Source of the DNA: Rhodoferax sp. | Lineage (GTDB): Bacteria > Pseudomonadota > Gammaproteobacteria > Burkholderiales > Burkholderiaceae_C | Assembly: GCF_028714215.1 (NCBI RefSeq) | Contig: NZ_JAQTMS010000024.1 | Coordinates: 6,156-70,155, forward strand | Direction: 5' to 3' | DNA: 64,000 nucleotides | Shown here: positions 1-64,000 of the stretch, piece by piece | Layout of the letters: each line of letters starts with the position of its first letter | Position numbering within the stretch: the stretch's first letter is position 1 | Notes under the pieces: model-generated | What the model was told of the DNA's origin: nothing | Database searches by the model: none | What the model saw: the letters and a program-made list of their open reading frames with translations, nothing else | Program-made: the position numbers and the translations under genes

Positions 1-267
1 CACGCTGCTCTGCGATTCCGACTCAATGGCGGCGCGCAGTTCCACCTTGCCGCGCTTGATGCGGCCGACCAGGAGTTCGCGCAAGGCCGGCTCGTACTGC
101 CGGAGTTCCTCCGGCAAGCGAAATGCCAAGTCCAGGAAACGGCTGTTGACGGACCGGATTTCCAGACCGAGACGGCTGGGTGTGGCATTTTTGGATTCGA
201 CCTCGGAACTGGTGTGGGCTGTGCTGTGCTGGGCACTGGCATAGCCAGTCATGCTGTAAACTGGCAT
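1..267 (-). CDS. yicC: YicC/YloC family endoribonuclease, 5' part (runs off window start)
   Basis: Own translation from ATG at 267: MPVYSMTGYA...EIRSVNSRFLDLAFRLPEELRQYEPALRELL...IKRGKVE, the YicC N-terminal signature; divergent from the rph cluster. Confidence 0.9.
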   Translation of the reverse strand, partial: MPVYSMTGYASAQHSTAHTSSEVESKNATPSRLGLEIRSVNSRFLDLAFRLPEELRQYEPALRELLVGRIKRGKVELRAAIESESQSSV

Positions 268-343
268 CTCGACTTTCTGATCAATGGGATGGGCTTGAGA
301 ATAACTCTATTCAGGTGGAACCGCCGCCGGTTCGCGCAAAATT

Positions 344-1351
344 ATGGCAAAGGTTAAACCTGCACCCCTACCCCCGGATACCATGATAGGCGGTTACCGG
401 ATTGTCCGGAAAGTCGCTGCCGGTGGTTTTGGCGTGGTCTACCTGGCCGTCGATACGGGCGGCCAGCAGGTGGCCATCAAGGAGTACTTGCCGTCTTCCC
501 TGGCGACGCGCATGCCCGGTGCCTTGCTGCCGGAGGTGCCGCCCGAAAAGCTGTCCCTGTATCGGCTCGGCCTGAAGAGTTTCTTTGAAGAGGGGCGCTC
601 GCTGGCGCAGATTTCACACCCGTCAGTGGTCAGTGTGATGAACTTCTTCCGGGAAAACGAGACGGTTTACATGGTGATGAACTACCTGGAGGGCGCGTCC
701 CTGCAGGATTTCATCATTACCGCGCGCGATCTGAAACAGCCCAAGGTGTTCCGGGAATCGACCATTCGCTCGCTCTTCGACGAGATCCTGCGGGGTTTGA
801 GAATTGTTCACCAGCACAAGATGCTGCACCTGGACATCAAGCCGGCCAATATTTTCATCACCGATGACAACAAGGCCGTGCTGATCGACTTCGGCGCCGC
901 GCGTGAAGTGCTGAGCAAAGAGGGCAATTTCATCCGCCCCATGTACACGCCTGGTTTTGCCGCCCCGGAAATGTACCGGCGCGACGCCTCCATGGGGCCC
1001 TGGACCGACATCTACGCGATCGGAGCCTGTATTTACGCCTGCATGCAAGGCTATCCGCCCAATGAGGCGCCGCAACGCCTTGAAAAAGACCGCATCGCCA
1101 TCGCCCTGACGCGCTTGCGTGGCGTCTACTCGGACAACCTGATAGAGGTGGTGGAGTGGTGCATGTCGCTCGATCCCCTGTCGCGCCCGCAATCGGTGTT
1201 CGCGCTGCAAAAAGAGTTGAGCCGGGAAGGCGAGCGGCAATACACCAAGTTGAGCGTGGGTGAAAAGGTTCGCCTCCAGTTTGACACGATGGTGTCGGAT
1301 ACCAAAAAGAACGTTCAAAAAGTGACCGCCGTCAGTGGCAAACTTAAATGA
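344..1351 (+). CDS. Hanks-type Ser/Thr protein kinase, soluble
   Basis: GGFGVVY Gly loop, VAIKE, HLDIKPAN, DFG and APE motifs. Confidence 0.95.
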   Translation: MAKVKPAPLPPDTMIGGYRIVRKVAAGGFGVVYLAVDTGGQQVAIKEYLPSSLATRMPGALLPEVPPEKLSLYRLGLKSFFEEGRSLAQISHPSVVSVMNFFRENETVYMVMNYLEGASLQDFIITARDLKQPKVFRESTIRSLFDEILRGLRIVHQHKMLHLDIKPANIFITDDNKAVLIDFGAAREVLSKEGNFIRPMYTPGFAAPEMYRRDASMGPWTDIYAIGACIYACMQGYPPNEAPQRLEKDRIAIALTRLRGVYSDNLIEVVEWCMSLDPLSRPQSVFALQKELSREGERQYTKLSVGEKVRLQFDTMVSDTKKNVQKVTAVSGKLK

Positions 1352-2262
1352 AGTTCTCCGTTTTTCAGGTAAGCCGCAAAGGCGGGCGGGAAGTCAACGA
1401 AGACCGGATGGGCTATTGCTACACCCGTGGTGCGGGGATTTTTCTGCTGGCCGATGGCATGGGGGGGCACCCGCAGGGCGAGGTGGCGGCCCAGTTGGCC
1501 TTGCAGCTTATCTCGGTGATGTTCCAGAAAGAGGCGCAACCGGAGTTGCCCGATGTGACGGCGTTTTTACGCAAGGCCTTGCTGGCCGCGCACCACCAGA
1601 TTCTCCGCTATGCGATTGAAAAAGGGATGTCGGACTCGCCCCGGACCACCATTGTGGCGGCCATCGTGCAGGCCGGCTCGGTGACCTGGATTCATTGCGG
1701 CGACTCCAGACTCTACCTGGTGCGCCAGGGCGAATTGCTGGCGCGCACGCGGGATCATTCTTTTACCGAGCAACTGCAGGCGGGCGCGGCCGGTGCCAAG
1801 TCGCGCGACCGTATCAACCGCAATATCCTGTTCACCTGCCTGGGTTCACCGACCAAGCCGGTGTTTGAAGTTGGCGGGCCTCTTGCGCTACAGCAGGGCG
1901 ACCGCATGATGCTGTGCTCGGATGGCCTTTGGGCCAGTTTGAGCGACGCTGACATTACCTACCGCTTGAGCCATAAGCCGGTCAGTGAGGCGGTTCCGGA
2001 TCTGGTTGAGAACGCGCTTCGCAAAGCCGGTCACAGCAGCGACAACGTGACGGTCATCGCGCTGGAGTGGGAGACTCCGGACGGCTTCGAATCGACGCGC
2101 GGAAGCCTTGCGACCGACTCCGCCAGCGGCGGTGTTTTTGCCTCCACCGTGCAGAGCGGTCACCTGGAACCGAGCCTGGAAGATCTGGACGACGCCGCCA
2201 TCGAGCGCTCGATCGCGGAAATCAACGACGTGATCCGTCGCGCCGCCGCTAAAAAGATCTGA
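1348..2262 (+). CDS. PP2C-family Ser/Thr phosphatase
   Basis: [27 protein letters not shown] and DNVT motifs; ATGA overlap with the kinase. Confidence 0.93.
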
Positions 2263-2275
2263 TGGAGATTGCCCC

Positions 2276-3013
2276 ATGAGCCAGTTTGTCAGAAGCGGCG
2301 CGCGGGCCGCCAACCAGCTTCGTCCGGTGCGCATCACGCGCAGCTACACGATTCACGCCGAGGGTTCGGTCCTGATCGAATTTGGCGCCACCAAAGTGTT
2401 GTGCACGGCCTCTGTCGAGGAAAAAGTTCCCGGGCACAAGAAGGGCAGCGGCGAGGGCTGGGTGACGGCCGAATACGGCATGCTGCCGCGTGCCACGCAC
2501 ACCCGCAGCGAGCGCGAGGCGGCGCGCGGCAAACAGAGCGGACGAACGCAGGAGATTCAACGTCTCATCGGCCGCTCCATGCGCGCCGTGTTTGACCTGG
2601 CCAAGCTGGGCGAGCGCACCATTCACCTGGACTGCGATGTGCTGCAGGCTGACGGCGGGACCCGTACCGCGGCCATCACCGGTGCGTTTGTGGCGGCGCA
2701 AGACGCCGTGGCGAAACTGCTGGCCCAAGGCAAGCTGACGCAGTCCCCCATTCGCGACCACGTCGCGGCGATCTCGGTCGGCATGCTGCAAGGCACGCCG
2801 CTGCTGGACCTGGAGTACATCGAAGATTCGACCTGCGACACCGACATGAACGTGGTGATGACGGGTGCCGGCCATTTTGTTGAAGTGCAGGGCACCGCCG
2901 AGGGCGCGGCATTTTCACGCCAGGAAATGGATGTCTTGCTGGCGCTGGCCGAACAAGGCATCAGCGATCTGGTGGCGCTGCAAAAACATTCCCTGCTGGG
3001 CGCTGCTTCATGA
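2276..3013 (+). CDS. rph: Ribonuclease PH
   Basis: [42 protein letters not shown]. Confidence 0.97.
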
Positions 3014-3612
3014 AGGTTGTGCTGGCTTCCAACAACCAGGGCAAGTTGCTGGAACTGCGCGCCATGCTGGCGCCTCTGGGGCTGGAACTGGTGACGCAAT
3101 CCGAGCTGGGCATCGCCGAGGCGGCCGAGCCGTTTCACACTTTTGTCGAAAACGCGCTGGCCAAGGCGCGCCATGCCGCCGCGCTCAGCGGCTTGCCGGC
3201 GCTGGCCGACGATGCCGGTTTGTGCGTCGATGTGTTTGGTGGTTTGCCCGGTGTGGACACCGCTTACTACGCGACCCGGTTCGGCTATGAAAAAGGCGAC
3301 GCCAACAATGTGCGCGCCCTGCTGGAACAAATGCGGGATCAGACCGATCGCCGGGCCGCCATGGTCAGCACGCTGGTGGCGCTGCGCTCGGCGCAAGACC
3401 CCGAACCGCTGATTGCGGTGGGTCGCGTGGTCGGCGAGATCGCCCGCGAGCCGGTCGGCAGCAACGGCTTCGGTTTCGACCCGGTGATGTACATCCCCCA
3501 GTTCGGCAAGACTTTTGCCCAGTTGCCGCTGGAGGTCAAGAACGCCAACAGCCATCGGGGGCGGGCGGTGCGCGCCATGGTGGAATTGATACGCGAACGC
3601 TGGCTGGCATGA
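3010..3612 (+). CDS. rdgB: Non-canonical purine NTP pyrophosphatase (RdgB/HAM1)
   Basis: ASNNQGK, ENALAKA, ADDAG, GFGFDP and SHRG motifs; follows rph. Confidence 0.95.
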
Positions 3613-3700
3613 CCCACCCCGTTGCGGGCTCACTTCGTGTAGCCGCCTCCCCCTCAAGGGGCAACACCGGTGGCCCGGCAAAGCCGGTTCCACGGTGTTT
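3613..3700. repeat. Multi-hairpin REP/MITE-like intergenic element
   Basis: Nested inverted repeats GCGGGCT-CACTTCGTG-TAGCCGC, CCCCTCAAGGGG and AACACCGGTGG...CCACGGTGTT fill the rdgB-hemW gap. Confidence 0.7.
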
Positions 3701-3706
3701 CTGGAT

Positions 3707-4897
3707 ATGAACGACCCCCAGCACTACCTGCGTCCCGGCACGCTGCAACTGACGGTCTTGCCGCCGCTGTCGCTCTACATCCACTTGCCCTGGTGTCTGA
3801 AAAAATGCCCTTACTGCGATTTCAACTCGCATGCCATGCGCGTCGGCGAGCTGCCTGAGCAGCGCTATATCGAGGCGCTGATGGCCGATCTGGAGGCGGC
3901 GCTGCCGCTGGTCTGGGGCCGCACGGTGCACAGCATCTTTCTGGGCGGTGGCACGCCCAGCCTGTTTTCGCCCGAGGGGATTGACCGGCTGCTGGGCAGC
4001 GTTCGAGCCCGCCTGCCGCTGGAGCCGGGCTGCGAGATCACGCTGGAGGCCAATCCGGGTACCTTCGAGAAGGACCGGTTCAAGGCCTTCCGCGCGGCCG
4101 GCGTGACCCGTCTGTCGATCGGTGTGCAAAGTTTCAACGATGAGTTCCTGCAGACCCTGGGTCGGGTCCATGACCGGACGCAGGCGATTGCGGCGGTGGA
4201 AGAAGCGGCGCAGGCCTTCGCCACCTTCAACCTGGACATCATGTACGCGTTGCCGGGCCAGACCCTGGCCGACCTGAAACAGGACATGGCCACCGCGCTG
4301 GCACTGGCGCCACCGCATATTTCGATTTACCACCTGACGATAGAGCCCAACACCTATTTCGCCAGGTTTCCACCCCAGATTCCGGAGCAGGACACGGCTT
4401 ACGAGATGCTGGACCTGATCACCGACATGACCGGGCAGGCCGGACTGCAACGCTACGAAGTGTCGGCCTATGCGGCCCCGGGTCAGCGCTGCGTCCACAA
4501 CCTCAACTACTGGCAGTTTGGTGACTACCTGGGCATCGGTGCTGGCGCCCACAGCAAACTCAGCTTTGCCCATCGGGTGCTGCGCCAGGTTCGTTTTCGC
4601 GAGCCCGGTCTTTACATGGAAAAATCTCTTGCCGGGGATTGTCTGGCGCAGGAGACCGAGGTCAGCCGGGCTGATTTGCCGTTCGAGTTCATGCTCAATG
4701 CACTGCGTTTGAAAGACGGTTTTGCCTTGCCGCAGTTTTCCGAGCGTACCGGTTTACCCCTCACAGCCATCGAAAAAGGTCTGGCCGAGGCCGAGGCTAA
4801 GGGCTTGATTGAACGGGATCTGGTCAGCGTCAGACCGAGCGTGCGCGGCTTTGATTTTTTGAATGACTTGCAGTCCCTGTTTTTGCCACCCCATTGA
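3707..4897 (+). CDS. hemW: Radical SAM heme chaperone HemW (YggW)
   Basis: YIHLPWCLKKCPYCDFNS CxxxCxxC motif, GGGTPS, RLSIGVQSF, YEVSAY, HNLNYW; ATG at 3707 preferred to GTG 3695, which lies in the repeat. Confidence 0.93.
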   Translation: MNDPQHYLRPGTLQLTVLPPLSLYIHLPWCLKKCPYCDFNSHAMRVGELPEQRYIEALMADLEAALPLVWGRTVHSIFLGGGTPSLFSPEGIDRLLGSVRARLPLEPGCEITLEANPGTFEKDRFKAFRAAGVTRLSIGVQSFNDEFLQTLGRVHDRTQAIAAVEEAAQAFATFNLDIMYALPGQTLADLKQDMATALALAPPHISIYHLTIEPNTYFARFPPQIPEQDTAYEMLDLITDMTGQAGLQRYEVSAYAAPGQRCVHNLNYWQFGDYLGIGAGAHSKLSFAHRVLRQVRFREPGLYMEKSLAGDCLAQETEVSRADLPFEFMLNALRLKDGFALPQFSERTGLPLTAIEKGLAEAEAKGLIERDLVSVRPSVRGFDFLNDLQSLFLPPH

Positions 4898-5010
4898 GTG
4901 GGGTAAGCGGCACTACACAATTTTTCCATCTTTACCATTGGTCTATTGAATTTGAAACCATTTGGTCGTAAAAAGGAAAAATCAAGAGTTTGCGTTGGAG
5001 GGTAGTCAGC

Positions 5011-5676
5011 ATGAAAAAAATTCTTCTTTTGTCGGTTGCGATGATGTCGGGCGGACTGGTTTGGGCGCAGGACACGGGGCGTGTGATTTCCGCGACGCCG
5101 GTGGTGGGGCAGGTGGCCGTTCCACGCCAGGTGTGTGGCACCGAACAAGTGGTGGTGCAGCAGCCCAAATCCGGTGCCGGCGCCGTGGTCGGAGCGATCG
5201 CGGGTGGTGCCATCGGCAATGCCATTGGGGCCGGTGCCGGCCAGGCCGCCGCGACCGTACTGGGAATCATGGGTGGTGCCATCGTTGGCGACAAGGTCGA
5301 GGGTGCGTCCCCGGCACAGAGTCAAAACGTGCAGCGCTGCAGCATGCAGACGTTTTACGAAACCCGCCCGCTCGCCTACAACGTGGTTTACGAATTTGCC
5401 GGCAAGCAATACAGCGTGCAAATGCCCAACGACCCGGGCCCCACGGTGCGCCTGCAGATCTCGCCGGTGGGCATGAGTGCGCCGCCCGAAGCACCGGCGC
5501 CCAGCACGGCTTATGTGGCACCGGAATACATCCAGACGCCCCCGGTGATAGTGGTGCAAGGGGACTACCCCCGCTACTACTATCAACCCTTCTATCCGGC
5601 CATCGCCATCGGGCTTGGTCTGGGTTACTGGGGTGGCTACTGGAGGGGTCACGGGGGCCGTCATCACTGGCGTTGA
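5011..5676 (+). CDS. Glycine-zipper 2TM domain secreted protein
   Basis: Signal peptide MKKILLLSVA..VWA; GAVVGAIAGGAIGNAIGAG..GAIVGD glycine zipper; Pro/Tyr/Gly-rich tail. Confidence 0.85.
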   Translation: MKKILLLSVAMMSGGLVWAQDTGRVISATPVVGQVAVPRQVCGTEQVVVQQPKSGAGAVVGAIAGGAIGNAIGAGAGQAAATVLGIMGGAIVGDKVEGASPAQSQNVQRCSMQTFYETRPLAYNVVYEFAGKQYSVQMPNDPGPTVRLQISPVGMSAPPEAPAPSTAYVAPEYIQTPPVIVVQGDYPRYYYQPFYPAIAIGLGLGYWGGYWRGHGGRHHWR

Positions 5677-5699
5677 TGCGCCACTCCCTGGCGAGTGCT

Positions 5700-6242
5700 T
5701 CAGGCCGCAGGTTTGGTGGCGCGACGACGGGCTTCCAGATGCCCGCGGCAACTGGCGTTGATGACGCGCAGCTCGGCCAGCGTTTCGTCAATTTGAGCCC
5801 GCTTTTGCTCCAGTTCCTGGATCGCCGTGTCGGTGCGGGTTATGACGTACTTCAACTGCTCGGCGCGACCCTCGCCATGGTCGCCGTACAAGTCAAGATA
5901 GCGTTTGATTTCTGACAGTGGGGAACCGATATCCTTGGCCCGCAGAATCAGGACCAGCCGGGCCCGGTCGCGTCGCGTGTAGACCCGCGCGCCATTGACC
6001 CGGCGCGGCGCCAGCAAACCCTTGTCTTCATAAAAACGCAGGGCACGCAGCGTGATGCCGAACTCCTCGCACAATTGCGTGATGCCAAACAGCTCCGAGG
6101 TGCCCTGGTCGCGGTGCGCGTCGACCACCGCCTGCGCGTCGCCGCTATGCGTCGCACGGCTTGTGGCGACCCGTTTGGCACGCGCCGGCCGCGCCCTGGC
6201 TGGAGAATTGCTTGATGCCACGCCCGCTACCTGGCGTGGCAA
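5700..6242 (-). CDS. MerR-family regulator, LiuR-like (start uncertain)
   Basis: ITQLCEEFGITLRALRFYEDKGLLAPRR HTH plus coiled coil; adjacent to a branched-chain carboxylase operon. Confidence 0.88.
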   Translation of the reverse strand: MPRQVAGVASSNSPARARPARAKRVATSRATHSGDAQAVVDAHRDQGTSELFGITQLCEEFGITLRALRFYEDKGLLAPRRVNGARVYTRRDRARLVLILRAKDIGSPLSEIKRYLDLYGDHGEGRAEQLKYVITRTDTAIQELEQKRAQIDETLAELRVINASCRGHLEARRRATKPAA

Positions 6243-6539
6243 TCAGATGACGCGCTGCAGCCGCATGGCGACGCTCATGTCGCCGGTCACCTTGAGTTTT
6301 CCCATCATGAAGCCGGTGGCGGGTTCCAGCTCGCCGCTCAGCATGGCGTTCAGGTTTTCCAGCGTGATGCCCACCGTGCAATCGGCATCACCGGTATTGT
6401 TGCTGACCGTGTTGGGCGTGGATTTTCCGTCGATGTAAATCACGCCATCGGCGTCGCAGTCAAACTTGAGGGTGGCGCCCAGTCCGCTGTCGCTACCGAC
6501 TTTGTTGCGGATGGCTTCGGTGCAAGCTTCGAGGTTCAT
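6243..6539 (-). CDS. SCP2 sterol/lipid-binding domain protein
   Basis: ADCTVGIT..AMLSGELEPATGFMMGKLKVTGDMSVAMRL SCP2 signature. Confidence 0.9.
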   Translation of the reverse strand: MNLEACTEAIRNKVGSDSGLGATLKFDCDADGVIYIDGKSTPNTVSNNTGDADCTVGITLENLNAMLSGELEPATGFMMGKLKVTGDMSVAMRLQRVI

Positions 6540-6648
6540 GGTGTTCCTTGTAAAAAGAGGGTTTCAGGTGGTGAATTGTCGACTGCCGGCGCATCGTATC
6601 AGGGCTGCATGACGTGCAGCATAGGGGAAATACCTATACGAAATGCAA

Positions 6649-6664
6649 TTGACGTTAACGTCAC
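6649..6664. promoter_or_regulatory. LiuR-type operator palindrome overlapping a TTGACG -35 hexamer
   Basis: Perfect 14-bp palindrome TGACGTTAACGTCA (6650-6663) between the divergent SCP2/MerR and carboxylase genes. Confidence 0.75.
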
Positions 6665-6704
6665 CTTAATGTCTAATCCGGAGCAATCAACAGGACCCCC
6701 TTCA

Positions 6705-8315
6705 ATGCCCGTTATCCGTTCCAGAATCAAGGTCAAATCCGATGCGTTCGAGGCCAACGCGCGGCGCATGCTTGAGCTGCTGGCGCAGGTCCAGCGCCTG
6801 GAGCAAATGGTGATTGCCGAGTCCGAATCGAAACGCGGCAAGTTCGAGGCGCGCGGACAGTTGCTGCCGCGCGAACGCGTGGCCCGCTTGCTGGACCGCG
6901 GCTCCCCGTTCCTTGAACTCAGCCGCCTGGCCGGGCTCAACATGCACGATGACGATGGCAAGAAAGCGGTGCTGGGGGGTGGCTCCATCGTCGGCATTGG
7001 CGTGGTGGCCGGCAAGCGCTGCCTGATTTCCGCCAGCGACAGTGCGGTCAAGGGCGGCACGGTGGCGCCCATGGGCTTGCGCAAAGCCTTGCGGGCACAG
7101 GAGATTGCGCGCGAGAACAGCTTGCCCGTGATCTACCTGGTGGAAAGCGGCGGCGCGAATCTGATGTACCAGAGCGAAATTTTCATCGAGGGCGGGCGCA
7201 GCTTTGCCAACCAGGCGCGCATGTCGGCCGCCGGTCTGCCGCAAATCGCGGTGGTGCACGGCTCGTCGACCGCCGGCGGCGCCTACCTGCCGGGGCTGTC
7301 GGACTATGTGATTCTGGTGCGCGGGCGCTCCAACATCTTCCTGGCCGGCCCGCCCCTGGTGAAGGCCGCCATTGGCGAGGATTGCACGGAAGACGAGATC
7401 GGCGGCGCCGAGACCCATGCCCGGGTGACCGGCCTGGGCGAGTATCTGTGCGAGGACGATGCGCACGCTATCGGGATGGCGCGCGAAGTGATGGACAAGC
7501 TGCGCTGGGATCTGGCCCCGGGTGAGAAAAGTTTTGCTGAGCCCCTGTTCGACGAGCAGGAATTGCTGGGTCTGGTGCCGGCCGACGAGCGCGAACCCTA
7601 CGACGTGCGCGAAGTGATTGCGCGCCTGGTGGATGGCTCCGACTTTCTGGAGTTCAAGGCCGAGTACGCCGGCGAGATGATGTGCGGCCACGCCCGCCTG
7701 CAAGGCCGGCTGGTGGGTATTCTGGGCAACAACGGCCCGATTCAACCGACCGGTTCCACCAAGGCCGGACAGTTCATCCAGTTGTGCGACCAAAGCGGCA
7801 CTCCCCTGATCTTCTTGCAGAACACGACCGGCTACATGGTGGGCTCGGTGGCCGAGCGCAGCGGTGCCATCAAACACGGCTCCAAGATGATCCAGGCGGT
7901 GGCCAATGCCCGGGTGCCCAAGTTCACCGTGGTGTTGGGTGGCTCTTACGGTGCCGGCAATTACGGCATGTGCGGCCGCGGTTTCGACCCGCGTTTCATT
8001 TTTTCCTGGCCCACCGCGCGTACCGCCGTGATGGGCGGTGCGCAGGCCGCCAAGGTGATGGACATTGTGAATCGGGCCAAGATCGAGCGCAGCGGCATGG
8101 CGGCCAACGAGGAAGCCCTGAAAGCCATGTCCGACGGCCTGCGCCTGCGGCTGGACAAGGAGTCCGCGGCTCTCTTTGGCACCGCCCGCTTGTGGGACGA
8201 CGGCATCATCGACCCGCGCGATACGCGGCGTCTGCTGGGGCTCTGTCTGGCCTTGGCGGAAGAAGCGCAGGGCCGCAGCTTGCACCCCAATACCTTTGGT
8301 GTGGCGCGCTTGTAG
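6705..8315 (+). CDS. atuC: Acyl-CoA carboxylase carboxyltransferase subunit (geranyl-CoA carboxylase beta, AtuC-like)
   Basis: LLPRERVARLLD, KGGT, VESGGANL, STAGGAYLPG, GGSYGAGNYGMCGR, WDDGIIDPRDTR. Confidence 0.85.
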   Translation: MPVIRSRIKVKSDAFEANARRMLELLAQVQRLEQMVIAESESKRGKFEARGQLLPRERVARLLDRGSPFLELSRLAGLNMHDDDGKKAVLGGGSIVGIGVVAGKRCLISASDSAVKGGTVAPMGLRKALRAQEIARENSLPVIYLVESGGANLMYQSEIFIEGGRSFANQARMSAAGLPQIAVVHGSSTAGGAYLPGLSDYVILVRGRSNIFLAGPPLVKAAIGEDCTEDEIGGAETHARVTGLGEYLCEDDAHAIGMAREVMDKLRWDLAPGEKSFAEPLFDEQELLGLVPADEREPYDVREVIARLVDGSDFLEFKAEYAGEMMCGHARLQGRLVGILGNNGPIQPTGSTKAGQFIQLCDQSGTPLIFLQNTTGYMVGSVAERSGAIKHGSKMIQAVANARVPKFTVVLGGSYGAGNYGMCGRGFDPRFIFSWPTARTAVMGGAQAAKVMDIVNRAKIERSGMAANEEALKAMSDGLRLRLDKESAALFGTARLWDDGIIDPRDTRRLLGLCLALAEEAQGRSLHPNTFGVARL

Positions 8316-8340
8316 ATGAAATGGGTCATGCAACCAGGAT

Positions 8341-8414
8341 TTGTCATTGCGGACTTGATCCGCAATCCAGGGTCCACGTGGCAGTGGATGCCGGATCGGA
8401 GTCCGGCATGACAA
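8341..8414 (+). repeat. Double-hairpin palindromic repeat, copy 1 (TGTCATTGCGG...CCGGCATGACA)
   Basis: Two facing hairpins GTCATTGCGGACTTGATCCGCAATCCA and TGGATGCCGGATCGGAGTCCGGCATGAC; related copies at 20398 and 21190. Confidence 0.9.
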
Positions 8415-8507
8415 GTCGGAACTTCGCTTGCACGGCCTGCGGGCTCGCAACGACCATCAAACCCCTGCATGCAGAAATCGATTCGGACATTCACCTGAAA
8501 GGCCCTT

Positions 8508-9659
8508 ATGAAATTCACCCCGGAACACGAACAGATTGCCGACACCGTGCGCAAGTTTGTCGCCAAGGAGATCAACCCCCACATTGCCCAGTGGGAAGCC
8601 GCCAACGAATTCCCGGCGCACGCCGTGTTCAAGAAGCTGGGCGATCTGGGCCTGCTGGGCATCAAGTACCCGGTCGAATACGGCGGCATGGGGCTGGACT
8701 TCAGCTACTCCATGGTGATGGCCGAAGCGCTCGGTGAGTGCAACGCCGGCGGCGTGCCGATGGCCATTGGCGTGCAGACCGACATGTGCACGCCGGCACT
8801 GGCGCGCTTTGGTTCCGATGAACTCAAGCGCGAATTCCTGGCCCCCAGCATCGCCGGCGACATGGTCGGCTGCATCGGCGTCAGCGAGACCGGCGGCGGC
8901 TCCGACGTGGCGGCGCTGAAAACCACGGCGCGCAAGGACGGCGACGACTACATCATCAACGGCTCCAAGATGTGGATCACCAACGGCATGCAGGCCGACT
9001 GGTGTTGCCTGCTGGCCAATACTTCCGAGGGCTCGGTGCACAAGAACAAGTCGCTGATCATCGTGCGGCTCGACAGCCCGGGCGTCACGCGGCAGAAGAT
9101 CCACAAGATCGGCATGGACTCCTCCGACACGGCGCAACTGTTTTTTGACGATGTCCGGGTGCCCCGGCGCAACCTGATCGGGCAAGAGGGCATGGGCTTC
9201 ATGTTCCAGATGCTGCAGTTCCAGGAAGAACGGCTGTACGGCGCGGCCGGTTGCCTGCGCTCGCTGGACCGCCTGATCGATCAGACCATTGACTACACGC
9301 GCCAGCGTCAGACCTTCGGCAAACCGATTCTGCACAACCAGGTGGTGCACTTCCGGCTGGCCGAACTGCGCACCGAGGTCGAAGCCCTGCGCGCCCTGAC
9401 CTACCGCGCGGTGGAGTCCTATATCTCCGGCAAGGACGTCACCAAACTGGCCTCCATGGCCAAGCTCAAGGCCGGCCGCCTGAGCCGCGAGGTGGCAGAC
9501 AGTTGCCTGCAGTACTGGGGCGGCATGGGCTTTACCTGGGATAACCCGATTTCCCAGGCCTACCGCGACAGCCGCCTGATTTCAATCGGCGGCGGTGCCG
9601 ACGAAATCATGCTGGGCATCATCTGTAAGCTTGAGGGCACCTTGCCCGGCAAGGCTTGA
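8508..9659 (+). CDS. atuD: Acyl-CoA dehydrogenase, citronellyl-CoA dehydrogenase AtuD-like
   Basis: GVQTDMCTPALARFGSDEL, CIGVSETGGGSDVA, GSKMWITNG, IGGGADEIM; the QTDMCTPAL stretch is characteristic of AtuD. Confidence 0.85.
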   Translation: MKFTPEHEQIADTVRKFVAKEINPHIAQWEAANEFPAHAVFKKLGDLGLLGIKYPVEYGGMGLDFSYSMVMAEALGECNAGGVPMAIGVQTDMCTPALARFGSDELKREFLAPSIAGDMVGCIGVSETGGGSDVAALKTTARKDGDDYIINGSKMWITNGMQADWCCLLANTSEGSVHKNKSLIIVRLDSPGVTRQKIHKIGMDSSDTAQLFFDDVRVPRRNLIGQEGMGFMFQMLQFQEERLYGAAGCLRSLDRLIDQTIDYTRQRQTFGKPILHNQVVHFRLAELRTEVEALRALTYRAVESYISGKDVTKLASMAKLKAGRLSREVADSCLQYWGGMGFTWDNPISQAYRDSRLISIGGGADEIMLGIICKLEGTLPGKA

Positions 9660-9664
9660 CCGGT

Positions 9665-10501
9665 ATGGCGGCCTTGGGCAGTTATGAAACGCTGGCGATA
9701 GAGTGCGCCGGGCCGGTCCTTCACGTCACGCTCAACCGGCCTGCATCGCGCAATGCCATGTCGCTGCGCATGGTGGCCGAGTTGCGCTCGGTGCTGGCAA
9801 CTGCCGAAACGGAAGGCGAGGTTCGGGTACTGGTGTTGCGTGGTGCCGGGGGACACTTTTGCGCCGGCGCCGATTTGAAGGATATGGCGGCGGCGCGCAT
9901 GCAGGCTGTGCAGGGCCAGCCGCACTCAAGCGAAGCGGGACTGGCCTTGGACGCTGTGGCACAGGCCAATATGCAGTTCGGTGAGCTGGCCCTGGCCTAT
10001 GCCCATACGCCGCTGGCCCTGGTCGCCGTGCTGGAGGGCACAGTGATGGGAGGGGGCTTCGGCCTGGCCTGCGTGGCCGATGTGGCGCTGGCCTCTGAAT
10101 CGGCGCTGTTTCGCCTGCCGGAGACTGCCTTGGGCCTGGTGCCGGCCCAGATCACCCCATTTTTACTGGAGCGCCTGGGCTATTCGCAGGCCAAGCGGCT
10201 GGCCGTCACCGGAGGTCGTGTCACGGCGGCCCAGGCCTTGGCCATCGGCCTGGTGCATGCCGTGCATGCGCCCGACCAACTTGATGCCGCGCTGACCGCC
10301 GTGCTGGCTGACATTCTGGCCTGCGCTCCCGGCGCCGTCGCTGCCACCAAGGCGTTGCTGGCCCAGGCGCGACTGACACCGGCGGTCGAGCTGGTGCCGC
10401 AGGCGGCACTGGTTTTTTCCCGCGCCGCGCAAGGCGCCGAGGGCCTCGAAGGAACGACAGCTTTTCTTCAAAAGCGCAAACCAAAATGGGCCCAGCCATG
10501 A
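9665..10501 (+). CDS. atuE: Enoyl-CoA hydratase, isohexenylglutaconyl-CoA hydratase AtuE-like
   Basis: LNRPASRNAM, FCAGADLK, GTVMGGGFGLACVAD, PETALG crotonase motifs; operon position. Confidence 0.8.
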   Translation: MAALGSYETLAIECAGPVLHVTLNRPASRNAMSLRMVAELRSVLATAETEGEVRVLVLRGAGGHFCAGADLKDMAAARMQAVQGQPHSSEAGLALDAVAQANMQFGELALAYAHTPLALVAVLEGTVMGGGFGLACVADVALASESALFRLPETALGLVPAQITPFLLERLGYSQAKRLAVTGGRVTAAQALAIGLVHAVHAPDQLDAALTAVLADILACAPGAVAATKALLAQARLTPAVELVPQAALVFSRAAQGAEGLEGTTAFLQKRKPKWAQP

Positions 10502-12462
10502 CATTCACAAAGATATTGATTGCTAACCGGGGAGAGATCGCCTGTCGGGTCATTCGAACGGCGCGCCAGCTGGGTTATCGAACCGTGGCCGTTTACAGCG
10601 ATGCCGATCGGGCTGCGCCGCATGTGCGGCTGGCCGACGAGGCGGTGCATATCGGAGCCTCTGCCGCAGTCGATTCCTACCTGCGCGTCGAGGCTTTGCT
10701 TGAAGCGGCCCGCAAGACTGGCGCTGATGCCGTTCACCCGGGCTACGGATTCCTCAGTGAAAACTCGGGCTTTGCCCAAGCTTGTCTGGACGCCGGACTG
10801 ATTTTCATTGGCCCGCCGCCGGCGGCCATGCAAGCCATGGGCGACAAGGCCTTGGCCAAGCGCCGCATGCTGGCCGCCGGCGTGCCCTGCGCACCGGGCT
10901 ATCTGGGCGAGGAGCAGGACGACGCCAGCTTGACCGAAGAGGCATTAAAACTGGGCTTCCCGTTGCTGGTGAAGGCAGTGGCGGGTGGCGGTGGTCGCGG
11001 CATGCGGCTGGTGCACACAGCGGACGAGATGGCGCAGGCGATTGCCGGCGCGCGGCGTGAAGCGCAAAGCGCTTTTGGCGACGGCACTTTGATGCTGGAG
11101 CGCTTGATCGTCAACGGTAGGCACATCGAGGTCCAGATCTTTGCCGATGCCCATGGCAACGCCGTCCACTTGGGCGAGCGCGACTGCACGGCGCAGCGCC
11201 GGCGGCAGAAAGTGATTGAAGAAGCGCCCTCGCCGGTGGTCCATGCCAGCCTGCGCGAGGCCATGGGCAAGGACGCCGTCGCGGCCGCGCTGGCGGTGGG
11301 TTACCGGGGTGCCGGCACGGTCGAGTTCATGCTGGACGCCGATCTGAAACACTATTTTCTGGAGATGAACACGCGCTTGCAGGTGGAGCACCCGGTGACC
11401 GAAATGGTGACCGGTTTTGATCTGGTCGAGTGGCAACTGCGGGTCGCCGCCGGACAGCCGCTGCCGGTCCGGCAAGCCGACATCCAACTGAGCGGTCACG
11501 CGATCGAGGCGCGCCTCTATGTGGAAGACCCTTATGCCCATTTTGCGCCGCAGACCGGCAGCGTGCGTTGGTGGCGTCCCCAGCAAGCGCTGCTGGGCGG
11601 CGTGCGCATCGACGACGGCATTGAAGAGGGCAACGAGATTTCGCCTTTCTACGACGGACTGGTGGCCAAGCTGATCGTCCACGGGCGGGACCGGGACGAT
11701 GCGATCCGGCGCCTGCGCGCCGCCCTGCAAAACGCGCCCCTGCTGGGACTGCGCAACAACGGCCGCTTCCTGGCCGACCTGGTGAATCATCCGGCGTTTC
11801 GCGGCTCAACCATGACCACCGATACGATAGACCAATGGCAGGAGCGTGGCGAAGCGCTGCTGCAACGCCCCGTGCCAGACGAGCAAACCTGGTGTCTGGC
11901 GGCGGCCGTATTCGCCATGCAGAACGGCGCCAACTGGCGCGCCGACAGCGTGGCCGCGTTCGACCTGCCCCTGCAATGCGAGGACGTCGCGCAAACACTG
12001 CGGGTGCACCCGGATCGCTTGGGTCAGGTCAAGGTGACGCTGGCTGGGCAACTGCATGCGGTGAAGATCCTCGACTTCGAGGACGGCGAGTTGCGCTTCG
12101 AGATCGACGGCGTGACGCGCCGCGCCATTGCGGTGCTGCATCAACAGCAACTGCACCTGGCGGTGGATGGCGCCTCCTTTGTCTTTAGCGAGATTTCGCC
12201 CTTTCCCGGCAAGGACGCGGCGCTGGATGCGACGCAGGCCCGTTCACCGGTGGCCGGCAAGGTCACGCAAATCCAGGTGGCGGCTGGCGACAGCGTCAAA
12301 GAGGGGCAGGCCTTGTTGTGTGTGGAGGCGATGAAGATGGAAATGTGGCTCACGGCGCAAGCCTCGGGTACCGTCGCCGCCTTGCACGTGAAGCTCGGCG
12401 AACAGGTCGAATCAGGTGCCCTGCTGGTCGAAATTGAACTCGAAAAAATGAAGGAAGCATGA
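10498..12462 (+). CDS. atuF: Biotin carboxylase/biotin carrier subunit (geranyl-CoA carboxylase alpha, AtuF-like)
   Basis: ANRGEIA, HPGYGFLSEN, GGGGRGMR, EMNTRLQVEHPVTE, EAMKME biotinylation motif. Confidence 0.85.
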   Translation: MTFTKILIANRGEIACRVIRTARQLGYRTVAVYSDADRAAPHVRLADEAVHIGASAAVDSYLRVEALLEAARKTGADAVHPGYGFLSENSGFAQACLDAGLIFIGPPPAAMQAMGDKALAKRRMLAAGVPCAPGYLGEEQDDASLTEEALKLGFPLLVKAVAGGGGRGMRLVHTADEMAQAIAGARREAQSAFGDGTLMLERLIVNGRHIEVQIFADAHGNAVHLGERDCTAQRRRQKVIEEAPSPVVHASLREAMGKDAVAAALAVGYRGAGTVEFMLDADLKHYFLEMNTRLQVEHPVTEMVTGFDLVEWQLRVAAGQPLPVRQADIQLSGHAIEARLYVEDPYAHFAPQTGSVRWWRPQQALLGGVRIDDGIEEGNEISPFYDGLVAKLIVHGRDRDDAIRRLRAALQNAPLLGLRNNGRFLADLVNHPAFRGSTMTTDTIDQWQERGEALLQRPVPDEQTWCLAAAVFAMQNGANWRADSVAAFDLPLQCEDVAQTLRVHPDRLGQVKVTLAGQLHAVKILDFEDGELRFEIDGVTRRAIAVLHQQQLHLAVDGASFVFSEISPFPGKDAALDATQARSPVAGKVTQIQVAAGDSVKEGQALLCVEAMKMEMWLTAQASGTVAALHVKLGEQVESGALLVEIELEKMKEA

Positions 12463-13355
12463 TGGACAAAGCGATTCTGACCTGCGCCCTGACCGGCGTC
12501 CTGACCAACCCCAGGCAGCATCCGGTGCCAGTCACGCCGGCCCAGATGGCCGCAGAGGCGCGTGACGCGTTCAACGCCGGTGCCTCCATCATGCATGTGC
12601 ATCTGCGCCGGCAGGAGGAGGGCATGGGCCATCTGCCGAGCTGGGACCCGGAGGTTGCCGAATTGGTTGTCGATGCCATTCGCGCGGCCTGCCCCGGCGT
12701 CATCATCAACCTGACCACTGGCGTGGTGGGCCAGGACATCGCCGGCCCGCTGGCCTGCATCCGGCGCGTCAAACCCGAGATCGCGGCCTGCAATGCCGGC
12801 AGTCTGAATTACCTCAAGATCAAGGACGACGGCCAATGGGCCTGGCCGCCCATGGTGTTCGACAACCCGGTCGCCAAAGTGCAGCAGTTTCTCGATGTGA
12901 TGCAGGAGTGCCAGGTGCACCCCGAGTTCGAGTGTTTCGACGTCGGCATCGTGCGTTCGGTCGGCATGTATTTGAAGGCCGGCATGCTAAAGGCAGAGCT
13001 GGGGCGGGCCGAATACAACCTGGTGATGGGGGTGGCCTCCGGTATGCCCTGCGATGCTGATTTGCTGGCGCTGATTCCGCGCTGGATGGCCGCCGACAGT
13101 GTCTGGCAAAGCACCTTGATCGGCCGGGCTGAGATCTGGCCGGTGCACCAGAAGACTGCTGAGCTGGGCGGCATGCTGCGCAGCGGTCTGGAAGACACTT
13201 TCTATCTGCCCAACGGCGACAAGGCGAAAGGCAATGGCGAGCTGATCGCGGCCCTGGCCGAATGCGCCCGCAGGGCAGGGCGCGTGGTGGCCAGTCCGGC
13301 CGAGGCGCGGGTGTTGCTGGGATTGCGTGCCAGTGCAGCGGCAAGCCCAGGGTAG
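12459..13355 (+). CDS. DUF849 beta-keto acid cleavage enzyme (BKACE/Kce family)
   Basis: LTCALTG, PVTPAQMAAEA..AGASIMHVHLR (HxH), PEFECFD, RSGLEDT. Confidence 0.9.
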   Translation: MMDKAILTCALTGVLTNPRQHPVPVTPAQMAAEARDAFNAGASIMHVHLRRQEEGMGHLPSWDPEVAELVVDAIRAACPGVIINLTTGVVGQDIAGPLACIRRVKPEIAACNAGSLNYLKIKDDGQWAWPPMVFDNPVAKVQQFLDVMQECQVHPEFECFDVGIVRSVGMYLKAGMLKAELGRAEYNLVMGVASGMPCDADLLALIPRWMAADSVWQSTLIGRAEIWPVHQKTAELGGMLRSGLEDTFYLPNGDKAKGNGELIAALAECARRAGRVVASPAEARVLLGLRASAAASPG

Positions 13356-13373
13356 GTCGCACGCCAAGGCAAG

Positions 13374-13409
13374 AAAAAACCCGCGACGCGGGAGCGCGTG
13401 CGGGTTTTG
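13374..13409 (-). terminator. Rho-independent terminator downstream of tRNA-Leu (possibly bidirectional)
   Basis: AAAAAACCCGCGACGCG-GGAG-CGCGTGCGGGTTTT GC stem flanked by A/T tracts. Confidence 0.8.
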
Positions 13410-13412
13410 ATC

Positions 13413-13497
13413 TGGTGCCTCGGGCCGGAATCGAACCGGCACACCTTTCGGTACTGGATTTTGAGTCCAGCGCGTCTACCAATTCCACCACCGAGGC
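13413..13497 (-). tRNA. tRNA-Leu (anticodon CAA), 85 nt with encoded CCA
   Basis: GCCTCGGTGGTGGAATTGGTAGAC...CTGGACTCAAAATCCAG...GGTTCGATTCC..GAGGCACCA with long variable arm. Confidence 0.97.
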
Positions 13498-13537
13498 AGG
13501 AAGGAGATGAGGCGCGAATTATGGCACAGTGTGGGGT

Positions 13538-14440
13538 ATGAAATATCCAACGATTGAAGATTCCATCGGAAAAACCCCCCTGGTGCGCTTGCAGCGTATC
13601 GGTGCTGAGGAAAACGACAAGCGTGGCAACGTGATTCTGGGCAAGCTCGAAGGCAATAACCCGGCCGGCTCGGTGAAAGACCGGCCCGCTTTGTCGATGA
13701 TCCGGCGGGCCCAGGAACGGGGCGAAATCAAACCCGGCGACACCTTGATCGAAGCCACCTCCGGCAACACCGGCATTGCGCTGGCGATGGCCGCCGCCAT
13801 CAAGGGCTACCGCATGATTTTGATCATGCCCGAAGACCTCTCGATCGAGCGCGCCCAGACCATGAAGGCGTTCGGTGCCGAACTGATCCTGACACCCAAG
13901 AGCGGCGGCATCGAGTACGCACGCGATCTGGCCGAGCAGATGCAGCGCGACGGCAAGGGGCTGGTGCTGGACCAGTTTGCCAATGCCGACAACCCGCGCA
14001 TTCACTTCGAGACCACCGGACCGGAAATCTGGGCCGATACCAAGGGGAAGGTCACGCATTTTGTCAGCGCCATGGGCACCACCGGCACTATCACCGGGGT
14101 CTCCCAGTTTCTGAAACAGAAGAATCCGGCGATCCAGGTGGTTGGCGTGCAGCCGCTGGAGGGCTCGCGCATCCCCGGCATTCGCAAATGGCCGCAGGAA
14201 TACCTGCCGAAAATCTACGATCCGTCCCATGTCGACGAGTTGATGTACGTCAGTCAGGAGACGGCCGAAGACATGTGCCGGCGTCTGGCGCGGGAGGAAG
14301 GCATTTTTGCCGGCATCTCGGCCGCCGGCGCCTGCTGGGTGGCGCAGGAGATTGCCCAGCGCGAGAGCAACGCCACCATCGTGTTCGTGGTCTGCGACCG
14401 CGGCGACCGTTATCTCTCGACCGGCGTTTTTCCGGCCTGA
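13538..14440 (+). CDS. cysM: Cysteine synthase B
   Basis: GKLEGNNPAGSVKDRPA PLP lysine, EATSGNTG, MGTTGTITG, VCDRGDRYLSTGVF. Confidence 0.95.
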   Translation: MKYPTIEDSIGKTPLVRLQRIGAEENDKRGNVILGKLEGNNPAGSVKDRPALSMIRRAQERGEIKPGDTLIEATSGNTGIALAMAAAIKGYRMILIMPEDLSIERAQTMKAFGAELILTPKSGGIEYARDLAEQMQRDGKGLVLDQFANADNPRIHFETTGPEIWADTKGKVTHFVSAMGTTGTITGVSQFLKQKNPAIQVVGVQPLEGSRIPGIRKWPQEYLPKIYDPSHVDELMYVSQETAEDMCRRLAREEGIFAGISAAGACWVAQEIAQRESNATIVFVVCDRGDRYLSTGVFPA

Positions 14441-14462
14441 TGCACAGCGACAAGGTTTTTCA

Positions 14463-14993
14463 ATGACTCAGCCGTTCCGCTTCTGCCCGCAATGCGCCAC
14501 GCCGCTGGCCCCCATCACGCAATTCGAGGACGGCGGCGAAAAAGAACGTCTGCGCTGCGCGGCCTGCGGTTACACCCACTGGAACAATCCAACGCCGGTG
14601 CTGGCGGCCGTGATCGAGTACCAGGGCAAGGTTCTGCTGGCCCAGAACGCGGCCTGGCCGGGCAAGATGTTTGCCCTGATCACCGGTTTCATGGAGGCCG
14701 GCGAAACGCCGCAAGGCGGCATGGCGCGTGAAATCAAGGAGGAAACCAGCCTTGACACCAGCGAGCTGAATTTGATCGGTGTCTATGATTTCCAGCGCAT
14801 GAACCAGGTCATCATTGCCTATCACGCGCTCTGCCAGGGGGAGGTCAGGCTTTCGCCCGAACTGGTGGATCACCGGCTGTTTGCCCTGGACGAAGTGAGA
14901 TGCTGGCCGGCCGGCACCGGCCATGCACTGGCCGACTGGTTGCGCTCGCGCGGCCATCAGCCGCAGTTCATGGAATTTCCCAGGCGGGCCTGA
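14463..14993 (+). CDS. NUDIX hydrolase with N-terminal zinc ribbon
   Basis: FCPQCA...CAACG zinc ribbon; GFMEAGETPQGGMAREIKEET Nudix box. Confidence 0.9.
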   Translation: MTQPFRFCPQCATPLAPITQFEDGGEKERLRCAACGYTHWNNPTPVLAAVIEYQGKVLLAQNAAWPGKMFALITGFMEAGETPQGGMAREIKEETSLDTSELNLIGVYDFQRMNQVIIAYHALCQGEVRLSPELVDHRLFALDEVRCWPAGTGHALADWLRSRGHQPQFMEFPRRA

Positions 14994-15035
14994 GCGCCGG
15001 GGCCCTAGAATTCAGCTCATTCCAAGGAAAATTTG

Positions 15036-15263
15036 ATGCAAATCGACCGAGAACTCGACGCCCGTGGCCTGAACTGCCCGCTGCCCATTCTGAAAGCCAA
15101 GAAGGCGCTGGCCGACATGCAAAGCGGACAAACCCTGCAGGTGGTCGCCACCGATGCCGGTTCGGTGCGTGACTTCCAGGCCTTTGCCAAGCAGACCGGC
15201 AACGAATTGCTGGAGCAGAAGACCGTCGGCAAGGAGTTTTTTCACGTCCTGCGGCGGCGCTAG
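15036..15263 (+). CDS. tusA: TusA/SirA-family sulfur carrier
   Basis: LDARGLNCPLPILKAKKAL CPxP motif. Confidence 0.88.
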   Translation: MQIDRELDARGLNCPLPILKAKKALADMQSGQTLQVVATDAGSVRDFQAFAKQTGNELLEQKTVGKEFFHVLRRR

Positions 15264-15271
15264 AAAACGCT

Positions 15272-18200
15272 TCAGCCCAGGCGTTTCAACTGCTCCCTGA
15301 GCTTGGCCAGCGTCGCCTCAAAATCGGCCACCCGCTTGCGCTCCTGCTCGATCACGGCGGCAGGCGCTTTGGCCACAAAAGCCTGATTGCTCAATTTGCC
15401 GCCGGCTCGGGCAATTTCGCCTTCCAGACGGCTGGCCTCCTTGCCCAGGCGAAGTTTTTCGGCGGCTACGTCGATTTCCATGTGCAGGCAGATGCGGGCA
15501 CCGCCCACAACCGCCACCGGCGCTGCCTGCGCCGCGGCGGACCAGGCCGCCTCGTCGTCAAAGACACGTACTTCATTGAGCTTGGCCAGCGCCTGCAAGA
15601 CCGGCGCCGATTGGTTCAAAAAGTCGGCTTCAGCCGCCTGGCCGGCCATCACGAACAGCGGTAGCCGGGTCGCCGGCGAGACGCTCATCTCGCCGCGCAG
15701 ATTGCGGCAGGCATCCACCAGCGCTTTGAGTTTTACGACCTGGGCTATGGCCGCTTCGTCGATCCGCTCGGGCTGCGTCTGAGGGTAGGCCGCAATCGAC
15801 ACCGACGCGCCGCCACGACCGGCCACCGGCGCCACTTTTTGCCACAACTCCTCGGTGACGAAGGGAATCACCGGGTGCGCCAGCCGCAGTATGGTTTCCA
15901 GCGTGCGAATCAGCGTGCGGCGGGTGGCGCGTTTTTGCGCCTCGTTGCCTTGCTGAATCTGCACCTTGGCGATTTCCAGGTACCAGTCGCAGAACTCGTT
16001 CCAGATGAAGTCGTAGATTGTGTTGGCGACGTTGTCGAGACGGTATTCTTCAAAGCCCTGGCTGATATCGGCTTCGACGCGCTGCAACAGCGAGACGATC
16101 CAGCGGTCTGCCGCGCTGAAGTCCAGGTAGCCATGGGCGCTGCCGCCGACGGCGCATTCTTCCTGGGTGTGCTCGTTCAAGCCGCAATCCTGGCCTTCGC
16201 AGTTCATCAGCACAAAGCGGCTGGCGTTCCACAGCTTGTTGCAGAAATTGCGATAACCCTCGCAGCGTTTGGTATCGAAGTTGATGTTGCGGCCCAGTGA
16301 CGCCAAAGAGGCGAAGGTGAACCTCAGCGCGTCGGCGCCAAAGGCCGGAATGCCGGCCGGGAATTCTTTCTCGGTGTTCTTGCGCACCTGCGGCGCGGTC
16401 TCGGGTTTGCGCAGACCTTCGGAGCGCTTCACCAGCAATTCAGGCAACGCAATGCCGTCGATCAGATCCACCGGGTCCAGCACATTGCCCTCGGACTTGC
16501 TCATCTTGTGGCCTTGCGCATCGCGCACCAGACCATGGATGTAGACGTGCTTGAATGGCACCTGGCCGGTGAAGTGCGTGGTCATCATGATCATCCGGGC
16601 GACCCAGAAGAAGATGATGTCGTAGCCGGTGACCAGCACGCTGCTGGGTAGGTAGAGGTTGTAGTCGCTCAGCTTGCCCGCTGTTGCCCCGCGCTGAGAC
16701 AAGGCGGACTCGTTCGCACTCATACTCGCTGCGCTCGCCAAATCGTCGCGTCCGAGCCCGCCTTGCCCCAGCGCTGCGTTGTTGCTTTCGGGCCAGCCCA
16801 TGGTGCTGAAGGGAACTAGCGCGGAGGAGTACCAGGTGTCCAGCACGTCTTCGTCGCGCTTGAGCGTCTTGCCTGGAGCCTGGGCCTGCGCTTCGGCTTC
16901 GTTCCGCGCCACGTAGACCTGGCCGTTTTCGTCGTACCAGGCCGGAATCTGATGGCCCCACCAGAGCTGGCGGCTGATGCACCAGTCCTGGATGTTGTTC
17001 ATCCACTGGTTGTAGGTATTGACCCAGTTCTCGGGCACGAACTTCACCGCGCCGGATTGGACCGCGTCAATGGCTTTTTGCGCAATGGATCTGCCATCGA
17101 AGGCTGGACAATTTTCCGACGGGCCGCCCCTAGGAAAATTAGCCCCCTCGGGGGGCAGCGAGGACACGCCAGTGCCGAGCGTGGGGGCCTTGTTCATGGC
17201 GACGAACCACTGGTCGGTCAGCATCGGCTCTATCACCTGGCCAGTGCGCGCGCAGCGCGGCACCATCAGCTTGTGTTTCTTGATCTCCACCAGCAAGCCC
17301 AGCGCTTCGAGATCGGCCACCACTTTCTTGCGCGCCACAAAGCGGTCCAGCCCCAGATAGGCTGCGGGTGCCTGGTCGTTGATTTTGGCGTCCAGCGTCA
17401 ACACGCCGATCAAGGGCAGCTTGTGGCGCTGGCCGACGGCATAGTCATTCTGGTCATGCGCCGGCGTCACCTTCACCACACCGGTGCCGAAGGCCTGGTC
17501 GACGTAGTCGTCGGCAATGATGGGGATGGCGCGGTTGCACAGGGGCAGGGTGACCTGCTTGCCGATCAGGTGCCGGTAGCGCTCGTCTTCCGGGTGCACC
17601 ATCGCCGCCACGTCGCCCAGCATGGTTTCCGGGCGCGTCGTGGCCACCACCAGGCCGGCCGCCATTTCACCGTTCACCAATTGCGGACCGTCGGCAAACG
17701 GATAGCGGATGTGCCACAGAAAGCCGTCCTCTTCTTCGCTTTCCACTTCCAGGTCGCTGACCGCGCTTTGCAGCACCGGGTCCCAGTTGACCAAGCGTTT
17801 GCCACGGTAGATCAGGCCTTGTTCATAGAGCTGGACAAAAGTCTCGGTCACCGTTTTGGACAGATCTTCGTCCATGGTGAAGTATTCGCGGCTCCAGTCG
17901 ACGCTGTCGCCCATGCGGCGCATCTGGGTCGTGATGGTGTTGCCGGACTGCTCTTTCCATTCCCACACCTTGGCCACGAAGTTCTTGCGGCCCAGGTCGT
18001 GGCGGCTGATTTTTTGTTCCTGCAACTGGCGTTCGACGACGATTTGCGTGGCAATGCCGGCGTGGTCGGTGCCGGGGATCCAGACCGTGTTGGCGCCGCG
18101 CATGCGGTGGTGGCGCGTCAGCGAGTCCATGATGGTCTGGTTGAAGGCGTGCCCCATGTGCAGGGTGCCGGTGACGTTGGGCGGCGGTAACTGGATGGAA

Positions 18201-18358
18201 AAAGACGGCGCGCCCGATTTGGGCTGGCCTGTGCCGCGATAGCCGGCCTGCGCGTAGCCGCGGCGCTCCCATTCGGGTCCCCATTGGGCCTCGATGGCGG
18301 CGGGTTCGAAAGATTTGGAAAGGCTGTTGAGGCCCGGTTGTTGTTGTGCTTCGTTCAT
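15272..18358 (-). CDS. valS: Valine--tRNA ligase carrying two in-frame palindromic insertions
   Basis: [31 protein letters not shown]-terminal coiled coil; about 1028 aa from ATG 18358. Confidence 0.97.
16691..16774 (-). repeat. 84-bp hairpin element inserted in frame in valS
   Basis: 22-bp arms GCGCTGGGGCAAGGCGGGCTCG / CGAGTCCGCCTTGTCTCAGCGC (three G-U pairs); length is 28 codons. Confidence 0.75.
17110..17188 (-). repeat. REP-like element inserted in frame in valS ([26 protein letters not shown])
   Basis: GCCCCCACGCTC...CCCCCCGAGGGGG...AATTTTCC-N-GGAAAATT nested palindromes inside the coding sequence. Confidence 0.75.
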
Positions 18359-18468
18359 GTTGCCTTTGATTTTATTCGGGAATAAGATTTTCATAGGCAA
18401 AAGCAATTCAAGGCATTGATGCAGTCAATTAGACCGAGCTCGCCTTCCCGGCTAAGCTCTACCCGTCT

Positions 18469-18482
18469 TTGATCATGATCAC
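18469..18482. promoter_or_regulatory. FNR-like box upstream of rubrerythrin
   Basis: TTGAT-CATG-ATCAC, 9/10 to TTGAT-N4-ATCAA, about 60 bp before ATG 18538. Confidence 0.55.
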
Positions 18483-18537
18483 ATCATGAGGATCAAGGCG
18501 AGCGTATTATTTTTTCTTTAACCTCTAGGAGATTTCC

Positions 18538-18960
18538 ATGGCAGCACTCAAAGGCTCGAAGACGGAAGACAACCTGAAAGCCGCCTTCGCGGGCGAGTCG
18601 CAGGCGAATCGCCGTTATCTGTATTTCGCGAACAAGGCCGACGTCGAAGGTCAACCGGACGTGGCGGCGCTGTTCCGCTCCACCGCGGAAGGTGAGACCG
18701 GCCATGCGCACGGCCATCTGGAATGGCTGGAGACCTGCGGCGACCCGGCCACCGGTTTGCCGTTCGGCGGCACCCGCGACAACCTCAAATCGGCAGTGGC
18801 CGGCGAGACCCATGAGTACACCGACATGTACCCCGGCATGGCCAAGACCGCCCGTGACGAAGGTCATGACGAAGTGGCGGACTGGTTCGAGACGCTGGCC
18901 AAGGCCGAGCGCTCGCATGCCAACCGCTATGCCAAGGCCTTGGCTGAATTGGCCGATTGA
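18538..18960 (+). CDS. Rubrerythrin (short form without rubredoxin domain)
   Basis: AFAGESQANRRY, EGETGHA, GETHEYTDMYP, AERSHA di-iron ExxH motifs. Confidence 0.95.
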   Translation: MAALKGSKTEDNLKAAFAGESQANRRYLYFANKADVEGQPDVAALFRSTAEGETGHAHGHLEWLETCGDPATGLPFGGTRDNLKSAVAGETHEYTDMYPGMAKTARDEGHDEVADWFETLAKAERSHANRYAKALAELAD

Positions 18961-19045
18961 TAGCGTGACCGAGTAGTCCGTGTTGGGCGTTGCAAGCAGC
19001 GCCCAATGCAGAACACTCAAAAACACATTCTGAAAAGGCCAGACC

Positions 19046-20395
19046 ATGGCACGCGAAGGCAATCTGCAAGCTCCCACCCGCCACCCGATAGACTGGAAGG
19101 CTCCCGACTACTACAACGAAGAGGCCACGCTTCTTGAAATGGAGCGCATCTTCGATATCTGCCATGGCTGCCGCCGTTGCGTCAGCCTGTGCGGCTCGTT
19201 CCCCACGCTGTTCGATCTGGTGGACGAGAGCAAGAGCGGCGAGGTCGAGGGGGTAGACAAAAAAGACTACGCCCGCGTGGTCGATCAATGTTATCTGTGC
19301 GATCTGTGCTACATGACCAAGTGCCCTTACGTGCCACCGCACCAGTTCAATCTGGACTTTCCGCACACCATGCTGCGCGCCAAGGCGATCCGGTTCAAGA
19401 AGGGCGAAGTCTCGACGGCCGAGAAATTCCTGGCTTCCACCGATGTACACGGCCAGTTGGCGGGGATCCCTATCGTGGTCCAGGTGGCCAACGCGGTGAA
19501 TCAGACCAAGCTGGCGCGCAAGGTGCTGGAAAGTGTCGCCGGCGTCGATAAGAACGCCTGGTTGCCGTCGCTGGCGACGAAGAAGTTCCGTTCCGGCACG
19601 CCCCAGGCCAAGGCCACGTTGGTGACGCCGGGTGCCAAAACACCCGGCAAGGTCGCCATCTTTGCCACTTGCTACATCAACTACAACGAGCCCGGCATAG
19701 GCCTGGACTTGCTGAAGATTCTGGATCACAACGAGGTTCCCTATGTGATCGTGGAAAAAGAAAAATGCTGCGGCATGCCCAAGCTCGAACTCGGTGACCT
19801 GGAGTCCGTCAATGCCAGCAAGGAGGTCAATATTCCGGTGCTGGCCCGGTACGCCAGGGAGGGCTACGCGATCCTGGCAGCGGTGCCCAGTTGCGCCCTG
19901 ATGTTCAAGCAGGAACTGCCCTTGATGTACCCGATTGAGGCCGACGTGCAACTGGTCAAAGAGGCGATGTGGGACCCGTTCGAGTACCTGATGCAGCGCA
20001 AGCGCGACGGCCTGCTCAAGACCGAGTTCCCGGTGCCCCTGGGCAATGTGAGCTACCAGATTCCCTGCCACGGCCGGGTGCAGAACATCGGCAAGAAAAC
20101 CGAGGAGATGCTGAAGATGATTCCCGGCACCAGCCTCAACACGATAGAGCGCTGCTCGGGCCATGCCGGCACCTTCGGCGTGAAGAAAGCGACGCACCAG
20201 CAGGCCATGAAAATCGGCAAGCCGGTGTTCAAGGCGATGGCCAGCATGAAGGACGGCGCCAAGCCCGATTTCATCAGCTCCGACTGCCCGCTGGGCGGCC
20301 GCCACATTGCGCAGGGTTTTGAGGTCAACGGCCTGGGCGCGCCCCAGTTGCTGCACCCGCTGAGCCTGGTGGCCAAGGCTTATGGATTGAATTAA
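19046..20395 (+). CDS. Fe-S oxidoreductase (4Fe-4S dicluster plus CCG domains), rubrerythrin-associated
   Basis: CHGCRRCVSLC, CYLCDLCYMTKCP, CCGMP, CHGR, CSGHAG, SDCP. Confidence 0.9.
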   Translation: MAREGNLQAPTRHPIDWKAPDYYNEEATLLEMERIFDICHGCRRCVSLCGSFPTLFDLVDESKSGEVEGVDKKDYARVVDQCYLCDLCYMTKCPYVPPHQFNLDFPHTMLRAKAIRFKKGEVSTAEKFLASTDVHGQLAGIPIVVQVANAVNQTKLARKVLESVAGVDKNAWLPSLATKKFRSGTPQAKATLVTPGAKTPGKVAIFATCYINYNEPGIGLDLLKILDHNEVPYVIVEKEKCCGMPKLELGDLESVNASKEVNIPVLARYAREGYAILAAVPSCALMFKQELPLMYPIEADVQLVKEAMWDPFEYLMQRKRDGLLKTEFPVPLGNVSYQIPCHGRVQNIGKKTEEMLKMIPGTSLNTIERCSGHAGTFGVKKATHQQAMKIGKPVFKAMASMKDGAKPDFISSDCPLGGRHIAQGFEVNGLGAPQLLHPLSLVAKAYGLN

Positions 20396-20397
20396 CC

Positions 20398-20501
20398 TGT
20401 CATTGCGGCCCCGGATCAGGTCCGGGGTTTCAGCACCCGCAATCCATGGCGGCGCACCTTGGCGCGCGAGACATGGATCCCGGATCGAGTCCGGGATGAC
20501 A
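20398..20501 (+). repeat. Double-hairpin repeat, copy 2, with extra nested hairpin
   Basis: TGTCATTGCGG[CCCCGGATCAGGTCCGGGG]..CCCGCAATCCA...TGGATCCCGGATCGAGTCCGGGATGACA. Confidence 0.85.
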
Positions 20502-20519
20502 TTTCCTGGAGTAAACGAA

Positions 20520-21110
20520 ATGCAAATAACCCGACCTATCACCCCCGACAGCCTGATGACGCTGGAGGCCTACGCCAAGTGGCGAAAAGTCAACAAGCCC
20601 GCCGTCATGGCACAGCGCAAGCTGCGCAGCGTGCGCCTGGGCGAGTACATCAATGTGCAGTTTGAAAGCGAGACCACTGTTCGCTACCAGATCCAGGAGA
20701 TGCTGCGCATCGAGAAGATCTTCGAGGAAGAGGGCATCCAGCAGGAAATCGAGGCCTATGCGCCGCTGGTGCCGGACGGCGCCAACTGGAAGGCCACCAT
20801 GCTGCTGGAGTACCCCGACGTCAACCAGCGTCAGCGCGAACTGGCCCGCTTGATCGGGGTCGAGGACCGCATGTTCGTCGAGGTCGAGGGGCACAGCCGC
20901 GTCTATGCCATTGCCGACGAAGACCTGGAGCGCGAGAACGACGAAAAGACCTCGGCCGTGCACTTCGTGCGCTTCGAGTTGACGCCGCCCATGTGTGCCG
21001 CGGTCAAGGCCGGCGCCGCCGTCATGCTGGGCTGCGATCACAGCAATTACCCGGCGCACACCCAGATTGCGCCCGAGACAATGGCCTCGCTGGCGGGCGA
21101 CCTCAAATAG
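20520..21110 (+). CDS. DUF3501 family protein
   Basis: LMTLEAY, FESETTVRYQIQEMLRIEK, AYAPLVP, KTSAVHFVRF; the track start at 20403 reads through the repeat. Confidence 0.88.
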   Translation: MQITRPITPDSLMTLEAYAKWRKVNKPAVMAQRKLRSVRLGEYINVQFESETTVRYQIQEMLRIEKIFEEEGIQQEIEAYAPLVPDGANWKATMLLEYPDVNQRQRELARLIGVEDRMFVEVEGHSRVYAIADEDLERENDEKTSAVHFVRFELTPPMCAAVKAGAAVMLGCDHSNYPAHTQIAPETMASLAGDLK

Positions 21111-21189
21111 CCGGCTGCCTGGCGGTCACGATAATGACGACTTTGCTATTGATGTTTTCATAAGTCTTGACGCGCACCAGAGAGACGCA

Positions 21190-21244
21190 GTCATGCCGGA
21201 CTTGATCCGGCATCCATGGATTGCGGGTCAGGCCCGCAATGACA
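21190..21244 (-). repeat. Double-hairpin repeat, copy 3 (minimal form, opposite orientation)
   Basis: GTCATGCCGGACTTGATCCGGCATCCA-TGGATTGCGGGTCAGGCCCGCAATGACA. Confidence 0.9.
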
Positions 21245-21333
21245 AGGCGGCGTTGATTCTCGTGCGCTGGCGTCGTAAACATCAATAGAAGTCCTTTCCA
21301 TCTTGTCGAGCCTATTAAACGAGTAATGCCCCC

Positions 21334-22107
21334 GTGTTGTTTTTGCTGTCCCCCGCCAAATCCCTTGACTTCGATACGCAGGCGCCCGAGCTGCCGCACA
21401 GCCAGCCGCTGTTCGCCAAACAAGCCAGCGAATTGATTGGCCTGCTGCGAGAAAAGTCGCCGCAACAGATTGCCGCACTGATGGACTTGAGCGACAAGCT
21501 GGCGCTGCTCAACGTGGCGCGTTACCAGGCCTGGCGCCCCAGGGTCACTGCGAAAAACGCCAAGCCGGCGGTGCTGGCTTTCAATGGCGACGTCTATGAG
21601 GGGCTGGACGCCAAAAGTCTGCCCGCCGAAGAACTCGGCTGGCTGCAAGAGCATGTCTGCATCCTGAGTGGTTTGTACGGCGTGCTGCGGCCGCTGGACC
21701 GGATGCAGCCGTACCGGCTGGAGATGGGCACCGCGCTGGCAAACGCGCAAGGCCATAACCTCTACCAGTTCTGGGGCGCACAGATAGCGGCCTACCTGAA
21801 CCAGCGTCTGCGGCGCGATATCACGCCGGTGCTGGTCAACCTGGCATCGCAGGAATACTTCAAGGCGGTGGACCTGAAGGCGCTCAAGGCGCCCGTCATC
21901 GAATGCGTCTTTCAGGAGTACCGGGGCGGCCAGTACAAAGTCATCAGTTTCAACGCCAAGCGGGCACGCGGCCTGATGGCGCGCTATGCGGCAACACAGC
22001 GCGTCGTGACGCCGCAGCAGTTGCAGGCCTTTAGTGCTGAAGGCTACGCTTTCGATGCCTCGGCATCGGGACCGCAACGCTTTGTCTTCCGGCGCAAGCA
22101 ACCATGA
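21334..22107 (+). CDS. yaaA: Peroxide stress protein YaaA (UPF0246)
   Basis: LSPAKSLD, FNGDVYEGL, ILSGLYGVLRPLD..QPYRLEMG, NLASQEY, AKRARG. Confidence 0.95.
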   Translation: MLFLLSPAKSLDFDTQAPELPHSQPLFAKQASELIGLLREKSPQQIAALMDLSDKLALLNVARYQAWRPRVTAKNAKPAVLAFNGDVYEGLDAKSLPAEELGWLQEHVCILSGLYGVLRPLDRMQPYRLEMGTALANAQGHNLYQFWGAQIAAYLNQRLRRDITPVLVNLASQEYFKAVDLKALKAPVIECVFQEYRGGQYKVISFNAKRARGLMARYAATQRVVTPQQLQAFSAEGYAFDASASGPQRFVFRRKQP

Positions 22108-23009
22108 AAATCAGAGCCAACGGGATCGACATCGAAGTCGAGGACAGCGGTCCGGGCGCCATTGGGGAAGAGCGGCCGGCGGTGCTGCTGATCATGGGCC
22201 TGGGCATGCAACTGATCGCCTGGCCGGCGCCACTGGTGCAAGCCTTGGTGATGGCCGGCTACCGGGTGATACGGCATGACAACCGCGACGTCGGCTTGAG
22301 CCAGCACCTGACGCCGCTGGGCCAGCCCAACCTGCTCTGGCAAGGCCTGAAATTCAAGCTCGGCTTGCCGCCGCGTGCGCCCTACAGTCTGAGCGACATG
22401 GCGGCCGATTCGCTGGGCGTGCTGGCTGCCCTGGGCATCCGGCAAGCGCATGTGGTGGGTGCCAGCATGGGCGGCATGATTGCGCAGCGGGTCGCACTGG
22501 CGGCGCCGGACCGGGTTCTGAGCCTGACCAGCATCATGAGCAGCAGCGGTGCCAAGGGCTTGCCGCAGGCCCGGCCCGAGGTCATGGCGGCGCTGCTCAG
22601 GCGCCCGGCCAGCCACAGTCCGCAGGCGCTGGCGGACCATTACGTCAGGCTGTTCCAGGTGATTGGCAGCCCGGCCCACGCGACGCCCGAGCCGGAACTG
22701 CGCGAGCGCATCCTGCAAGGGGTGGCGCGCGGTTATGACCCGGTCGGCACGCAGCGGCAAATGCTGGCCATCATGGCCGACAGCGGCCGAGCCGCGCAGT
22801 TGTCGCGCATCGCCGCGCCAACCCTGGTACTGCACGGCAAAGCCGATCCCCTGGTGCCCTTCGCCCACGGCCAGGACACGGCGCGGCGCATCCCCGGCGC
22901 CAAACTGGTGGGCATCGAAGGCATGGGCCATGACTTGCCGCCGGGCGCGCTAACGCAGATACTCGACGCGCTGTTGGCGCATTTGAAATACAGCCGCACC
23001 AGTTCATGA
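22104..23009 (+). CDS. Alpha/beta hydrolase
   Basis: [20 protein letters not shown] nucleophile elbow, [14 protein letters not shown]. Confidence 0.92.
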
Positions 23010-23848
23010 ACCAGCCCGAAAACTCCCCGCTGGGCAAGCCCGCCCCCTACATCGACCAGTACGATGCTTCGCTGCTGTTCCCGATCGCGCGCGCCGGCAA
23101 ACGCGCCGAGATCGGCATCCTTGGGGCGCCGCCGTTTCTGGGCGCCGACATGTGGAGCGCGTTCGAGCTGAGCTGGCTCAGTTTGCGCGGCAAGCCGCAG
23201 GTCGCGCTGGCGCATTTCACGGTGCCCTGCGAAAGCCCCAACATCATCGAGAGCAAGTCCCTCAAGCTCTATCTCAACAGCTTCAACAACACGCAGTTTG
23301 CCGACGTCGAGGCGGTCAAAAACCGGCTGCGCGCGGACTTGAGCGAAGCCCTGTGGCGCGGCAGCAGTCCGGCCTCCATCGGGGTCAAGATTCTGCTGCC
23401 CGAATGGTTCGACCGGGAGCCTATCCACGAGCTCGACGGCCTGAGCCTGGACCGGCTCGACGTCGAGTGCAACCGCTACACGCCGGCACCGGATCTGCTC
23501 AAGGTGATCGCGGACCAGGCGCCGGTGACCGAGGTGCTGGTCAGCAACCTGCTCAAGAGCAATTGCCTGGTGACGGGCCAGCCGGACTGGGGCAGCGTGC
23601 AGATCAGCTACAGCGGCGCGGCTATCGAACAAGAGGGTCTGCTGCAATACCTGGTGAGTTTTCGCAACCACAACGAATTTCATGAGCAGTGCGTGGAGCG
23701 CATCTTCATGGACATCTGGACCCGCTGCAAGCCGATCAAGCTGGCGGTCTACGCCCGCTACACGCGCCGCGGCGGACTCGATATCAATCCGTTTCGCACC
23801 AGCTACCCGCAGGCGCTACCGCCCAACATCCGCACGGCGCGGCAATAG
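23006..23848 (+). CDS. queF: NADPH-dependent 7-cyano-7-deazaguanine reductase, two-domain QueF
   Basis: [46 protein letters not shown]. Confidence 0.96.
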
Positions 23849-23887
23849 CGCAAACACGGCGGACTCGACTGCGGCGCAGCCCGCTTT

Positions 23888-25069
23888 TCAGCCCAGCAGA
23901 CTGGCCGCTTCGCGTGCCGCTACCAGACCCTCGTCGGTCGGAATCACCCACAACTGGACCCGGCTTTCGGGGCGGTGGATGGCCAGCACCTGGTCGCCCG
24001 TGGCTTGCAGGTTGAGAGCAGGGTCCAGCGCCACGCCCAGCCAGGCCAGGCGCTCGCAGACCTGGGCCCGCAGCACCGCGTCATGCTCGCCGATGCCGCC
24101 GCTGAAGCTCAGCACATCGAGCCCGCCCAGACAGGCCACCAGGGCGCCCGATTCGCGCACGATGCGGTGCGTGAACATGTCGATGGCCTGCTGCGCCGCC
24201 ACACTGCCGTCGGCGCGCAGGCTGCGCATGTCGGCCGAGATGCCGGAGACGCCCAGCAAGCCGCTTTGCTTGTAGAGCAGGGTTTGCAGCCGGTCGTGGT
24301 CCCAGCCCTGCTCCAGCAGGTACAGCAGCACGCCAGCGTCGAGCGCGCCGCAGCGGCTGCCCATCATCAAGCCGTCCAGGGTCGAGAAGCCCATGGTGGT
24401 GGCGCAACTGCGCCCCTCCAGCGCCGCGCACAGGCTGGCGCCATTACCCAGGTGAGCCATCAGGACCCGGCCGCCGGCCAGGGTGCTGCGCTGCTGCAGC
24501 ACACCCATCACGTACTGGTACGACAGGCCATGAAAACCGTAGCGCCGCACACCTTGCTGGGCCAGCCACGGTGGCAGGGCAAAGCGGTAATCGACCTCGG
24601 CCAGCGTGGCATGGAAAGCGGTGTCGAAGCAGGCCACCTGCGGCAGCGCCGGAAAGGCTTTTTGGAAGGCCCGGATGCCTTGCAGGTTTTGCGGCTGGTG
24701 CAACGGCGCCAGCGAATTGAGCAGTGTCAGCCGCGCCAGCACATCCTCGGTGACGCGCACGCTGGCGCAGAAGTCGACGCCGCCATGGACCACGCGGTGC
24801 GCAATCGCTTCGATGGCCGGAATGGCAGGGTCACCGGCCAGGAGTTCGCGCAGACAGCGCAGCGCTTGCGCGAAGCGGTCGCCGTCGGTGGCTGGCAGCG
24901 AGCGGCTTTGCCGGCGCGCCGCAAAAGTCCAGTCCAGGCGCGGCGCACCGCCCGGCTCCAGCCCCTCGATGCTGCCGCTCAGCAGGCTGGGCTGGACGAC
25001 GCCGTCTTGCAGCGGGTGGAGAGAAAATTTGAGCGTGGAGGAGCCCGCATTGACGCTGAGAATGGCCAT
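23888..25069 (-). CDS. ackA: Acetate/propionate kinase
   Basis: NAGSSTLKF, HRVVHGG, APLHQP, FDTAFH, RYGFHGLSY, HLGNGAS, GGIGE. Confidence 0.93.
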   Translation of the reverse strand: MAILSVNAGSSTLKFSLHPLQDGVVQPSLLSGSIEGLEPGGAPRLDWTFAARRQSRSLPATDGDRFAQALRCLRELLAGDPAIPAIEAIAHRVVHGGVDFCASVRVTEDVLARLTLLNSLAPLHQPQNLQGIRAFQKAFPALPQVACFDTAFHATLAEVDYRFALPPWLAQQGVRRYGFHGLSYQYVMGVLQQRSTLAGGRVLMAHLGNGASLCAALEGRSCATTMGFSTLDGLMMGSRCGALDAGVLLYLLEQGWDHDRLQTLLYKQSGLLGVSGISADMRSLRADGSVAAQQAIDMFTHRIVRESGALVACLGGLDVLSFSGGIGEHDAVLRAQVCERLAWLGVALDPALNLQATGDQVLAIHRPESRVQLWVIPTDEGLVAAREAASLLG

Positions 25070-25075
25070 GAGGTG

Positions 25076-26497
25076 CTACCAGACCTGGCGTGCGTGATCG
25101 CGGCTGTTGTGGTGCGCCGCCAGCAGGGCCAGCAGGGCCGAGGCGACCCGGTTCATGGGGCCGTCGGCGCGGCTGGTCAGCGCAATCGGCACGCGCGCGC
25201 CCAGCACCAGGCCGGCACCGCTGGCGCCGGCCAGGTACTCCAGTTGCTTGGCCAGCATGTTGCCCGATTCCAGGTCCGGCACGGCCAGAATGTCGGCGTT
25301 GCCGGCGACCAGCGACTTGATGTTCTTGATTTGCGCGGCGTGCGCCGAGATGGCGTTGTCGAAAGCCAGCGGGCCGTCCAGCAGGCCGCCCTTGATCTGG
25401 CCGCGCTCGGCCATCTTGCACAGCGCGGCGGCGTCCAGCGTCGACGGGATGTTGGGATTCACGGTTTCCACGGCGGACAGGATGGCGACCTTGGGCGTCT
25501 TGACGCCCAGGACGCGGGCAAAGTCGATGGCGTTCTGGATGATGTCGACTTTTTCCGGCAGGGTCGGGCGGATGTTGAGTGCCGCGTCGGTGATCAGCAA
25601 AGGCTTGCTGTAGAGCGGGATGTCGAAGCGAAACACATGCGACATACGCCGGCCGGTGCGCAAAGAGCGCTGCGCCAGCACGGCGTGCACCAACTCGTCG
25701 GTGTGCAGGCTGCCTTTCATCAGCATCGCCACCTCGCCCTTGACGGCCAGGTCAGCGGCTTTCTCTGCCGCCGCATGGCTGTGCGGCACCGAGATGATCT
25801 CGACGCCGGTCAGGTCGATGCCGGACTGCTCGGCCAGATGGCGCAGCCGCACTTCGGGGCCTATCAGCAGCGGCACAATCAAACCGTAGCGCGCCGCGTC
25901 CATGGCACCGCTGAGCGAGCCGGCGTCGCAGGGGTGCACCACGGCGCAGCGCAGCGCCGCCAGCCCGCTACCCAGCGCCAGCAATTCCTTGAAACGGGCT
26001 TCCGGGTCGAACAACTGGATTTGCGGTGCATGGACCTGCGGCACGCGTACTTTTTCGGTCGGCGCCAGGACGCGGGCCGTGCCGTGCAGCACGCGCTCGC
26101 CCTTCTGGTTGAGCACCTGGCAATCGAGCGCCACGCTCTTGTTGCTGTCGTCCTTGCTGACCACGGTGACGGTCACGGTCAAGGTGTCGCCGACGCGAAC
26201 CGGTCGGGTGAAGTGCAGCGCCTGGTCCAGGTAAATAGTGCCGGGGCCGGGAAACTGCGTGCCCAGCAGCGCCGAAATCAGGGCGCCGCTCCACATGCCG
26301 TGGGCGATCACGCCGTGGTACAGGGTGTCGTTGGCGTACTCGGCATCCAGGTGGGCCGGGTTGGTGTCGCCGGAGACGGCGGCGAAGGCCTGGATGTCGT
26401 TGAGCGTCAGGGTGCGCAGCAGGCGGGCGCTTTGGCCCACGGTGATTTCGTCGTAAGTGACGTTTTCGACAAGGTCGGAGCTCAGTGGAAAATTCAT
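25076..26497 (-). CDS. Bifunctional MaoC-type (R)-enoyl-CoA hydratase / phosphate acetyltransferase
   Basis: SGDTNPAHLD...AHGMW MaoC motif; KGSLHTD, TDAALNIRP, DGPLAFDNA, PDLESGNMLAK PTA/PTB motifs. Confidence 0.92.
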   Translation of the reverse strand: MNFPLSSDLVENVTYDEITVGQSARLLRTLTLNDIQAFAAVSGDTNPAHLDAEYANDTLYHGVIAHGMWSGALISALLGTQFPGPGTIYLDQALHFTRPVRVGDTLTVTVTVVSKDDSNKSVALDCQVLNQKGERVLHGTARVLAPTEKVRVPQVHAPQIQLFDPEARFKELLALGSGLAALRCAVVHPCDAGSLSGAMDAARYGLIVPLLIGPEVRLRHLAEQSGIDLTGVEIISVPHSHAAAEKAADLAVKGEVAMLMKGSLHTDELVHAVLAQRSLRTGRRMSHVFRFDIPLYSKPLLITDAALNIRPTLPEKVDIIQNAIDFARVLGVKTPKVAILSAVETVNPNIPSTLDAAALCKMAERGQIKGGLLDGPLAFDNAISAHAAQIKNIKSLVAGNADILAVPDLESGNMLAKQLEYLAGASGAGLVLGARVPIALTSRADGPMNRVASALLALLAAHHNSRDHARQVW

Positions 26498-26554
26498 AAT
26501 GGCTCAAGTATCTACGGGAAAACCCTTGGTTTTGAGCCGGCCCCGCACTTATTT

Positions 26555-26568
26555 TTGATGCGGATCAC
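26555..26568. promoter_or_regulatory. FNR-like box upstream of MaoC-pta/ackA
   Basis: TTGAT-GCGG-ATCAC, 9/10 match, about 60 bp upstream of ATG 26497. Confidence 0.6.
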
Positions 26569-26576
26569 TAATTCAT

Positions 26577-27410
26577 TCAAACGATATCCCGAAAACCGCG
26601 CAAGGGCTGTAGCGCGGCAAACTCGGGCGTGCGTTTGCCCTTCATCGCCAGCACCGCTTCCATCACGTTCTTGTTGCTCCAGATGGCGCCTTGCAGCCAG
26701 CCCATCTGCTTCAGCGCCTCGTCCACCGAGTGGTCGCGGGCGTAGTGCACGGCCTGCTTGGTACCCCAGATCGCCACCGGGGGTTTGGTCGCAATCTCGG
26801 CGGCGCACTGCAGGGCCGCCGCCAGCATCGCCTGCGGCGTCTCGAAGACTTCGTTGACCAGACCGTAAGCCGCAGCCTTCTGGGCACTCAGGCGCCGGCC
26901 GGTATAGGCCAGCTCTTTCACCAGGGCCAGCGGAACCAATTTGGGCAGGCGTTGCAGCGTGCCGACGTCCGCCACCATGCCGATGTTGATTTCCTGAATG
27001 CAGAAGAAGGCGTCGGCCGTGGCATAGCGCAGGCAGCAGGCCGTCACCATGTCGACGGCGCCGCCGATACAGCCGCCCTGGATGGCGGCAATCACCGGTA
27101 TGCGCAGCGTCTCCAGCTTGCTGAAAGTGGCCTGCATATCGGTCAGCAGGTCAAACATGGCGGCGCGGCCTTCCGGGCTCTGGTCGTCCATGGTGATGGC
27201 GCCGGCAAAAGTCTCCAGCGCCATGCCGGCGCTGAAGTGCTTGCCCGTGCTGCTGATGAGCAGGACGCGGGCTTGCGCGTCCTTGTGCAGCGCGCTCAGT
27301 ACCTCGTCAAGCTCGCGCCAGAAGGTCGGGCCCATGGTGTTCAAGGCGTCGGGCTGGTTCAGCACCAGGTGGGCGATGTGGTTTTCAGTGGTCAGGGAAA
27401 AACAATGCAT
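26577..27410 (-). CDS. Enoyl-CoA hydratase/isomerase (dienoyl-CoA isomerase-like)
   Basis: HFSAGM, QGGCIGGAVD, QEINIGMVADVGTLQRLP. Confidence 0.9.
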   Translation of the reverse strand: MHCFSLTTENHIAHLVLNQPDALNTMGPTFWRELDEVLSALHKDAQARVLLISSTGKHFSAGMALETFAGAITMDDQSPEGRAAMFDLLTDMQATFSKLETLRIPVIAAIQGGCIGGAVDMVTACCLRYATADAFFCIQEINIGMVADVGTLQRLPKLVPLALVKELAYTGRRLSAQKAAAYGLVNEVFETPQAMLAAALQCAAEIATKPPVAIWGTKQAVHYARDHSVDEALKQMGWLQGAIWSNKNVMEAVLAMKGKRTPEFAALQPLRGFRDIV

Positions 27411-27609
27411 GGTGGGGGTCTCCTGTGGAGTACCGATTATTGCCTTGGTGCGCTCCGGCCTTGGGTGCCTGGGTGGGATGGGTGGCCTGAGCAAACCCAA
27501 TGGACATAGGCAGGGCCACTAAATATTCTGAATGAACCGGGCTTGACTCAGACCTTTTTGGATGGCGAACAAGTTAAGCTCAGCAGTGCCTGCCACCTCG
27601 GCAAACTCA

Positions 27610-27687
27610 ATGCGCGGCAACTGGCGCATGACATTTACGTTTGAAGGCACGGATGCCGTGCTGGTGGACTATCAGGACTATCACCAG
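27610..27687 (+). pseudogene. C-terminal remnant of a HigB (RelE-fold) toxin gene
   Basis: Own translation GNWRMTFTFEGTDAVLVDYQDYH matches the HigB C-terminus; the next codon is CAG rather than a stop and no N-terminal part is seen. Confidence 0.8.
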
Positions 27688-27698
27688 GAGATTCAAGA

Positions 27699-28010
27699 AT
27701 GGCACGCATGTTTAACCCTCTGCATCCCGGCTTGATGCTGCGTGACGATGTGTTGCCAGCGCTGGGGCTGAGTGTCACCGAAGCCGCGCAACAGTTGGGA
27801 GTGTCCCGCGTCGCGCTGTCCCGCGTGCTCAATGGCCGTGCGGCTATTTCGCCCGAAATGGCCTTGCGTATCGAGGCCTGGCTGGGCCTGGCGCGTGGTG
27901 GTGAAGCACGTCTATGGCTGGCAGAACAAAGCGCTTATGACGTGTGGCAAGCGGTACAGAAATTCAAGGCCCAGCCGATGCACGTTCAACCCGCACCCGC
28001 GGCAGCTTGA
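27699..28010 (+). CDS. higA: HigA-family addiction module antitoxin
   Basis: MFNPLHPGLMLRDDVL, LGVSRVALSRVLNGRAAISPEMALRI, WLAEQSAYD. Confidence 0.92.
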   Translation: MARMFNPLHPGLMLRDDVLPALGLSVTEAAQQLGVSRVALSRVLNGRAAISPEMALRIEAWLGLARGGEARLWLAEQSAYDVWQAVQKFKAQPMHVQPAPAAA

Positions 28011-28300
28011 ACCGCTTGCCGGGCGCCTGAACATGGCGGCCCTTGGTCGTCGGTACGTGGACCTGCGAGCAGCCGTGGACATCTTCACGGGGTACTGCGG
28101 CAACGCAGCGGGGAGCCTCTCGCAAATATCCCCCATTTGGGGGATATGCAAGAGTTCAGTGCGCAATGAAAATCGCTCATTGCATGTTCGCGAACCCCAC
28201 GCAACTGTGTCTGTGACTTGCACGATCCCGATATTGCGCATCGGGATGGCTGGGGATGAATCAATTTCGACCGTCGTACGCCTTGAACAGGAGAACCATA

Positions 28301-28792
28301 ATGAACGCTTTGCCCGCTGCATCGACGGGAAGTAGGATTAAAGGGCTTTGGTTCGTGTTCTCGCTTGGGAAGAACACGATCAGGGGCTGGAGTTCCATTC
28401 TGTCCGGTTTGGAGCGCATCTACGTTGACAATGCGCTCGTGTCAGAGCGCAGAAGCTGGGCAAAATCGAGCAAACATACCTTCGCTGTAGCCGGCGAGGA
28501 ATACGCTGTGGCATTCCGGACCATAAGCATCTTAGAGGGACACATCGAGTGCAGCCTCTTAAAAGACGGTCAAGCGAAGCAGACGTATCTGGCAAAGTAC
28601 CTCCCCCGCAAGCCGATTTCAATTGTCCATTTGCTGCTTGGCTTGGCCGCTGGTTTTGGTGTTGGTTTTCTTACAGGCCATTTTCAGCGGTCGCTGTGGA
28701 CAATTCTTGGTTTTGTTTTCTTGGTGCACTTGGTGCGGGAGAGGACGCGAGAGACGCGTAGCTTTTCAATTGAAGAGATCAAGCCGGCCTGA
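28301..28792 (+). CDS. Hypothetical protein with two C-terminal TM helices
   Basis: RBS CAGGAG before ATG 28301; atypical codon usage; hydrophobic C-terminus. Confidence 0.7.
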   Translation: MNALPAASTGSRIKGLWFVFSLGKNTIRGWSSILSGLERIYVDNALVSERRSWAKSSKHTFAVAGEEYAVAFRTISILEGHIECSLLKDGQAKQTYLAKYLPRKPISIVHLLLGLAAGFGVGFLTGHFQRSLWTILGFVFLVHLVRERTRETRSFSIEEIKPA

Positions 28793-29002
28793 AGATGCGA
28801 TCCAGCGTACCTGCTTGCCCCAGACACGCTGAAGGGCATCAATTCAATGACGTGCGATACAGCATGGGTGGCGTTGTCGCTCGACAAATGATTGCCCAAG
28901 GTTTCCCCCTAACAAAGCTTGCAATTGTCTGCACGCCGCCTGCGAACCGCCAGTGCCTAAATCGGCGCAGAATCAACAGTAACACATGTGTTACTGTTGC
29001 GC

Positions 29003-29065
29003 ATGGCGATCAAAGTCGAAGAGTACCTGCGTGAGGATGCTTCAAACCGACAAGAGGTAAAACCA
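29003..29065 (+). pseudogene. Internally deleted RelE/ParE-type toxin gene, fused in frame to the antitoxin
   Basis: MAIKVEEYLREDASN resembles the start of addiction-module killer proteins and runs directly into the RBS (GAGGT) and ATG of the antitoxin. Confidence 0.65.
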
Positions 29066-29386
29066 ATGGCACTGACTAGAAACTTCAAAGAAACCGTCAT
29101 TCAACGCGTGCAGAGTGATTCAAATTTTGCGCAGGCACTGCTGGATGAGGCAGCCACTCTGTTTCTCAACGGTGAGCCTGAGACCGCCCGACTCATATTG
29201 CGTGATCTCGTTAACGCCACGATCGGCTTTGAGCAACTCGCAATGCTTACCGCAAAACCGAGCAAGAGTTTGCACCGGATGTTGTCACCCACTGGAAATC
29301 CCAGTATGGCCAATCTGGCTGCCATCTTTCGTGCAGTGCGCGAGAGGCTGCAAGTTAGCCTTCAGGCCCACTCGGTAGCAGCTTGA
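29066..29386 (+). CDS. Addiction-module antidote-like HTH DNA-binding protein
   Basis: MALTRNFKETV..LLDEAATLFLNGEPETARLILRDLVNATIGF..KSLHRMLSPTGNPSM. Confidence 0.85.
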   Translation: MALTRNFKETVIQRVQSDSNFAQALLDEAATLFLNGEPETARLILRDLVNATIGFEQLAMLTAKPSKSLHRMLSPTGNPSMANLAAIFRAVRERLQVSLQAHSVAA

Positions 29387-29529
29387 GATCGGTTGCAAAG
29401 CCACCCGCAACCCCACCGTGCTCACCGATTCCATGTGCCATGCGAAGCAGTGGTAGCACGCGTCCGCATTCGCAGGAACGGGGAGCAAGTTTTCGCTCGA
29501 CCTCGAATGCCTGCTTTAGATAGTCCGCC

Positions 29530-30561
29530 ATGAGTTCCGGCATCCGCAGCGCAGCGCTCTCCGAATATGCCGACGTGGCGCGCGCCTTGGGGCTCGATCC
29601 GGTGGCCATGCTGCGGGCCGCCAAACTGCCGGTGGAGAGCCTGACCGAGCGCGACCTGATGCTGCCGACGGAACGCGTCTGCGCACTGCTGGAGGCATCG
29701 GCGCAGCGCAGCCAGTGCGCCACTTTTGGCCTGGCCCTGGCGCAACACCGGCGCCTGTCGCACCTGGGCGAATTGGGCTTGCTGCTGCGCGACCTGCCGA
29801 CCGTGCGCGACGTCATGCAGGCGGTGTCGGAGTTCATCCGTTTCCACAACGAGTCGCTGGTTTATGCGCTGGAGCAGGAAGGCGACTCGGCCCAGATCCT
29901 GATGGAGAACCGCGTGCCGCCGGGCACCGCGTCGCGCCAATTCTGCGAGTTTGTGCTGGGTTCGACGTTTCGGATTTTCCTCGGCCAGTTCGCCGATGCC
30001 GGGGGCAAGCTGCGCGTCTGTTTCAGGCATGAGGCGCCAGCCGACCCGCTGGTGTATTTGCAGTTCTTTGGTCACTGGCCCCTGTTCGGCCATGCATTCA
30101 ACGGCTTTGTCTGCCCGCTGTCGCTGCTGGACCAGCGCAACCCGACGGCCGACCCCGAGTTCTCGCTACGCACCCGCAGCCTGGTCGAAGCCAGGATGGG
30201 CTCCGTCGGCGTGCGTCGTTCCGACGAGGTGCGGCGCGTGATCATGCAACTGCTGCCCAGTGGCCGCTGCGATGCCGAGCACATTGCCGCCAGCCTGGGC
30301 GTTGACCGGCGGACGGTGCACCGCCAGCTGGCGCGCGAGGGCCAGACCGTCTCCAACCTGATCGAGGAAGTCCGTGGCGAGCTGAGCCTGCGCTACGTTT
30401 TGCAGTCCAGCGTCCCGATCAGCGACCTGGCGCCGCTGTTCGGTTTTCATTCCACCAGCGCCCTGGTCAACTGGTACCGGCGGCGCCATGGTCTACCGCC
30501 GGCGCAGCACCGGCGGCAACAGGCCGACGCCAACGCCGGTCCATCGCCCGATCCGGACTGA
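29530..30561 (+). CDS. AraC-family regulator (OruR/ArgR-like N-terminal domain)
   Basis: C-terminal double HTH IAASLGVDRRTVHRQLAREG..LAPLFGF; FGLALAQ..LGELGLL N-terminal pattern. Confidence 0.92.
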   Translation: MSSGIRSAALSEYADVARALGLDPVAMLRAAKLPVESLTERDLMLPTERVCALLEASAQRSQCATFGLALAQHRRLSHLGELGLLLRDLPTVRDVMQAVSEFIRFHNESLVYALEQEGDSAQILMENRVPPGTASRQFCEFVLGSTFRIFLGQFADAGGKLRVCFRHEAPADPLVYLQFFGHWPLFGHAFNGFVCPLSLLDQRNPTADPEFSLRTRSLVEARMGSVGVRRSDEVRRVIMQLLPSGRCDAEHIAASLGVDRRTVHRQLAREGQTVSNLIEEVRGELSLRYVLQSSVPISDLAPLFGFHSTSALVNWYRRRHGLPPAQHRRQQADANAGPSPDPD

Positions 30562-30619
30562 AGTCACGGTCACCGCGCGCCGTCGCCCTGCGATAAGGGG
30601 CTAGGGGTTTCCCCGCGCC

Positions 30620-30656
30620 TGTCCCCAATGCGCAATGGGATGTCCCCCGGTGAAAA
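30620..30656 (+). promoter_or_regulatory. Putative AraC-family tandem binding site
   Basis: TGTCCCC direct repeat at 30620 and 30641, 21-bp period, upstream of the ACAD operon. Confidence 0.5.
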
Positions 30657-30734
30657 ACACGCGCCACCGGCGCGCCGGATCATTCGGCTGAGCTGGGCCG
30701 GGATGGCCTGGCCACCCTGAACACCGGAGATGCC

Positions 30735-31877
30735 ATGAATATCAACCTGGAACTGAAAGACCCCGAGTGGGGCAAGCGCGCGGTAGCGACCCTGCGCACC
30801 ATTGCCGCCGACTACAAGGACGAGATCGACGATTGCCTGAAAACCGGCAACCTGCCACTGAAGTCCTTCCGCGAGCTGGGCAAGCAGGGCTTGATCGGTG
30901 TCGTGACGCCCCCGGAGTTCGGCGGCTACGGCGGCAGCGCGCCGGAATACTGCCTGGTCACCGAAACCATCGCGCGCTACGGGCTGCCCTCCACGCAGGC
31001 CCAGGTGCAGGGGCAGATCTGGCTGCTGATCTGGGGCACGCCGGAACAAAAAGCCCACTACCTGCCCGGCATGTCCGACGGCAGCATCATCTTCTCGGAG
31101 GCGATCTCGGAACCCGGTGCCGGCTCCTCGCTGAAGACCCTCCAGACCACGGCCCGGCGCGCTGGCGACGACTGGGTCATCAGCGGCAAGAAGATCCACA
31201 TCAACGGCGGCGCCTGTAGCGACGTCACGGTGGTTTTCGCCATGGCCGAGCAAGGCATGACGGCTTTTCTGGTGGACACCAAATTGCCCGGTTTCAGAGC
31301 CGTGGTGACCGATCCGCTGGGCTATCGGCTGGCGCTCACCGCCGACCTGTATTTCGACGAGGTGCGGGTCCCCAACAGCGCCGTGCTGGGCACGCCGGGC
31401 CAGGCCATGGCGACCTTTTTGACGACTTTCAACGTCAGCCGGCTGGGCAATGCCTCGGAGCTCATCGGGCTGGCGCGCCGGGCGCTGTCGGACGCCATCC
31501 GCTACGCCAAGGAAAGGGTGGTGGGCGACAGCAAGGTGACCGATTTCCAGGGCATCCAGTGGACCATCGCCGACTGCTACAGCCAGTTGTACGGCGCCTG
31601 CGTGGTGCGCGACCACGCCGCCAATCTGGTCAAGCGCGGGCAAGGCCATGCGCTGGAGTCCAGCATCGCCAAGAAGCTGGCGATTGACGCCGCCGAGAAA
31701 TGCCTCAACGAAGTGTTTGCGCTGGTCGGCGGCCATGGGCTGTACTGGGATCAGCCTTATGGGCAGATCCTGCTCGACGTCAAGACCTTGCGGGTGGCCG
31801 GCGGCTCGCTGGAAATCATGCGCAACTTCATCGCGCGCCAGATCCTGAAAGACGAACAACAAAGAGGTTTGCTATGA
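30735..31877 (+). CDS. Acyl-CoA dehydrogenase (divergent)
   Basis: AISEPGAGSS, ISGKKIHING, FNVSRL, FQGIQW, VAGGSLEIMR. Confidence 0.92.
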   Translation: MNINLELKDPEWGKRAVATLRTIAADYKDEIDDCLKTGNLPLKSFRELGKQGLIGVVTPPEFGGYGGSAPEYCLVTETIARYGLPSTQAQVQGQIWLLIWGTPEQKAHYLPGMSDGSIIFSEAISEPGAGSSLKTLQTTARRAGDDWVISGKKIHINGGACSDVTVVFAMAEQGMTAFLVDTKLPGFRAVVTDPLGYRLALTADLYFDEVRVPNSAVLGTPGQAMATFLTTFNVSRLGNASELIGLARRALSDAIRYAKERVVGDSKVTDFQGIQWTIADCYSQLYGACVVRDHAANLVKRGQGHALESSIAKKLAIDAAEKCLNEVFALVGGHGLYWDQPYGQILLDVKTLRVAGGSLEIMRNFIARQILKDEQQRGLL

Positions 31878-33352
31878 GCAATCTGGGCACCTTGATCGTC
31901 ACCGCGGCGAAGTCGCAGCCGCAAGCGCTGTTCGGCACGGTGGAGGCGGCCCAGCCGCTGGCCGATGCCGTGGCCGACGCCGCGCAACTGGCCCTGCACC
32001 TGCGCGACCTGGGCCTGGGACGCGGTGCGCGCGTGGCCTTGATCGGGCGCAGCGGCAGCGACTACATGCTGACTTGGCTGGCGGCGCAACTGGCCGGGGT
32101 GGAACTGGCCTTGATCAACCCGGAATACCCCGACGAGCTGGTGCTGGCGATGCTGCAGGACCTGCAACCGGCGGCGCTGGCCTGGCTGGACCGCGCCGGG
32201 ATTGCCATGGCCGGCAGCGAGCGCCGGCAGCTCGACCTGCGGACCTGGTGGGATGCTTACCGGGCGCGTACCGACCGGGCCGCCGCTGCAGCGCTAGCCA
32301 CGCTGGACGGCCTGGCCTGCGCGCCGTCCGACATCGCCAGCTTTATCCACACCTCGGGTACCACCGGGCGCCCCAAGTTCTGCGCCCTGAGCCACGAGTA
32401 CCTGCTGCGCCTGGGCCGCTTCTTTGCCGACAGCCTGGTCCTGGGGCCCAACGACCGCGTCTTCGCGCCGCTGCCGATGTTCCACATCAACCCGCTGGGC
32501 TACGGGCTGATCGGCAGCTTGACGGCGCGCGCCAGCGTGCTGGGCACGCGGCAGTTCTCGGCCTCCAAATTCTGGCCGACGGTCAAGGAGCACGGCATCA
32601 CGGCGCTGGTGCTGCATGCGGCGCCGTCCATCATCCTGGCCACCACCACCACCCACGCCGACGCGCAGGGGCATGGCGTGCGCGTCGCCTTCGGCGTTGA
32701 ATCCACCTTGTGCGGCCTGTTCGACATTCCGGTCGGTGTCGGCGGCTATGGTTCCACCGAGTCGGCCGGTCTGTGCCACGCCTGGCACTTTCGCGCCAGG
32801 GACCCGCAAATGGCCAGCGAGGGCATCAGCAACTATGCCGGCCGTGCGCGCTACGACGTTGCCTGGAAGGTCGCTGAAGACGGCGAAATCCTGACCCGCG
32901 ACAAGCTTGGCCAGGCCATTTTTTCGGGTTATATGAGAGACGGGAAAGTGGTCCCGGCACTGGACCCGGACGGCTGGTTCCACACCGGCGACAAGGGTCG
33001 CATCGACGGCTACGGCAACCTGGTGTTTCTGGAGCGCATGAACGAGGCGATCCGCGTCAAGGGCGAGTACGTGCCCATCGATTTCGTCGAGACCGCGCTG
33101 ACGCGCTGCGCCTCGCTGGGTCAGTTCGCGCTGTGGCGCAAGGACTCCGCGACGACCGGCCATGAAGTGGTGATCTACACCGAGTCGGGCACGGTCAACC
33201 TGGACGAAGTGCGCGCCGCGATAGAACCTTTGCCGCGCTTCATGCGGCCGCTGCGCGTGATCCGGGTGGCGCGCCTGCCGCGCACCGGGGGCGGCAAGGT
33301 GCAGCGGGCGCAACTGGGTGCGGCCCCCGAGTTGGAGAGCACCCTGCTCTGA
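31874..33352 (+). CDS. AMP-binding acyl-CoA ligase (CaiC-like)
   Basis: HTSGTTGRPK, LPMFHIN, YGSTES, FHTGDKG, RVKGE. Confidence 0.9.
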   Translation: MSNLGTLIVTAAKSQPQALFGTVEAAQPLADAVADAAQLALHLRDLGLGRGARVALIGRSGSDYMLTWLAAQLAGVELALINPEYPDELVLAMLQDLQPAALAWLDRAGIAMAGSERRQLDLRTWWDAYRARTDRAAAAALATLDGLACAPSDIASFIHTSGTTGRPKFCALSHEYLLRLGRFFADSLVLGPNDRVFAPLPMFHINPLGYGLIGSLTARASVLGTRQFSASKFWPTVKEHGITALVLHAAPSIILATTTTHADAQGHGVRVAFGVESTLCGLFDIPVGVGGYGSTESAGLCHAWHFRARDPQMASEGISNYAGRARYDVAWKVAEDGEILTRDKLGQAIFSGYMRDGKVVPALDPDGWFHTGDKGRIDGYGNLVFLERMNEAIRVKGEYVPIDFVETALTRCASLGQFALWRKDSATTGHEVVIYTESGTVNLDEVRAAIEPLPRFMRPLRVIRVARLPRTGGGKVQRAQLGAAPELESTLL

Positions 33353-33382
33353 GCGCAGCAGCGTGCCCAAGGAGACCCTGTC

Positions 33383-34726
33383 TTGAATTCCTCCACTGCC
33401 GTTAGCGTGTCTGCCGTGTCGCCGCCGCGCCTGTTGCTGATCCTGTTTCTGGCGACGTTCCTGAACTACTACGACCGCGCCCTGCCGGCCGTCCTGATGG
33501 AGCCGATACGCGTCGAATTCGGGCTCAGCGACACCTGGCTGGGCCTGATCAACGCGGCCTTTACCGTGACCTATGCACTGTTCGGCATCCTGCTGGGGCG
33601 TCTGGCCGACACCGGTGTGCGCAAGAGGGTGATCGGCTATGGTTTGATTGCCTGGAGTGCCGCCACCGCGCTGAGCGGCTCGGCCGCCGGTCTGGGCGGC
33701 TTTCTGCTGGCCCGCGTCGGCGTCGGTATCGGCGAGGCCAGCTGCGCCCCCACCGCACAGTCGATGATTGCCGACCTGTACCCGGCGCAGCGGCGCTCCC
33801 GCGCCATCGGCCTGGTCATGCTGGGCTTGCCGCTGGGTCTGGTGGCGGCGTTTTTGAGCGGCGGCGCCATCGCCACTGCTTTGAGCTCCTGGCGCGCGGT
33901 GTTCTGGCTGGCTGCTGTCCCCGGTGCCCTGCTGGGCTGCGTCATGCTGCTGCTGCCGGAGCCGCCACGCCAAGCGCAGCAGGAGGACGCCCTGGCCGGT
34001 GGCATGGGAACGGCGCTGCGCCAGGTCTGGGCCGTGCCCTCCATGCGCTGGCTGACGCTGGGGGCCATAGGCTTCGGTTTGGCCGGCTATGTCGGCACCG
34101 GCTTCATGGTGGCCTTGCTACAGCGTCATTTCCAATTGCCGCTGGTGCAGGCCGGCGTTATTTCGGGCGCCATCATCGGCGGCAGCGGGCTGGTCGCCAT
34201 GGTCGGTGGCGGCTGGCTGGCGGACGCGCTACAGCAGCGCTGGAAGACCGGCCGCCTGAATCTGGCCACGCTGGCGTCGGGCGCCGGTGCCTTGCTGACG
34301 CTAATTGCGCTGCGTCTGCCAACGACCCGGGTCGGCTGGTTTGTTGCCTTGTTCGCCGTCGGCTGGCTGGCCACCTACCTGTTCACGGTCTGCGGTTATC
34401 CGGCGCTGCAGGAAGTGGTGGCCTCGCGCCAGCGCGCCATTGCCATGGCGGTCAATCTGTGCATCGGCAATGTCGTCGGCGGCGGTTGCGGTGTGGTGCT
34501 GGTGGGAGCCCTGTCGGACCGCTTTGCGCTGGCGTCGGCGCAGGCGGCCGGCCAGGCGCTGGACGACTTGCACCGCGGTGCCGGCCTGGCCAGCGCCATG
34601 TTGCTGATTCCCGTGGCAATGGCCATCATGGCACTGGCCACCTGGCGCGCGGCGCATCATTTTGTGGCCGACCAGCAGCGCGTTCAGCCAACGCTCAGCG
34701 TGGTCGACAGAGCCGCTTCCCGATAA
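33383..34726 (+). CDS. MFS transporter (spinster-like)
   Basis: LNYYDR, GRLADTGVRK motif A, GIGEA, about 12 hydrophobic segments. Confidence 0.92.
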   Translation: MNSSTAVSVSAVSPPRLLLILFLATFLNYYDRALPAVLMEPIRVEFGLSDTWLGLINAAFTVTYALFGILLGRLADTGVRKRVIGYGLIAWSAATALSGSAAGLGGFLLARVGVGIGEASCAPTAQSMIADLYPAQRRSRAIGLVMLGLPLGLVAAFLSGGAIATALSSWRAVFWLAAVPGALLGCVMLLLPEPPRQAQQEDALAGGMGTALRQVWAVPSMRWLTLGAIGFGLAGYVGTGFMVALLQRHFQLPLVQAGVISGAIIGGSGLVAMVGGGWLADALQQRWKTGRLNLATLASGAGALLTLIALRLPTTRVGWFVALFAVGWLATYLFTVCGYPALQEVVASRQRAIAMAVNLCIGNVVGGGCGVVLVGALSDRFALASAQAAGQALDDLHRGAGLASAMLLIPVAMAIMALATWRAAHHFVADQQRVQPTLSVVDRAASR

Positions 34727-34749
34727 CTCCTTCGCAACCGAAAGACACC

Positions 34750-35529
34750 ATGGATATCCCTTCCTTGCCCAACGTGAGCATTGCGCTGGCCCAGCATGTG
34801 GCGACGCTGGAGATCAATGCCGGCAGCTTCAATTTCCTGTCGCTGGAAGTCATGACGCAGTTGGCCGACGCCTGGGCCTGGTGCGACGGCGAGCCGGATT
34901 GCCGCGCCATCGTGCTGTGTTCCGCCGGTCACGTGTTCTGCGGCGGCGTCGATTTCAGGAGCCTGGCCGGTGCCGGTCAAGAACGCTCGCCGCAGCAGCT
35001 GTACCGCCTGGCCTTGCGCCTGGTGCAGGGGCGCAAGCCCTGCATTGCCGCAGTGCAAGGGGCGGCGGTGGGCGCCGGCCTGGGCCTGGCGATGTTGGCC
35101 GACCAGCGCGTGGCAGGCCCCAAGGCCAAGTTCAATGCCAGCTTCGCGCAGTTGGGTTTTCATGCCGGCTTCGGCCTGAGCGCCACCTTGCCGCACACCA
35201 TCGGTTTGCAGGCGGCCAGCCGGATGCTGCTGATGGGCCAGCCGGTGGGCGCCGAGGAGGCGCTGCGGCTGGGGCTGGCGGACGCGGCGACCGACAATCA
35301 AGCGGCGCTGCGCGAGCTGGCCCTGGCCCGGGCCGGTGTCATCGCCGGCAATGCCCCGATCGCGGTGCAGGACATGCGCCAGACCTTGCGTGCTACGCTG
35401 ATGAAAGACTTCGAGCTCGCCATCGAGCACGAGCTGGCGCTGCAACTCTCCCACATGCAGACCCGTGATTTCATCGAAGGCGTCAGCGCGCTGCTGGCCA
35501 AACGCGCGCCACGTTTTGTCGGCGCCTGA
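34750..35529 (+). CDS. Enoyl-CoA hydratase/isomerase
   Basis: FCGGVDF, QGAAVGAGLGLA, FAQLGFHAGFG. Confidence 0.9.
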   Translation: MDIPSLPNVSIALAQHVATLEINAGSFNFLSLEVMTQLADAWAWCDGEPDCRAIVLCSAGHVFCGGVDFRSLAGAGQERSPQQLYRLALRLVQGRKPCIAAVQGAAVGAGLGLAMLADQRVAGPKAKFNASFAQLGFHAGFGLSATLPHTIGLQAASRMLLMGQPVGAEEALRLGLADAATDNQAALRELALARAGVIAGNAPIAVQDMRQTLRATLMKDFELAIEHELALQLSHMQTRDFIEGVSALLAKRAPRFVGA

Positions 35530-35534
35530 ACAGC

Positions 35535-37145
35535 ATGGAAAATATTTTTGACTACGTGGTCGTTGGTGGCGGCTCGGCCGGCTGTGTCATGGCCAGTCGC
35601 CTGAGCGAGGATCCGGACGTCACGGTGTGCCTGCTGGAAGCCGGCGCACCGGACCGCAGCCTGCTGATCCATATGCCGGCCGGCTATCCCGCCATGGTGC
35701 CGTCCAAGATCAACAACTGGGCCTTCGAGACCGTGCCGCAGGCCGGCCTGAACGGGCGCTGTGGTTACCAGCCGCGCGGCAAAACGCTGGGCGGCTCCAG
35801 CTCCATCAACGCCATGCTGTACGTCTGCGGCAACCGCTGGGACTACGACCACTGGGCCGCGCTGGGCAACCCGGGCTGGTCTTACGCCGACGTGCTGCCG
35901 TATTTCCGCAAGGCTGAAAACAACGAGGATTTTCACGACGCCTACCATGGCCAGGGCGGGCCGCTGAATGTGACACTGGTGCGCGAGCCCAGTCCGCTCA
36001 ACGCCTTGTTTCTGCAATCGGCGCAGGCGGCGGGCATTCCCGTCATCGAGGACTACAACGGCGCGCAGCAGTTTGGCGCCTACATGTTCCAGGTGACGCA
36101 GAAGAGCGGCGAACGCTGCAGCGCCGCCAAGGGCTACCTGACGCCGCATCGGGGCCGACCCAACCTCACGGTGCTGACCGGCGTGCTGAGCGAGCGCCTG
36201 CTGTTCGAGGGGCGGCGCGCCATCGGCGTCAAGGCGCGCGCCGGCGGAGCGCCGCTGGAACTCCGGGCGCGCCATGAAGTGATCCTGTGCGCCGGCGCCT
36301 TCGGCTCGCCGCAACTGCTGGCCTTGTCGGGCATCGGGCCGGGCGCCCATTTGCAGAGCCTGGGTATCGCGACGCTGCACGACCTGCCGGGGGTTGGCGA
36401 GAACCTGCAGGACCACATCGACTACGTCTACTCGTACCGCTGCGCCAGCAACAACGCCACCTATGGCCTGTCGCTGCCCGGCGCACTGCGCATCGCCAAG
36501 GGCTTGTGGCAATGGAAGCGCCGGCGCAGCGGTCCGCTGACGACGCCCTACGCCGAGTCCGGCGCCTTCTTGCGCAGCAGCGCCGAGGTCGATGTGCCCG
36601 ATCTGCAAATGGTCTTCATCGTCGCACTGGAGGACGACCATGCGCGCAAGATGCACCTGGGCCATGGCATCAGCAGCCGTGTCGCCCTGCTGCGGCCCAG
36701 CAGCCGCGGCACGCTGCGGCTGGCCTCGCCCGATCCGGCCGCGGCACCGCTGATCGATCCGCGTTTCTTCAGCGCGCCGGAGGATATTGCGGTCTTGACG
36801 CGCGGGGTGAAACAGATGTTTCGGGTGCTGGAGGGCGCGCCGCTGGCGGCCGTCCGCGGCCAGGCGCTGTACCCGGTCGATGCCAGTGATGAGCAGGCGC
36901 TGGAACAAAGCATACGCACCTTTTCCGACACCCAATACCACCCGGTGGGCACCTGCAAGATGGGCCGCGACGCACTGGCCGTGGTCGATGACAGATTGCG
37001 CGTGCACGGAATCGCCGGTTTGCGCGTGGTGGATGCCTCCGTCATGCCCACCATCGTCGGCGGCAACACCAACGCGCCGACCATCATGATTGCCGAGAAA
37101 GCGGCCGCCATGGTTCGCGCCGATGCCCGCGCCACCGGCGGCTAA
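35535..37145 (+). CDS. GMC oxidoreductase (choline/alcohol dehydrogenase-like)
   Basis: GGGSAG, PRGKTLGGSSSINAM, GENLQDH, YHPVGTC, VVDASVMP, GNTNAPT. Confidence 0.95.
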   Translation: MENIFDYVVVGGGSAGCVMASRLSEDPDVTVCLLEAGAPDRSLLIHMPAGYPAMVPSKINNWAFETVPQAGLNGRCGYQPRGKTLGGSSSINAMLYVCGNRWDYDHWAALGNPGWSYADVLPYFRKAENNEDFHDAYHGQGGPLNVTLVREPSPLNALFLQSAQAAGIPVIEDYNGAQQFGAYMFQVTQKSGERCSAAKGYLTPHRGRPNLTVLTGVLSERLLFEGRRAIGVKARAGGAPLELRARHEVILCAGAFGSPQLLALSGIGPGAHLQSLGIATLHDLPGVGENLQDHIDYVYSYRCASNNATYGLSLPGALRIAKGLWQWKRRRSGPLTTPYAESGAFLRSSAEVDVPDLQMVFIVALEDDHARKMHLGHGISSRVALLRPSSRGTLRLASPDPAAAPLIDPRFFSAPEDIAVLTRGVKQMFRVLEGAPLAAVRGQALYPVDASDEQALEQSIRTFSDTQYHPVGTCKMGRDALAVVDDRLRVHGIAGLRVVDASVMPTIVGGNTNAPTIMIAEKAAAMVRADARATGG

Positions 37146-37199
37146 GCGGCCGCGCGCAAGGGCCACCTTCACCCACCGAATCACAAACAGGAGACCAGC

Positions 37200-38039
37200 A
37201 TGGGACAGGTAGTCGTCATTACAGGTGTCGCCGATGGCATGGGCAAGGAGGCGGCCAGGCTGCTGGCCGCGGCCGGCGACAGCATCGTCGGCTTCGACAT
37301 CGATCAGGCCGGCATAGCCGCCTTGCAAATCGAACTCGATGAGATCTCGGGAGCGTCCGGACAAAGCCACTATCTGGTGGCCTTGAACATCACCGACCGC
37401 CCCGGCATCCTGCGCTTCCGGGACGAGGTACTGGCCAGGTACGCGCGGGTCGATACGGTACTCTCCAACGTCGGCATCGGGTTTTTTAGCCCGTTCGAGG
37501 AGGCCGATCTGGAGGCGGCCCAGAAGTGCCTCGAAATCAATGTGATCGGCACCGCGGCCATCTTTCAGGCCTTCATTCCGGCCATGCGTCGCCAGGGCGC
37601 CGGCAAGTTGATTGCGATGTCTTCCCTGGTGGGCCAGGTTCCCTTTCCCTTCGAATCGATCTACGCCGCCAGCAAGTTCGCGGTCGAAGGCATGGTGATG
37701 TCGATGCGTTATGAGCTTGCGCCGTTCGGCATTCGGGTCGCCCTGATCCAGCCGGCCCAAGTCTCGACCACTTTTGCCGCCAAGATCCACCAACTGCCGC
37801 CCCAGGGTTCGCCTTACCGGGAGCGGGCTGCGCGCTTCATCGCGCGCGACGACCAACTGATCAAGTCGGCACCGACGCCACTGCAAGCGGGCCGCAAAAT
37901 CGCCGCCATCGTTCATCAGGAGCGACCGGCCTATTACCAGCAGCTCGACTTCATGAGCAGCTTCTTCTTGTTGCTCAACCGCTTTCTGCCGCTGTGGCTG
38001 CGCGACGCCATTCTGTTGAACCACATGGATATCAAATAG
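37200..38039 (+). CDS. Short-chain dehydrogenase/reductase
   Basis: TGVADGMG, SNVGIG, YAASK catalytic motif. Confidence 0.92.
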   Translation: MGQVVVITGVADGMGKEAARLLAAAGDSIVGFDIDQAGIAALQIELDEISGASGQSHYLVALNITDRPGILRFRDEVLARYARVDTVLSNVGIGFFSPFEEADLEAAQKCLEINVIGTAAIFQAFIPAMRRQGAGKLIAMSSLVGQVPFPFESIYAASKFAVEGMVMSMRYELAPFGIRVALIQPAQVSTTFAAKIHQLPPQGSPYRERAARFIARDDQLIKSAPTPLQAGRKIAAIVHQERPAYYQQLDFMSSFFLLLNRFLPLWLRDAILLNHMDIK

Positions 38040-38079
38040 TGGCGCCTGGTTGCGGTCGGCACTGAAGACGGGAGAGCTT

Positions 38080-39066
38080 ATGACTTACACGGGTATCACG
38101 CTGGTGACCGGGGCGAGCGGATTTGTCGGCCGTTGTCTGGTGCAACATCTGGCTTCCCTGGGCGTGCCGGTGCGGGCGACGGACCGAACGCGTCCTGAGA
38201 GCGCCTTTGGGCGTCAGCCCGGCGTCGAATTCATCGCCGCCGACCTGACCCGGCCCGACTCCCTGGCGCCCCTGTTTGCCGGGCCGGTGGACCGGGTTTT
38301 TCATTTGGGTGCCATCTGCAATTTCTCCACGCCTTTAGCCAAGCTCCATCCGGTCAATGTGCTGGGGGTGGAACGCATCACCCGACTGGCCCTCGATGCC
38401 GGCGTCAAGCGTTTCATCCAGGTAGGCTCCACCAGTGTCTACGGGCCTTATCCGGGGACGCCTTTGCGCGAAGACATGCCGCGCCGGCCGCAGGAGGACT
38501 ACGGCACCAGCAAGCGCGACGGCGAGGATGTGGTCTGGAAGCGTATCGCCCAAGGGCTGCCGGCGCTCATTGCCCGGCCTTGCACGGTCTACGGCCCCGG
38601 CTGCACCGACGGTGCCGGCAAGGCCTTCTCGCGGGCGACCTCGATTGCCGCCATTCCGGGGCATGGCCGCCAGCGCCTGTCCAACATCCGGGTCGAGGAC
38701 GTGGCGGCGGCGCTGGAATACCTCTCGCAACGTGATGATGCGGTGGGCCAAGCCTACAACCTGGCCGATGATTCCAGTCCGACGCTGCAACAGGCATTGA
38801 CGATGGCGGCGCAGACTTTTGGCACCACCGTGCCCAAGCGCCATCTTCCCCTGTGGCTGCTCAAGCCGGTGGCCCGCGTCGATGGCCTGATCGCGGCCCG
38901 CCAAGGCCGCATCCCGGAGCTGGAATACGACGCCATCCGCTATCTTTACGACCATTACATCGTCGACAACAGCAAACTCAAGGCCACCGGCTATCGCTTG
39001 CGCTATCCCGATTTCCGGGCCTCCATGGCGCAAATGAAAGACCACCCTTCGGTCAGTCAAAGCTAA
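38080..39066 (+). CDS. NAD-dependent epimerase/dehydratase (extended SDR, 3beta-HSD-like)
   Basis: TGASGFVG, STSVYG, YGTSK, RPCTVYGP. Confidence 0.9.
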   Translation: MTYTGITLVTGASGFVGRCLVQHLASLGVPVRATDRTRPESAFGRQPGVEFIAADLTRPDSLAPLFAGPVDRVFHLGAICNFSTPLAKLHPVNVLGVERITRLALDAGVKRFIQVGSTSVYGPYPGTPLREDMPRRPQEDYGTSKRDGEDVVWKRIAQGLPALIARPCTVYGPGCTDGAGKAFSRATSIAAIPGHGRQRLSNIRVEDVAAALEYLSQRDDAVGQAYNLADDSSPTLQQALTMAAQTFGTTVPKRHLPLWLLKPVARVDGLIAARQGRIPELEYDAIRYLYDHYIVDNSKLKATGYRLRYPDFRASMAQMKDHPSVSQS

Positions 39067-40148
39067 GCCGATCCTGCGTCCCAGACCTCGCGCAGCAAAC
39101 GCAGAAAGTTGCCGCCCATGATTTTTTCGATACGCGAGCTGCTGTGCCCACGTTGTTGCAATAGTTCCGCCAGCCTCTGGAATTGTGTCGGGCCGCACAG
39201 GTCGGGTAGAAACAGCGCCACCGCTTCCCTCTCGCCGGCAGCGCCGACGCCGGCCTGTTTGCGTTGCGCCACATCCTGGCCCAGAAAGTGCAGGTAGTTG
39301 GCCAGATCGTCCACCGTGGTGACGTGGCCGTCGCTGCCGATGCCGACGTGGTCCTCGCCGCAGATCTTGATCGCGTGCTCAAGGTGGCGTAGCAGGTCGA
39401 CGGCCATCGGCTGGCCTTGCTGGCGCAGAAACGGCATGCCGTAGAGGCCCAGGACGCCGCCTTTGGCGGCAAGTTGCCGCAGCACGGCATCGCTGGTGTT
39501 GCGCGGCAAGTCGGCCAGCGCCCGGCAGCCGGAGTGGCTGATGGCAACCGGCCGGGTCGCAACGCGCAGAACGTCGAGGCCGGTCTTCTCCGAGCCGTGG
39601 CTCAGATCCACCAGCACGCGCTGCACCTGCATCTGCGCCAGTACTTCATGGCCAAAGCGGCTGAGTCCCTGGTCGTGCGCCACCATGCAGCCATCGCCCA
39701 CCCGATTGCGTCCGTTGTAGCTGAGTTGCATGACGCGCACGCCCAGTGCGGCATAGTGGGCCACGGACTGCGCGTCGTCGCCCAGCATCTCGCTGTTGTG
39801 GAAGCCATAGATCACGCCGACGCGCTCGCTGGCCTGCGCTGCCAGGATATCGCCCGCCGAGTGCACCTTCAGCAAGGCGTCGCTGTGTTCCGCGATGAAG
39901 GCGTCCCAGGCGCGGATGTCGTCCGCCGTCGTGCAGCGTGGGTCGGCGGACCCCAGCACGTGACCAATTGTCAAGTTCACTGCCGTAAGCCCCGATTGCC
40001 TGGCATCGGCCAGGGCCCTGGCGTCGACGCGGGCGCCGATACCGCTGCCGATCCGATCCAGCGTGCCGGCCCTGGCTGCCTCCAGCGCGACATTGGGGTT
40101 GGACAGCAGCCCTTGCAGGTTGATGACGGGGTAGGGCATCACGCTCAT
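39063..40148 (-). CDS. Membrane dipeptidase (peptidase M19 family)
   Basis: MQLSYNGRN, DLSHG, ISHSGCRAL, RNTSD, GEDHVGIGSD. Confidence 0.88.
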   Translation of the reverse strand: MSVMPYPVINLQGLLSNPNVALEAARAGTLDRIGSGIGARVDARALADARQSGLTAVNLTIGHVLGSADPRCTTADDIRAWDAFIAEHSDALLKVHSAGDILAAQASERVGVIYGFHNSEMLGDDAQSVAHYAALGVRVMQLSYNGRNRVGDGCMVAHDQGLSRFGHEVLAQMQVQRVLVDLSHGSEKTGLDVLRVATRPVAISHSGCRALADLPRNTSDAVLRQLAAKGGVLGLYGMPFLRQQGQPMAVDLLRHLEHAIKICGEDHVGIGSDGHVTTVDDLANYLHFLGQDVAQRKQAGVGAAGEREAVALFLPDLCGPTQFQRLAELLQQRGHSSSRIEKIMGGNFLRLLREVWDAGSA

Positions 40149-40244
40149 CGCGCTTCCTTGCTGGTTAGGGAAATTTGCCATTCTAGGAAGGTCGAGGTGG
40201 ACCCGGCCGGGGCAGGTCGGTACATGATGTCCAATCGTCGGCGT

Positions 40245-40258
40245 TTGATGCCTGTCAA
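40245..40258. promoter_or_regulatory. FNR-like box between the dipeptidase and glpA
   Basis: TTGAT-GCCT-GTCAA, 9/10 match. Confidence 0.6.
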
Positions 40259-40445
40259 TGCCGCTACGCCAGTCGCGGCTAAGCTGTAGCCTGGTCGGTG
40301 TCTCAGCAGAAGGGCTTGCGCCGTGGCCGTGCTGCGACACCGGCGGACTGACGTCAAGGGTCAAGCGTGCCCGGGCGGAACAGAGTCCACCCTCCTTCAT
40401 CGGCGCGGCGTGCGAAAGGCGATGGCATTGAATTTCCCATCGGTC

Positions 40446-42002
40446 ATGCAGACCCAGGTCCTGATCATCGGCGGCGGCGTCACCGGCACGGCGCTGGCGC
40501 GCGACCTGGCCTTGCGCGGCGTCGAATGCATGCTGGTCGAGCAGGACGACCTCAACGCCGGCGCCTCGGGGCGCAATCACGGCCTGCTGCACAGCGGCGC
40601 GCGCTATGTCGCCGGCGATTCGGCGGCGGCGATGGAGTGCCGCGCCGAGGGCGCCATTCTCAAGCGCGTGGCGGCCCAGACGATCCAGGATACCGGCGGC
40701 TATTTCGTCGCCGTGCAAGGGGACGACGAACGCTACATCGCCGACTTCCCGTCGCACTGCGCACGCTCGGGCATCACGGCGCGCGCGGTGGATGTCGCCG
40801 CGGCACGGGCCCAGGAGCCGGCGCTCTCAGAACGCACGATCGCCGTGTTCGAGGTGCCCGATGCCGCCATCGACCCGTTCCGGCTCTCGCTGGAGAGCAT
40901 GGCACAAGCGCGCAGCCTGGGCGCCCGGCTGCTGCGGCGCACTCGCGTGGTGGGCTTCGAGCGCGAGGGGCGACGCATTCGCGCGGTGCGCCTTCAGCCC
41001 CGGGCCGGGGGGCCGGAGCTGCGGATCGAAGCCGCGCAGGTGGTCAATGCGGCGGGTGCCTGGGCGCGGGAAGTGGCGCTGCTGGCTGGCGCGGCTATCG
41101 CCATGACTTATTCCAAGGGAACGCTGCTGGTCACGCACACACGCCTGGCCAGTCGCGTGCTCAACCGCCTGCGCCGGCCCGGCAACGGCGACATCCTGAT
41201 GCCCGGCGGCACGGTCTCCATCATCGGCACCACGTCGACGCGGGTCGACTCACTGGAAGACGTTCGCCCCACGACCGCCGAGGCCGACCTGATCATCGAT
41301 GAGGCCGCTCCGATGCTGCCGGCGCTGGCGACGACGCGCTTCATTCGCGCTTACGCTGGCGTGCGTCCGCTGCTGGGCGCCGCGGATGCGGCGGACAGCC
41401 GGGCGGTGTCGCGCGGCTTCGCCTTGTTCGACCACCAGGAGCACGGTCTGGACAACTTCGCCACCCTCACCGGCGGCAAGCTCACCACCTGCCGGCTGAT
41501 GGCCGAACGCGCCGCCGATCTGGTCTGCCGGCGCCTGGGCGTAACAAGCCCTTGCGTCACCGCCACCACGCTGTTGCCGCAGGCGGCGGAATGTGCCTGG
41601 ACCGCGCCCGGGCATTCGGCGCGCGAGTGGATGGCTTCCCGCAGGCCGAATGAGGCGCTGCTGTGTGAATGCGAAATGGTGCCGGCCAGTGCCGTCGATG
41701 CCATCCACGCCGCCTTGCGTGCGGCCGGCGACAGCCCGACACTGACCGACATAGGTTTGCGCAGCCGCGTCGGCAAGGGCGCCTGCCAGGGCGGCTTCTG
41801 CACCGTGCGCATGGCGGCCCACCTGTATCAAAAAGGCGATTTTCAGGCGCGCCGTGGCCTGGCCGAGATGCTTGACTTCGTCGCTGAACGCTGGCGCGGC
41901 CAGCAGGCCGTCCTCTGGGGCGAGCAGCTGGCCCAGGCCGAGTTGGCGGAGGCGCTGCATTGCGGCCTGTTCGGCGAAGAGTTGCGTGAGGAAACACCGT
42001 GA
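40446..42002 (+). CDS. glpA: Anaerobic glycerol-3-phosphate dehydrogenase subunit A
   Basis: IIGGGVTG, GASGRNHGLLHSGARY, IGTTS, AYAGVRPL, GGKLTTCRLMAE; C-terminal CECE...GACQGGFC BFD-like [2Fe-2S] site. Confidence 0.92.
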   Translation: MQTQVLIIGGGVTGTALARDLALRGVECMLVEQDDLNAGASGRNHGLLHSGARYVAGDSAAAMECRAEGAILKRVAAQTIQDTGGYFVAVQGDDERYIADFPSHCARSGITARAVDVAAARAQEPALSERTIAVFEVPDAAIDPFRLSLESMAQARSLGARLLRRTRVVGFEREGRRIRAVRLQPRAGGPELRIEAAQVVNAAGAWAREVALLAGAAIAMTYSKGTLLVTHTRLASRVLNRLRRPGNGDILMPGGTVSIIGTTSTRVDSLEDVRPTTAEADLIIDEAAPMLPALATTRFIRAYAGVRPLLGAADAADSRAVSRGFALFDHQEHGLDNFATLTGGKLTTCRLMAERAADLVCRRLGVTSPCVTATTLLPQAAECAWTAPGHSAREWMASRRPNEALLCECEMVPASAVDAIHAALRAAGDSPTLTDIGLRSRVGKGACQGGFCTVRMAAHLYQKGDFQARRGLAEMLDFVAERWRGQQAVLWGEQLAQAELAEALHCGLFGEELREETP

Positions 42003-43297
42003 GCGACGGAGCGGTCAAGCGCTACGACGTCGCCGTCATCGGCGCCGGCATGGCGGGCATGGCGGCGGCCCTGTTTGCCGCACAGCGGGGCCTCTCCTGC
42101 ATCCAGGTCGGCAGCGGCGGCGGCATTCTGTTCGCCAGCGGGTTGCTGGATCTGCTGGCGGTCCACCCGGTCGTGGAGCGGCGCCTGTGGCAATCGCCTT
42201 ACGCCGCCTTGGCAGCCCTGGCGCGCGAGCAACCCGAGCATCCTCTGGCGCGGGTAGCTCCGGTCGCTATCCGCGCCGCCTTCGAGCGCTTTGTCGCGGC
42301 CCTGGCCGGCGCCGGGATGGCTTACGCCCCGCTGGGGGAGCGCAACAGCCAGTTGCTGACATCGATAGGGACGGTCAAGACCACCTTGGGCGTGCCGCTG
42401 ACCATGGTTGCCGGTGTAGCCGCGCTGGAGCGGCGGCCAGCCTGCCTGCTGGTGGATTTCCGCGGCCTGCGCGAGTTCAGCGCGCGACAGATTGCAGAGA
42501 CGCTGGCCCAGCGCTGGCCGGATCTGCGGCACCAGCGGATCGACTTTCCGGGCTTCGAAGCCGTGCCGGAGGTCTACGCCGTGCATCTGGCACAGGCCCT
42601 GGAAAGCCGGGAAACGCGCGAGCGCACGATTGCACTCATCAAGCCGCAGCTGGGCGATGCGCGTGCAGTGGGACTGCCGGCGGTGCTGGGTCTGGCGCGC
42701 TCGCGCGAGGTCCACGCGGCCTTCGAGGCGGGCTTGGGCCTGCCGGTGTTCGAGATCCCGACCATGCCGACCTCGGTGCCCGGGCTGCGCTTGCTGGGCG
42801 CATTGGAAGCGGCGGTTTCGTCGCTGGGCGTGCTGCGACGCCAGCAGACCCGCGTGCGGGCGCTGACATGGGATGGCAGCAAGGCCCTACTGGACCTCGA
42901 AGGCGTTCCCGGCGGCGAGCGCGTATGCGCCAGCGCGGTGGTGTTGGCGACCGGGCGCTTCAGCGGCCAGGGACTGACGGCCGATCGGCAATGCGTGCGT
43001 GAGAGCCTCTTGAGCTTGCCGGTGCAGCAACCGGCCGCGCGTGACGCCTGGCATCAGCGCGACTTTCTGGACCCGGCGGGCCACGCCATCAACCGCGCCG
43101 GATTGAGTGTGGACGACGCCTGGCGGCCGCTGGACGCCAGCGGGCAGCCGGCCTGGACTAGACTGTTCGCTATCGGCTCGATCCTGGCGCAGCAGGACTG
43201 GATGCGCGCCAAGTGCGGCTCCGGACTGGCCATTGCCACCGCCTGGGCGGCCATAGCGCAGCTCACGCAGCAACTGCGTGGAACCGAGGCTGGCTAG
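41999..43297 (+). CDS. glpB: Anaerobic glycerol-3-phosphate dehydrogenase subunit B
   Basis: VIGAGMAG, FEIPTMPTSVPGLRL, LATGRFSGQGL, GSGLAIAT; GTGA overlap with glpA. Confidence 0.9.
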   Translation: MSDGAVKRYDVAVIGAGMAGMAAALFAAQRGLSCIQVGSGGGILFASGLLDLLAVHPVVERRLWQSPYAALAALAREQPEHPLARVAPVAIRAAFERFVAALAGAGMAYAPLGERNSQLLTSIGTVKTTLGVPLTMVAGVAALERRPACLLVDFRGLREFSARQIAETLAQRWPDLRHQRIDFPGFEAVPEVYAVHLAQALESRETRERTIALIKPQLGDARAVGLPAVLGLARSREVHAAFEAGLGLPVFEIPTMPTSVPGLRLLGALEAAVSSLGVLRRQQTRVRALTWDGSKALLDLEGVPGGERVCASAVVLATGRFSGQGLTADRQCVRESLLSLPVQQPAARDAWHQRDFLDPAGHAINRAGLSVDDAWRPLDASGQPAWTRLFAIGSILAQQDWMRAKCGSGLAIATAWAAIAQLTQQLRGTEAG

Positions 43298-43301
43298 CAT
43301 C

Positions 43302-45011
43302 ATGTCGCACACGCTTTTTCAGAACGCTCTGAACGCATCGCTGCTGCTGTGCGCGCTGGGCTTGCTGTGGCGCGTGTCGGCCTGGTTGCGGCTGCGTATC
43401 GGGTCCGACGCGCAAGCGGTGACGCCGGCGCAGCGGCTGCATGCGTTGCTGCGGGGCGCTGCCGCGGCACTGTTCAGCCGACGCGTGTTTCAAGTGCTCG
43501 GTGCCTTGTGCCTCGACGTGCTGTTGCAGCGTCGCTTGTACCGGCGCGACAAGCCGCGCTGGCTGGCACACCTGCTCATGTTTGCCGGGTTCATGCTGTT
43601 GCTGCTGATGCATGCCCTCGCGGCCTTTGTGGCAGTGAAGCTGTTCCCGGGCTACGAGTCGACGCGAAATCCCTATCTGTTCCTGCGCAATCTGTCCGGG
43701 GCGATGGTCGTGGTCGGCCTGGCACTGTTCCTGTTCGGGCGGTGGCGCCGGCGCACGCGCTTTCCGCCGGCGCGAGGGCCCCTGGCCGCGGCCTTTGTTG
43801 CGCTGCTGGGGTTTGTGCTGGTGACGGGCTTTCTGCTGGAAGCCGACAAGATCGCCTCACCGCAGGCTTTTTACCGCATGGCCAAGGAGTTCAACGGCAG
43901 CACCGATCCAGCCGAGCTAATGCCGCTGCGCGCCCTCTGGGCCAGCGAGTTCGGCGTGGCGTTCGACGACCTGAAGGAGCCGGTCGCAGCGGACGTGATG
44001 CGACAAGGGCGCGCCATGCATGAGGCCGACTGCGCAACCTGCCACGCCAGAGCCGCCTCCGCGTTTGTCTCCTACCCGGTCTCCCGCGTGCTGGCGCCGC
44101 TGGCGGCTGTCCTGGACCGGGGGCATGCAGAGACTTGGCTGCTCTATCTCCACGTGTTCGCCTGTTTCATTGGCCTGGCGACGCTGCCCATCACCCGCTT
44201 TTTCCACGCCGTCGCCGCCCCGGTCAGTCTGATGGTCAACGGTGCGGCGCCGGGTCGGGCGTTCTCCAGCGCTGGACGGGCGTCGCGGCGGGCACTGGCA
44301 CTGGAGGCTTGCGTGCGTTGCGGCATCTGCGATGCGCACTGCTCGGTGGCGCCGCTGGCACGTTATCTGGACAACCCCTATCTGCTGCCCTCGCACAAGC
44401 TCATCGTCACCGGCGCGCTGGCCGGCGGTCGCTTGCAGCGCGCCGGCCGCGAAGACGAAAGCCTTCGGGTTGCCGAAGGCGCTTTTCTCTGCACCGACTG
44501 TGGACGCTGCACCAGCGAGTGCCCGGTGGGGCTGGACCTGGAAGACCTGTGGCAGGCCGGGCGCGCCGACCTCACCGCCGCGGGCCTGCCAGCGCCGGCG
44601 CAGTGGGTGCGGGCACGTCCGGCCCTGGCCTGGGCCGAGTCCTTGCAGAGCGATTCCTGGCCGCGCAGCTTTTTCGATCCGGATGCCTCTCATGCACCGC
44701 TGTCGGCGAATCGCAGCAGCTTCTCACGCTGCGTCCAGTGCCAGACCTGCAGCAACGTCTGCCCGGTGGTGGCGCACAGCACAGACCCCGCCTGCGGCGT
44801 CGATCTGACCCCGCAGAAGGTGATGAACCTGCTGCGCTTGGGTCTGCGCGACCTCACTCTGGGCTCAAGCATGGTCTGGAGTTGCGCCAGTTGCTACCAG
44901 TGCCAGGAGCACTGCCCCGAGGGCATACGCGTGGCCGACATCATGCTCGAGTTGCGCGCGCTGGCGGTGCAGCGCCTGGGCACCGTGCGCAGTCGGAGGG
45001 CGCTGGCATGA
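43302..45011 (+). CDS. NarI-like polytopic membrane protein with a CxxCH motif fused to two 4Fe-4S diclusters (HdrC-like)
   Basis: TM helices with His (WLAHLLMF..MHAL, LYLHVF, FFHAV), CATCH, then CVRCGICDAHC, CTDCGRCTSECP, CVQCQTCSNVCP, CASCYQCQEHCP. Confidence 0.85.
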   Translation: MSHTLFQNALNASLLLCALGLLWRVSAWLRLRIGSDAQAVTPAQRLHALLRGAAAALFSRRVFQVLGALCLDVLLQRRLYRRDKPRWLAHLLMFAGFMLLLLMHALAAFVAVKLFPGYESTRNPYLFLRNLSGAMVVVGLALFLFGRWRRRTRFPPARGPLAAAFVALLGFVLVTGFLLEADKIASPQAFYRMAKEFNGSTDPAELMPLRALWASEFGVAFDDLKEPVAADVMRQGRAMHEADCATCHARAASAFVSYPVSRVLAPLAAVLDRGHAETWLLYLHVFACFIGLATLPITRFFHAVAAPVSLMVNGAAPGRAFSSAGRASRRALALEACVRCGICDAHCSVAPLARYLDNPYLLPSHKLIVTGALAGGRLQRAGREDESLRVAEGAFLCTDCGRCTSECPVGLDLEDLWQAGRADLTAAGLPAPAQWVRARPALAWAESLQSDSWPRSFFDPDASHAPLSANRSSFSRCVQCQTCSNVCPVVAHSTDPACGVDLTPQKVMNLLRLGLRDLTLGSSMVWSCASCYQCQEHCPEGIRVADIMLELRALAVQRLGTVRSRRALA

Positions 45012-45823
45012 CCGCCGTGAAATACGCGCTGTTCCTGGGCTGCAAGATCCCCGCGCGGCTGCCGGCCTACGCCGCGTCCACCCGCGCCGTGTTGCAGCAT
45101 CTGGGCGTCACGCTGGTCGATCTGGAATTCAACTGCTGTGGCTATCCGGCCCGGGACGTCAGCCGCGACGCCTTCGTGCTGGCCGCCGCCCGCAACCTGG
45201 CGCTGGCCGAGCAAGCCGGCCTGGACCTGCTGACGCCTTGCGCCTGCTGCTTCGGCACTCTGCGCCATGCCATCACTTTCCTGGAAGAGGACGCAGCGCT
45301 GCGCTCGCGCGTGACCCAGGCGCTGGCCGCCGAGGGCCTGACCTGGTCGGGCCAGGCACAGGTCGAGCACGTGTTGCCGGTGCTGGCCAAAGTGATCGGA
45401 GTCGACGCGCTGGCCGCCGCGGTGCGCGCGCCGCGCTCCGGTCTGCGGGTCGCTGCCCAGTACGGTTGCCACACGCTGCGCCCCAGCAACGTGGCGCGAT
45501 TCGACAACCCGATGGCGCCGACGCTGTTCGAAACCTTGATCCGCCTGACCGGCGCGACACCCATCGACTGGCCCAGGCGGCTGGATTGCTGCGGCGATCC
45601 GCTGCATGGGGCCAACACCCCGCTGTCGGAGCAAATCACGCGCGCCAAGATCGCCGATGCCCTGGCGTCCGGTGCCCAAGTGATGTGCACCGCCTGCCCG
45701 CACTGCCATCTGCGCTTCGATGGGGTGCAGGCGGACGTTGCCGACCCGTCGCTTCGCACCCTGCTGTACACCCAATTGTTGGGACTGGCACTGGGCCTGC
45801 CAGAGAAATCCCTGGGGCTTTAG
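45008..45823 (+). CDS. Heterodisulfide reductase subunit B-like CCG protein
   Basis: FLGCKIP, NCCGYP, PCACCFGTL, QYGCH, CCGDP, TACPHCHLRFD; ATGA overlap with the upstream gene. Confidence 0.88.
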   Translation: MTAVKYALFLGCKIPARLPAYAASTRAVLQHLGVTLVDLEFNCCGYPARDVSRDAFVLAAARNLALAEQAGLDLLTPCACCFGTLRHAITFLEEDAALRSRVTQALAAEGLTWSGQAQVEHVLPVLAKVIGVDALAAAVRAPRSGLRVAAQYGCHTLRPSNVARFDNPMAPTLFETLIRLTGATPIDWPRRLDCCGDPLHGANTPLSEQITRAKIADALASGAQVMCTACPHCHLRFDGVQADVADPSLRTLLYTQLLGLALGLPEKSLGL

Positions 45824-45853
45824 TACTCCGGATCTTTCCCGAAAGGATGGCAT

Positions 45854-46019
45854 GCCAAACGCCGTTCAGCGTAGCGGGTGGATCAGGCCGGTGGGGCACT
45901 CAGCTCCGTGTCCCCCGCCCTGCGGGCTCCTCCTTTACCTGCGCTAAGTGCCCCACCGACCTGGTCTCTCGTGCAGGGTTGGTGTGCGACCGGCGCAAAC
46001 CACAGACGCTTGCCGCCGA
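45854..46019 (+). repeat. Composite palindromic dispersed repeat, left copy
   Basis: GGTGGGGCACTCAGC...GCTAAGTGCCCCACC inverted repeat; matches 48593-48898. Confidence 0.88.
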
Positions 46020-46055
46020 TCGCGGGGGTAGCACGATTTTCTGACCGCACCGCAT

Positions 46056-46445
46056 TCATGGCTGGGCTTCGGCAAGGTAGCTTGCCTCCGAACCGGCCCC
46101 ACGCGAAGGATTCAGCAAGTGGACCAGCTTGACCTCGCCCGCGCCGATCGGCGCTGCCTGACCGGGCCGGGGCAGCGCGATCTTATCGAGCGGCACCGGC
46201 CCGGCGCCGCTCGCCAGCAAAGCCAGGCCCCAAGTGCCGTTGGCAAGCTGCACCACAGCGAAACGATCTCCCTCGGCAATGCGTGACAGCAAGCCAACCG
46301 ATTTGGCAATGGCGGGCGTGGCCTGCGCCGCGTAGACGGTGCGAACCACCGCCTTGTCCGGCTCGGAGGCGAAGCTTGATGCCGTCCAGCAAACTGCAAG
46401 CTGCAGCGTCGCCGTGATTGAAATGAGGCGTGCGCTTTTTTTCAT
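46056..46445 (-). CDS. Hypothetical secreted protein (possibly truncated)
   Basis: MKKSARLISITATLQLAVCWTASSFA signal-like N-terminus; no recognised domain. Confidence 0.5.
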   Translation of the reverse strand: MKKSARLISITATLQLAVCWTASSFASEPDKAVVRTVYAAQATPAIAKSVGLLSRIAEGDRFAVVQLANGTWGLALLASGAGPVPLDKIALPRPGQAAPIGAGEVKLVHLLNPSRGAGSEASYLAEAQP

Positions 46446-46502
46446 ACCCTGATCCCTTTTTGGTGACAGGCTTTGATGCTAGCGAAGTCGCTGCCGCTTG
46501 TA

Positions 46503-46522
46503 TGTCCCCAGAACTGGGGACA
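46503..46522. promoter_or_regulatory. Perfect inverted repeat, candidate response-regulator site
   Basis: TGTCCCCAG-AA-CTGGGGACA; weaker GTCCCAG-GTAA-CTGGAAC nearby at about 46540. Confidence 0.55.
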
Positions 46523-46649
46523 AAGGGCACCGACAATGGTCCCAGGTAACTGGAACTACCGGCGACATTGCCGGCAGTCGATATGTGGCAATATTTGACT
46601 CTCGCCGAGTCGCAAGGCGATTGTTAACCCTCTCCGAAGGTTGCTTCAT

Positions 46650-47336
46650 ATGCAAGATATCCCCATCTCCCTCATCCGCGTGGCGCTGGTTGAGGACGAT
46701 GTCAATTTTCAGAATGCGCTGATGGATGCGATGCGCGGCGCCCCGGACATGAAACTGCTGAGCGTGGCGGGAACGCGGGCGCAGGGCTTGCAGGCGCTGG
46801 ATCAGGTGCAGATCGATGTGCTGTTGGTCGATCTGGGCCTGCCGGACGGCTCCGGCATCGACGTCATCCGGGCCGCGCATGCGAAGCAGCCGGGCTGCAA
46901 CATCATGGTCAGCACCACGTTCGGCGACGAGACCCATGTGATGCAATCGCTGGAAGCGGGGGCTTCGGGCTATTTGCTCAAGGACAGCGAGCCGCAAAGA
47001 ATGATTTTTGAAATCCGCAGTCTGTACGCGGGAGGCAGTCCGATCAGCCCGCTGATTGCGCGCCAGATTCTGACGCGCTTCCGGCACAACGACAAACCTG
47101 CCACCGCCTTGGCGAAGCCGAATGCCACCGAACAGCAAATCCGCCTGTCGGCACGCGAAAAGGAAGTGCTGGAGTTCATCACGCGCGGTTATACCTCGGA
47201 CGAAATCGCCGAGCTGATCAGCGTCTCGCGCCATACCGTGCTCACCTACGTGCGGCGCATCTACGCAAAGTTGGAGGTCACCTCCAAAACCGAGGCGATT
47301 TTCGAGGCACGCAAACAGGGCTTGCTGGATGATTAG
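46650..47336 (+). CDS. NarL/LuxR-family response regulator
   Basis: VALVEDD, LVDLGLPDGSG, GYLLK; LSAREKEVL..IAELISVSRHTV HTH. Confidence 0.95.
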   Translation: MQDIPISLIRVALVEDDVNFQNALMDAMRGAPDMKLLSVAGTRAQGLQALDQVQIDVLLVDLGLPDGSGIDVIRAAHAKQPGCNIMVSTTFGDETHVMQSLEAGASGYLLKDSEPQRMIFEIRSLYAGGSPISPLIARQILTRFRHNDKPATALAKPNATEQQIRLSAREKEVLEFITRGYTSDEIAELISVSRHTVLTYVRRIYAKLEVTSKTEAIFEARKQGLLDD

Positions 47337-48588
47337 TCTGGCGCGCTTTCTTCAAAAGGATAACCCGCTGCGCCTGGCGGAAGACCGCATCCTGGTAGAA
47401 CAATTGCGACTGTTGATGGGCAATGTGGGCAGCTCGGTTATTCCCGCGTTTCTGCTGGCGCTTCTGATGTTGTGGGTGTTGAACAACCACGGCAATTCGG
47501 CAGGCCTGTTGCTGTGGTGCGCAGCGGTGATCCTGTCGAAACTGATCTGCTACGTCCATGCGCGCCGCCATCTTGCTTCCGATATTTCATTCACGCATGC
47601 ACGTCGTCTGGCTTGGGAGTTGATGCTTTTGAACGCGGTGGATGGCGCACTCTGGGGTGCGCTGGCGTGGGTCACATTGGACACATCCACGACGGCGGGC
47701 AGCATTCTGGTGGTTTCGGTGACGGCGGGTATCGCGGGCAGCTCCATGTCGCTTCTGTCGCCGGTGCTGCCGGTGTTCGTCATATTCGCTTTTGCCGAAC
47801 TGGCCGCCGTGGCGTCAAAAGTGTTTTTGCTGGGTGATCCCGCCTATAACGCCTTGGGCGTTGCCGGAATTTTATTCATCGCAACATTGCTTGGTCAGGC
47901 ACGCAACAGCTATCTCGCTGCGCGCGTGACGATTGATCTGCGTTTCGAGCTGGCGGATAGCCACAGGCGCCTGCGCGAAATCGAACAGCGGCAGATGCTG
48001 GCACAGGAACGCCAGCGCCTGATGCAGGACATGCACGACGGCCTGGGCTCGTCGCTGGTCAGCGCGTTGCGTGTGGTGGAGCACGGACAGATGGGTGAGT
48101 TTGAAGTGGCGCAGGTGCTCAAAGGTTGCATCGACGATCTCAAGCTGGCGATCGATTCGCTGGAGCCGGTGGAAGCCGACTTGCTGCTGTTGCTGGCAAC
48201 GCTGCGCTTCCGTCTCGGACCGCGCCTGGAAAGCACCGGCATTGCTTTGCGCTGGGAAGTGACCAGCGTGCCCAGCCTCGAATGGCTCAACCCGAAAATA
48301 GCGCTGCACATTTTGCGCATCCTGCAGGAGGCGTTCACCAACATCATCAAGCACACGCAAGCCACGGAGATACGCGTCACCACTCCCGTCGATGGCAGTC
48401 ATGTCGTGGTGTGCATCGTCGATAACGGCGCAGGGTTCTCGGTCGCTGACGCGCTCAGGAATGGCGGCAAGGGGTTGTCAAACCAGCAGCGCCGCGCTCA
48501 AGCCATCGGCGCGGAGGTGGGCTGGGAATCGAGCCACGCGGGAAGTTGTTTCAGTTTGCGCTTGCCCATCGGGAAGACGGTGAATTGA
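47329..48588 (+). CDS. Membrane sensor histidine kinase (HisKA_3 type)
   Basis: Multiple N-terminal TM helices; ERQRLMQDMHDGLGSSL H-box, EAFTNIIKH, DNGAGF, GKGL. Confidence 0.95.
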   Translation: MISLARFLQKDNPLRLAEDRILVEQLRLLMGNVGSSVIPAFLLALLMLWVLNNHGNSAGLLLWCAAVILSKLICYVHARRHLASDISFTHARRLAWELMLLNAVDGALWGALAWVTLDTSTTAGSILVVSVTAGIAGSSMSLLSPVLPVFVIFAFAELAAVASKVFLLGDPAYNALGVAGILFIATLLGQARNSYLAARVTIDLRFELADSHRRLREIEQRQMLAQERQRLMQDMHDGLGSSLVSALRVVEHGQMGEFEVAQVLKGCIDDLKLAIDSLEPVEADLLLLLATLRFRLGPRLESTGIALRWEVTSVPSLEWLNPKIALHILRILQEAFTNIIKHTQATEIRVTTPVDGSHVVVCIVDNGAGFSVADALRNGGKGLSNQQRRAQAIGAEVGWESSHAGSCFSLRLPIGKTVN

Positions 48589-48592
48589 ACGG

Positions 48593-48978
48593 GCGCTGAG
48601 CACCCCACCAACCTGATCTTTCATGCAGGGTTGGTGTGCGACCGGCGCAAACCACAGGCGCTCGCCGCCGAGGGTGCTGCGGTGGGTGGCGCAGCGAAAT
48701 GCCAAACCCCGTTCGGCATAGCGGGAGGATCAGTCCGGTGGGGTACTCAGCTCCGCGGCTGTCCCCCGACCTGCGGTCTCCTCCTTTATGCCGCTGCGCT
48801 GAGTGCCCCGCCAGCCTGATCTTCCAGCAGGGTTGGTGTGCAGCCCGCGCGAACCACCAACGCTCGTCGCCGAGGGCGCTGGGGTGGGTGGCGCAGCGTG
48901 GACTTGGGGTTTTGCCAAATAGAGGGGGAGGCCGAAGGCCGGCGGACATTCGCGGAGCCACCCACCCAAGCACCCTCG
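48593..48978 (+). repeat. Tandem/composite palindromic repeat cluster, right copies
   Basis: Partial unit 48593-48697, full unit 48701-48898, and a 22-bp inverted repeat 48871-48892 / 48957-48978. Confidence 0.88.
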
Positions 48979-49049
48979 ACCCACACATGCATGACCACGT
49001 TTCGACGACCACCATGGAGCGCGAAGAGCTGCTGCTCCGCCGAGCTGAA

Positions 49050-49604
49050 CTACGGGAGCGGGCGACCCTTGCCCTGGGTACCTTCGGCGCGCGCCGAAAG
49101 ATAGGCGTAGAGATCCACAATATGGGCGTTCACGCTGGGTTCGCCTTGCCAGGCGGGCATCATGAGGCCAGGCCCCCTGCGTTGCAGGATTTCCTCGATC
49201 AAGGCGTCCAAGGCCGCGCTTTCGCTTCCTGCCTGAGTCGGCGGAAGATTCCAGTCGTAGCGCTTGAGCACCAGCCCGACGAACCTGCGTGCGCCCATCT
49301 GCCGAACCAGGGGCAGCAGATCCGGACCGATTGCGGTTCCGGTCGCATCGGGTCCGTGACAGCTGGCGCAGCGGTCCTGGAACACGCGCCACCCGGTGTA
49401 GACAGAGCCCGGCGGTCTGGACAGCCGCGCGACCTCTTGAGCCGCCTGTCGGTTCGCCAATTCGACGCCCACCTGGCCCGCGCATCCGGCCAACAGCAGG
49501 GCCGACGCGAGAACACCGCAGCACCGGACGGTGCGACCTATTGCCGACGTCCGACCGGAGGTCGGCTGCACAGAAAACATTGAAAACTTTGCCACTGTTG
49601 CCAC
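49050..49604 (-). CDS. c-type cytochrome lipoprotein (monoheme; start uncertain)
   Basis: LLLAGC lipobox, CASCHG heme motif, LMMPAW distal Met region. Confidence 0.85.
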   Translation of the reverse strand: MATVAKFSMFSVQPTSGRTSAIGRTVRCCGVLASALLLAGCAGQVGVELANRQAAQEVARLSRPPGSVYTGWRVFQDRCASCHGPDATGTAIGPDLLPLVRQMGARRFVGLVLKRYDWNLPPTQAGSESAALDALIEEILQRRGPGLMMPAWQGEPSVNAHIVDLYAYLSARAEGTQGKGRPLP

Positions 49605-49770
49605 CTATTTGCATCATCTTTGCGGCAGCCTAATCGGATCGGTCTGGCCCGGCTTGCGACTTGTCAAGCATTGCGCAAAACACCCGGATCGAGGCCTGGG
49701 CAGAAGGACTGCGGCAGATAGTCAGAACAGGTCGGCTCGAAGGCGCGGCGTCAATGGAGGACCGGGATTG

Positions 49771-51012
49771 CTAAAACAGTTGATCCGGTATTCCTGTCGC
49801 ATCGGCAGCTCGCTGCGCAGATGACAAGGGCGTTGCCGCAGCGTTGGGGTCCAAGGCGCCAGTGGTGTCGGTCTTCACCAGCGAGCCCACACGCACTCCC
49901 AGCAAGCGCAGGCGTTGTGTCAGCGGCACGCGTTTCAGGCACAGTCCGGCGGTGTGGCGAATGGTTTTGGCGTCGGCGATGTGGCGCTCCAGCGTCTGGT
50001 CGCGCGTCACGCCCTTGAAGTCGCTGTAGCGCAACTTGATGCCTATGGTTTTACCGGCGTAGCCCTTGCGCTGCAAATCATCGGCCACCTGCTGGCACAG
50101 GCGGGTGAAGATGGCACCCAGCTCGGCTTTGTCGCGCACCGCGTGCAGGTCGCGATCGAAAGTGGTCTCGCGGCTGATCGACACCGGCTCGCTCTCCAGC
50201 ACCACGGGCCGCGTGTCGCGGCCATGGGCAGCGTCGAACATCCAGGCGCCGGTTTTCTGGCCGAAATGGTCAATCAGCCAGCCCAGTTCCTGTTGCGCCA
50301 ACTGGCCAATGGTTTGAATGCCCAGGCCTTGCAGTTTTTCATCCGCCTTGGGGCCTATGCCGTTGATCTTGCGGCAGGCCAGCGGCCAGATCTTGTCCGC
50401 CAGATCTTCCTCATGGACGATCGAAATCCCCTTTGGTTTGTTGAACTCGCTGGCCATCTTGGCCAGCAGCTTGTTGGGCGCCACGCCGACCGAGCAGGTC
50501 AGGCCGGTCTGGTCGAAGATGGCTTTCTGGATCAGCCGCGCCAGCACGCGGCCGCCTTCGCGCTGGCCGCCCGGGACGTCGGTGAAGTCGATGTAGACCT
50601 CGTCCACGCCGCGATCTTCCATCAGCGGTGCGATCTCCAGGATGATGGCCTTGAAAGCGCGCGAGTATTTGCGGTATTCGGCGAAATCCACCGGCAGCAG
50701 AATGGCTTGCGGGCACAGCTTGGCGGCTTTCATCAAGCCCAGTGCCGAGCCGACACCAAACTGGCGCGCCGCGTAGGTGGCTGTGGTGATGACGCCGCGT
50801 CCGGTGTAGTCCTTGAGCCGGGGGAAGGCGTCGAGCGCAATCCGGTGCAGGGGTAGTTCGCTCTGACCATCCGTCAGCGCCGCGTCGACCGGCCGGCGGC
50901 CGCCGCCGATCACGACCGGCAAACCCTTGAGTTGCGGGTAGCGCAGCAGCTCCACCGACGCATAGAAGGCGTCCATGTCGAGGTGGGCGATGCGGCGTAT
51001 CTTTTCGCTCAT
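49771..51012 (-). CDS. dinB: DNA polymerase IV
   Basis: HLDMDAFYASVE, YAARQFGV, GVDEVYID, NKLLAKMASE..KPKG, RLLGVRV. Confidence 0.95.
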   Translation of the reverse strand: MSEKIRRIAHLDMDAFYASVELLRYPQLKGLPVVIGGGRRPVDAALTDGQSELPLHRIALDAFPRLKDYTGRGVITTATYAARQFGVGSALGLMKAAKLCPQAILLPVDFAEYRKYSRAFKAIILEIAPLMEDRGVDEVYIDFTDVPGGQREGGRVLARLIQKAIFDQTGLTCSVGVAPNKLLAKMASEFNKPKGISIVHEEDLADKIWPLACRKINGIGPKADEKLQGLGIQTIGQLAQQELGWLIDHFGQKTGAWMFDAAHGRDTRPVVLESEPVSISRETTFDRDLHAVRDKAELGAIFTRLCQQVADDLQRKGYAGKTIGIKLRYSDFKGVTRDQTLERHIADAKTIRHTAGLCLKRVPLTQRLRLLGVRVGSLVKTDTTGALDPNAAATPLSSAQRAADATGIPDQLF

Positions 51013-51053
51013 GGGCCAAGGATAGCGCTGAAACCGGGATGTTCTGTCCCCAA

Positions 51054-51067
51054 CTGATAGGGATCAA
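51054..51067. promoter_or_regulatory. FNR-like box between dinB and the Pat-type gene
   Basis: CTGAT-AGGG-ATCAA, 9/10 match. Confidence 0.5.
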
Positions 51068-51131
51068 GACGGAGCCTCTTCAAAAAAGGTATGCTGCGAT
51101 GCAGCAACCATTTTTTAGCTGGAATATCGGT

Positions 51132-53810
51132 ATGGACAAGCACTTTTTGACGCCCCTTTTTTCGCCCCGTTCAATTGCCGTATTTGCCGGCGAGGCGGAT
51201 GACCCGGCGGCGCAGACCTACCAGGCGCGCGCCTTGCACCAGGCACTGCGGGCGCAGCGCTTTGCCGGCACCCTGACGTTTGTCGATATTCACGCCAGCG
51301 GCACGCTGGCCGATCTGGCCGAGGCGCAGGCCGACCTGGCGATCATTGCCCTGCCGCCGGCCGAACTGGCGGCGGCGCTGGAGATGGCCGGGCGCATCAA
51401 GTGCCGCGCCGCCCTGGTGATCGCCAGCGGCATAGCGGCAGCGCAGGCCGACGAGCTGCACAAAATCGCGCAACGCGACGGCATTCATTTGCTGGGTCCC
51501 AATTGCCTGGGTTTTCAGCGCCCGCATTTGCAGCTCAATGCCAGTATCGCCGGTGCCCTGAGCGCGCCAGGCCCGCTGGGGCTGGTTTCGCAATCGGGGG
51601 CCTTGACGGCCTCGATACTGGACTGGGCGCAAAAAAATGGCGTCGGCTTCTCGACCGTGGTGTCGCTCGGTCCCAACGCCTCGGTGGACATGGCCCAGGT
51701 GCTCGATTTTCTGGCCACCGATGCGCAGACCCACAGCATCGTCGTCTATCTGGAAGGCATCAGCAATGCGCGCCGCTTCATGAGCGCCCTGCGCGCCGCC
51801 GCCAACGCGAAACCGGTGGTGGTGCTCAAGGCCGGTCGCAAGGCCGCCGGCAACCTGGCGGCGCTGACCCACTCGGGCACCATTGTCGGCAGCGACGATG
51901 TGTTCGACGCCGCTCTGCGGCGCGCCGGGGCGGTGCGGGTGCGCTCGTTTGTGGCGCTATTCTCGGCCGCCAAATGCCTGGCCTCGCGTTACAAGGCGGT
52001 CGGCCGGCGGCTGGCCATCGTGACCAATGGCGGCGGCCCGGGCGTGCTGGCGGCCGACTGGATCAGCGAGATCAATCTGCAACTGGCCTGCCTGACCAGC
52101 GAGCAGGCGCAGGCCTTGCAGCCGCAGTTGCCGCCACTGGCGTCGCTTAGCGACCTGATTGATGTCTCGGAGGAGGCCGGTCCGGCGCAGTTCAAGGCGG
52201 CGGTCGAAGCGGCAGGCAAGGCGCGCCAGATCGATGGCGTGCTGGTGATTTGTTCGCCCAAAATCGGCACCGACAGCGCGGCCATCGCCAATGTGCTGGT
52301 GGATTCAAATCGGCTGCTGGGCAAGCCCTTGTTCACCTGCCTGATGGGCGATGCCACGGTCGGCGACGCCAGGCACGTTTTGAGCGAGGCCGCCATTCCG
52401 ACCTTTCGCACGCCGGAGGCGGCGGTGGGCGCTTTTGGCAACATCGCCTCGTTCTACCAAAACCAGCAGTTGCTGCAGCAGACACCGCCGCCGATGTCCG
52501 ATCTGGCCAAGCCCGACGTCGAGGGTGCCCGCATGCTGATCGAGAGCGTGCTGGCCGAACGCCGCAAGGTGCTGACCGAGATGGAGTCCAAGGCCTTGCT
52601 GGCGGCATTTCACATTCCGGTCACCCGGACCATTCTGGCGCGCAACGTCAACGAAGCGATCATGATCGCGACCCAGCTGGGTTTTCCGGTGGCGCTCAAG
52701 ATCGACTCGCCCGACATCAGCCACAAGTCCGACGTGCAGGGGGTGGCGCTCAACGTGGTGAACGCGGTGGGCGTGCGCGATGTTTACGCCGAGATGATGC
52801 AGACGGTGGCACGCTTGCAGCCCGAGGCGCGCATCAATGGCGTCACGGTGCAGAACATGTCGAGCCAGAAGCGCGGGCGCGAAGTCTGCATTGGCCTGGT
52901 GACCGACGAACCGTTCGGGCCGGTGATCGCGTTCGGCGCCGGCGGCACCATGATCGAACTGATCAATGACCGGGCCATGGAGTTGCCGCCGCTGAACCAG
53001 TTTCTGGCACACCGGCTGATCGCCCGGGCCCGCGTCGCCGAGATGCTGGGCGACTGGCGTGGCGCGCCGCCGATCGACATGGAGGCGCTGGAGCAAGTGC
53101 TGCTGCGGGTCTCGGAGATGGTGTGCGAGTTGCCGCAGTTGCGCGAGATGGACATCAATCCGATCATCGTCGACGAGACCGGGGCACTGGCGGTGGATGC
53201 GCGCATCGTGGTCGATGCCGCGCCGGCCGCCGCGCGCAGTTACAGCCACCTGGCGATCCTGCCTTATCCGTCGCAATACGAGCAGATCTGGCCGCTGCGC
53301 GGCGGCGGCGAATACACGGTGCGGCCGGTGCACCCGGACGACGCCAGCATGCTGCAGGAGTTTGTCCGCAATCTGTCGCCCGAGAGCCGCTACTTCCGCT
53401 TTGTGTCGAGCATGCAGGAGTTGCCACCCACCTTGCTGGCGCGCTTCACGCTGATCGACTACGACCGCGAAATGGCGCTGGTGGCGGTGTCCCGCGAACT
53501 GGGCGTTGGCCCCGATGGCGAGGCCGTGGAGGTCGAGCGCATGCTGGGGGTGTCGCGCTACATCACCAATCCGGACCGTGCCAGCTGCGAGTTCTCGCTG
53601 GTGGTGGCGGACGACTACAAGGGTAAGGGCCTGGGCTCGCGCCTGATGCTCTCGATCATGGAGTTCGCGCGCGAAAAAGGCTTGACCCAGATCGAAGGTC
53701 TGGTGCTGGCCAACAACCCGACCATGCTCAAGCTGATGCGAGGCCTAGGCTTCGAGGTCAAACCGTTCCCCGAGGATGCCGATTTCAAGCTGGTGACGCA
53801 GGCGCTGTAA
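51132..53810 (+). CDS. Bifunctional acetate--CoA ligase-like / GNAT protein lysine acetyltransferase (Pat family)
   Basis: LFSPRSIAV, GPNCLG, VSQSG, TNGGGPG, HKSDVQGV, EMDINP; C-terminal GNAT KGKGLG. Confidence 0.93.
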   Translation: MDKHFLTPLFSPRSIAVFAGEADDPAAQTYQARALHQALRAQRFAGTLTFVDIHASGTLADLAEAQADLAIIALPPAELAAALEMAGRIKCRAALVIASGIAAAQADELHKIAQRDGIHLLGPNCLGFQRPHLQLNASIAGALSAPGPLGLVSQSGALTASILDWAQKNGVGFSTVVSLGPNASVDMAQVLDFLATDAQTHSIVVYLEGISNARRFMSALRAAANAKPVVVLKAGRKAAGNLAALTHSGTIVGSDDVFDAALRRAGAVRVRSFVALFSAAKCLASRYKAVGRRLAIVTNGGGPGVLAADWISEINLQLACLTSEQAQALQPQLPPLASLSDLIDVSEEAGPAQFKAAVEAAGKARQIDGVLVICSPKIGTDSAAIANVLVDSNRLLGKPLFTCLMGDATVGDARHVLSEAAIPTFRTPEAAVGAFGNIASFYQNQQLLQQTPPPMSDLAKPDVEGARMLIESVLAERRKVLTEMESKALLAAFHIPVTRTILARNVNEAIMIATQLGFPVALKIDSPDISHKSDVQGVALNVVNAVGVRDVYAEMMQTVARLQPEARINGVTVQNMSSQKRGREVCIGLVTDEPFGPVIAFGAGGTMIELINDRAMELPPLNQFLAHRLIARARVAEMLGDWRGAPPIDMEALEQVLLRVSEMVCELPQLREMDINPIIVDETGALAVDARIVVDAAPAAARSYSHLAILPYPSQYEQIWPLRGGGEYTVRPVHPDDASMLQEFVRNLSPESRYFRFVSSMQELPPTLLARFTLIDYDREMALVAVSRELGVGPDGEAVEVERMLGVSRYITNPDRASCEFSLVVADDYKGKGLGSRLMLSIMEFAREKGLTQIEGLVLANNPTMLKLMRGLGFEVKPFPEDADFKLVTQAL

Positions 53811-53832
53811 TTTTCCCCACGCATACCCGCGC

Positions 53833-53862
53833 CCTCTCTGGCGCCGTCGGGCGCCAGAGAGG
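53833..53862. terminator. 13-bp perfect stem-loop after the Pat gene
   Basis: CCTCTCTGGCGCC-GTCG-GGCGCCAGAGAGG; no U-tract, so the terminator role is uncertain. Confidence 0.45.
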
Positions 53863-53895
53863 AGTTCCATTGACTATTTGCCTTTTCAAAAATAT

Positions 53896-53915
53896 ATGAT
53901 TAGAATTCTAATCAT
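53896..53915. promoter_or_regulatory. Perfect 20-bp palindrome, putative MarR operator
   Basis: ATGATTAGAATTCTAATCAT overlaps a TATGAT -10-like hexamer and the ATG; TTGACT at 53870. Confidence 0.7.
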
Positions 53916-54354
53916 GAAAGGTCAAGCCCTCGAACTCATTTCCAGAATCCATCTGGACTGGAAGCGCCGTGTCGCCCGCGGGCTGGCACCCCACGGGATC
54001 ACGCCAAAGCAGATCTTCCTGCTGCGCAAGCTGAGGGAGTCGGCAACACTGACACCCAGCGAAGTCGCGGTTCTGATCCACGGAGACCGACCAAGTACCA
54101 GCTCGATGCTGGACACGCTGGAGCGCTCGGGCTGGATTTGCCGGCAGCGCGATCCGGCCAACGGGAAGCGGGTCATCATCACAATGACGGACGCCGGCCT
54201 GGAGAAGCTCGTCTCGGTGCCCGAGCGCCTGTGGCGCAGCGGCAAGGTCGCAGCGGATCCCGAATCCTGCCTGGAGCACGATGAGCGGGAAGAACTCACA
54301 CGCCTGCTCCAGAAGATGCACCGCGGGATGAATACCCAGCCGCAAGAGCGGTGA
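53914..54354 (+). CDS. MarR-family transcriptional regulator
   Basis: GITPKQIFLL, LDTLERSGWICRQRDPANGKRVIITMTDAG winged helix. Confidence 0.9.
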   Translation: MKGQALELISRIHLDWKRRVARGLAPHGITPKQIFLLRKLRESATLTPSEVAVLIHGDRPSTSSMLDTLERSGWICRQRDPANGKRVIITMTDAGLEKLVSVPERLWRSGKVAADPESCLEHDEREELTRLLQKMHRGMNTQPQER

Positions 54355-54358
54355 CGCC

Positions 54359-55279
54359 ATGCTCGCCTGGCTCGCCTACCTGACAGCCTCCGTCGTTTGG
54401 GGCTCCACCTTCCTTGCCATCGCCTTTGCCATCGAGACCTTCACGCCATGGGGTCTTTCGGCGGTACGCTTCATTCCGGCGGGCATCCTGGCCCTGCTGA
54501 TCGGGCGGCTTCGAAAGGAGAGCTTTCCGTCATGGCGAGAGATTCCCCACATCGCCTTGGTGGGCATCACGTTGCTGGGTCTGTGCATGGCCTTGATCGG
54601 CTGGGCTGAAGGCCGCGTCAGCAGTGGCCTCGCTGCCACGCTGGGAGCCACCGTTCCTTTGTTCCTGGCGTTGATGGATCCGCGCGGACTCGATGCAAAG
54701 GCATGGTGCGGGCTTGGTTTGGGTTTTTTGGGCGTGCTGGTGCTCCTGTGGCCAGCCGAACAAAGTCCGGCCCTTGCCGGCGCAGCGGCGCTTGTCCTTT
54801 CGGCTTCGCTTTGGGCGTACGGAACCTTGTACGGAAAACGCCATGCGGGTGACAGCGGGCACTTTTCCCAGATCGGCCTCGAAATGCTGGTGGCCGGTGC
54901 GCTTTCCCTGCTTGCGGCCTCCCTCACCGGCGGCATTTCCCACGGCAAGTGGAACCCCCGAAGCCTGCTGGCCGTGGGATACCTGATAACTTTCGGCTCC
55001 ATCCTGGCGTACTCAGCCTATATCTATCTCTCGAAGGTCTGGCCTTCCGCTAAAGCGGGGACCTATGCCTACTGGAATCCGGTCGTCGGTGTGCTTCTGG
55101 GCTGCTGGCTCCGGGGCGAGACCTTACACGCGCGCATGCTCCCTGGTCTTGTCTGCATTCTTCTCGGCGTGGCGCTGGTGCAGATTCCTTGGCCGAAGGC
55201 GCTCAGGTCTGGACCAGCGAACCGGGGCGCCACGTACCCCACTGACGAGCCTGGTGTTGGTGCTGGGCGAGGTGTTTGA
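54359..55279 (+). CDS. EamA/DMT family transporter
   Basis: VWGSTFLAI, about 10 TM helices, FGSILAYSAY, YAYWNPVVGVLLG. Confidence 0.92.
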   Translation: MLAWLAYLTASVVWGSTFLAIAFAIETFTPWGLSAVRFIPAGILALLIGRLRKESFPSWREIPHIALVGITLLGLCMALIGWAEGRVSSGLAATLGATVPLFLALMDPRGLDAKAWCGLGLGFLGVLVLLWPAEQSPALAGAAALVLSASLWAYGTLYGKRHAGDSGHFSQIGLEMLVAGALSLLAASLTGGISHGKWNPRSLLAVGYLITFGSILAYSAYIYLSKVWPSAKAGTYAYWNPVVGVLLGCWLRGETLHARMLPGLVCILLGVALVQIPWPKALRSGPANRGATYPTDEPGVGAGRGV

Positions 55280-55293
55280 GCAAGGAGTTCACC

Positions 55294-55698
55294 ATGACCA
55301 GAGCCCAATTCAACGATCCCGTGCAACAGGAAATTTGGGCTACGCTGCGTGCCCTCAACGATGCCTGGACCAAGGGCAACCCGGATGACCTGGCCCAGTA
55401 TTTCCACCGCAACATGGTCGCCATCACAGCCACCGAGCGCAAGCGCATCGATGGCGGCGCGGCCTGCGTGGCGGGCTGGAAAGGCTTTGCCACGTCGACC
55501 CGCATTCACCACTGGACGGAAATCGATCCTGTCATCCACGTGTATGGCGACTCGGCGGTGGTGGCCTATGACTTCGACATGTCCTTCGACATGAACGGAC
55601 GGACCATCCACATGGGCGGGCGCGACATGCTCTTCTTTGTGAAGGAGGCGGGGCGGTGGTGGGTGGTGGCGGATCAGTACTCAGCGTACCCTGGCTGA
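55294..55698 (+). CDS. NTF2/SnoaL-like (DUF4440) protein
   Basis: LNDAW..YFH, VYGDSAVVAY, GRDMLFFVKEAGRWWVVA; RBS AAGGAG. Confidence 0.85.
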   Translation: MTRAQFNDPVQQEIWATLRALNDAWTKGNPDDLAQYFHRNMVAITATERKRIDGGAACVAGWKGFATSTRIHHWTEIDPVIHVYGDSAVVAYDFDMSFDMNGRTIHMGGRDMLFFVKEAGRWWVVADQYSAYPG

Positions 55699-55702
55699 CA
55701 AT

Positions 55703-56857
55703 TCAACTCGGATAAGTGCCCGGCAACAGGATCGATTTGTCCACCGTGTTGATGTCGGTGCGCCCGCAAAACGCCATGGTGAGGTCCAGTTCCTTCTGGA
55801 TGATCTCCAGCGCCTTGGTCACGCCGGCCTGGCCCATGGCGCCCAGGCCGTAGATGTAGGAGCGGCCGATGTAGGTGCCGTGGGCGCCCAGGGCGCGCGC
55901 CTTGAGCACGTCCTGGCCGCTGCGGATGCCGCCGTCCATGTGCACCTCGATCTCCTTGCCGACCGCTTGGACGATCGCTGGCAGCGCCTTGATGGAAGAC
56001 TCGGCACCGTCGAGCTGGCGGCCGCCGTGGTTCGAGACGATCAGCGCGTCGGCGCCGGAGTCGACCGCCAGGCGCGCGTCTTCCACGTCCTGGATGCCTT
56101 TCAAGATCAGCTTGCCGCCCCAGCGTTTCTTGATCCACTCGACGTCGTTCCAGTTCAGCGTCGGGTCGAACTGCTTGCCCGACCACTCCGACAGGGAGCC
56201 CATGTCCTCGACACCGCCGACGTGGCCCACGATGTTGCCGAAGCCGCGCCGCTTGGTGCCCAGCATGCCCAGGCCCCAGCGCGGCTTGGTCATCATGTTG
56301 AGGATGTTGGGCAGCGTCAGCTTGGGCGGCGCGCTCAAACCGTTCTTCAGATCCTTGTGGCGCTGGCCGATGATTTGCAGGTCCAGCGTCAGCACCAGTG
56401 CCGAGCAGTGGGCGGCGCGGGCGCGTTCGATCAGGCGTTCCATGAACTGGCGGTCGCGGATCACATAGACCTGGAACCAGAACGGGTGGTTGCCGGTGCC
56501 CTGGGCCACGTCTTCGATCGAGCAGATGCTCATGGTCGAGAGCGTGAACGGCACGCCGAACGCCTTGGCGGCACGCGCCGCCAGAATCTCGCCGTCGGCG
56601 TGCTGCATGCCGGTCAGGCCGACCGGCGCCAGCGCCACCGGCATCGCCACCGGCTGCCCGATCATGGTGCTGCGCGTGCTGCGGTTGTCCATGTTGATGG
56701 CGACGCGCTGGCGCAGCTTGATGTTCTGAAAATCGGACTCGTTGGCACGGTAAGTGGTCTCGGTCCAGGAGCCGGAGTCGGCGTAGTCGTAGAACATGCG
56801 CGGTACGCGCTTCTCGGCCAGAACGCGCAGGTCTTCGATGTTGGTGATGACGGTCAT
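55703..56857 (-). CDS. lldD: FMN-dependent alpha-hydroxy acid oxidase/dehydrogenase (L-lactate dehydrogenase-like)
   Basis: FYDYADSGS, ILKGI, SNHGGRQLD, DGGIRSGQD. Confidence 0.88.
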   Translation of the reverse strand: MTVITNIEDLRVLAEKRVPRMFYDYADSGSWTETTYRANESDFQNIKLRQRVAINMDNRSTRSTMIGQPVAMPVALAPVGLTGMQHADGEILAARAAKAFGVPFTLSTMSICSIEDVAQGTGNHPFWFQVYVIRDRQFMERLIERARAAHCSALVLTLDLQIIGQRHKDLKNGLSAPPKLTLPNILNMMTKPRWGLGMLGTKRRGFGNIVGHVGGVEDMGSLSEWSGKQFDPTLNWNDVEWIKKRWGGKLILKGIQDVEDARLAVDSGADALIVSNHGGRQLDGAESSIKALPAIVQAVGKEIEVHMDGGIRSGQDVLKARALGAHGTYIGRSYIYGLGAMGQAGVTKALEIIQKELDLTMAFCGRTDINTVDKSILLPGTYPS

Positions 56858-56870
56858 GAGAGTTCCTTGA

Positions 56871-58004
56871 TCAGTTGAGGACCGGGTTGGCCGCCGAATC
56901 GCCGAAGCACACACCCAGGTCGCGCCCGGTTTGCAGTGTGTCGCTGTCGGGCGGCACCGCCTTCATGCGCCCGGCCACTTCTTCCAGGTTGACATAGTTT
57001 ACGTTGGGAAAACCGAGCGAGACCATGACGCCCGACAGGCCTTGTTCCAGCGCGCGCACGGCGGCGGCGCCAAAACGCAGGGCGGCCAGCCGGTCGAACG
57101 AGGTCGGGCTGCCGCCACGCAACAAATGGCCTAACACCACCACCCGCGCGTCCTTGCCGGTACGCAGCGCCAGATCACGGGCGACGTGTTCGCCGATCCC
57201 GCCCAGACGCTCGGCGTGGCCGATCTCGGCCGGCGCCAGCACCGCGCGCTGGCCATGGTGCGGCTGTGCGCCCTCGGCCACCACCACCAGGGAATACTGG
57301 CGCCCCTCGGCCTCGCGCTCGCGGATCTTGTTGGCCACCTGGTCCAGATCAAAAGCAATCTCCGGAATCAGGATCGCGTGGGCGCCGCCGGCAATGCCGG
57401 CGTGCAGGGCGATCCAGCCGGCATAGCGTCCCATCACCTCCACCACCATCACCCGCTGATGGCTCTCGGCGGTGCTGTGCAGGCGGTCCAGGCACTCGGT
57501 GGCAAACGACACCGCGGTGTCGAAACCGAAGGTGGTGAAGGTCTTGTCCAGATCGTTGTCAATGGTCTTGGGCACCCCCACCACGCGCAAGCCCTTGCGG
57601 TGCAGCGCGTTGGCAATGGTGAGCGAGCCGTCGCCGCCCACCGCCACCAGCGCGTCTATGCCCTCGCGCTGGAAGTAGTCCACGATTTCGCCGGAGCGAT
57701 CGGTCTCGCCCAGCGTGCCGTCGGCTCTGGGCACCGGGAAGTGAAACGGGTCGCCTTTGTTGGTGGTGCCCAGCATGGTGCCGCCGAGGTGGGCGATGCC
57801 GCGCACTTGATCGCGCGTCAGCAGGGCGACACCGCCCTTGGGGTAGCGCTCGGGTTGCAGGATGCCGTTGTAGCCGTCCCGGATGCCGACACACTCCCAG
57901 CCGCGATTGGCCGCCGCCGTCACCGTGGCCCGGATCACCGCGTTGAGACCCGGCGCGTCACCGCCGCCGGTACAGATGGCGATACGTCGAATCGGATTGG
58001 CCAT
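56871..58004 (-). CDS. pfkA: 6-phosphofructokinase, mixed-substrate (group III) type
   Basis: TGGGDAPGLNA, GGTMLGT, GGDGS, PKTIDND, EVMGRYAGWIA, LGHLLRGG. Confidence 0.92.
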   Translation of the reverse strand: MANPIRRIAICTGGGDAPGLNAVIRATVTAAANRGWECVGIRDGYNGILQPERYPKGGVALLTRDQVRGIAHLGGTMLGTTNKGDPFHFPVPRADGTLGETDRSGEIVDYFQREGIDALVAVGGDGSLTIANALHRKGLRVVGVPKTIDNDLDKTFTTFGFDTAVSFATECLDRLHSTAESHQRVMVVEVMGRYAGWIALHAGIAGGAHAILIPEIAFDLDQVANKIREREAEGRQYSLVVVAEGAQPHHGQRAVLAPAEIGHAERLGGIGEHVARDLALRTGKDARVVVLGHLLRGGSPTSFDRLAALRFGAAAVRALEQGLSGVMVSLGFPNVNYVNLEEVAGRMKAVPPDSDTLQTGRDLGVCFGDSAANPVLN

Positions 58005-58119
58005 GCGAATCTCTCTTGCTGCGCTGAAACCCAAAGGATAAGGCATAAATTCGGCTCGCCTGCGCCGTCGGTCTAGCTGCAGGGGCGGCGGCTCGTGATG
58101 CTTGGCCCCAACTGGGCGA

Positions 58120-59364
58120 CTATCCCGCGAGGATTCTCTTGGCTGTTTGTCGGGTGTTTTTCAACACGAACGCCCGCAGGCGCAAAGCCAGCGTTTTGGC
58201 ACCCGGTGAAAGCGCCTGTTGCACCGAGCCGATGGCCGCCTCGATGGCGCCCGGAATCCGCTTGGCCATGTCTTCGGCAACGCTCAGCGCAAAGGCCGGG
58301 CGGATGGCCATCTCCTTCGCCATCTGTTGCACATGCATGCGGCTGATGGCGCCCGGCAAGACTTCGCCGCCGATGGCAAAAGCAAATTCCGGCGACAAAC
58401 CGGGATAGATGCGGGTGCACATCAGGTCGTAAAACGGGGCCAGCCGCACACCCTGGCCGGGGTCGCGGCAGAGCGACAGGTTTTTCGCGTGGCCGTCGTT
58501 GTTTCCGGTGTAGAGGTTGAAGAACAGCCAGCCCAACAAGTGCTTCAGATCGACCGCCGGCGCTGCGCTGTACTTTCGAATCAGTTGCGCGCATTGGATC
58601 AGGCCGGGGCCACCCTCTTTTTCGTACTTCCGGTCCGAGGCGATGCTGCTGAGCTGGCACAAGTCGTATTGCAGGAGGCGGCTCAGCCCGCCATCCGGAC
58701 GCAGCGTCCGGTCAAAGCGTTTGACCACGCAGGCCTGCGTATGGGGTTCGTAAAACACCTCTGCCGTCGGTAGGCCGCATTGGCCAGCGGCGCGCATGAC
58801 GATGGCCTCGTTGGCCGCCGAGTGCCACACCTTGGCCAGCCGTTTGATGTCGGGCTTGAGGATGTGGGTCGAAGGGGAGGCGCCTTGTGGCAGTTGCGGC
58901 TGGCCGTCGGCAAAGAGGGCGATGGCGGCTTTATCCTGCGCGCCGGACAGGGAGATGCGGGCTTGCCGGCCCTGGAGATCGGCAGCCGCGCCGGTGGGCT
59001 GGCCGAGGAGCGTGGCCAGTGCCTTCCAACTGGTGGGCCGGTACGACGGCGGCTCGGGTCGCTGACCGGCCGGCAGGATGACAAAGCCACCGGCGGTGTC
59101 GCCCGCCACTTCACGCAGCAGGGCAAACAAGGTGGAAGCTTTTTTGCTGCTCGAAATAAAGCGGCGCAATTCGCCTTCGGGCAGCAGGTTCTCGAAAAAA
59201 GCCGTTACCGCGGCGCTGTCAAGCGAGCCCGCGGCGAGCGCGATGGCGGCGATTTGCGCCGGCTCCGGGCGGGCCAACCACGGGGCCGAATAGGTGAACG
59301 ATAAAGGCGTGCTGTCATGGATGGAACCGACCAGCTCATCACCGAAAAAGACATTCAGCATCAT
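58120..59364 (-). CDS. hipA: HipA-family toxin kinase with fused N-terminal domain
   Basis: FFENLLPEG, SLSGAQDK, HILKP, VKRFDR, GNNDGHAKN, APFYD. Confidence 0.95.
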   Translation of the reverse strand: MMLNVFFGDELVGSIHDSTPLSFTYSAPWLARPEPAQIAAIALAAGSLDSAAVTAFFENLLPEGELRRFISSSKKASTLFALLREVAGDTAGGFVILPAGQRPEPPSYRPTSWKALATLLGQPTGAAADLQGRQARISLSGAQDKAAIALFADGQPQLPQGASPSTHILKPDIKRLAKVWHSAANEAIVMRAAGQCGLPTAEVFYEPHTQACVVKRFDRTLRPDGGLSRLLQYDLCQLSSIASDRKYEKEGGPGLIQCAQLIRKYSAAPAVDLKHLLGWLFFNLYTGNNDGHAKNLSLCRDPGQGVRLAPFYDLMCTRIYPGLSPEFAFAIGGEVLPGAISRMHVQQMAKEMAIRPAFALSVAEDMAKRIPGAIEAAIGSVQQALSPGAKTLALRLRAFVLKNTRQTAKRILAG

Positions 59365-59648
59365 CGACCTGCTCCTGCCTTGGGCCGGACCACGACTTCC
59401 AGACCCAGCAAGTCCAGCACATCCAGCACTTTTTGCAGTTGTACCGTGGGCTTGCCCTGCTCAAGTTCGACGATGAAGCGGTTGCCGGTGTTGCCGAGTC
59501 CGGCCAGCTCAAGCTGCTTGAGCGCAAGCAAGCGCCGGCGCTCCCGCACGATGTCGCCCAGCGTCACGCTGGATCGGACAGTGCTTTCAATGAGAGGATC
59601 AAAATTACCGATCGGGATGCTTTCAGGCTTGGAGTGCATGGTTTTCAC
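59361..59648 (-). CDS. hipB: HipB-like XRE antitoxin
   Basis: LGDIVRERRRLLALKQLELAGLGNTGNRFIVELEQGKPTVQL..VLDVLDLLG; overlaps the hipA start. Confidence 0.88.
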   Translation of the reverse strand: MKTMHSKPESIPIGNFDPLIESTVRSSVTLGDIVRERRRLLALKQLELAGLGNTGNRFIVELEQGKPTVQLQKVLDVLDLLGLEVVVRPKAGAGR

Positions 59649-59722
59649 AAAAATTACCGTTCAGTAATTTTATGGTGAGTCACCAGCGTTTGACAAGGGC
59701 AAATTACCTATCGGTAATGTTT
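59601..59722. promoter_or_regulatory. Three AAATTACC-N4-GGTAAT-like operators of hipBA
   Basis: 59601 AAAATTACCGATCGGGAT, 59650 AAAATTACCGTTCAGTAATTTT, 59701 AAATTACCTATCGGTAAT. Confidence 0.7.
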
Positions 59723-59853
59723 CCCATAAATCGCTTCACCGCCGCCACCTTGATCCGTGCATGGGGTGCTTCGCCAAACATCTCCGGTGCGTACATCGCT
59801 TCCGTTCGCGAGGGTGGCAGCGAGAACTTGTCCATGTTGTTGAGCCGGGCTCC

Positions 59854-60885
59854 TCAAAGCCGGTACAAACGTTTTTGCCGAATCCGATCGAAGATCACGG
59901 CAATGATCAGCAGCGCGCCCAGCACGACGATTTGCAGGTAGGAGCCGATCTGCGCCAGGTTCATGCCGTTTTGCACCAGGCCGATAAAGATCGCACCCAA
60001 CACCACGTTTTCCAGGCGTCCGATACCGCCGCGCAGCGAGACGCCGCCGATGACGCAGGCGGCGATCGACTCCAGCGCCATCGAGCCGCCCAGGTTGGCG
60101 TCGCCGGACGCCGTTCTGGCCGTCAGCAACAAGCCCGAGACGGCGGCGATCAGGGCGCACAAGACGTAGGCGCTGATGAGCACCGGCTTGACCCGGATAC
60201 CGGAGAGCAAAGCGGCTTTCGGATTGCTGCCCACCGCATACAGATGGCGACCCCAGGCCGAGTAGTTCAACAGCACGAACATCAACGCCAGAATCAGGAG
60301 CGTCACCAAGATGGGCACCGGCACGCCCAGCAGCACGCCAAAGCCGAAAACATCGCCCAGGGCGTCGGGCAGGTTGGACACCGGAACGCCGGCGGTCAGA
60401 AACAAGGCGATGCCGAAGCCGATCGACTGCACGCCCAGGGTCATGATGAAAGGCGAGACGCCGAACATGGCGACGCCGGCGCCGTTGACCAGGCCAATCA
60501 GCATGGCGGCCGCCAGACCGGCCAGACAGCCCAGCGTGATGACCAGCCCGATGGCATCGGGAAAACTCAGGCTCAAAGCGCCCATGGTCAAGGCCGAGAC
60601 GACCGACGAGACCGCCACGATGGTGCCCACCGACAGGTCGAAGCCGCCGGAAATCAGCGCCAGCATCTGGCCCAGCGAGACCAGCACCAGGTAGACCGAC
60701 TGGCGAAACAGGTTGACCAGATTCTCGGCCGTGAGAAAGCGCGACGACATCAGGCTGAAGGCGACGACGGCGATCACCAGCAAAAACGGCATCACGCCCC
60801 AATGCAAAAATACCTTCAGCAGCCAGTCGCGCGGCGAAGACCGCTGCGCGGAGCCTGGATTGTTCTCAGGATCGTTTGAACTCAT
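59854..60885 (-). CDS. ABC transporter permease (RbsC family)
   Basis: GGFDLSVG, PFIMTLG, WGRHLYAVGSN..AA..SGI, IAACVIGGVSLRGG. Confidence 0.95.
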   Translation of the reverse strand: MSSNDPENNPGSAQRSSPRDWLLKVFLHWGVMPFLLVIAVVAFSLMSSRFLTAENLVNLFRQSVYLVLVSLGQMLALISGGFDLSVGTIVAVSSVVSALTMGALSLSFPDAIGLVITLGCLAGLAAAMLIGLVNGAGVAMFGVSPFIMTLGVQSIGFGIALFLTAGVPVSNLPDALGDVFGFGVLLGVPVPILVTLLILALMFVLLNYSAWGRHLYAVGSNPKAALLSGIRVKPVLISAYVLCALIAAVSGLLLTARTASGDANLGGSMALESIAACVIGGVSLRGGIGRLENVVLGAIFIGLVQNGMNLAQIGSYLQIVVLGALLIIAVIFDRIRQKRLYRL

Positions 60886-60913
60886 TCTGAATTACCCTGG
60901 TTGTCTTGGTGGC

Positions 60914-62407
60914 TTAGAAAAAATGTTGCAGCACGGCTGCTTCGGAGAGTTGGCTGCGCTCGATTTCAGCGGCGATGCGGCCGGCGCGCATGACGTAGGC
61001 GCGGTGCGACAGGTGCAGGATCTCAGGCAGATCGGACGAGATCAGGACCACCGCGGCGCCGCCTTCGCACAACTCCTTGATCAGGTAATAAATGGCGCTG
61101 CGGGTGCCGACGTCGACGCCCACCGTCGGCTCGTCAAAAATATAGAGCTTGATGGAGCGCGTCAAACCGCGACCGAACAAGACTTTTTGCTGATTGCCGC
61201 CGGACAGCAGCGCTGTCGCGCGGGACATGTTCGACGCATGGATATCGACCCGCCGGCCGATCTCGCGCGTCACCGTCCGCTCGGCCGAGAGCGACAAAAA
61301 GCCGGACCGGAAATGGATCGGCCGTTGCGTCAAGGCATTGAGCGAGATGTTGTCGGCGGAGCTGGCCGACAGCATCAAACCCTCTTCGCGGCGATCGGGC
61401 GGCAGGTAGAAAACACCGGCATCAAGCATGCGCCGGGGGGTCGGCTTCTTGATGATTTGGCCGTCCAGCTTGACGGTGCCCGATTTCATCGGTTCGATGC
61501 CGAACACCATGCGCAGCAAGTCCGATTTGCCGCAGCCGACCAGGCCGGCGACGCCCACCACCTCGCCTTCGCGCGCCAGGAAGTGGTCCACCGCAACGCC
61601 GCCGAGACTGCGCATATCGGAGAGTTCCAGGATGGTGCGGCCCGGCTTGGCGGCAATCACGGGATAGATTTTTTCCACCGCGCGTCCGGCCATCATTTCA
61701 ATCAGTTTGGCCTCGGTGGTGCTGGCGGCGTCCACCACACCAATGTGCTTGCCGTCGCGCAGCACGGTGACGCGGTCCGCCAGGCGCTTGATTTCCTGAA
61801 TCCGGTGCGTGATGTAAATGATGCCCACGCCTTGCTGCTTCAGGCTGCGCACGGTGGCGAACAACTGCTCGCTCTCGCGCTCGGTCAGGGAGGCCGTCGG
61901 CTCGTCCAAGATCAGCACCGACAACTTGGCGCGCAACGCCTTGGCGATCTCCACCATTTGCTGCTCGGCGCGCGACAGCGTGGCGACGACGCGCCGCGGA
62001 TCGATCTCGAAGTTCAGCCGTTGCAGCAAGGCCTTGGCATGGCGCGACATGGCCGACAACTGCAGCAGGCCAAAGCGCTGGTGCAGGCGCTCTTCGCCCA
62101 GGCACAAATTCTGTTCCACCGTGAGGTGCGGCGCCAGCGAAAACTCCTGAAATACCGCGCTGATGCCTTGGCGCCGGGCATCGGCGACGGAGGAGAAGCG
62201 CAGTTCCTCGCCGTGCATCCTAAGGGTTCCGCGGTCTTGCGGCTGGGCGCCGGCAATGATGGAAATCAGGGTCGACTTGCCGGCCCCGTTTTCACCGAAC
62301 AAGGCGTGCACCTCGCCGCCGCGCAGTTCGAAATCGACGCCATCGAGCGCGCGCACGCCAGGGAACTCCTTGGACAGGCCGCTGATGGACAACAAGACAT
62401 CACTCAT
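60914..62407 (-). CDS. ABC transporter ATP-binding protein (RbsA type, two NBDs)
   Basis: GENGAGKST, ILDEPT, LSGGNQQK, IFDEPTVGVDVG. Confidence 0.95.
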   Translation of the reverse strand: MSDVLLSISGLSKEFPGVRALDGVDFELRGGEVHALFGENGAGKSTLISIIAGAQPQDRGTLRMHGEELRFSSVADARRQGISAVFQEFSLAPHLTVEQNLCLGEERLHQRFGLLQLSAMSRHAKALLQRLNFEIDPRRVVATLSRAEQQMVEIAKALRAKLSVLILDEPTASLTERESEQLFATVRSLKQQGVGIIYITHRIQEIKRLADRVTVLRDGKHIGVVDAASTTEAKLIEMMAGRAVEKIYPVIAAKPGRTILELSDMRSLGGVAVDHFLAREGEVVGVAGLVGCGKSDLLRMVFGIEPMKSGTVKLDGQIIKKPTPRRMLDAGVFYLPPDRREEGLMLSASSADNISLNALTQRPIHFRSGFLSLSAERTVTREIGRRVDIHASNMSRATALLSGGNQQKVLFGRGLTRSIKLYIFDEPTVGVDVGTRSAIYYLIKELCEGGAAVVLISSDLPEILHLSHRAYVMRAGRIAAEIERSQLSEAAVLQHFF

Positions 62408-62460
62408 CGCGTTGACCTGCGGTTCGAACAAAGTCGCCTCACCCGAACCGCAGGCATCCA

Positions 62461-63531
62461 TCACTTGACTTCAAACAAGGGCTTGAAGGCGGCCGGCGGC
62501 AGCACGTCGTCGCGGCGGATTTGCTTCAGGTTGGCTTTGTCGATGGTGACGATCTTGGGCCCCACGTGCTTGATCAAGTCCTTGCCTTCCAGCGCACGCA
62601 CCGCCTGGTCGACGGCCATGCGGCCCTGGATCACCATGGCGTCGGCGGGCGAGGCCATGATGGTGCCTTTCTCGATGCCGGCGTAGACGTCAGGCGTCAG
62701 ATAGAACGACACCAGTTGCACCTTGTCCTTGATGTTGCGCGCACGCACGATGCCCTGGCTCACCTCGGCGGTGACGGCCGTGCCGGCGATGTAGCGGATT
62801 GCCGGGTTGGACTGCAAGGCGTCTTCCACCAGCTTGGCCTGGGCTTCCTTGCCGGTGTCGCCATACATGGGCGCCATCACCTCCAGCGAGCTACCCTTGA
62901 CGGCCTCGGTAAAGCCCTTGTTGGCCGCTTCCACCCAGCCCGCGCCAGCCGGTCCGGGGAACCAGGCAACCACCGCCTTGGGGCCACCGGCCGGGTGCTT
63001 CTTGGCCAGGTAGGCGCCCGCTTCCTGCCCCATGGTGTAGAAAGAGACCAGTGATTTGGCGGTCAGGTCGGGCGAGTTGATGCCATTGACCAGGTCGACC
63101 ACCGGGATGTTCTTGGCCTTCAGCGACTTCACCAGATTGACCAGGCCATCGGCCGAAATGCCGCCAATGACGGCCGCCTGACCACCGCCGGCGACGCAAT
63201 CCTCGATCTGTGAAATTTGCTTGTTCAGATTGGTGTAACCACCGGCTTCCAGCACCTGGGCCGAGACGCCCAGACGCTTGGCCTCCTCAACCACGCCGTA
63301 GTCGACACCCAGCCAGTAGGCATCTTTCATGTGCGGAAACGAGACGCACAGTTTCCATTTCTTTGACGCCTTGGGCAGCGGGCTGTAGTTGATGGCTTTC
63401 TTGGTGCCCGTGTCGGAGAACGCCGGTTCGGTCTGCTCGGCCGCGTAGGGGTACCAATTGGCCGCGGAGGCCGCGAAGGAAGCGGACAGCAAGACGCCGG
63501 CCAGCAGGGTGGGTGCGTGGATTTTTTTCAT
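62461..63531 (-). CDS. Periplasmic binding protein, TorT-like
   Basis: Signal peptide; KLCVSFPHMKDAYWLGVDYGVVEEAKRLGV..VLEAGGYTNL..QISQIEDC matches the TorT pattern. Confidence 0.85.
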   Translation of the reverse strand: MKKIHAPTLLAGVLLSASFAASAANWYPYAAEQTEPAFSDTGTKKAINYSPLPKASKKWKLCVSFPHMKDAYWLGVDYGVVEEAKRLGVSAQVLEAGGYTNLNKQISQIEDCVAGGGQAAVIGGISADGLVNLVKSLKAKNIPVVDLVNGINSPDLTAKSLVSFYTMGQEAGAYLAKKHPAGGPKAVVAWFPGPAGAGWVEAANKGFTEAVKGSSLEVMAPMYGDTGKEAQAKLVEDALQSNPAIRYIAGTAVTAEVSQGIVRARNIKDKVQLVSFYLTPDVYAGIEKGTIMASPADAMVIQGRMAVDQAVRALEGKDLIKHVGPKIVTIDKANLKQIRRDDVLPPAAFKPLFEVK

Positions 63532-63605
63532 GAAGTCTCCAAGGATTAAAAGTCAAGGTTGAAAAAACTTCGCACCAGTGCGAAGGAGGGGGAAACATGC
63601 GGAAC

Positions 63606-64000
63606 TCATGGCATCAAGGCGGCGCGCAGCGCGGCCAAACGGCGGTTGCGTTCGACGCGTGCACGCAAGGCCTGGGCCATGTCGACGGCGACGAATTGGG
63701 TATGGAAATTGGGCTGCAGCTGCGCCACCACGTCCATGTCGGCGCTGATGACGGTGCCTATCATGGCGTAGCCGCCGCCGGAGACGGCGTCGCGGTGCAG
63801 GATGATGGGCTCCAGCCCGCCGGGCACCTGAATCGAGCCGATCGGATAGCCGGCATCGACAATGTTGGAGGGGTCGGAGCCGGCGCCGAACGGGCGCTCG
63901 CGCGCTTCGAATTCGAGCGGCCGGCCGTGCTTGAAGCGGTAGCCGATGCGGTCCGCTTCCGGGCCGACGCGCCAGCTGTCTTCAAAGAAAGTCTGGCCGG
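63606..64000 (-). CDS. Biotin-dependent carboxyltransferase / AHS2 (PxpC-like) protein, 3' part
   Basis: Own translation ...ADRIGYRF...PSNIVDAGYPIGSIQVPGG..PIILHRDAVSGGGYAMIGTVISAD...AQL. Confidence 0.88.
   Translation of the reverse strand, partial: GQTFFEDSWRVGPEADRIGYRFKHGRPLEFEARERPFGAGSDPSNIVDAGYPIGSIQVPGGLEPIILHRDAVSGGGYAMIGTVISADMDVVAQLQPNFHTQFVAVDMAQALRARVERNRRLAALRAALMP

Follow-up and report, generated by a model that had tools for sequence, protein, structure and literature searches.

A Beta-proteobacterial repeat element carried in frame within the valyl-tRNA synthetase gene of a Rhodoferax genome

Within the 64-kb window, i.e. the whole 64,000-nucleotide stretch of DNA that was analysed, the valyl-tRNA synthetase gene valS contains a 79-nt palindromic element whose sequence and block order identify it as a member of an already published family, the Beta-proteobacterial repeat element (BRE). 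Our preferred reading, to which we assign a probability of roughly 0.85, is that this copy entered valS after the split from the sequenced congeners and has been kept as a likely tolerated passenger. As the BRE family was described in 2011, intragenic copies included, the present analysis is a refinement and not a discovery.

The insert and its site in ValS

The features of valS on which the analysis is based are as follows.

15272 to 18406, minus strand: valS (valyl-tRNA synthetase), an intact ORF with the Pfam domains tRNA-synt_1, Anticodon_1 and Val_tRNA-synt_C
17110 to 17188, minus strand: BRE copy in valS, 79 nt, 68% G+C, in frame, covering residues 407–432 plus 1 nt
17158 to 17180, minus strand: hairpin 1, GC..GGCAC-loop-GTG(T)CC..GC, with a stem that covaries between copies
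17142 to 17156, minus strand: hairpin 2, GCCCCCC-GA-GGGGGC, almost invariant in the family
17110 to 17140, minus strand: hairpin 3, with a subfamily-variable stem, here AATTTTCC/GGAAAATT, and the conserved apex TAGGGGCGGCCCGTCG
17090 to 17109, minus strand: remnant of the native VSxxDPTGK loop, 20 nt compared with 27 nt in relatives, here read as CPAFDGR
16682 to 16777, minus strand: insert 2 of valS, an approximately 96-nt near-perfect hairpin, in frame, 33 residues, not a BRE

Read from an upstream TTG at 18406, the valS ORF encodes 1044 amino acids; translation probably begins at the ATG at 18358. The protein has the HMGH motif as well as KMSKS, and its Pfam matches correspond to the core of a class I synthetase, an anticodon-binding domain and the tRNA-binding arm at the C terminus. 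No second ValS was found among the protein matches in the same genome, the remaining matches being distant class I paralogues. The original prediction of an in-frame palindromic repeat at 17110–17188 was borne out, with the element now delimited to the base, and both of the palindromes that it named are present, i.e. GCCCCCC-GA-GGGGGC as hairpin 2 and AATTTTCC...GGAAAATT as the stem of hairpin 3. Against the family covariance model this copy reaches 88.3 bits (E = 1.2e-14), which is far beyond chance. Its first base falls at codon phase 0 at residue 407 (numbered from the TTG at 18406), and the ValS segment bounded by WFVAMNK and SIAQKAID is 33 residues long. The G+C content of the element (68%) exceeds that of the genome (61.9%), and the frame used in ValS encodes a peptide rich in glycine, proline, serine and alanine. 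A typical family copy has zero stop codons in all six frames; in the valS copy four of the six are open.

ValS sequences collected from 30 related genomes were aligned, and the site was covered in 26 of them (15 congeners and 11 from other families). The insert peptide is missing from all 26 and is therefore a lineage-specific indel; conservation in related ValS, the result that would have told against the original prediction, was thus seen in none. All 15 congeners carry K-VSxxDPTGK-S at this position, and the 11 other-family proteins have a loop of equal or shorter length. At the DNA level the relatives read AAG GTC AGC CCG ATT GAC CCG ACT GGC AAA TCC, and this genome reads AAG, the 79-nt element, GTCCAGCCTTCGATGGCAGA and TCC. 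Relative to the 15 congeners, 79 nt have been gained between AAG and GTC and 7 nt of the native loop lost, which lengthens the gene by 72 nt (24 codons), and the valS frame is restored because of this net 7-nt loss beside the 79-nt insertion. A clean indel of about 26 amino acids had been anticipated; its cleanness and its restriction to this lineage held, but its size had to be corrected to a net 24 codons. That the peptide might be a native, conserved ValS feature of the clade is already refuted, and we give it virtually no weight, as none of the related ValS sequences with coverage of the site has it and the DNA that encodes it is a dispersed repeat.

Misplacement of a repeat inside valS during assembly also has to be weighed, as the source assembly is a draft of 116 contigs with an estimated contamination of 3.5%, and repeats are classic sites of misassembly. 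However, both flanks are collinear with valS in the same frame, the element starts at a codon boundary and is accompanied by a specific 7-nt loss that restores the frame, and in-frame BREs occur in ValS, UvrD and PurL in the independent assemblies of other species. We consider an artefact very unlikely.

The second insert of valS was also found in other species, and across the six species its hairpin has folding energies of −52 to −74 kcal/mol, with stems that differ between species and complementarity that is kept. It has no other copy in its own genome, and the possibility that it is another BRE was rejected on the basis of this single copy and the lack of any match to the BRE model. ValS in this genus thus has palindromic inserts recurring at two loops. 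When the Thermus thermophilus enzyme (1GAX) was aligned, it had no residues at either of the two valS insert sites, and both are therefore places of variable ValS length. AlphaFold, run on an alignment of 17 sequences, gave a ValS model with a mean pLDDT of 58.6 and a pTM of 0.37, which is too poor for loop placement; the insert was modelled as coil and the residues flanking it were also of low confidence. The loop at insert 1 is probably surface-exposed.

Family membership, folding and distribution

The valS copy shares 85% identity over 75 nt with the B. pertussis BRE at 2208359–2208448 (List S1, reverse-complemented), and the order of blocks is the same in both. BREs were named by Hot et al. 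(2011, BMC Genomics 12:207; PMC3110155) and are described there as elements of 75–91 bp with a high G+C content which form variable-number tandem arrays. Their hosts include Bordetella, Polaromonas JS666 (29 copies), Delftia, Rhodoferax and Acidovorax, with a patchy occurrence in Alcaligenaceae, Comamonadaceae and Rhodocyclaceae, matches having been counted at >70% identity; some of these BREs overlap gene ends or sit wholly within coding sequences (PMC3110155). Delihas (2011, PMC3184786) also lists BRE, with approximately nine protein genes having internal copies. The element in the present genome resembles these in sequence, size, high G+C content, tandem arrays, patchy occurrence in families and copies in coding sequences, and differs from them in its host genome and, apparently, in its host gene, valS. 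It is 79 nt long, has a G+C content above the genome mean and is present in approximately 42 dispersed copies, some of them in tandem; its patchy occurrence in Betaproteobacteria was seen both in a pattern scan and with the covariance model. Rfam returned no family, neither at gathering thresholds over the whole window nor at E ≤ 10 over 17000–17300.

The family consensus runs in the order (G/A)CCCCCACGCT, hairpin 1, CGCT-GCCCCCC-GA-GGGGGC (hairpin 2) and hairpin 3, the last of which has the conserved apex cTTGGGGCGGCCCGGCG and a stem that varies by subfamily. Covariation was examined in an alignment of 67 copies from this genome and many other genera, in which standard pairs occupied 93.8% of cells, compared with 81.8% in shuffles, and at most 57% of cells were paired when the pairing partners were slid. 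Compensatory cells numbered 188, against 69 expected from the shuffles. Across hairpins 1 and 3, 12 of 15 pairs changed on both sides; these changes affected all five inner pairs of hairpin 1 (for example, A-U to G-C in 26 of the 67 sequences), and compensatory changes were found in seven of ten pairs of hairpin 3, where the T-G to A-T switch in the subfamily of the valS copy is also compensatory. These data indicate that the hairpins of the BRE family are under structural selection.

Such selection, together with the high conservation of the element across families and the recurrence of palindromic inserts at two ValS loops in the genus, is what would be expected if the insert had been co-opted, either with its loop as an interaction or regulatory surface or with its mRNA hairpins (approximately −36 kcal/mol) tuning valS translation or mRNA stability. 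Against this, the insert at site 1 is found in one species only, the same element lies in at least ten unrelated genes and in both orientations, and frame repair by a small deletion looks like damage control and not like design, so that we regard co-option as improbable. If the insert is instead a tolerated passenger, as we prefer, it most likely has no function of its own in ValS. The strong sequence conservation of BRE across families could nevertheless reflect a cellular function that a pure passenger view does not explain.

Using blastn, nhmmer and the covariance model, we found approximately 40 full-length and 12 partial copies in the genome, nhmmer giving 52 matches (41 near full length) and the covariance model 42 copies. 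The original prediction depended on there being copies elsewhere in the genome, and the BLASTN search supplied dozens. In the 64-kb window, valS has the one true copy, and the runner-up was the following element.

3616 to 3689, plus strand: intergenic element of a sister family, three-hairpin layout, 18.6 bits (E = 0.09) to the BRE model

The likeness in architecture that had been proposed between the valS repeat and an element at 3613–3700 is real as regards the three-hairpin layout, but the match to BRE is weak and the element belongs to a sister family, which is represented in the genome by five copies. The first 50 nt at the 5′ end of the valS copy match copy C51:23615 exactly and its 3′ half shares 96% identity with copy C8:13623, near-identities which point to recent copying. 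Tandem copies are present at C92:2075-2229 and also occur in relatives. With the covariance model, 18 congeners were found to have between 0 (three genomes) and 38 copies, the next highest numbers being 31, 20 and 14, and across the order it matched in 30 of 301 genomes and in 21 of 145 genera, a patchy distribution within Burkholderiales. An exact-pattern scan matched >120 loci, in genera including Polaromonas, Rhodoferax, Hydrogenophaga, Variovorax, Ramlibacter, Acidovorax, Achromobacter, Bordetella, Burkholderia and Thiobacillus.

Copies inside genes and at start codons

At least 11 copies lie in frame inside genuine genes of this genome, i.e. 11 of the 41 full-length copies, so that the count of in-frame versus intergenic copies, which the original prediction had proposed as a check, places about a quarter of the full-length copies within real genes. 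The products are ValS, KdpB, PurL, ComEC, UvrD, an SNF2 helicase, a MetX-like hydrolase, a FAS1-type hydratase, acetoacetyl-CoA synthetase, Edd and ThrC. In all ten cases besides valS, Pfam domains flank or span the insert, and these ten genes are long ORFs with normal codon-position G+C. Outside this genome, copies were judged to be gene-internal by a criterion based on GC3 (third-codon-position G+C), which 23 of approximately 100 sampled copies in other genera satisfied, giving 34 in-frame copies (11 from this genome and 23 from other genera). The half of the element formed by hairpins 1 and 2 is read in the antisense direction as APSGGS..HEVASVG in 22 of these 34 and as PLGGQ.. in four, and in the sense direction as APTL..LPPEGA in the remaining eight; the arginine- and cysteine-rich frames, though open, are used in none of the 34. 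These narrow readings, confined to two of the six frames, look like the product of selection for harmless loop peptides.

Several insertion sites can be followed between genomes. In UvrD the element is at the same site in G000, G002 and G004, with a net gain of 78 nt, and this site is empty in all seven other congeners that are readable there. PurL has the element in G000 and G002, and in G004 it retains only an SVGAP remnant. In two other species (G015 and G016), ValS has a BRE as well, but there it follows STMGWP in the other of the two variable loops. In addition, a 77-nt element occurs seven times in the present genome, always at the same position inside hairpin 2 of a BRE, and is also found in frame within the UvrD BRE of G004.

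A further possibility is that the segment is removed after transcription or translation, in the manner of an intron or intein, leaving a mature ValS without it. The sole point in its favour is the presence of a structured insertion in an essential gene; no Rfam family was matched even at E = 10, 26 residues are far below the size of an intein, and in other genes the element is found in both orientations with the frame always open, which implies that it is translated. We find removal scarcely credible, and the ValS protein probably carries the insert peptide and still works. According to the passenger reading, a non-autonomous three-hairpin repeat of approximately 78 nt would have entered a loop-coding segment of valS, and four circumstances would account for its survival. 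Copies of the family are stop-free, with four frames open in the valS copy; a net loss of 7 nt adjacent to the element, with or after the insertion, would have restored the frame; the frame in use would give a Gly-, Pro-, Ser- and Ala-rich peptide; and the site would be one of natural length variation in ValS.

A different arrangement was seen at start codons, where an ATG lies immediately 5′ of the element in 29 of 139 copies, compared with an expectation of approximately 1%, and the bases upstream of this ATG are purine-rich and resemble a ribosome-binding site. From this ATG an ORF of 26–37 codons often runs through the element and ends in an ATGA on the downstream start codon. In the present genome, such bridge ORFs precede mrdA, a gene for a short-chain dehydrogenase/reductase (SDR), a C26 peptidase-like gene and the gene of an ABC permease. 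At the mreD–mrdA junction, copy C6:9648 has a 29-codon ORF that ends in an ATGA on the mrdA start, and C8, C9 and C21 are similar. In G002 this junction is empty and reads CTATGACGG, with an ATGA overlap; G000 has a single copy there, G004 a tandem pair, and G005 a copy that belongs to another subfamily. At these start-codon sites, ATG(A) is found on both sides of the element, which may be explained by duplication, by a target motif or by selection.

A tentative account, which we regard as possible but less than probable, would treat BRE as an element that is translated and has a preference for insertion at start codons and ATGA overlaps, where its short bridge ORF would keep the downstream gene translationally coupled. 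Being stop-free and having two harmless Gly/Pro/Ser/Ala frames of its six, it might then survive in essential enzymes, the genic copies would be frame-selected survivors and the 77-nt element would be a second-order parasite.

Relation to other repeat systems and significance

The RPEs (Rickettsia palindromic elements; Ogata et al. 2000, 2002), as summarized in PMC10969869 and PMC3733652, are palindromic inserts of approximately 100–150 bp that are found in frame in unrelated housekeeping genes of Alphaproteobacteria, some families having a CGTC end tag. BRE is like RPE in behaviour only, i.e. it is found in frame in unrelated genes, encodes a short conserved peptide that is compatible with the fold and has a large genic share, with 11 genes in this genome (ten checked by Pfam) and 23 cases in other genera (by GC3). 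It is unlike RPE in size, in lineage and in having no CGTC end tag. The proposal that the valS repeat represents an RPE-like family in this lineage therefore survives as regards behaviour, but the family is not peculiar to the lineage, being BRE and widespread in Burkholderiales.

Di Nocera et al. (2013, PMC3733652) describe REPs that lie within the tRNA synthetase genes of Xanthomonas, Erythrobacter and Sphingopyxis. BRE and REP/BIME are alike in being G+C-rich hairpins, some of them in frame in DNA-repair and synthetase genes, and in being targets of nested insertion. However, BRE differs in its length of approximately 78 nt, its three hairpins, the absence of a GTAG/CGTC head and its direct (not inverted) dimers. 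The 20–40-nt palindrome with a GTAG/CGTC head that characterizes REPs was not found in the element, which starts with (G/A)CCCCCACGC. A link to RAYT/IS200 genes was considered and rejected, since the Y1 genes are unflanked by the element and gene content does not track copy number: no BRE lies within 1.5 kb of either of the two Y1_Tnp genes in the genome, all congeners, the three BRE-free ones among them, have the Y1 homologue of approximately 240 amino acids, and the patchy occurrence of IS200-type genes in the congeners shows no correlation with BRE copy number. A MITE reading was likewise rejected. The element has no terminal inverted repeats, as its end GCCCCCACGC... and the 3′ arm of hairpin 3 are not inverted copies of one another and all of its repeats are internal, and no target-site duplication was found at valS (AAG|element|GTC) or UvrD. 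With no such repeats, no duplication at the valS site and no candidate transposase found for BRE, it is from its distribution that we infer that the element is, or was, mobile.

MIRUs (mycobacterial interspersed repetitive units) are repeats in mycobacterial operons (Supply et al. 1997, as described in PMC3184786). BRE is like MIRU in often lying, when intergenic, between operon genes, in having a small ORF that overlaps the stop and start codons of its neighbours and in forming variable-number tandem repeats, and the two are unrelated in sequence and lineage. An intercistronic ORF of the MIRU type is found at many intergenic BREs, but not at the valS copy. Internal in-frame insertion into enzymes is not known for MIRUs.

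In Hot et al. (2011) and Delihas (2011) we saw no mention of covariation in the three hairpins, of the two-frame restriction, of bridge ORFs at start codons, of a 77-nt element nested in BRE, of a flanking deletion that repairs the frame or of the second hairpin insert of valS. The valS copy is a clear case of an essential aminoacyl-tRNA synthetase that, by all indications, tolerates a selfish insert of 24 codons, and its DNA still shows how the frame was repaired. With it, the RPE paradigm reaches free-living Burkholderiales, in which BRE is genic in about a quarter of its copies. BREs also inflate or distort gene calls, by adding N-terminal extensions, small spurious ORFs and unusual loops, and cause breaks in draft assemblies. 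Finally, the two-frame restriction and the bridge ORFs provide testable handles on how bacteria accommodate structured, translated repeats.

The second valS insertion site

The second in-frame insert of valS, located after the residues STMGWPE, is a near-perfect hairpin of approximately 96 nt.

Second insert of valS
Window 16682–16777, minus strand: in-frame hairpin, ~96 nt

The window copy has a folding energy of −58.6 kcal/mol, and six congeners have this hairpin in common, its stems varying by species with complementarity being kept (GCGCTGGGGCAAGGCGGG... in the window compared with CTCAGGACGGAGCCCG... in the congener locus L004). Its identification as a BRE was rejected, and no further copies were found in its own genome. 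At the same site, the congeners G015 (L006) and G016 (L008) carry BREs in which an unusual hairpin 1 is identical, but the hairpin 3 stems are unlike, being AATTTTCC/GGAAAATT in one and CCTCGCGCC/GGCGCTC in the other. This combination suggests a single insertion followed by stem replacement or gene conversion.

BREs at start codons and gene overlaps

Many intergenic BREs are immediately preceded by an ATG with a putative ribosome-binding site upstream, an arrangement present in 29 of the 139 copies. These start-codon BREs are often spanned by an ORF of 26–37 codons, the terminal ATGA of which overlaps the start of the next gene.

Intergenic BREs following an ATG (genome under study, G000, unless stated)
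C6:9648–9721
C8:13624–13700
C9:57147–57221
C21:39679–39752
Also loci L194 and L195

At the mreD–mrdA ATGA overlap, one congener has no BRE and three others have one or two, derived from at least two subfamilies. In the G002 assembly this site is empty, although the BREs in PurL and UvrD are common to G002 and G000. The assembly also contains two mrdA copies (C79:4397–4846 and C15:751–1200) with ~82% identity to the query, and two strains may be mixed in it.

Sister, nested and neighbouring repeat families

A sister family of five copies has the same layout of head, hairpin 1 and hairpin 2 as the BRE, but differs at the apex of hairpin 3 (GGCCCGGCAAAGCCGG).

Sister-family copies
Window 3616–3689, plus strand: directly 3′ of a gene ending ...GGCATGA
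G000 C3:160603
G000 C93:4716
G000 C16:46725
G000 C22:59341

A 77-nt structured element (TACAGGTCGATGCC...GGGCATCAG) is present in seven copies in G000, all nested in BRE hairpin 2 at a constant insertion point and none free-standing, within BRE hosts belonging to different subfamilies.

Nested 77-nt elements (G000)
C72:8866
C1:68951
C21:22828
C21:43423
C70:13726
C19:33068
C2:151959

In uvrD of G004 (L175), this element lies in frame within the UvrD BRE. The PurL linker, which bears a BRE in G000 and G002, contains a different in-frame palindromic repeat in G005 (L155), encoding the peptide ...VRPELVEGLASPVRRAHDGPGSARTEP...; more than one repeat family has thus entered this linker, which makes it an insertion hotspot.

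Follow-up and report, generated by a model that had tools for sequence, protein, structure and literature searches.

An in-frame hairpin in the valS gene of Rhodoferax belongs to an apparently undescribed repeat family whose pairing, rather than its encoded peptide, is conserved

The locus considered here is valS, the gene for valyl-tRNA synthetase (ValRS), in the genome of a Rhodoferax sp. It lies within a contiguous stretch of 64,000 nucleotides that was analysed as a whole and is called the window below. The gene carries two in-frame inserts, and the features, with positions counted in the window, are the following.

15272..18406, minus strand: valS (valyl-tRNA synthetase) open reading frame, identified from the ORF list and its translation; host of both inserts
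17110..17188, minus strand: insert 1, in-frame BRE (Betaproteobacterial repeat element), of another family than insert 2
16667..16780, minus strand: whole extra segment relative to T. thermophilus ValRS, residues 543-580 (NAALGQ...GKLS)
16691..16774, minus strand: insert 2, in-frame hairpin element, 84 nt or 28 codons, residues 545-572
16753..16774, minus strand: 5' arm of insert 2 (mRNA sense), GCGCTGGGGCAAGGCGGGCTCG, pairing with 16691-16712
16691..16712, minus strand: 3' arm of insert 2 (mRNA sense), CGAGTCCGCCTTGTCTCAGCGC
16713..16752, minus strand: loop region of insert 2, 40 nt, made of a 4-bp stem extension, the family motif and the apical tip
16719-16745, minus strand: family motif CGATTT...TATGAG in the loop of insert 2
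16728-16734, minus strand: apical GCGCAGC tip (GCGNAGC mini-hairpin type) inside the family motif

Judging from the start codons located in the ORF, the true start is probably the ATG at 18358 (MNEAQ...) or 18394. When the valS product was compared with T. thermophilus ValRS (1GAX), the match (E = 2e-191) fell into four blocks with breaks exactly at the two insert sites. Insert 2 follows GWPESNNA and lies in the loop between GWP and LYLPSS. Compared with empty Rhodoferax alleles (PEKTQDFD) and with the T. thermophilus enzyme, the extra segment amounts to about 37-38 codons, 28 of which belong to the hairpin, and the added peptide probably forms a surface loop harmless to the enzyme. Sequence and translation bear out the original prediction of an in-frame 84-nt hairpin of 28 codons with 22-bp arms, as well as its view that the two inserts come from distinct families. 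Insert 1 is a BRE, a family with about 32-39 copies in this genome. In global alignments to three published BREs (reference sequences from PMC3110155, supplementary list S1), it scored 27.5-32.5 with 60-61 identities over 71-72 bases (Bordetella BREs), whereas insert 2, which does not align to BREs, scored 8.5.

The arms of insert 2 pair over 22 nt through 19 Watson-Crick and three G-U pairs on the mRNA strand, as had been predicted for the three mismatches; on the other strand these are C-A mismatches. RNA folding gave -58.6 kcal/mol for the sense strand (z = -6.5, none of 200 shuffles being as good) vs -39.9 kcal/mol for the antisense strand (z = -2.2). Two of the three U's of the 3' arm that form G-U pairs are C in the closest relative, L049 (...CCTTGCCCCAGAGC), indicating that they are recent C->T changes, and a C->T bias of the non-template strand, coupled to transcription, may be a further source of the asymmetry in valS. 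A 'REP-like core', GCGAGCGCAGCGAGT, had also been reported in the loop; the GCGCAGC tip is indeed present, but it is the apical loop part inside the family motif. It is not obvious why a host would preserve a hairpin of -58 kcal/mol in an essential ORF.

No near-identical copy of the valS element was found in its own 5.16-Mb genome by blastn-short of the 84 nt or by fuzzy searches allowing up to 5 mismatches in an arm and 6 in the loop. The conclusion from these sequence-only searches that the element is unique in the genome was overturned by covariance model R2, which recovered at least 9 further family copies of other loop subfamilies than the valS copy. The family counts about 10 copies here, with an element length of 84-90 nt. 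Since R2 finds relatives missed by sequence searches, a sequence-only search is the wrong test for this hairpin family. The original prediction took arms unique in the genome as refuting it; the arms are unique here, but this does not speak against a repeat family, because copies of this family have the loop motif and the structure in common but not the arm sequences. R2, whose source alignment holds intergenic copies only, detects insert 2 at 32.1 bits (E = 4.5e-5 in the window, minus strand only), and model R1 scores it at 97.2 bits.

Family members have a stem of 22-30 bp that differs in sequence from copy to copy while complementarity is kept, with 25 of 30 pairs showing compensatory change. 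Inside lies the motif CGAUUU/UAUGAG, composed of a C-G pair, tandem G.A/A.G, a U.U, a covarying U-A/G-C pair and another U.U; the covarying pair, T-A or G-C, splits 37:34 across family copies and is broken in none. Beyond the motif comes a small subfamily-specific apical hairpin, often GCGNAGC. The motif of the valS loop is also present in intergenic copies, here and in other genomes, and the L064 and L071 copies (intergenic/MmeI-gene) differ from the valS loop at 2 of 27 positions. Moreover, the valS 5' arm resembles the class-B arms of intergenic copies (GGGGCAAGGCGG in L097, L130 and L142), and in four genomes an MmeI-like methyltransferase gene also contains in-frame copies. Across 185,579 species genomes, the exact loop motif is confined to Rhodoferax/Comamonadaceae, with 84 copies in 60 contigs, and covariance-model matches were obtained in 19 of the 121 genera of the host bacterial family. 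An Rfam scan of 12 family loci gave no match at gathering score, the sub-threshold matches being eukaryotic miRNA hairpin models only, and we found no published description of the family in the literature. These results indicate that insert 2 is a member of an apparently undescribed hairpin family in Rhodoferax and other Comamonadaceae.

We then compared what is conserved in the pairing and in the peptide. Paired cells amount to 92.1% in 31 valS copies, vs 73.1% in shuffles (reached by none of 500) and 27-40% with slid partners, and 21 of the 27 pairs changed on both sides, the cells counted in these pairing statistics not being independent events. Between clades, the arms are wholly different (GCGCTGGGGCAAGGCGGGCTCG vs GCTCAGGACGGAGCCCGCGCCGAACCGGGC) and the peptide passes from ALGQGGLGR... 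to AAQDGARAEPG.... Mean pairwise diversity at codon positions 1, 2 and 3 was 0.283, 0.357 and 0.280 in the insert, vs 0.071, 0.050 and 0.276 in the downstream valS flank. This lack of codon-position periodicity indicates that the peptide is unconstrained. Base-pairing, and not the encoded peptide, is conserved across the genus, which indicates a constraint on folded nucleic acid rather than on protein. A reading in which selection acts on the protein, the extra loop serving ValRS as a functional peptide and the palindrome being incidental, is already disfavoured and seems hardly credible. An insert that is always in frame and retained in many species would suit such a peptide, as would the relatively conserved central DLASAASMS-like stretch. 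However, apart from the missing periodicity, the arm-encoded residues are replaced wholesale between clades, the conserved centre is the nucleotide motif of the family, equally conserved in intergenic copies, and many congeners have no such loop altogether.

The wobble pairs strongly favour one strand. G.U outnumbers A.C by 132:14 when stems are traced, by 120:13 on fixed columns in intergenic copies (binomial test) and by 38:8 in valS copies. Such a preference supports selection on a folded single strand, of which the G-U pairs of the valS copy had been read as a sign, and the asymmetry is family-wide. Compensatory evolution, absence of peptide constraint and strand asymmetry come together at the valS hairpin, which, from these sequence comparisons, appears to be kept by purifying selection on the folded single strand. 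An explanation devoid of function would be that the palindrome corrects itself by mutation, each arm serving as template for the other in quasipalindrome template switching, and that the insert is neutral junk in a loop that tolerates it. Imperfect inverted repeats are known hotspots of template-switch mutation, by which palindromes become perfect (PMC7202029), and such self-correction would yield 'compensatory' changes without selection. The unconstrained peptide is in line with it, as is the loss of the hairpin in some lineages that have retained its flanks (L015, L021). Nevertheless, we consider it improbable: self-correction predicts Watson-Crick perfection without strand preference, and what is seen is about 9:1 G.U over A.C on one strand. 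In addition, the non-canonical G.A, A.G and U.U positions of the motif are conserved, not 'corrected', while the pair between them covaries (37:34).

As for the level at which a single strand would be selected, RNA is slightly favoured, at somewhat under an even chance; a transcript hairpin may affect stability, processing or ribosome transit. Selection at the level of ssDNA is possible, with a lower probability. Of 13 solo intergenic copies, 11 are located downstream of a gene with their own orientation, whereas paired copies are uninformative, their right-hand neighbour being a minus-strand gene 21 times and a plus-strand gene 14 times (crude ORF calls in both instances). Some evidence points towards DNA, namely the inverted pairs around variable cargo and the wobble of antisense copies on their own loop-sense strand.

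To place the valS insertion in time, its distribution was considered. In an unbiased sample, 7 of 20 Rhodoferax species have the insert at the same valS codon position. One strong R1 match was obtained in 31 of 101 genomes, every checked match being valS site 2; with this model, most valS-bearing genomes are without a second strong copy. Orthologue comparison showed that the hairpin is absent from the valS of other genera. Carriers are about a third of Rhodoferax species, with deep branches among them, so the valS copy is old rather than recent. The flanks beyond the hairpin (PE.SNA / G....L[SN]D[YI][ND]) are common to all filled alleles and derived, and empty alleles look like outgroup alleles. 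In valS of G079, a second, inverted copy makes a full inverted pair in frame, and G008 and G060 harbor a nested copy. The valS trees, built from the whole gene with inserts masked and from 438 nt around the site, were both poorly resolved: well-supported branches imply at least 5 state changes for the whole gene and at least 2 for the local tree, and the trees as drawn 10-11 and 5, respectively. Since they could not settle one origin vs several, the shared flanks were used instead. Against a single vertical history, allele replacement by recombination must be invoked, and repeated site-specific insertion stands as an alternative.

Site 2 contains a BRE, the hairpin, or both in different species, and as the same valS loop holds a BRE elsewhere, it is an insertion hotspot. 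The two inserts had suggested an active invasion of coding sequences. This stands insofar as the MmeI-like methyltransferase gene also holds in-frame copies, but not as an ongoing invasion here, the valS copy being old and orthologous. That valS was hit recently and independently by a REP/RAYT-type repeat which is active, multi-copy and now invading coding sequences in this genome is very unlikely and already largely refuted. Two unrelated repeat inserts in valS, the varied occupancy of site 2, the in-frame copies in the MmeI-like gene and the presence of a RAYT-like gene would all accord with such a hit. In opposition, the 5.16 Mb hold no similar arms or loop at up to 6 mismatches, the 9 relatives are of other loop subfamilies, the insert is orthologous across the genus with common flanks, and the repeat on either side of the RAYT-like gene is another one, 27 nt long and present about 10 times. 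This RAYT-like ORF (231 aa, PF01797 48.8 bits, C12:9323-10018) lies between inverted repeats of 27 nt, AATAATTGGGGTCAGATTCCAATTAAC, which are perfect and bear no relation to the hairpin, and in G097 and G055 hairpin copies are tens of kb or more away from the RAYT-like gene. A RAYT link of the family was ruled out by this different repeat, and the predicted REP/RAYT membership had to be abandoned.

Altogether, the results are probably best explained by an old, vertically inherited, in-frame copy of the family whose sense-strand fold is conserved. The element would have entered the length-variable ValRS loop between GWP and LYLPSS a single time, no later than the base of the genus. It would then have been inherited vertically and translated as an unconstrained 28-aa peptide (37 aa with flanks). 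The conserved property is the sense-strand fold: arm substitutions are compensated, only the sense strand tolerates wobble, and the insert evolves at the same rate at each of the three codon positions.

A doubtful alternative is that the valS copy is the solo end of a mobile or recombining unit with inverted hairpin ends, of which a single-strand-specific enzyme reads one strand per end; the copy would persist as its strand's fold matters, or as it is still acted on. It draws on 23 pairs made of an antisense copy then a sense copy, always with one class-A and one class-B arm set and with loops 106-219 nt apart. The cargo enclosed by pairs in this genome is low in GC and consists of a TIR_2 gene on contig C44 and of small membrane ORFs on C4; at the G056 locus orthologous to that of C44, the same pair encloses different cargo. 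The in-frame pair of G079, the wobble that stays on the loop-sense strand in copies antisense to their host gene (n = 2) and the GCGNAGC tip, which matches a very stable DNA mini-hairpin motif (PMC13037366), also count for ssDNA. However, the surroundings of the pairs yielded no transposase or recombinase, the repeat beside the RAYT-like gene is a different one, the target-site duplication looked for was not definable, and a second strong copy is missing from most valS-bearing genomes. Furthermore, the apical hairpin varies between subfamilies, and U.U/T.T with tandem G.A beside a covarying pair are no less suited to an RNA motif. It is also unlikely that the family represents a new class of strand-specific structured element, either a host-kept RNA motif (tandem G.A/U.U internal loop) or the folded ends of an undescribed hairpin-bounded cassette system. 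In the cassette version, inverted pairs would bracket exchangeable low-GC, defence-type cargo, and the valS copy may be a domesticated or stranded solo end. This version points to the TIR gene here, the other cargo at the same locus in a relative and several copies in MmeI-like restriction-modification genes.

In-frame palindromic repeats are best known from Rickettsia, where one usually asks how the protein accommodates the added peptide. With the old valS copy preferred here, one orthologous copy can be traced through a genus of free-living bacteria, its one-strand fold conserved while the peptide drifts. This amounts to a clean natural experiment in which a hairpin within an essential coding sequence is either selected at the level of its structure or maintains itself. 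The repeat family that it defines, apparently undescribed, combines variable stems with an internal loop that is non-canonical and conserved. Should the inverted pairs truly bound exchangeable cargo, this could mean a new way to organise or mobilise small gene cassettes. From a practical point of view, inserts of this kind make aaRSs longer and can lead annotation, as well as phylogenies built on alignments, astray.

Among known systems, the attC sites of integrons are imperfect palindromes of which the structure, not the sequence, is conserved; one strand is read as folded ssDNA, and they bound gene cassettes. Their outer R''/R' boxes (GTTRRRY) are conserved and their centre variable, and they form direct-orientation arrays and depend on IntI. 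Contrarily, the hairpin family has a conserved centre, a variable outer stem and inverted pairs, and by inspection GTTRRRY ends are absent from family alignment A2. MITEs have terminal inverted repeats, a target-site duplication and a parent IS whose ends match; the element is one long inverted repeat, with no consistent direct repeat seen by inspection at valS or intergenic copies, a parent IS having been sought through PF01797 only. REPs (REPIN-RAYT) are hairpin repeats, mostly intergenic, often in spaced inverted pairs, that persist vertically for long and whose structure matters (PMC3116915, PMC3337134). The family shares the hairpin fold, the mainly intergenic location and the frequent inverted pairing. 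REPs measure about 20-35 nt, have a conserved stem, occur in hundreds of copies and flank a RAYT gene, whereas here elements of 84-90 nt have variable stems, a conserved loop motif and about 10 copies. BREs are GC-rich elements of about 90 bp from Comamonadaceae, with Rhodoferax listed; most lie between genes, and they are 'sometimes entirely within coding sequences' (Hot et al. 2011, PMC3110155). In other species they have inserted into this very loop of valS, but their copies are near-identical, while the hairpin family has variable stems and another sequence. The closest analogue of the valS hairpin is the Rickettsia palindromic element (RPE), which, according to a published summary (PMC10969869), lies in frame in housekeeping genes as well as intergenically, is translated and is compatible with protein function. 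The hairpin family is similarly found both intergenic and in frame, in valS and in the MmeI-like gene of four genomes. It differs in having an unrelated sequence (judged by the exact-loop search) and in its host, which is a free-living Betaproteobacterium and not Rickettsia. It is also shorter (about 85-90 nt vs about 100-150 bp), with about 10 copies per genome and a strong one-strand wobble asymmetry. Finally, RPE families are described as encoding a conserved peptide, whereas here the peptide is unconstrained and the pairing is kept by compensatory change.

The valS gene of the window carries two inserts, and the second of these, insert 2, is the hairpin studied here.

15272-18406, minus strand: valS open reading frame
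16774 to 16691 in mRNA sense, minus strand: insert 2 hairpin at site 2, 84 nt = 28 codons, residues 545-572
Insert 2 5' arm, mRNA sense: GCGCTGGGGCAAGGCGGGCTCG
Insert 2 loop: 40 nt between both arms
Insert 2 3' arm, mRNA sense: CGAGTCCGCCTTGTCTCAGCGC
17110-17188: insert 1 at site 1, a BRE, 60-61 of 71-72 bases matching published Bordetella BREs

The original prediction described an in-frame hairpin of 28 codons with three G-U pairs, and this description was confirmed. Downstream of the protein neighbour GWPESNNA, the arms pair on the mRNA strand through 19 Watson-Crick and 3 G-U pairs. The sense-strand RNA folded at -58.6 kcal/mol (z = -6.5), well past chance, with a fold as good in 0 of 200 shuffles; the antisense strand folded at -39.9 kcal/mol (z = -2.2).

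The comparison of site 2 covered 24 genomes of the same genus and 16 of the same order. The alignment with T. thermophilus ValRS (1GAX) consists of four blocks that break exactly at the two insert sites, at residues 405/439 for insert 1 and 542/581 for insert 2. Other genera have a short site 2 (e.g. PERTPDLD), and inside Rhodoferax the site is polymorphic.

Forms of valS site 2 in Rhodoferax
Short form (PEKTQDFD): 9 species
Homologous hairpin insert: 7 of 20 Rhodoferax
BRE-type insert: 2 species
BRE plus hairpin: 1 species
Flanks without hairpin: 2 species

Seven site-2 inserts aligned without gaps in MAFFT, showed compensatory changes at 16 of 27 predicted pairs and were used to build a covariance model (R1). 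Among 101 genomes of the genus, 31 had strong R1 matches (67-102 bits): G079 had two and the other 30 had one apiece. All those checked lay at valS site 2, where they read in frame and in sense. In the alignment of 31 valS copies, which is fitted to the model and so somewhat biased toward structure, and with which the ungapped alignment of the seven inserts agrees, 92.1% of cells were paired; column shuffles gave 73.1%, none of the 500 reaching the observed value. Pairing fell to 27-40% when partners were slid by 1-3 columns, and both-sided changes occurred at 21 of 27 pairs. Mean pairwise diversity at the three codon positions was 0.283/0.357/0.280 within the insert and 0.071/0.050/0.276 in the 240 nt downstream. 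Moreover, arms and encoded peptide are swapped wholesale between clades (ALGQGGLGR... vs AAQDGARAEPG...). The peptide of insert 2 is thus free of purifying selection, and the pairing is kept.

Intergenic hairpins came to light through weaker R1 matches; their loop is CCGAT(T/G)TCGCAAAGCG(A/C)AGCGCGT(A/C)TGAGG. This hairpin family is real and new. Scanning for the loop in one genome per species (185,579 species) returned 84 copies on 60 contigs, all from Rhodoferax or Comamonadaceae, and the family matched no Rfam family. The stems, of 24-25 bp, fall into two arm classes, A and B; they vary from copy to copy, yet complementarity is kept, and 25 of 30 pairs show compensatory changes. Within the "loop", one pair covaries between T-A and G-C (37:34) and is broken in none; T.T positions flank it, and a tandem G.A/A.G adjoins the stem. 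The apex is often GCG(A/C)AGC, a mini-hairpin motif (reviewed in PMC13037366). A model built from intergenic copies only (R2) recovered the valS copy on the minus strand alone (32.1 bits; window-scale E = 4.5e-5) and nine further copies in the source genome (44-67 bits) from two other loop subfamilies, to both of which CGATTT...[TC]ATGAG is common. Of 121 genera in the host family, 19 had R2 matches. Near-identical arms or loop were not found elsewhere in the source genome; given these nine relatives, insert 2 is unique there only at the level of near-identical sequence. Three alpha-subfamily loop copies (GCGATTTTAAAAAGCGAAGCGTATGAGC) lie within 2.5 kb on another contig (C4:53727-56161, outside the window). 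Within the window, 45872-45975 and 48723-48826 gave weak R2 matches (18-21 bits); these were rejected as other long hairpins that score weakly on both strands.

When intergenic copies were read in loop-sense, the orientation of the family loop motif, stem tracing counted 132 G.T against 14 A.C among non-Watson-Crick stem pairs, and fixed alignment columns gave 120 against 13. In helix 1 of the valS copies, wobble was G.T-type in 38 cases and A.C-type in 8. Since strand-symmetric mutation predicts equal counts, the skew indicates that the fold of the loop-sense strand matters, and in valS this is the mRNA-sense strand. Selection on RNA or ssDNA structure, previously read from three G-U pairs, thus finds family-wide support. 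In the closest relative (L049), C stands in place of two of the three U's in these pairs; the window copy thus underwent recent C-to-T changes, tolerated because a wobble pair was kept. Quasipalindrome template switching, a self-correction mechanism (PMC7202029), could yield compensatory changes without selection; a hairpin without function is nevertheless unlikely, as self-correction leaves both the 9:1 wobble asymmetry and the conserved non-canonical positions unexplained. We infer that purifying selection acts on the folded single strand.

That this fold matters as RNA is a reading only a little short of even likelihood: every valS copy is in sense orientation, 11 of 13 solo intergenic copies have a gene of the same orientation upstream of them, and the conserved internal loop, with its tandem G.A, its U.U and a single covarying pair, resembles a protein-binding motif of RNA. 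That it matters as ssDNA is a possibility we hold tentatively. The apical tip is a DNA mini-hairpin motif, two copies antisense to their host gene retain wobble on their own loop-sense strand, and 23 inverted pairs each combine one class-A and one class-B stem. Pairs in the source genome also bracket low-GC cargo:

C44:24260-25909, outside the window: inverted hairpin pair around a 1475-nt low-GC (0.52) segment
C44:24629-25645: TIR_2 gene inside this pair

In the orthologous locus of genome G056 (L187, 2148-2767), the same pair encloses another segment, 446 nt long and carrying a small lipoprotein-like ORF; the arrangement looks like a hairpin-bounded variable cassette. On C4, the last two of the three alpha copies are inverted around ~1.3 kb of low-GC3 sequence, whose small membrane-protein ORFs matched no Pfam family.

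An MmeI-like methyltransferase/TRD gene (PF20473, PF20466) likewise hosts in-frame family copies, whose loop differs from that of valS at 2 of 27 positions, in two Rhodoferax genomes and two of other genera (at least three genera in all).

L172 (G085), 775-2949: MmeI-like host locus
L173 (G113), 612-2585: MmeI-like host locus
L167 (G222): MmeI-like host locus
L168 (G207): MmeI-like host locus

Up to three hairpins per gene, in both orientations, occupy a Pro-rich linker and the vicinity of the TRD, and encode the peptides GADLASEASMRP, GADFWAFDSMRP and GLILSKAQKSAP. With two such host genes, residence in coding sequence is recurrent in the family.

A tree of valS, built after masking the two insert regions, placed hairpin alleles throughout Rhodoferax, including the deepest branches, and none outside the genus. 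Empty alleles, with a short site 2, were scattered, and well-supported branches require at least five changes; a local 438-nt tree, poorly resolved, requires at least two. The flanks tell more about this history than the trees. Derived flanks (PE.SNA... and G....L[SN]D[YI][ND]) are common to all filled alleles, including BRE-only and hairpin-deleted ones, and empty alleles have outgroup-like flanks. From these flanking sequences we favour a single old insertion, after which alleles were exchanged and the hairpin was occasionally lost, over many de novo insertions. Site 2 of G079 (L059, contig C296, 117-344) contains two oppositely oriented family copies, the extra inverted one among them, both in frame and separated by 36 nt; their antisense-then-sense order is that of intergenic pairs. 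In G008 (L003/L035) and G060 (L043), site 2 is nested: a window-type left arm plus 11 nt precedes a whole hairpin whose arms differ (GCTTCCGGGCGAGTCGGGACCG), which suggests that a resident element was re-inserted into or partly duplicated. Together with the BRE found at the same loop, these nested and inverted copies indicate that site 2 was struck repeatedly.

The BRE (Betaproteobacterial repeat element; Hot et al. 2011) of insert 1 shares 83-86% identity with published Bordetella BREs, and ~32-39 copies of its core are present in the source genome. At site 1 it was present only in the source genome and G023, and absent from the closest relative, G054. Three other species carry a BRE at site 2 (L002, L008, L013). 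Two unrelated repeat families thus share the loop between GWP and LYLP as a hotspot. Insert 2 could not be aligned to the Bordetella BREs and was rejected as one, in line with the earlier assignment of the two inserts to different families. The REP-like, RAYT-linked origin also proposed for insert 2 did not hold. A RAYT-like Y1 transposase gene exists:

C12:9210-10051, outside the window: RAYT-like gene, 231 aa, flanked by perfect 27-nt inverted repeats AATAATTGGGGTCAGATTCCAATTAAC

These repeats differ from insert 2; each holds its own small palindrome, and ~10 copies occur genome-wide. The locus has the classical REP-RAYT layout and no relation to the valS inserts; a similar ~235-250-aa ORF was present in most of 15 Rhodoferax genomes searched (11 of the 14 with a match). 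An attC identity was rejected as well, the conserved parts not being attC-like. In its behaviour the hairpin family is like the Rickettsia palindromic element (RPE), recurrently sitting within coding sequences (PMC10969869), but here structure is conserved rather than peptide.

What the first reader, a model, noticed from the sequence alone, without database searches (positions are those of the whole stretch)
43302..45011. Unusual single-chain architecture: NarI-like heme-b helices, heme-c loop and four [4Fe-4S] motifs
Seen: TM His residues (AHLLMF, MHAL, YLHVF, FFHAV), a CATCH motif (44031-44045) in a long hydrophilic loop between TM helices, then four CxxCxxCxxxC motifs. Known: HdrE/NarI carry b-hemes and QmoC has its Fe-S domain N-terminal to the membrane part; a c-heme loop inside such a domain with a doubled HdrC tail is not an architecture I can name. 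Inference: a transmembrane wire from cytoplasmic Fe-S clusters to a periplasmic heme c.
Basis: partly seen in the sequence, partly recalled or inferred. Interest (0 to 1): 0.7.

Follow-up and report, generated by a model that had tools for sequence, protein, structure and literature searches.

The report
Haem b/c membrane anchor for GlpAB

Summary
ORF 43302-45011 (569 aa) has five TM helices with His90/His104 (TM2) and His284/His302 (TM5). A 98-residue acidic loop between TM4 and TM5 carries C244-A-T-C-H248, and four CxxCxxCxxxC motifs follow.

The gene is translationally coupled in a glpA-glpB-X-hdrB-like operon. This cassette is conserved in about 58 genome loci of Betaproteobacteria, Myxococcota and Oligoflexales.

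In 57 aligned homologues (29-87% identity), His104, His284, His302, Met193, CxxCH and all 16 Fe-S cysteines are invariant, and His90 is kept in 56. A motif scan found CxxCH in all 343 further family members and in 62 of 66 long cluster representatives.

Charge bias, NarI homology and the cytoplasmic Fe-S tail all place the loop in the periplasm. A profile of the loop alone hits only c-type cytochromes in the PDB.

The nearest solved fold is mycobacterial EtfD (EMO/HdrF family), which is described with haems b only.

Best reading: X replaces the membrane-facing half of GlpC and conducts electrons from glycerol-3-phosphate to the periplasmic face. Whether the final acceptor is a periplasmic cytochrome or a quinone is unresolved.

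It is a new variant of a known kind. No haem binding was measured.

The parts
40323..42002 (+). [quoted passage not shown] The true start is probably ATG 40422 or 40446.
   Evidence: NF008313 scores 485 bits (cut-off 425). TIGR03377 scores 552.2 bits (cut-off 552.8). Pfam DAO. The Cys motif is at residues 448-493.
41999..43297 (+). glpB, the second flavoprotein subunit. Its start overlaps the glpA stop.
   Evidence: NF003725 scores 523.8 bits (cut-off 345). Pfam FAD_binding_2.
43302..45011 (+). X, the finding itself: a 569-aa fusion of a NarI/EtfD-like cytochrome domain with two HdrC-like dicluster domains.
43302..44246 (+). NarI/EMO-like five-helix membrane domain (residues 1-315), N-terminus out and C-terminus in.
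   Evidence: Hydropathy and charge bias. The family profile hits E. coli NarI at E 7.6e-6. Foldseek finds 9OJN EtfD and NarI chains.
43569..43613 (+). TM2 haem ligands His90 (43569-43571, proximal side) and His104 (43611-43613, distal side).
   Evidence: His90 is kept in 56 of 57 homologues and His104 in 57 of 57. The 14-residue spacing equals SaEMO His87/Ala101.
43845..44138 (+). Periplasmic loop between TM4 and TM5 (residues 182-279), four short helices, acidic. It is a mini cytochrome-c-like insert, about 60 residues longer than the same loop in NarI.
   Evidence: Net charge is -5.9 across the family. A loop-only profile gives 60 best PDB hits that are all c-type cytochromes. pLDDT is about 90-97.
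43878..43880 (+). Met193, an invariant candidate sixth (distal) ligand of the haem c.
   Evidence: Kept in 57 of 57 homologues. A Met lies 40-60 residues before CxxCH in 231 of 231 members. Its role as ligand is inferred.
44031..44045 (+). CATCH (Cys244-x-x-Cys247-His248), the predicted covalent haem c attachment site.
44151..44207 (+). TM5 haem ligands His284 (44151-44153, distal) and His302 (44205-44207, proximal), 18 residues apart.
   Evidence: They align with NarI His187 and His205. They are invariant.
44301..44534 (+). First dicluster ferredoxin domain (residues 334-411), 2 x [4Fe-4S], most like the C-terminal part of SdhB/FrdB.
   Evidence: Pfam Fer4_8 at 334-411. TIGR00384 dhsB at 332-414. 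All Cys are invariant.
44715..44984 (+). Second dicluster domain (residues 472-561), HdrC-like, 2 x [4Fe-4S]. It presumably docks the HdrB-like subunit.
   Evidence: HdrC chains 5odc_C and others at E 8e-11. TIGR03290, QmoC and GlpC N-terminal matches. Foldseek finds HdrC.
45008..45823 (+). HdrB-like subunit (271 aa) with two complete CCG domains. Its ATG overlaps the TGA of X.
   Evidence: Pfam CCG x2. TIGR03288 scores 193 bits and SdhE 149 bits. The Cys pattern is and the overlap.

Best explanation
X is the membrane anchor and electron-output subunit of a variant anaerobic glycerol-3-phosphate (G3P) dehydrogenase made of GlpA, GlpB, X and an HdrB-like protein. Together, X and the HdrB-like protein replace GlpC.

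The HdrB-like subunit is expected to hold two non-cubane Fe-S clusters and to take electrons from the GlpAB flavins. The two HdrC-like domains of X would pass them through four [4Fe-4S] clusters to a proximal haem b (His90/His302). From there they would cross the membrane to a distal haem b (His104/His284), and then reach a covalently bound His/Met-ligated haem c (Cys244, Cys247, His248, probably Met193) in the periplasmic TM4-TM5 loop.

I take the haem c to be the exit point. It would hand electrons from cytoplasmic G3P to a periplasmic acceptor, most likely the c-type cytochrome pool that feeds cbb3 oxidase, denitrification enzymes or metal reduction.

Shown here:
- the sequence features, their conservation and the predicted topology;
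- the operon and its conservation;
- homology to NarI, EtfD and HdrC, and of the loop to cytochromes c.

Inferred:
- cofactor occupancy;
- the order and direction of electron flow;
- the final acceptor. This last step I hold at only about 45%, against about 40% for a quinone.
For: Operon:
- The four genes are coupled: the glpA stop overlaps the glpB start, there is a 4-nt gap before X, and ATGA joins X to hdrB.
- The same cassette is found in every genome locus where the contig allows (about 58), at 50-94% identity. It also occurs around members 44-48% identical to X by local tblastn (35-44% in the alignment): L067, L069 and L070, the last with a DeoR regulator.
- Recurrent neighbours look like an ugpBAEC-type G3P ABC transporter and an FGGY (glycerol) kinase. 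This is my reading of the printed sequences; no family search was run on them.
- No GlpC above cut-off exists in the genome.

Membrane domain:
- Five TM helices with positive-inside charge bias across 57 sequences.
- The profile matches E. coli NarI at E 7.6e-6, with NarI His187 and His205 aligned on His284 and His302.
- The AF2 model has pLDDT 89.8. Its best PDB match is EtfD 9OJN (E 1.2e-6), followed by HdrC chains. For the N-domain alone the order is EtfD, then NarI.

Haem c:
- CxxCH and Met193 are invariant, and a CxxCH is present in 343 of 343 further members scanned.
- The loop profile hits only c-type cytochromes, aligned on their haem-binding helix and CxxCH, best E 2.6e-4. Pfam Cytochrome_CBB3 matches weakly in 20 of 30 loops.
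- Cytochrome c maturation genes are present in this genome and in 7 of 7 other carrier genomes tested.

Fe-S:
- All 16 Cys are invariant.
- The HdrB-like subunit has two complete CCG motifs.

Electron path by analogy:
- In EtfD and SaEMO the path runs flavin, non-cubane clusters, cubanes, haem b.
Against: - No haem, Fe-S or activity measurement exists for any member.
- All characterised relatives (NarI, HdrE, DsrM, EtfD, EMO) react with quinones or methanophenazine, and known G3P dehydrogenases reduce quinones.
- Bypassing the quinone pool and bc1 would waste energy.
- No periplasmic cytochrome gene is conserved beside the cassette.
- P0001 itself gets no Pfam NarI hit at E <= 0.01, and Foldseek TM-scores are low (0.28-0.45).
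- Cytochrome c maturation genes are common (9 of 14 control genomes), so their presence is a weak test.
Confidence: 0.6

Rival explanations
1. Same complex and cofactors, but the acceptor is a quinone bound at the periplasmic (distal) side, as at the NarI Q_D site or the SaEMO distal site. The haem c would be an auxiliary cofactor next to the distal haem b. It could tune potential or allow two-electron quinone reduction, like the second haem of the SaEMO twin-haem or haem c_n of cytochrome b6f. It would not be an exit to soluble proteins.
For: - The whole superfamily is quinone- or phenazine-reactive, and EtfD and SaEMO deliver electrons to (methyl)menaquinone.
- GlpABC and GlpD are quinone reductases (established knowledge).
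- The TM2 His spacing of 14 equals SaEMO His87 to Ala101, the position that faces the second stacked distal haem. The distal site may therefore be unusual here too.
- No partner cytochrome gene is conserved nearby.
Against: - G3P (about -190 mV) can reduce ubiquinone or menaquinone without help from the membrane potential, so a full transmembrane haem chain would be needless for that job. EtfD does it with the proximal haem alone.
- An invariant Met and the class-I-like helix plus CxxCH are typical of six-coordinate electron-transfer haems that face other proteins.
Confidence: 0.3
2. The CxxCH does not bind haem. It would be a periplasmic redox-active or structural disulfide, or a metal site, and X would be a plain dihaem b anchor.
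For: - No experimental haem data exist.
- Matches of the loop to cytochrome c profiles are weak (best E 2.6e-4 against the PDB) and below Pfam gathering scores.
Against: - The His directly after the second Cys is invariant, as is a Met about 50 residues upstream. A CxxCH is present in all 343 further members scanned. A disulfide would not need either residue.
- All 60 best PDB hits of the loop profile are c-type cytochromes aligned exactly on their haem site.
- The location is periplasmic and maturation genes are present.
Confidence: 0.08
3. The module works inward. It would take electrons from periplasmic cytochromes or quinol and deliver them to the HdrB-like site in the cytoplasm, as in TmcABCD or DsrMKJOP. 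The glpAB linkage would then reflect something other than G3P oxidation.
For: - Stand-alone X plus HdrB-like pairs without glpAB occur in Thermodesulfobacteriota-type contigs (L064-L066, L071).
- A fused variant sits beside GcvH-like and lipoate-ligase-like genes.
- For those members an inward, disulfide-reducing role is plausible.
Against: - For the glpAB-linked clade (100/100 support), GlpA and GlpB score as genuine equivalogs, and the neighbours look like a G3P transporter and a glycerol kinase, which points to catabolism.
- Reducing DHAP with quinol or cytochrome c is strongly uphill.
Confidence: 0.05

Closest known systems
EMO / EtfD / HdrF (ETF:(methyl)menaquinone oxidoreductase; M. smegmatis EtfD PDB 9OJN, S. 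aciditrophicus EMO, Desulfobacterium autotrophicum HdrF1-3)
   Same: - NarI-like five-helix membrane domain with N-terminus out and C-terminus in.
- Followed by an HdrC-like cubane domain and working with an HdrB-like CCG (non-cubane cluster) module.
- It wires a cytoplasmic flavoprotein to the membrane.
- Best Foldseek hit.
- hdrF1 and hdrF2 lie next to glpAB in D. autotrophicum.
- The ligand spacings of 14 and 18 residues equal those in SaEMO.
   Different: - EMO, EtfD and HdrF are single chains with one HdrC domain and a fused HdrB domain, and are described with one, two or three haems b only.
- X has a roughly 50-60-residue insert in the TM4-TM5 loop with an invariant CxxCH.
- X has a fourth invariant His (His104) where SaEMO has Ala.
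- X has a second dicluster domain, giving four cubanes.
- X has a separate HdrB-like subunit.
- Sequence similarity of the TM domains is too low for HMMER to find.
E. coli GlpC (GlpABC)
   Same: - Encoded directly after glpA-glpB.
- Two-cubane ferredoxin domain plus two CCG domains.
- Passes electrons from GlpAB to the membrane.
   Different: - GlpC is one soluble or peripheral chain with no TM helices and no haem.
- Here its two halves are split over X and the HdrB-like protein.
- The ferredoxin half is doubled and fused to a cytochrome.
- X scores 43.6-65 bits against cut-offs of 278-280.
NarI (gamma subunit of nitrate reductase A)
   Same: - Five TM helices.
- Two His on TM2 and two on TM5, the latter 18 residues apart and aligned with NarI His187 and His205.
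- Same topology.
   Different: - NarI is a separate 225-aa subunit with a short TM4-TM5 loop, no haem c and no Fe-S tail.
- Its TM2 His spacing is 10, not 14.
- It works inward, from quinol to the cytoplasm.
HdrDE of Methanosarcina
   Same: A NarI-like cytochrome b (HdrE) works with cubane and CCG modules (HdrD). EMO papers model it as a structural twin.
   Different: - Two subunits split at a different point: TM domain | HdrC+HdrB.
- No haem c.
- It reduces heterodisulfide with methanophenazine.
TmcABCD and DsrMKJOP of sulfate reducers (from general knowledge of these complexes, bioRxiv 2026.08.25.746951)
   Same: A transmembrane conduit that joins periplasmic c-type haem(s), a NarI-like dihaem b and a cytoplasmic HdrD-like Fe-S/CCG protein. 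It is the same kind of wire.
   Different: - There the c-type cytochrome (TmcA, DsrJ) is a separate multihaem subunit.
- Here a single haem c site is built into a loop of the b-cytochrome itself.
- The cytoplasmic partner here is a dehydrogenase.
QmoC
   Same: A fusion of an HdrC-like dicluster domain with an HdrE/NarI-like membrane domain. It is the best NCBIfam match, at 72.9 bits.
   Different: - The domain order is reversed, with Fe-S N-terminal.
- One dicluster domain and no CxxCH loop.
- The score is far below the cut-off of 300.

Membership tests
NarI family (Pfam PF02665, Nitrate_red_gam) | Five TM helices, N-terminus periplasmic, C-terminus cytoplasmic | tested here: met
   The hydropathy scan gives five segments. 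Charge bias over 57 sequences is +6.5 and +3.1 for the inner loops and -5.9 for the long loop. AF2 helices agree.
NarI family (Pfam PF02665, Nitrate_red_gam) | Two His on TM2 and two His on TM5 (18 apart) that ligate proximal and distal haem b | tested here: met
   His90, His104, His284 and His302 are invariant or nearly so. NarI His187 and His205 align with His284 and His302. The TM2 spacing is 14, not NarI's 10.
NarI family (Pfam PF02665, Nitrate_red_gam) | Sequence match to the family model above threshold | tested here: inconclusive
   P0001 has no PF02665 hit at E <= 0.01. Many homologues carry precomputed PF02665 hits, mostly weak or faint. The family profile hits NarI chains at E 6e-6 to 1.5e-5. 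Foldseek probability is 0.90-0.92 with TM-scores of 0.28-0.40.
EMO / EtfD / HdrF | Single chain: NarI-like TM domain + one HdrC-like domain + fused HdrB-like (CCG) domain | tested here: not met
   X has two dicluster domains and no CCG domain. The CCG protein is a separate gene at 45008-45823. A minority variant of the same family (P0130, P0172, P0382-P0394) does have the fused form.
EMO / EtfD / HdrF | Overall fold like EtfD | tested here: met
   9OJN is the best PDB hit at E 1.2e-6, probability 1.0, TMq 0.45, and also the best hit for the N-domain alone.
EMO / EtfD / HdrF | Electron donor is ETF (etfAB neighbourhood) | tested here: not met
   The neighbours are glpA and glpB in all loci of the clade. 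HdrF1 and HdrF2 of D. autotrophicum are also glpAB-linked.
EMO / EtfD / HdrF | Haems are b-type only | not testable with these tools
   The sequence predicts an extra covalent haem c. Occupancy needs biochemistry.
c-type cytochrome (covalent haem via CxxCH) | CxxCH motif, conserved | tested here: met
   Invariant in 57 of 57 aligned homologues. By motif scan it is present in 62 of 66, 231 of 231 and 112 of 112 members.
c-type cytochrome (covalent haem via CxxCH) | The motif lies on the periplasmic side, where the maturation systems act | tested here: met
   Predicted only: charge bias, the cytoplasmic Fe-S tail and the NarI/SaEMO topology.
c-type cytochrome (covalent haem via CxxCH) | Cytochrome c maturation genes in the genome | tested here: met
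   Three PF01578 genes are in the own genome. Seven of seven other carrier genomes have them. This is a weak test, because 9 of 14 control genomes also have them.
c-type cytochrome (covalent haem via CxxCH) | Match to a cytochrome c family model above threshold | tested here: not met
   PF13442 has a best E of 0.0014 and is below its gathering score. The loop profile against the PDB gives only c-type cytochromes but with a best E of 2.6e-4, restricted to the helix and CxxCH. The loop is not a full class-I fold.
c-type cytochrome (covalent haem via CxxCH) | Covalently bound haem | not testable with these tools
   Needs haem staining, pyridine haemochrome spectra or mass spectrometry.
GlpC (TIGR03379 / NF008369) | Score above the curated cut-off; two cubanes and two CCG domains in one soluble chain | tested here: not met
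   Scores are 43.6 and 65.2 bits against cut-offs of 279.9 and 278, and only the second dicluster domain matches.
GlpC (TIGR03379 / NF008369) | Encoded directly downstream of glpA-glpB | tested here: met
HdrC (TIGR03290) | Score above the cut-off; partner of HdrB | tested here: inconclusive
   The score is 57.5 bits against a cut-off of 160. PDB HdrC chains match at E 8e-11, and Foldseek probability is 1.0 for HdrC. An HdrB-like gene follows with overlapping stop and start.
QmoC (NF038018) | N-terminal HdrC-like domain followed by an HdrE-like membrane domain; score >= 300 | tested here: not met
   The score is 72.9 bits and the domain order is reversed.

The most novel reading that the evidence does not exclude
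The GlpAB-X-HdrB complex is a quinone-independent glycerol-3-phosphate:cytochrome c oxidoreductase. It would be a cytoplasmic flavoprotein dehydrogenase that exports its electrons straight through the membrane (4 cubanes, 2 haems b, 1 in-loop haem c) to the periplasmic cytochrome pool, bypassing both the quinone pool and bc1. More widely, the X/HdrB pair would be a compact single-chain counterpart of Tmc- or DsrMKJ-type transmembrane conduits, used by many Thermodesulfobacteriota, Myxococcota and Betaproteobacteria.
Probability: 0.35. Interest if true: 0.75.

Novelty: new variant of a known kind. Interest (0 to 1): 0.6.

Why it matters
How anaerobic G3P dehydrogenase meets the membrane is still poorly defined, even for E. 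coli GlpC. Here nature offers a version in which the missing link is explicit: a NarI/EtfD-type cytochrome fused to the Fe-S wire.

Recent structures of the HdrDE/EMO/EtfD superfamily describe membrane domains with one, two or three haems b. A widespread branch with an invariant in-loop haem c site would add a b/c hybrid. I counted at least 900 clusters at 90% identity, and public databases name them only '4Fe-4S dicluster domain-containing protein'.

If the haem c is an exit, cytoplasmic substrates could feed periplasmic cytochrome chains (low-oxygen oxidases, denitrification, metal reduction) without passing through quinones.

The claim can be tested directly by haem staining and spectra of one expressed complex.

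Tried and rejected
- **Pfam and NCBIfam on X.** These gave only generic Fer4 families and sub-threshold QmoC, GlpC and HdrC hits, and no NarI hit at E <= 0.01. Homology of the membrane domain had to come from a family profile and from folds.
- **Single-sequence phmmer against the PDB.** This found only HdrC and other ferredoxin domains.
- **The search for related loci with the diverse N-domain alignment A3.** This failed because no stretch was conserved enough. The closer alignment A1 was used instead, so the genome scan covers only relatives of at least about 50% identity.
- **Foldseek TM-scores.** They are low (0.28-0.45), and structure coordinates are not exposed. I could not measure haem-site distances or judge whether the CxxCH edge is exposed or packed on the distal haem.
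- **Promoter and terminator scan of 39900-46200.** It found no sigma-70-like promoter and only one hairpin, inside the X coding region (44461-44480, listed on both strands), fewer hits than in shuffled sequence. It is uninformative.
- **Literature searches.** None described a NarI/HdrE/EMO-type protein with a CxxCH loop. This shows absence from the held library, not proof of absence.
- **The nearby monohaem cytochrome c gene (49050-49604, minus strand) as dedicated partner.** Considered and set aside. It is on the opposite strand and is found beside the cassette only in the closest relative, L004.
- **A canonical GlpC elsewhere in the genome.** Considered and rejected: the best hit scores 133.9 bits against a cut-off of 279.9.
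Full report
**Observation.** Window 43302-45011 (+) is one open frame of 569 codons. His90 lies in AHLLMF, His104 in MHAL, His284 in YLHVF and His302 in FFHAV. C244-A-T-C247-H248 is encoded by nt 44031-44045. CxxCxxCxxxC motifs start at residues 337, 397, 477 and 528. A 19-residue hydropathy scan gives five membrane segments (about 9-27, 88-112, 126-147, 161-181 and 280-303). The CxxCH therefore sits in a 98-residue hydrophilic loop between TM4 and TM5. The real start is the ATG at 43302, four bases after the glpB stop and preceded by GAGG, not the upstream GTG. Homologues begin at the same Met.

**Gene context.** The gene is the third of four tightly packed genes on the + strand.
- glpA (40323-42002) scores 485 bits with NF008313 (cut-off 425).
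- glpB (41999-43297) scores 524 bits with NF003725 (cut-off 345).
- X follows.
- A 271-aa protein with two CCG domains (45008-45823) is closest to HdrB (193 bits) and SdhE (149 bits).

The glpA stop overlaps the glpB start, and the TGA of X overlaps the ATG of the HdrB-like gene. The HdrB-like protein has both complete CCG cysteine sets. None of GlpA, GlpB or the HdrB-like protein has a 19-residue window more hydrophobic than 1.75, against 1.9-2.6 for TM2-TM5 of X. X therefore looks like the only membrane-integral part.

**Conservation.** A word-indexed search found 911 relatives. A full scan with the N-terminal 320 residues found 400 cluster representatives at 50% identity, 215 of them below E 1e-10.

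In an alignment of 57 full-length members at 29-87% identity the invariant columns include His104, Met193, Trp213, Cys244, Cys247, His248, His284, His302 and all 16 Fe-S cysteines. His90 is kept in 56 of 57.

By motif scan, 62 of 66 long (>=480 aa) representatives carry exactly one CxxCH at about the same residue number. The four exceptions did not match the query over the loop: two matched only the N-terminal part, one only residues 2-163, and one has a degenerate low-complexity sequence. Every one of 231 and 112 further members has a CxxCH in its N-terminal 330-340 residues. The motif is thus a defining feature of the family and not an accident of this sequence.

**Topology.** Across the 57 sequences, the loops between TM1-TM2 and TM3-TM4 are strongly basic (net +6.5 and +3.1). 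The N-terminus, the TM2-TM3 loop and the long TM4-TM5 loop are neutral or acidic (the long loop has net -5.9). With the Fe-S domains necessarily cytoplasmic, this gives N-terminus out and C-terminus in, and places CxxCH in the periplasm. NarI and the S. aciditrophicus EMO structure have the same topology.

**Homology of the parts.**
- A profile of the membrane domain hits E. coli NarI at E 7.6e-6. The TM5 alignment puts NarI His187 and His205 on His284 and His302. The TM4-TM5 loop is about 60 residues longer than in NarI.
- An AlphaFold2 model built on the 57-sequence alignment is confident (mean pLDDT 89.8, pTM 0.87, loop about 90-97).
- Its best PDB match is M. smegmatis EtfD, 9OJN (E 1.2e-6), followed by HdrC chains. 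For the membrane domain alone the order is EtfD and then NarI.
- The C-terminal dicluster domain matches HdrC chains by sequence (E 8e-11).
- A profile of the loop alone (residues 183-279) retrieves only c-type cytochromes among its 60 best PDB hits. They include the flavocytochrome c haem subunit (E 2.6e-4), CcoP, the QcrC-type subunits, c1 and c6. All that were inspected align on the helix that precedes their CxxCH.
- Pfam Cytochrome_CBB3 matches 20 of 30 loops weakly.

The loop therefore looks like a cut-down cytochrome c haem-binding segment grafted into a NarI-type cytochrome b. Its likely sixth ligand (Met193) lies on the helix that follows TM4.

**Family and contexts.**
- The glpA-glpB-X-hdrB cassette is intact in every genome locus where the contig allows, about 58 in all. 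The genomes are MAGs labelled Comamonadaceae, Rhodoferax, Rhodocyclaceae, Sulfuritalea, Sterolibacterium, Casimicrobiaceae, Myxococcales/Anaeromyxobacteraceae and Oligoflexales.
- It also occurs around more distant members: L067, L069 and L070, the last with a DeoR regulator.
- Recurrent neighbours look like a ugpBAEC-type G3P ABC transporter and an FGGY kinase. This is my reading of the printed sequences, not a family search.
- Other members, from contigs labelled Deltaproteobacteria, Desulfobacterales, Syntrophobacteria or Thermodesulfobacteriota, have only the X plus HdrB-like pair (L064-L066, L071).
- A minority variant has the same membrane domain and CxxCH loop fused to one dicluster domain and two CCG domains. 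That is the EMO/HdrF layout. Two of these lie beside GcvH-like and lipoate-ligase-like genes.
- In a maximum-likelihood tree, the glpAB-linked members of Betaproteobacteria, Myxococcota, Oligoflexales, L067 and L069 form one clade (100/100). The fused variants group apart. One glpAB-linked member (L070) is unresolved among the stand-alone ones.

**The genome.** It is 5.16 Mb in 116 contigs, estimated complete.
- It has three Cytochrom_C_asm genes.
- It has two GlpD-like genes.
- It has no GlpC above cut-off.
- Seven of seven other carrier genomes also have maturation genes.
- The cassette is accessory. It is present in 6 of 37 genomes of the genus and in none of 24 other families of the order sampled.

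**Mechanism.** The sequence features, topology, conservation, operon and homologies are shown. The rest is inferred by analogy with EtfD and SaEMO, where electrons pass from a flavin to the non-cubane clusters of the HdrB-like domain, through two cubanes, to the proximal haem b and on to quinone.

Here I propose the path G3P, GlpA/GlpB flavins, HdrB-like clusters, four cubanes in X, haem bP (His90/His302), haem bD (His104/His284), haem c (Cys244/Cys247/His248, Met193). The full, invariant set of distal ligands plus a periplasmic haem c argues that electrons travel all the way across the membrane. G3P is reducing enough to reduce quinone at the cytoplasmic side, as EtfD does with its single haem.

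I therefore favour an exit to a periplasmic acceptor, the c-type cytochrome pool. The margin over reduction of quinone at a distal site, with the haem c as helper, is small (about 45% against 40%).

One further point may bear on this. The TM2 spacing His90-His104 (14) equals SaEMO His87-Ala101, and Ala101 is the position facing the second haem of the stacked 'twin haem'. A His at that place could mean an unusual distal site here as well. I could not align the two sequences directly.

**Comparison with what is known.** The superfamily is known, and so is its modular logic. HdrDE, EMO/EtfD, the 'HdrF' genes next to glpAB in Desulfobacterium autotrophicum, and GlpC are all relatives. Conduits that join periplasmic c-haems, a NarI-like cytochrome b and a cytoplasmic HdrD-like protein exist as multi-subunit complexes (Tmc, DsrMKJOP; general knowledge).

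Three things are not described in the papers I could search:
- a haem c site built into a loop of the NarI-type domain itself;
- a doubled HdrC-like domain;
- a split-off HdrB.

The 2026 EMO preprint lists the membrane domains of this group as tri-, di- or mono-haem b. Public databases name the family only '4Fe-4S dicluster domain-containing protein' or 'heterodisulfide reductase subunit C/nitrate reductase gamma subunit'. I rate it a new variant of a known kind.

**Limits.**
- No cofactor has been measured for any member.
- The genome scan reached only relatives of at least about 50% identity.
- Contexts of distant members rest on ten short metagenome contigs.

Noticed in passing
window 46020-48592: A block of about 2.6 kb holds a secreted 129-aa ORF, a LuxR-type response regulator and a histidine kinase. 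It is absent from the syntenic locus of the closest relative, L004, where the hdrB-like gene is followed almost directly by the cytochrome c gene. Repeat copies flank the block: window 48593-48700 matches L004 9642-9747.
   Followed up: partly
window 49050-49604 (-): A 184-aa ORF has a lipoprotein-like N-terminus and one CASCH motif, so it is a likely membrane-tethered monohaem cytochrome c. It converges on the glp cassette and is adjacent to it in L004 at 96% identity. It is not conserved beside the cassette in other loci, so a dedicated partnership is unproven.
   Followed up: partly
L062 143-3862; L068 45-2676: A fused variant of the family (CxxCH-loop membrane domain + one dicluster domain + two CCG domains, about 710 aa) lies next to a GcvH-like lipoyl-carrier gene in both loci. 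In L062 it also lies next to two lipoate-protein-ligase-like genes. This recalls the lipoate-binding-protein link of sulfur-oxidising Hdr-like systems. It hints at a different cytoplasmic partner for the same b/c wire.
   Followed up: no
window 43569-43613 and 44151-44207: The ligand spacings in X (His90 to His104 is 14; His284 to His302 is 18) equal those reported for S. aciditrophicus EMO (His87 to Ala101; His233 to His251). Ala101 faces the second haem of the stacked twin haem. X has an invariant His at that position. The offset of 51 between His233 and His284 roughly matches the size of the loop insert.
   Followed up: partly
window 19268-20380 (ORF 19046-20395, +): This is the best match in the genome to the GlpC model, at 133.9 bits against a cut-off of 279.9. 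It is a separate CCG/Fe-S protein, probably a GlcF-type subunit, and is unrelated to the glp cassette.
   Followed up: no
window 44461-44480: A perfect 8-bp GC-rich hairpin (GCCTTCGG GTTG CCGAAGGC) followed by a T-rich tail lies inside the X coding region, in the helix before the second Fe-S motif. Such hits are fewer than in shuffled sequence, so it is probably chance.
   Followed up: no
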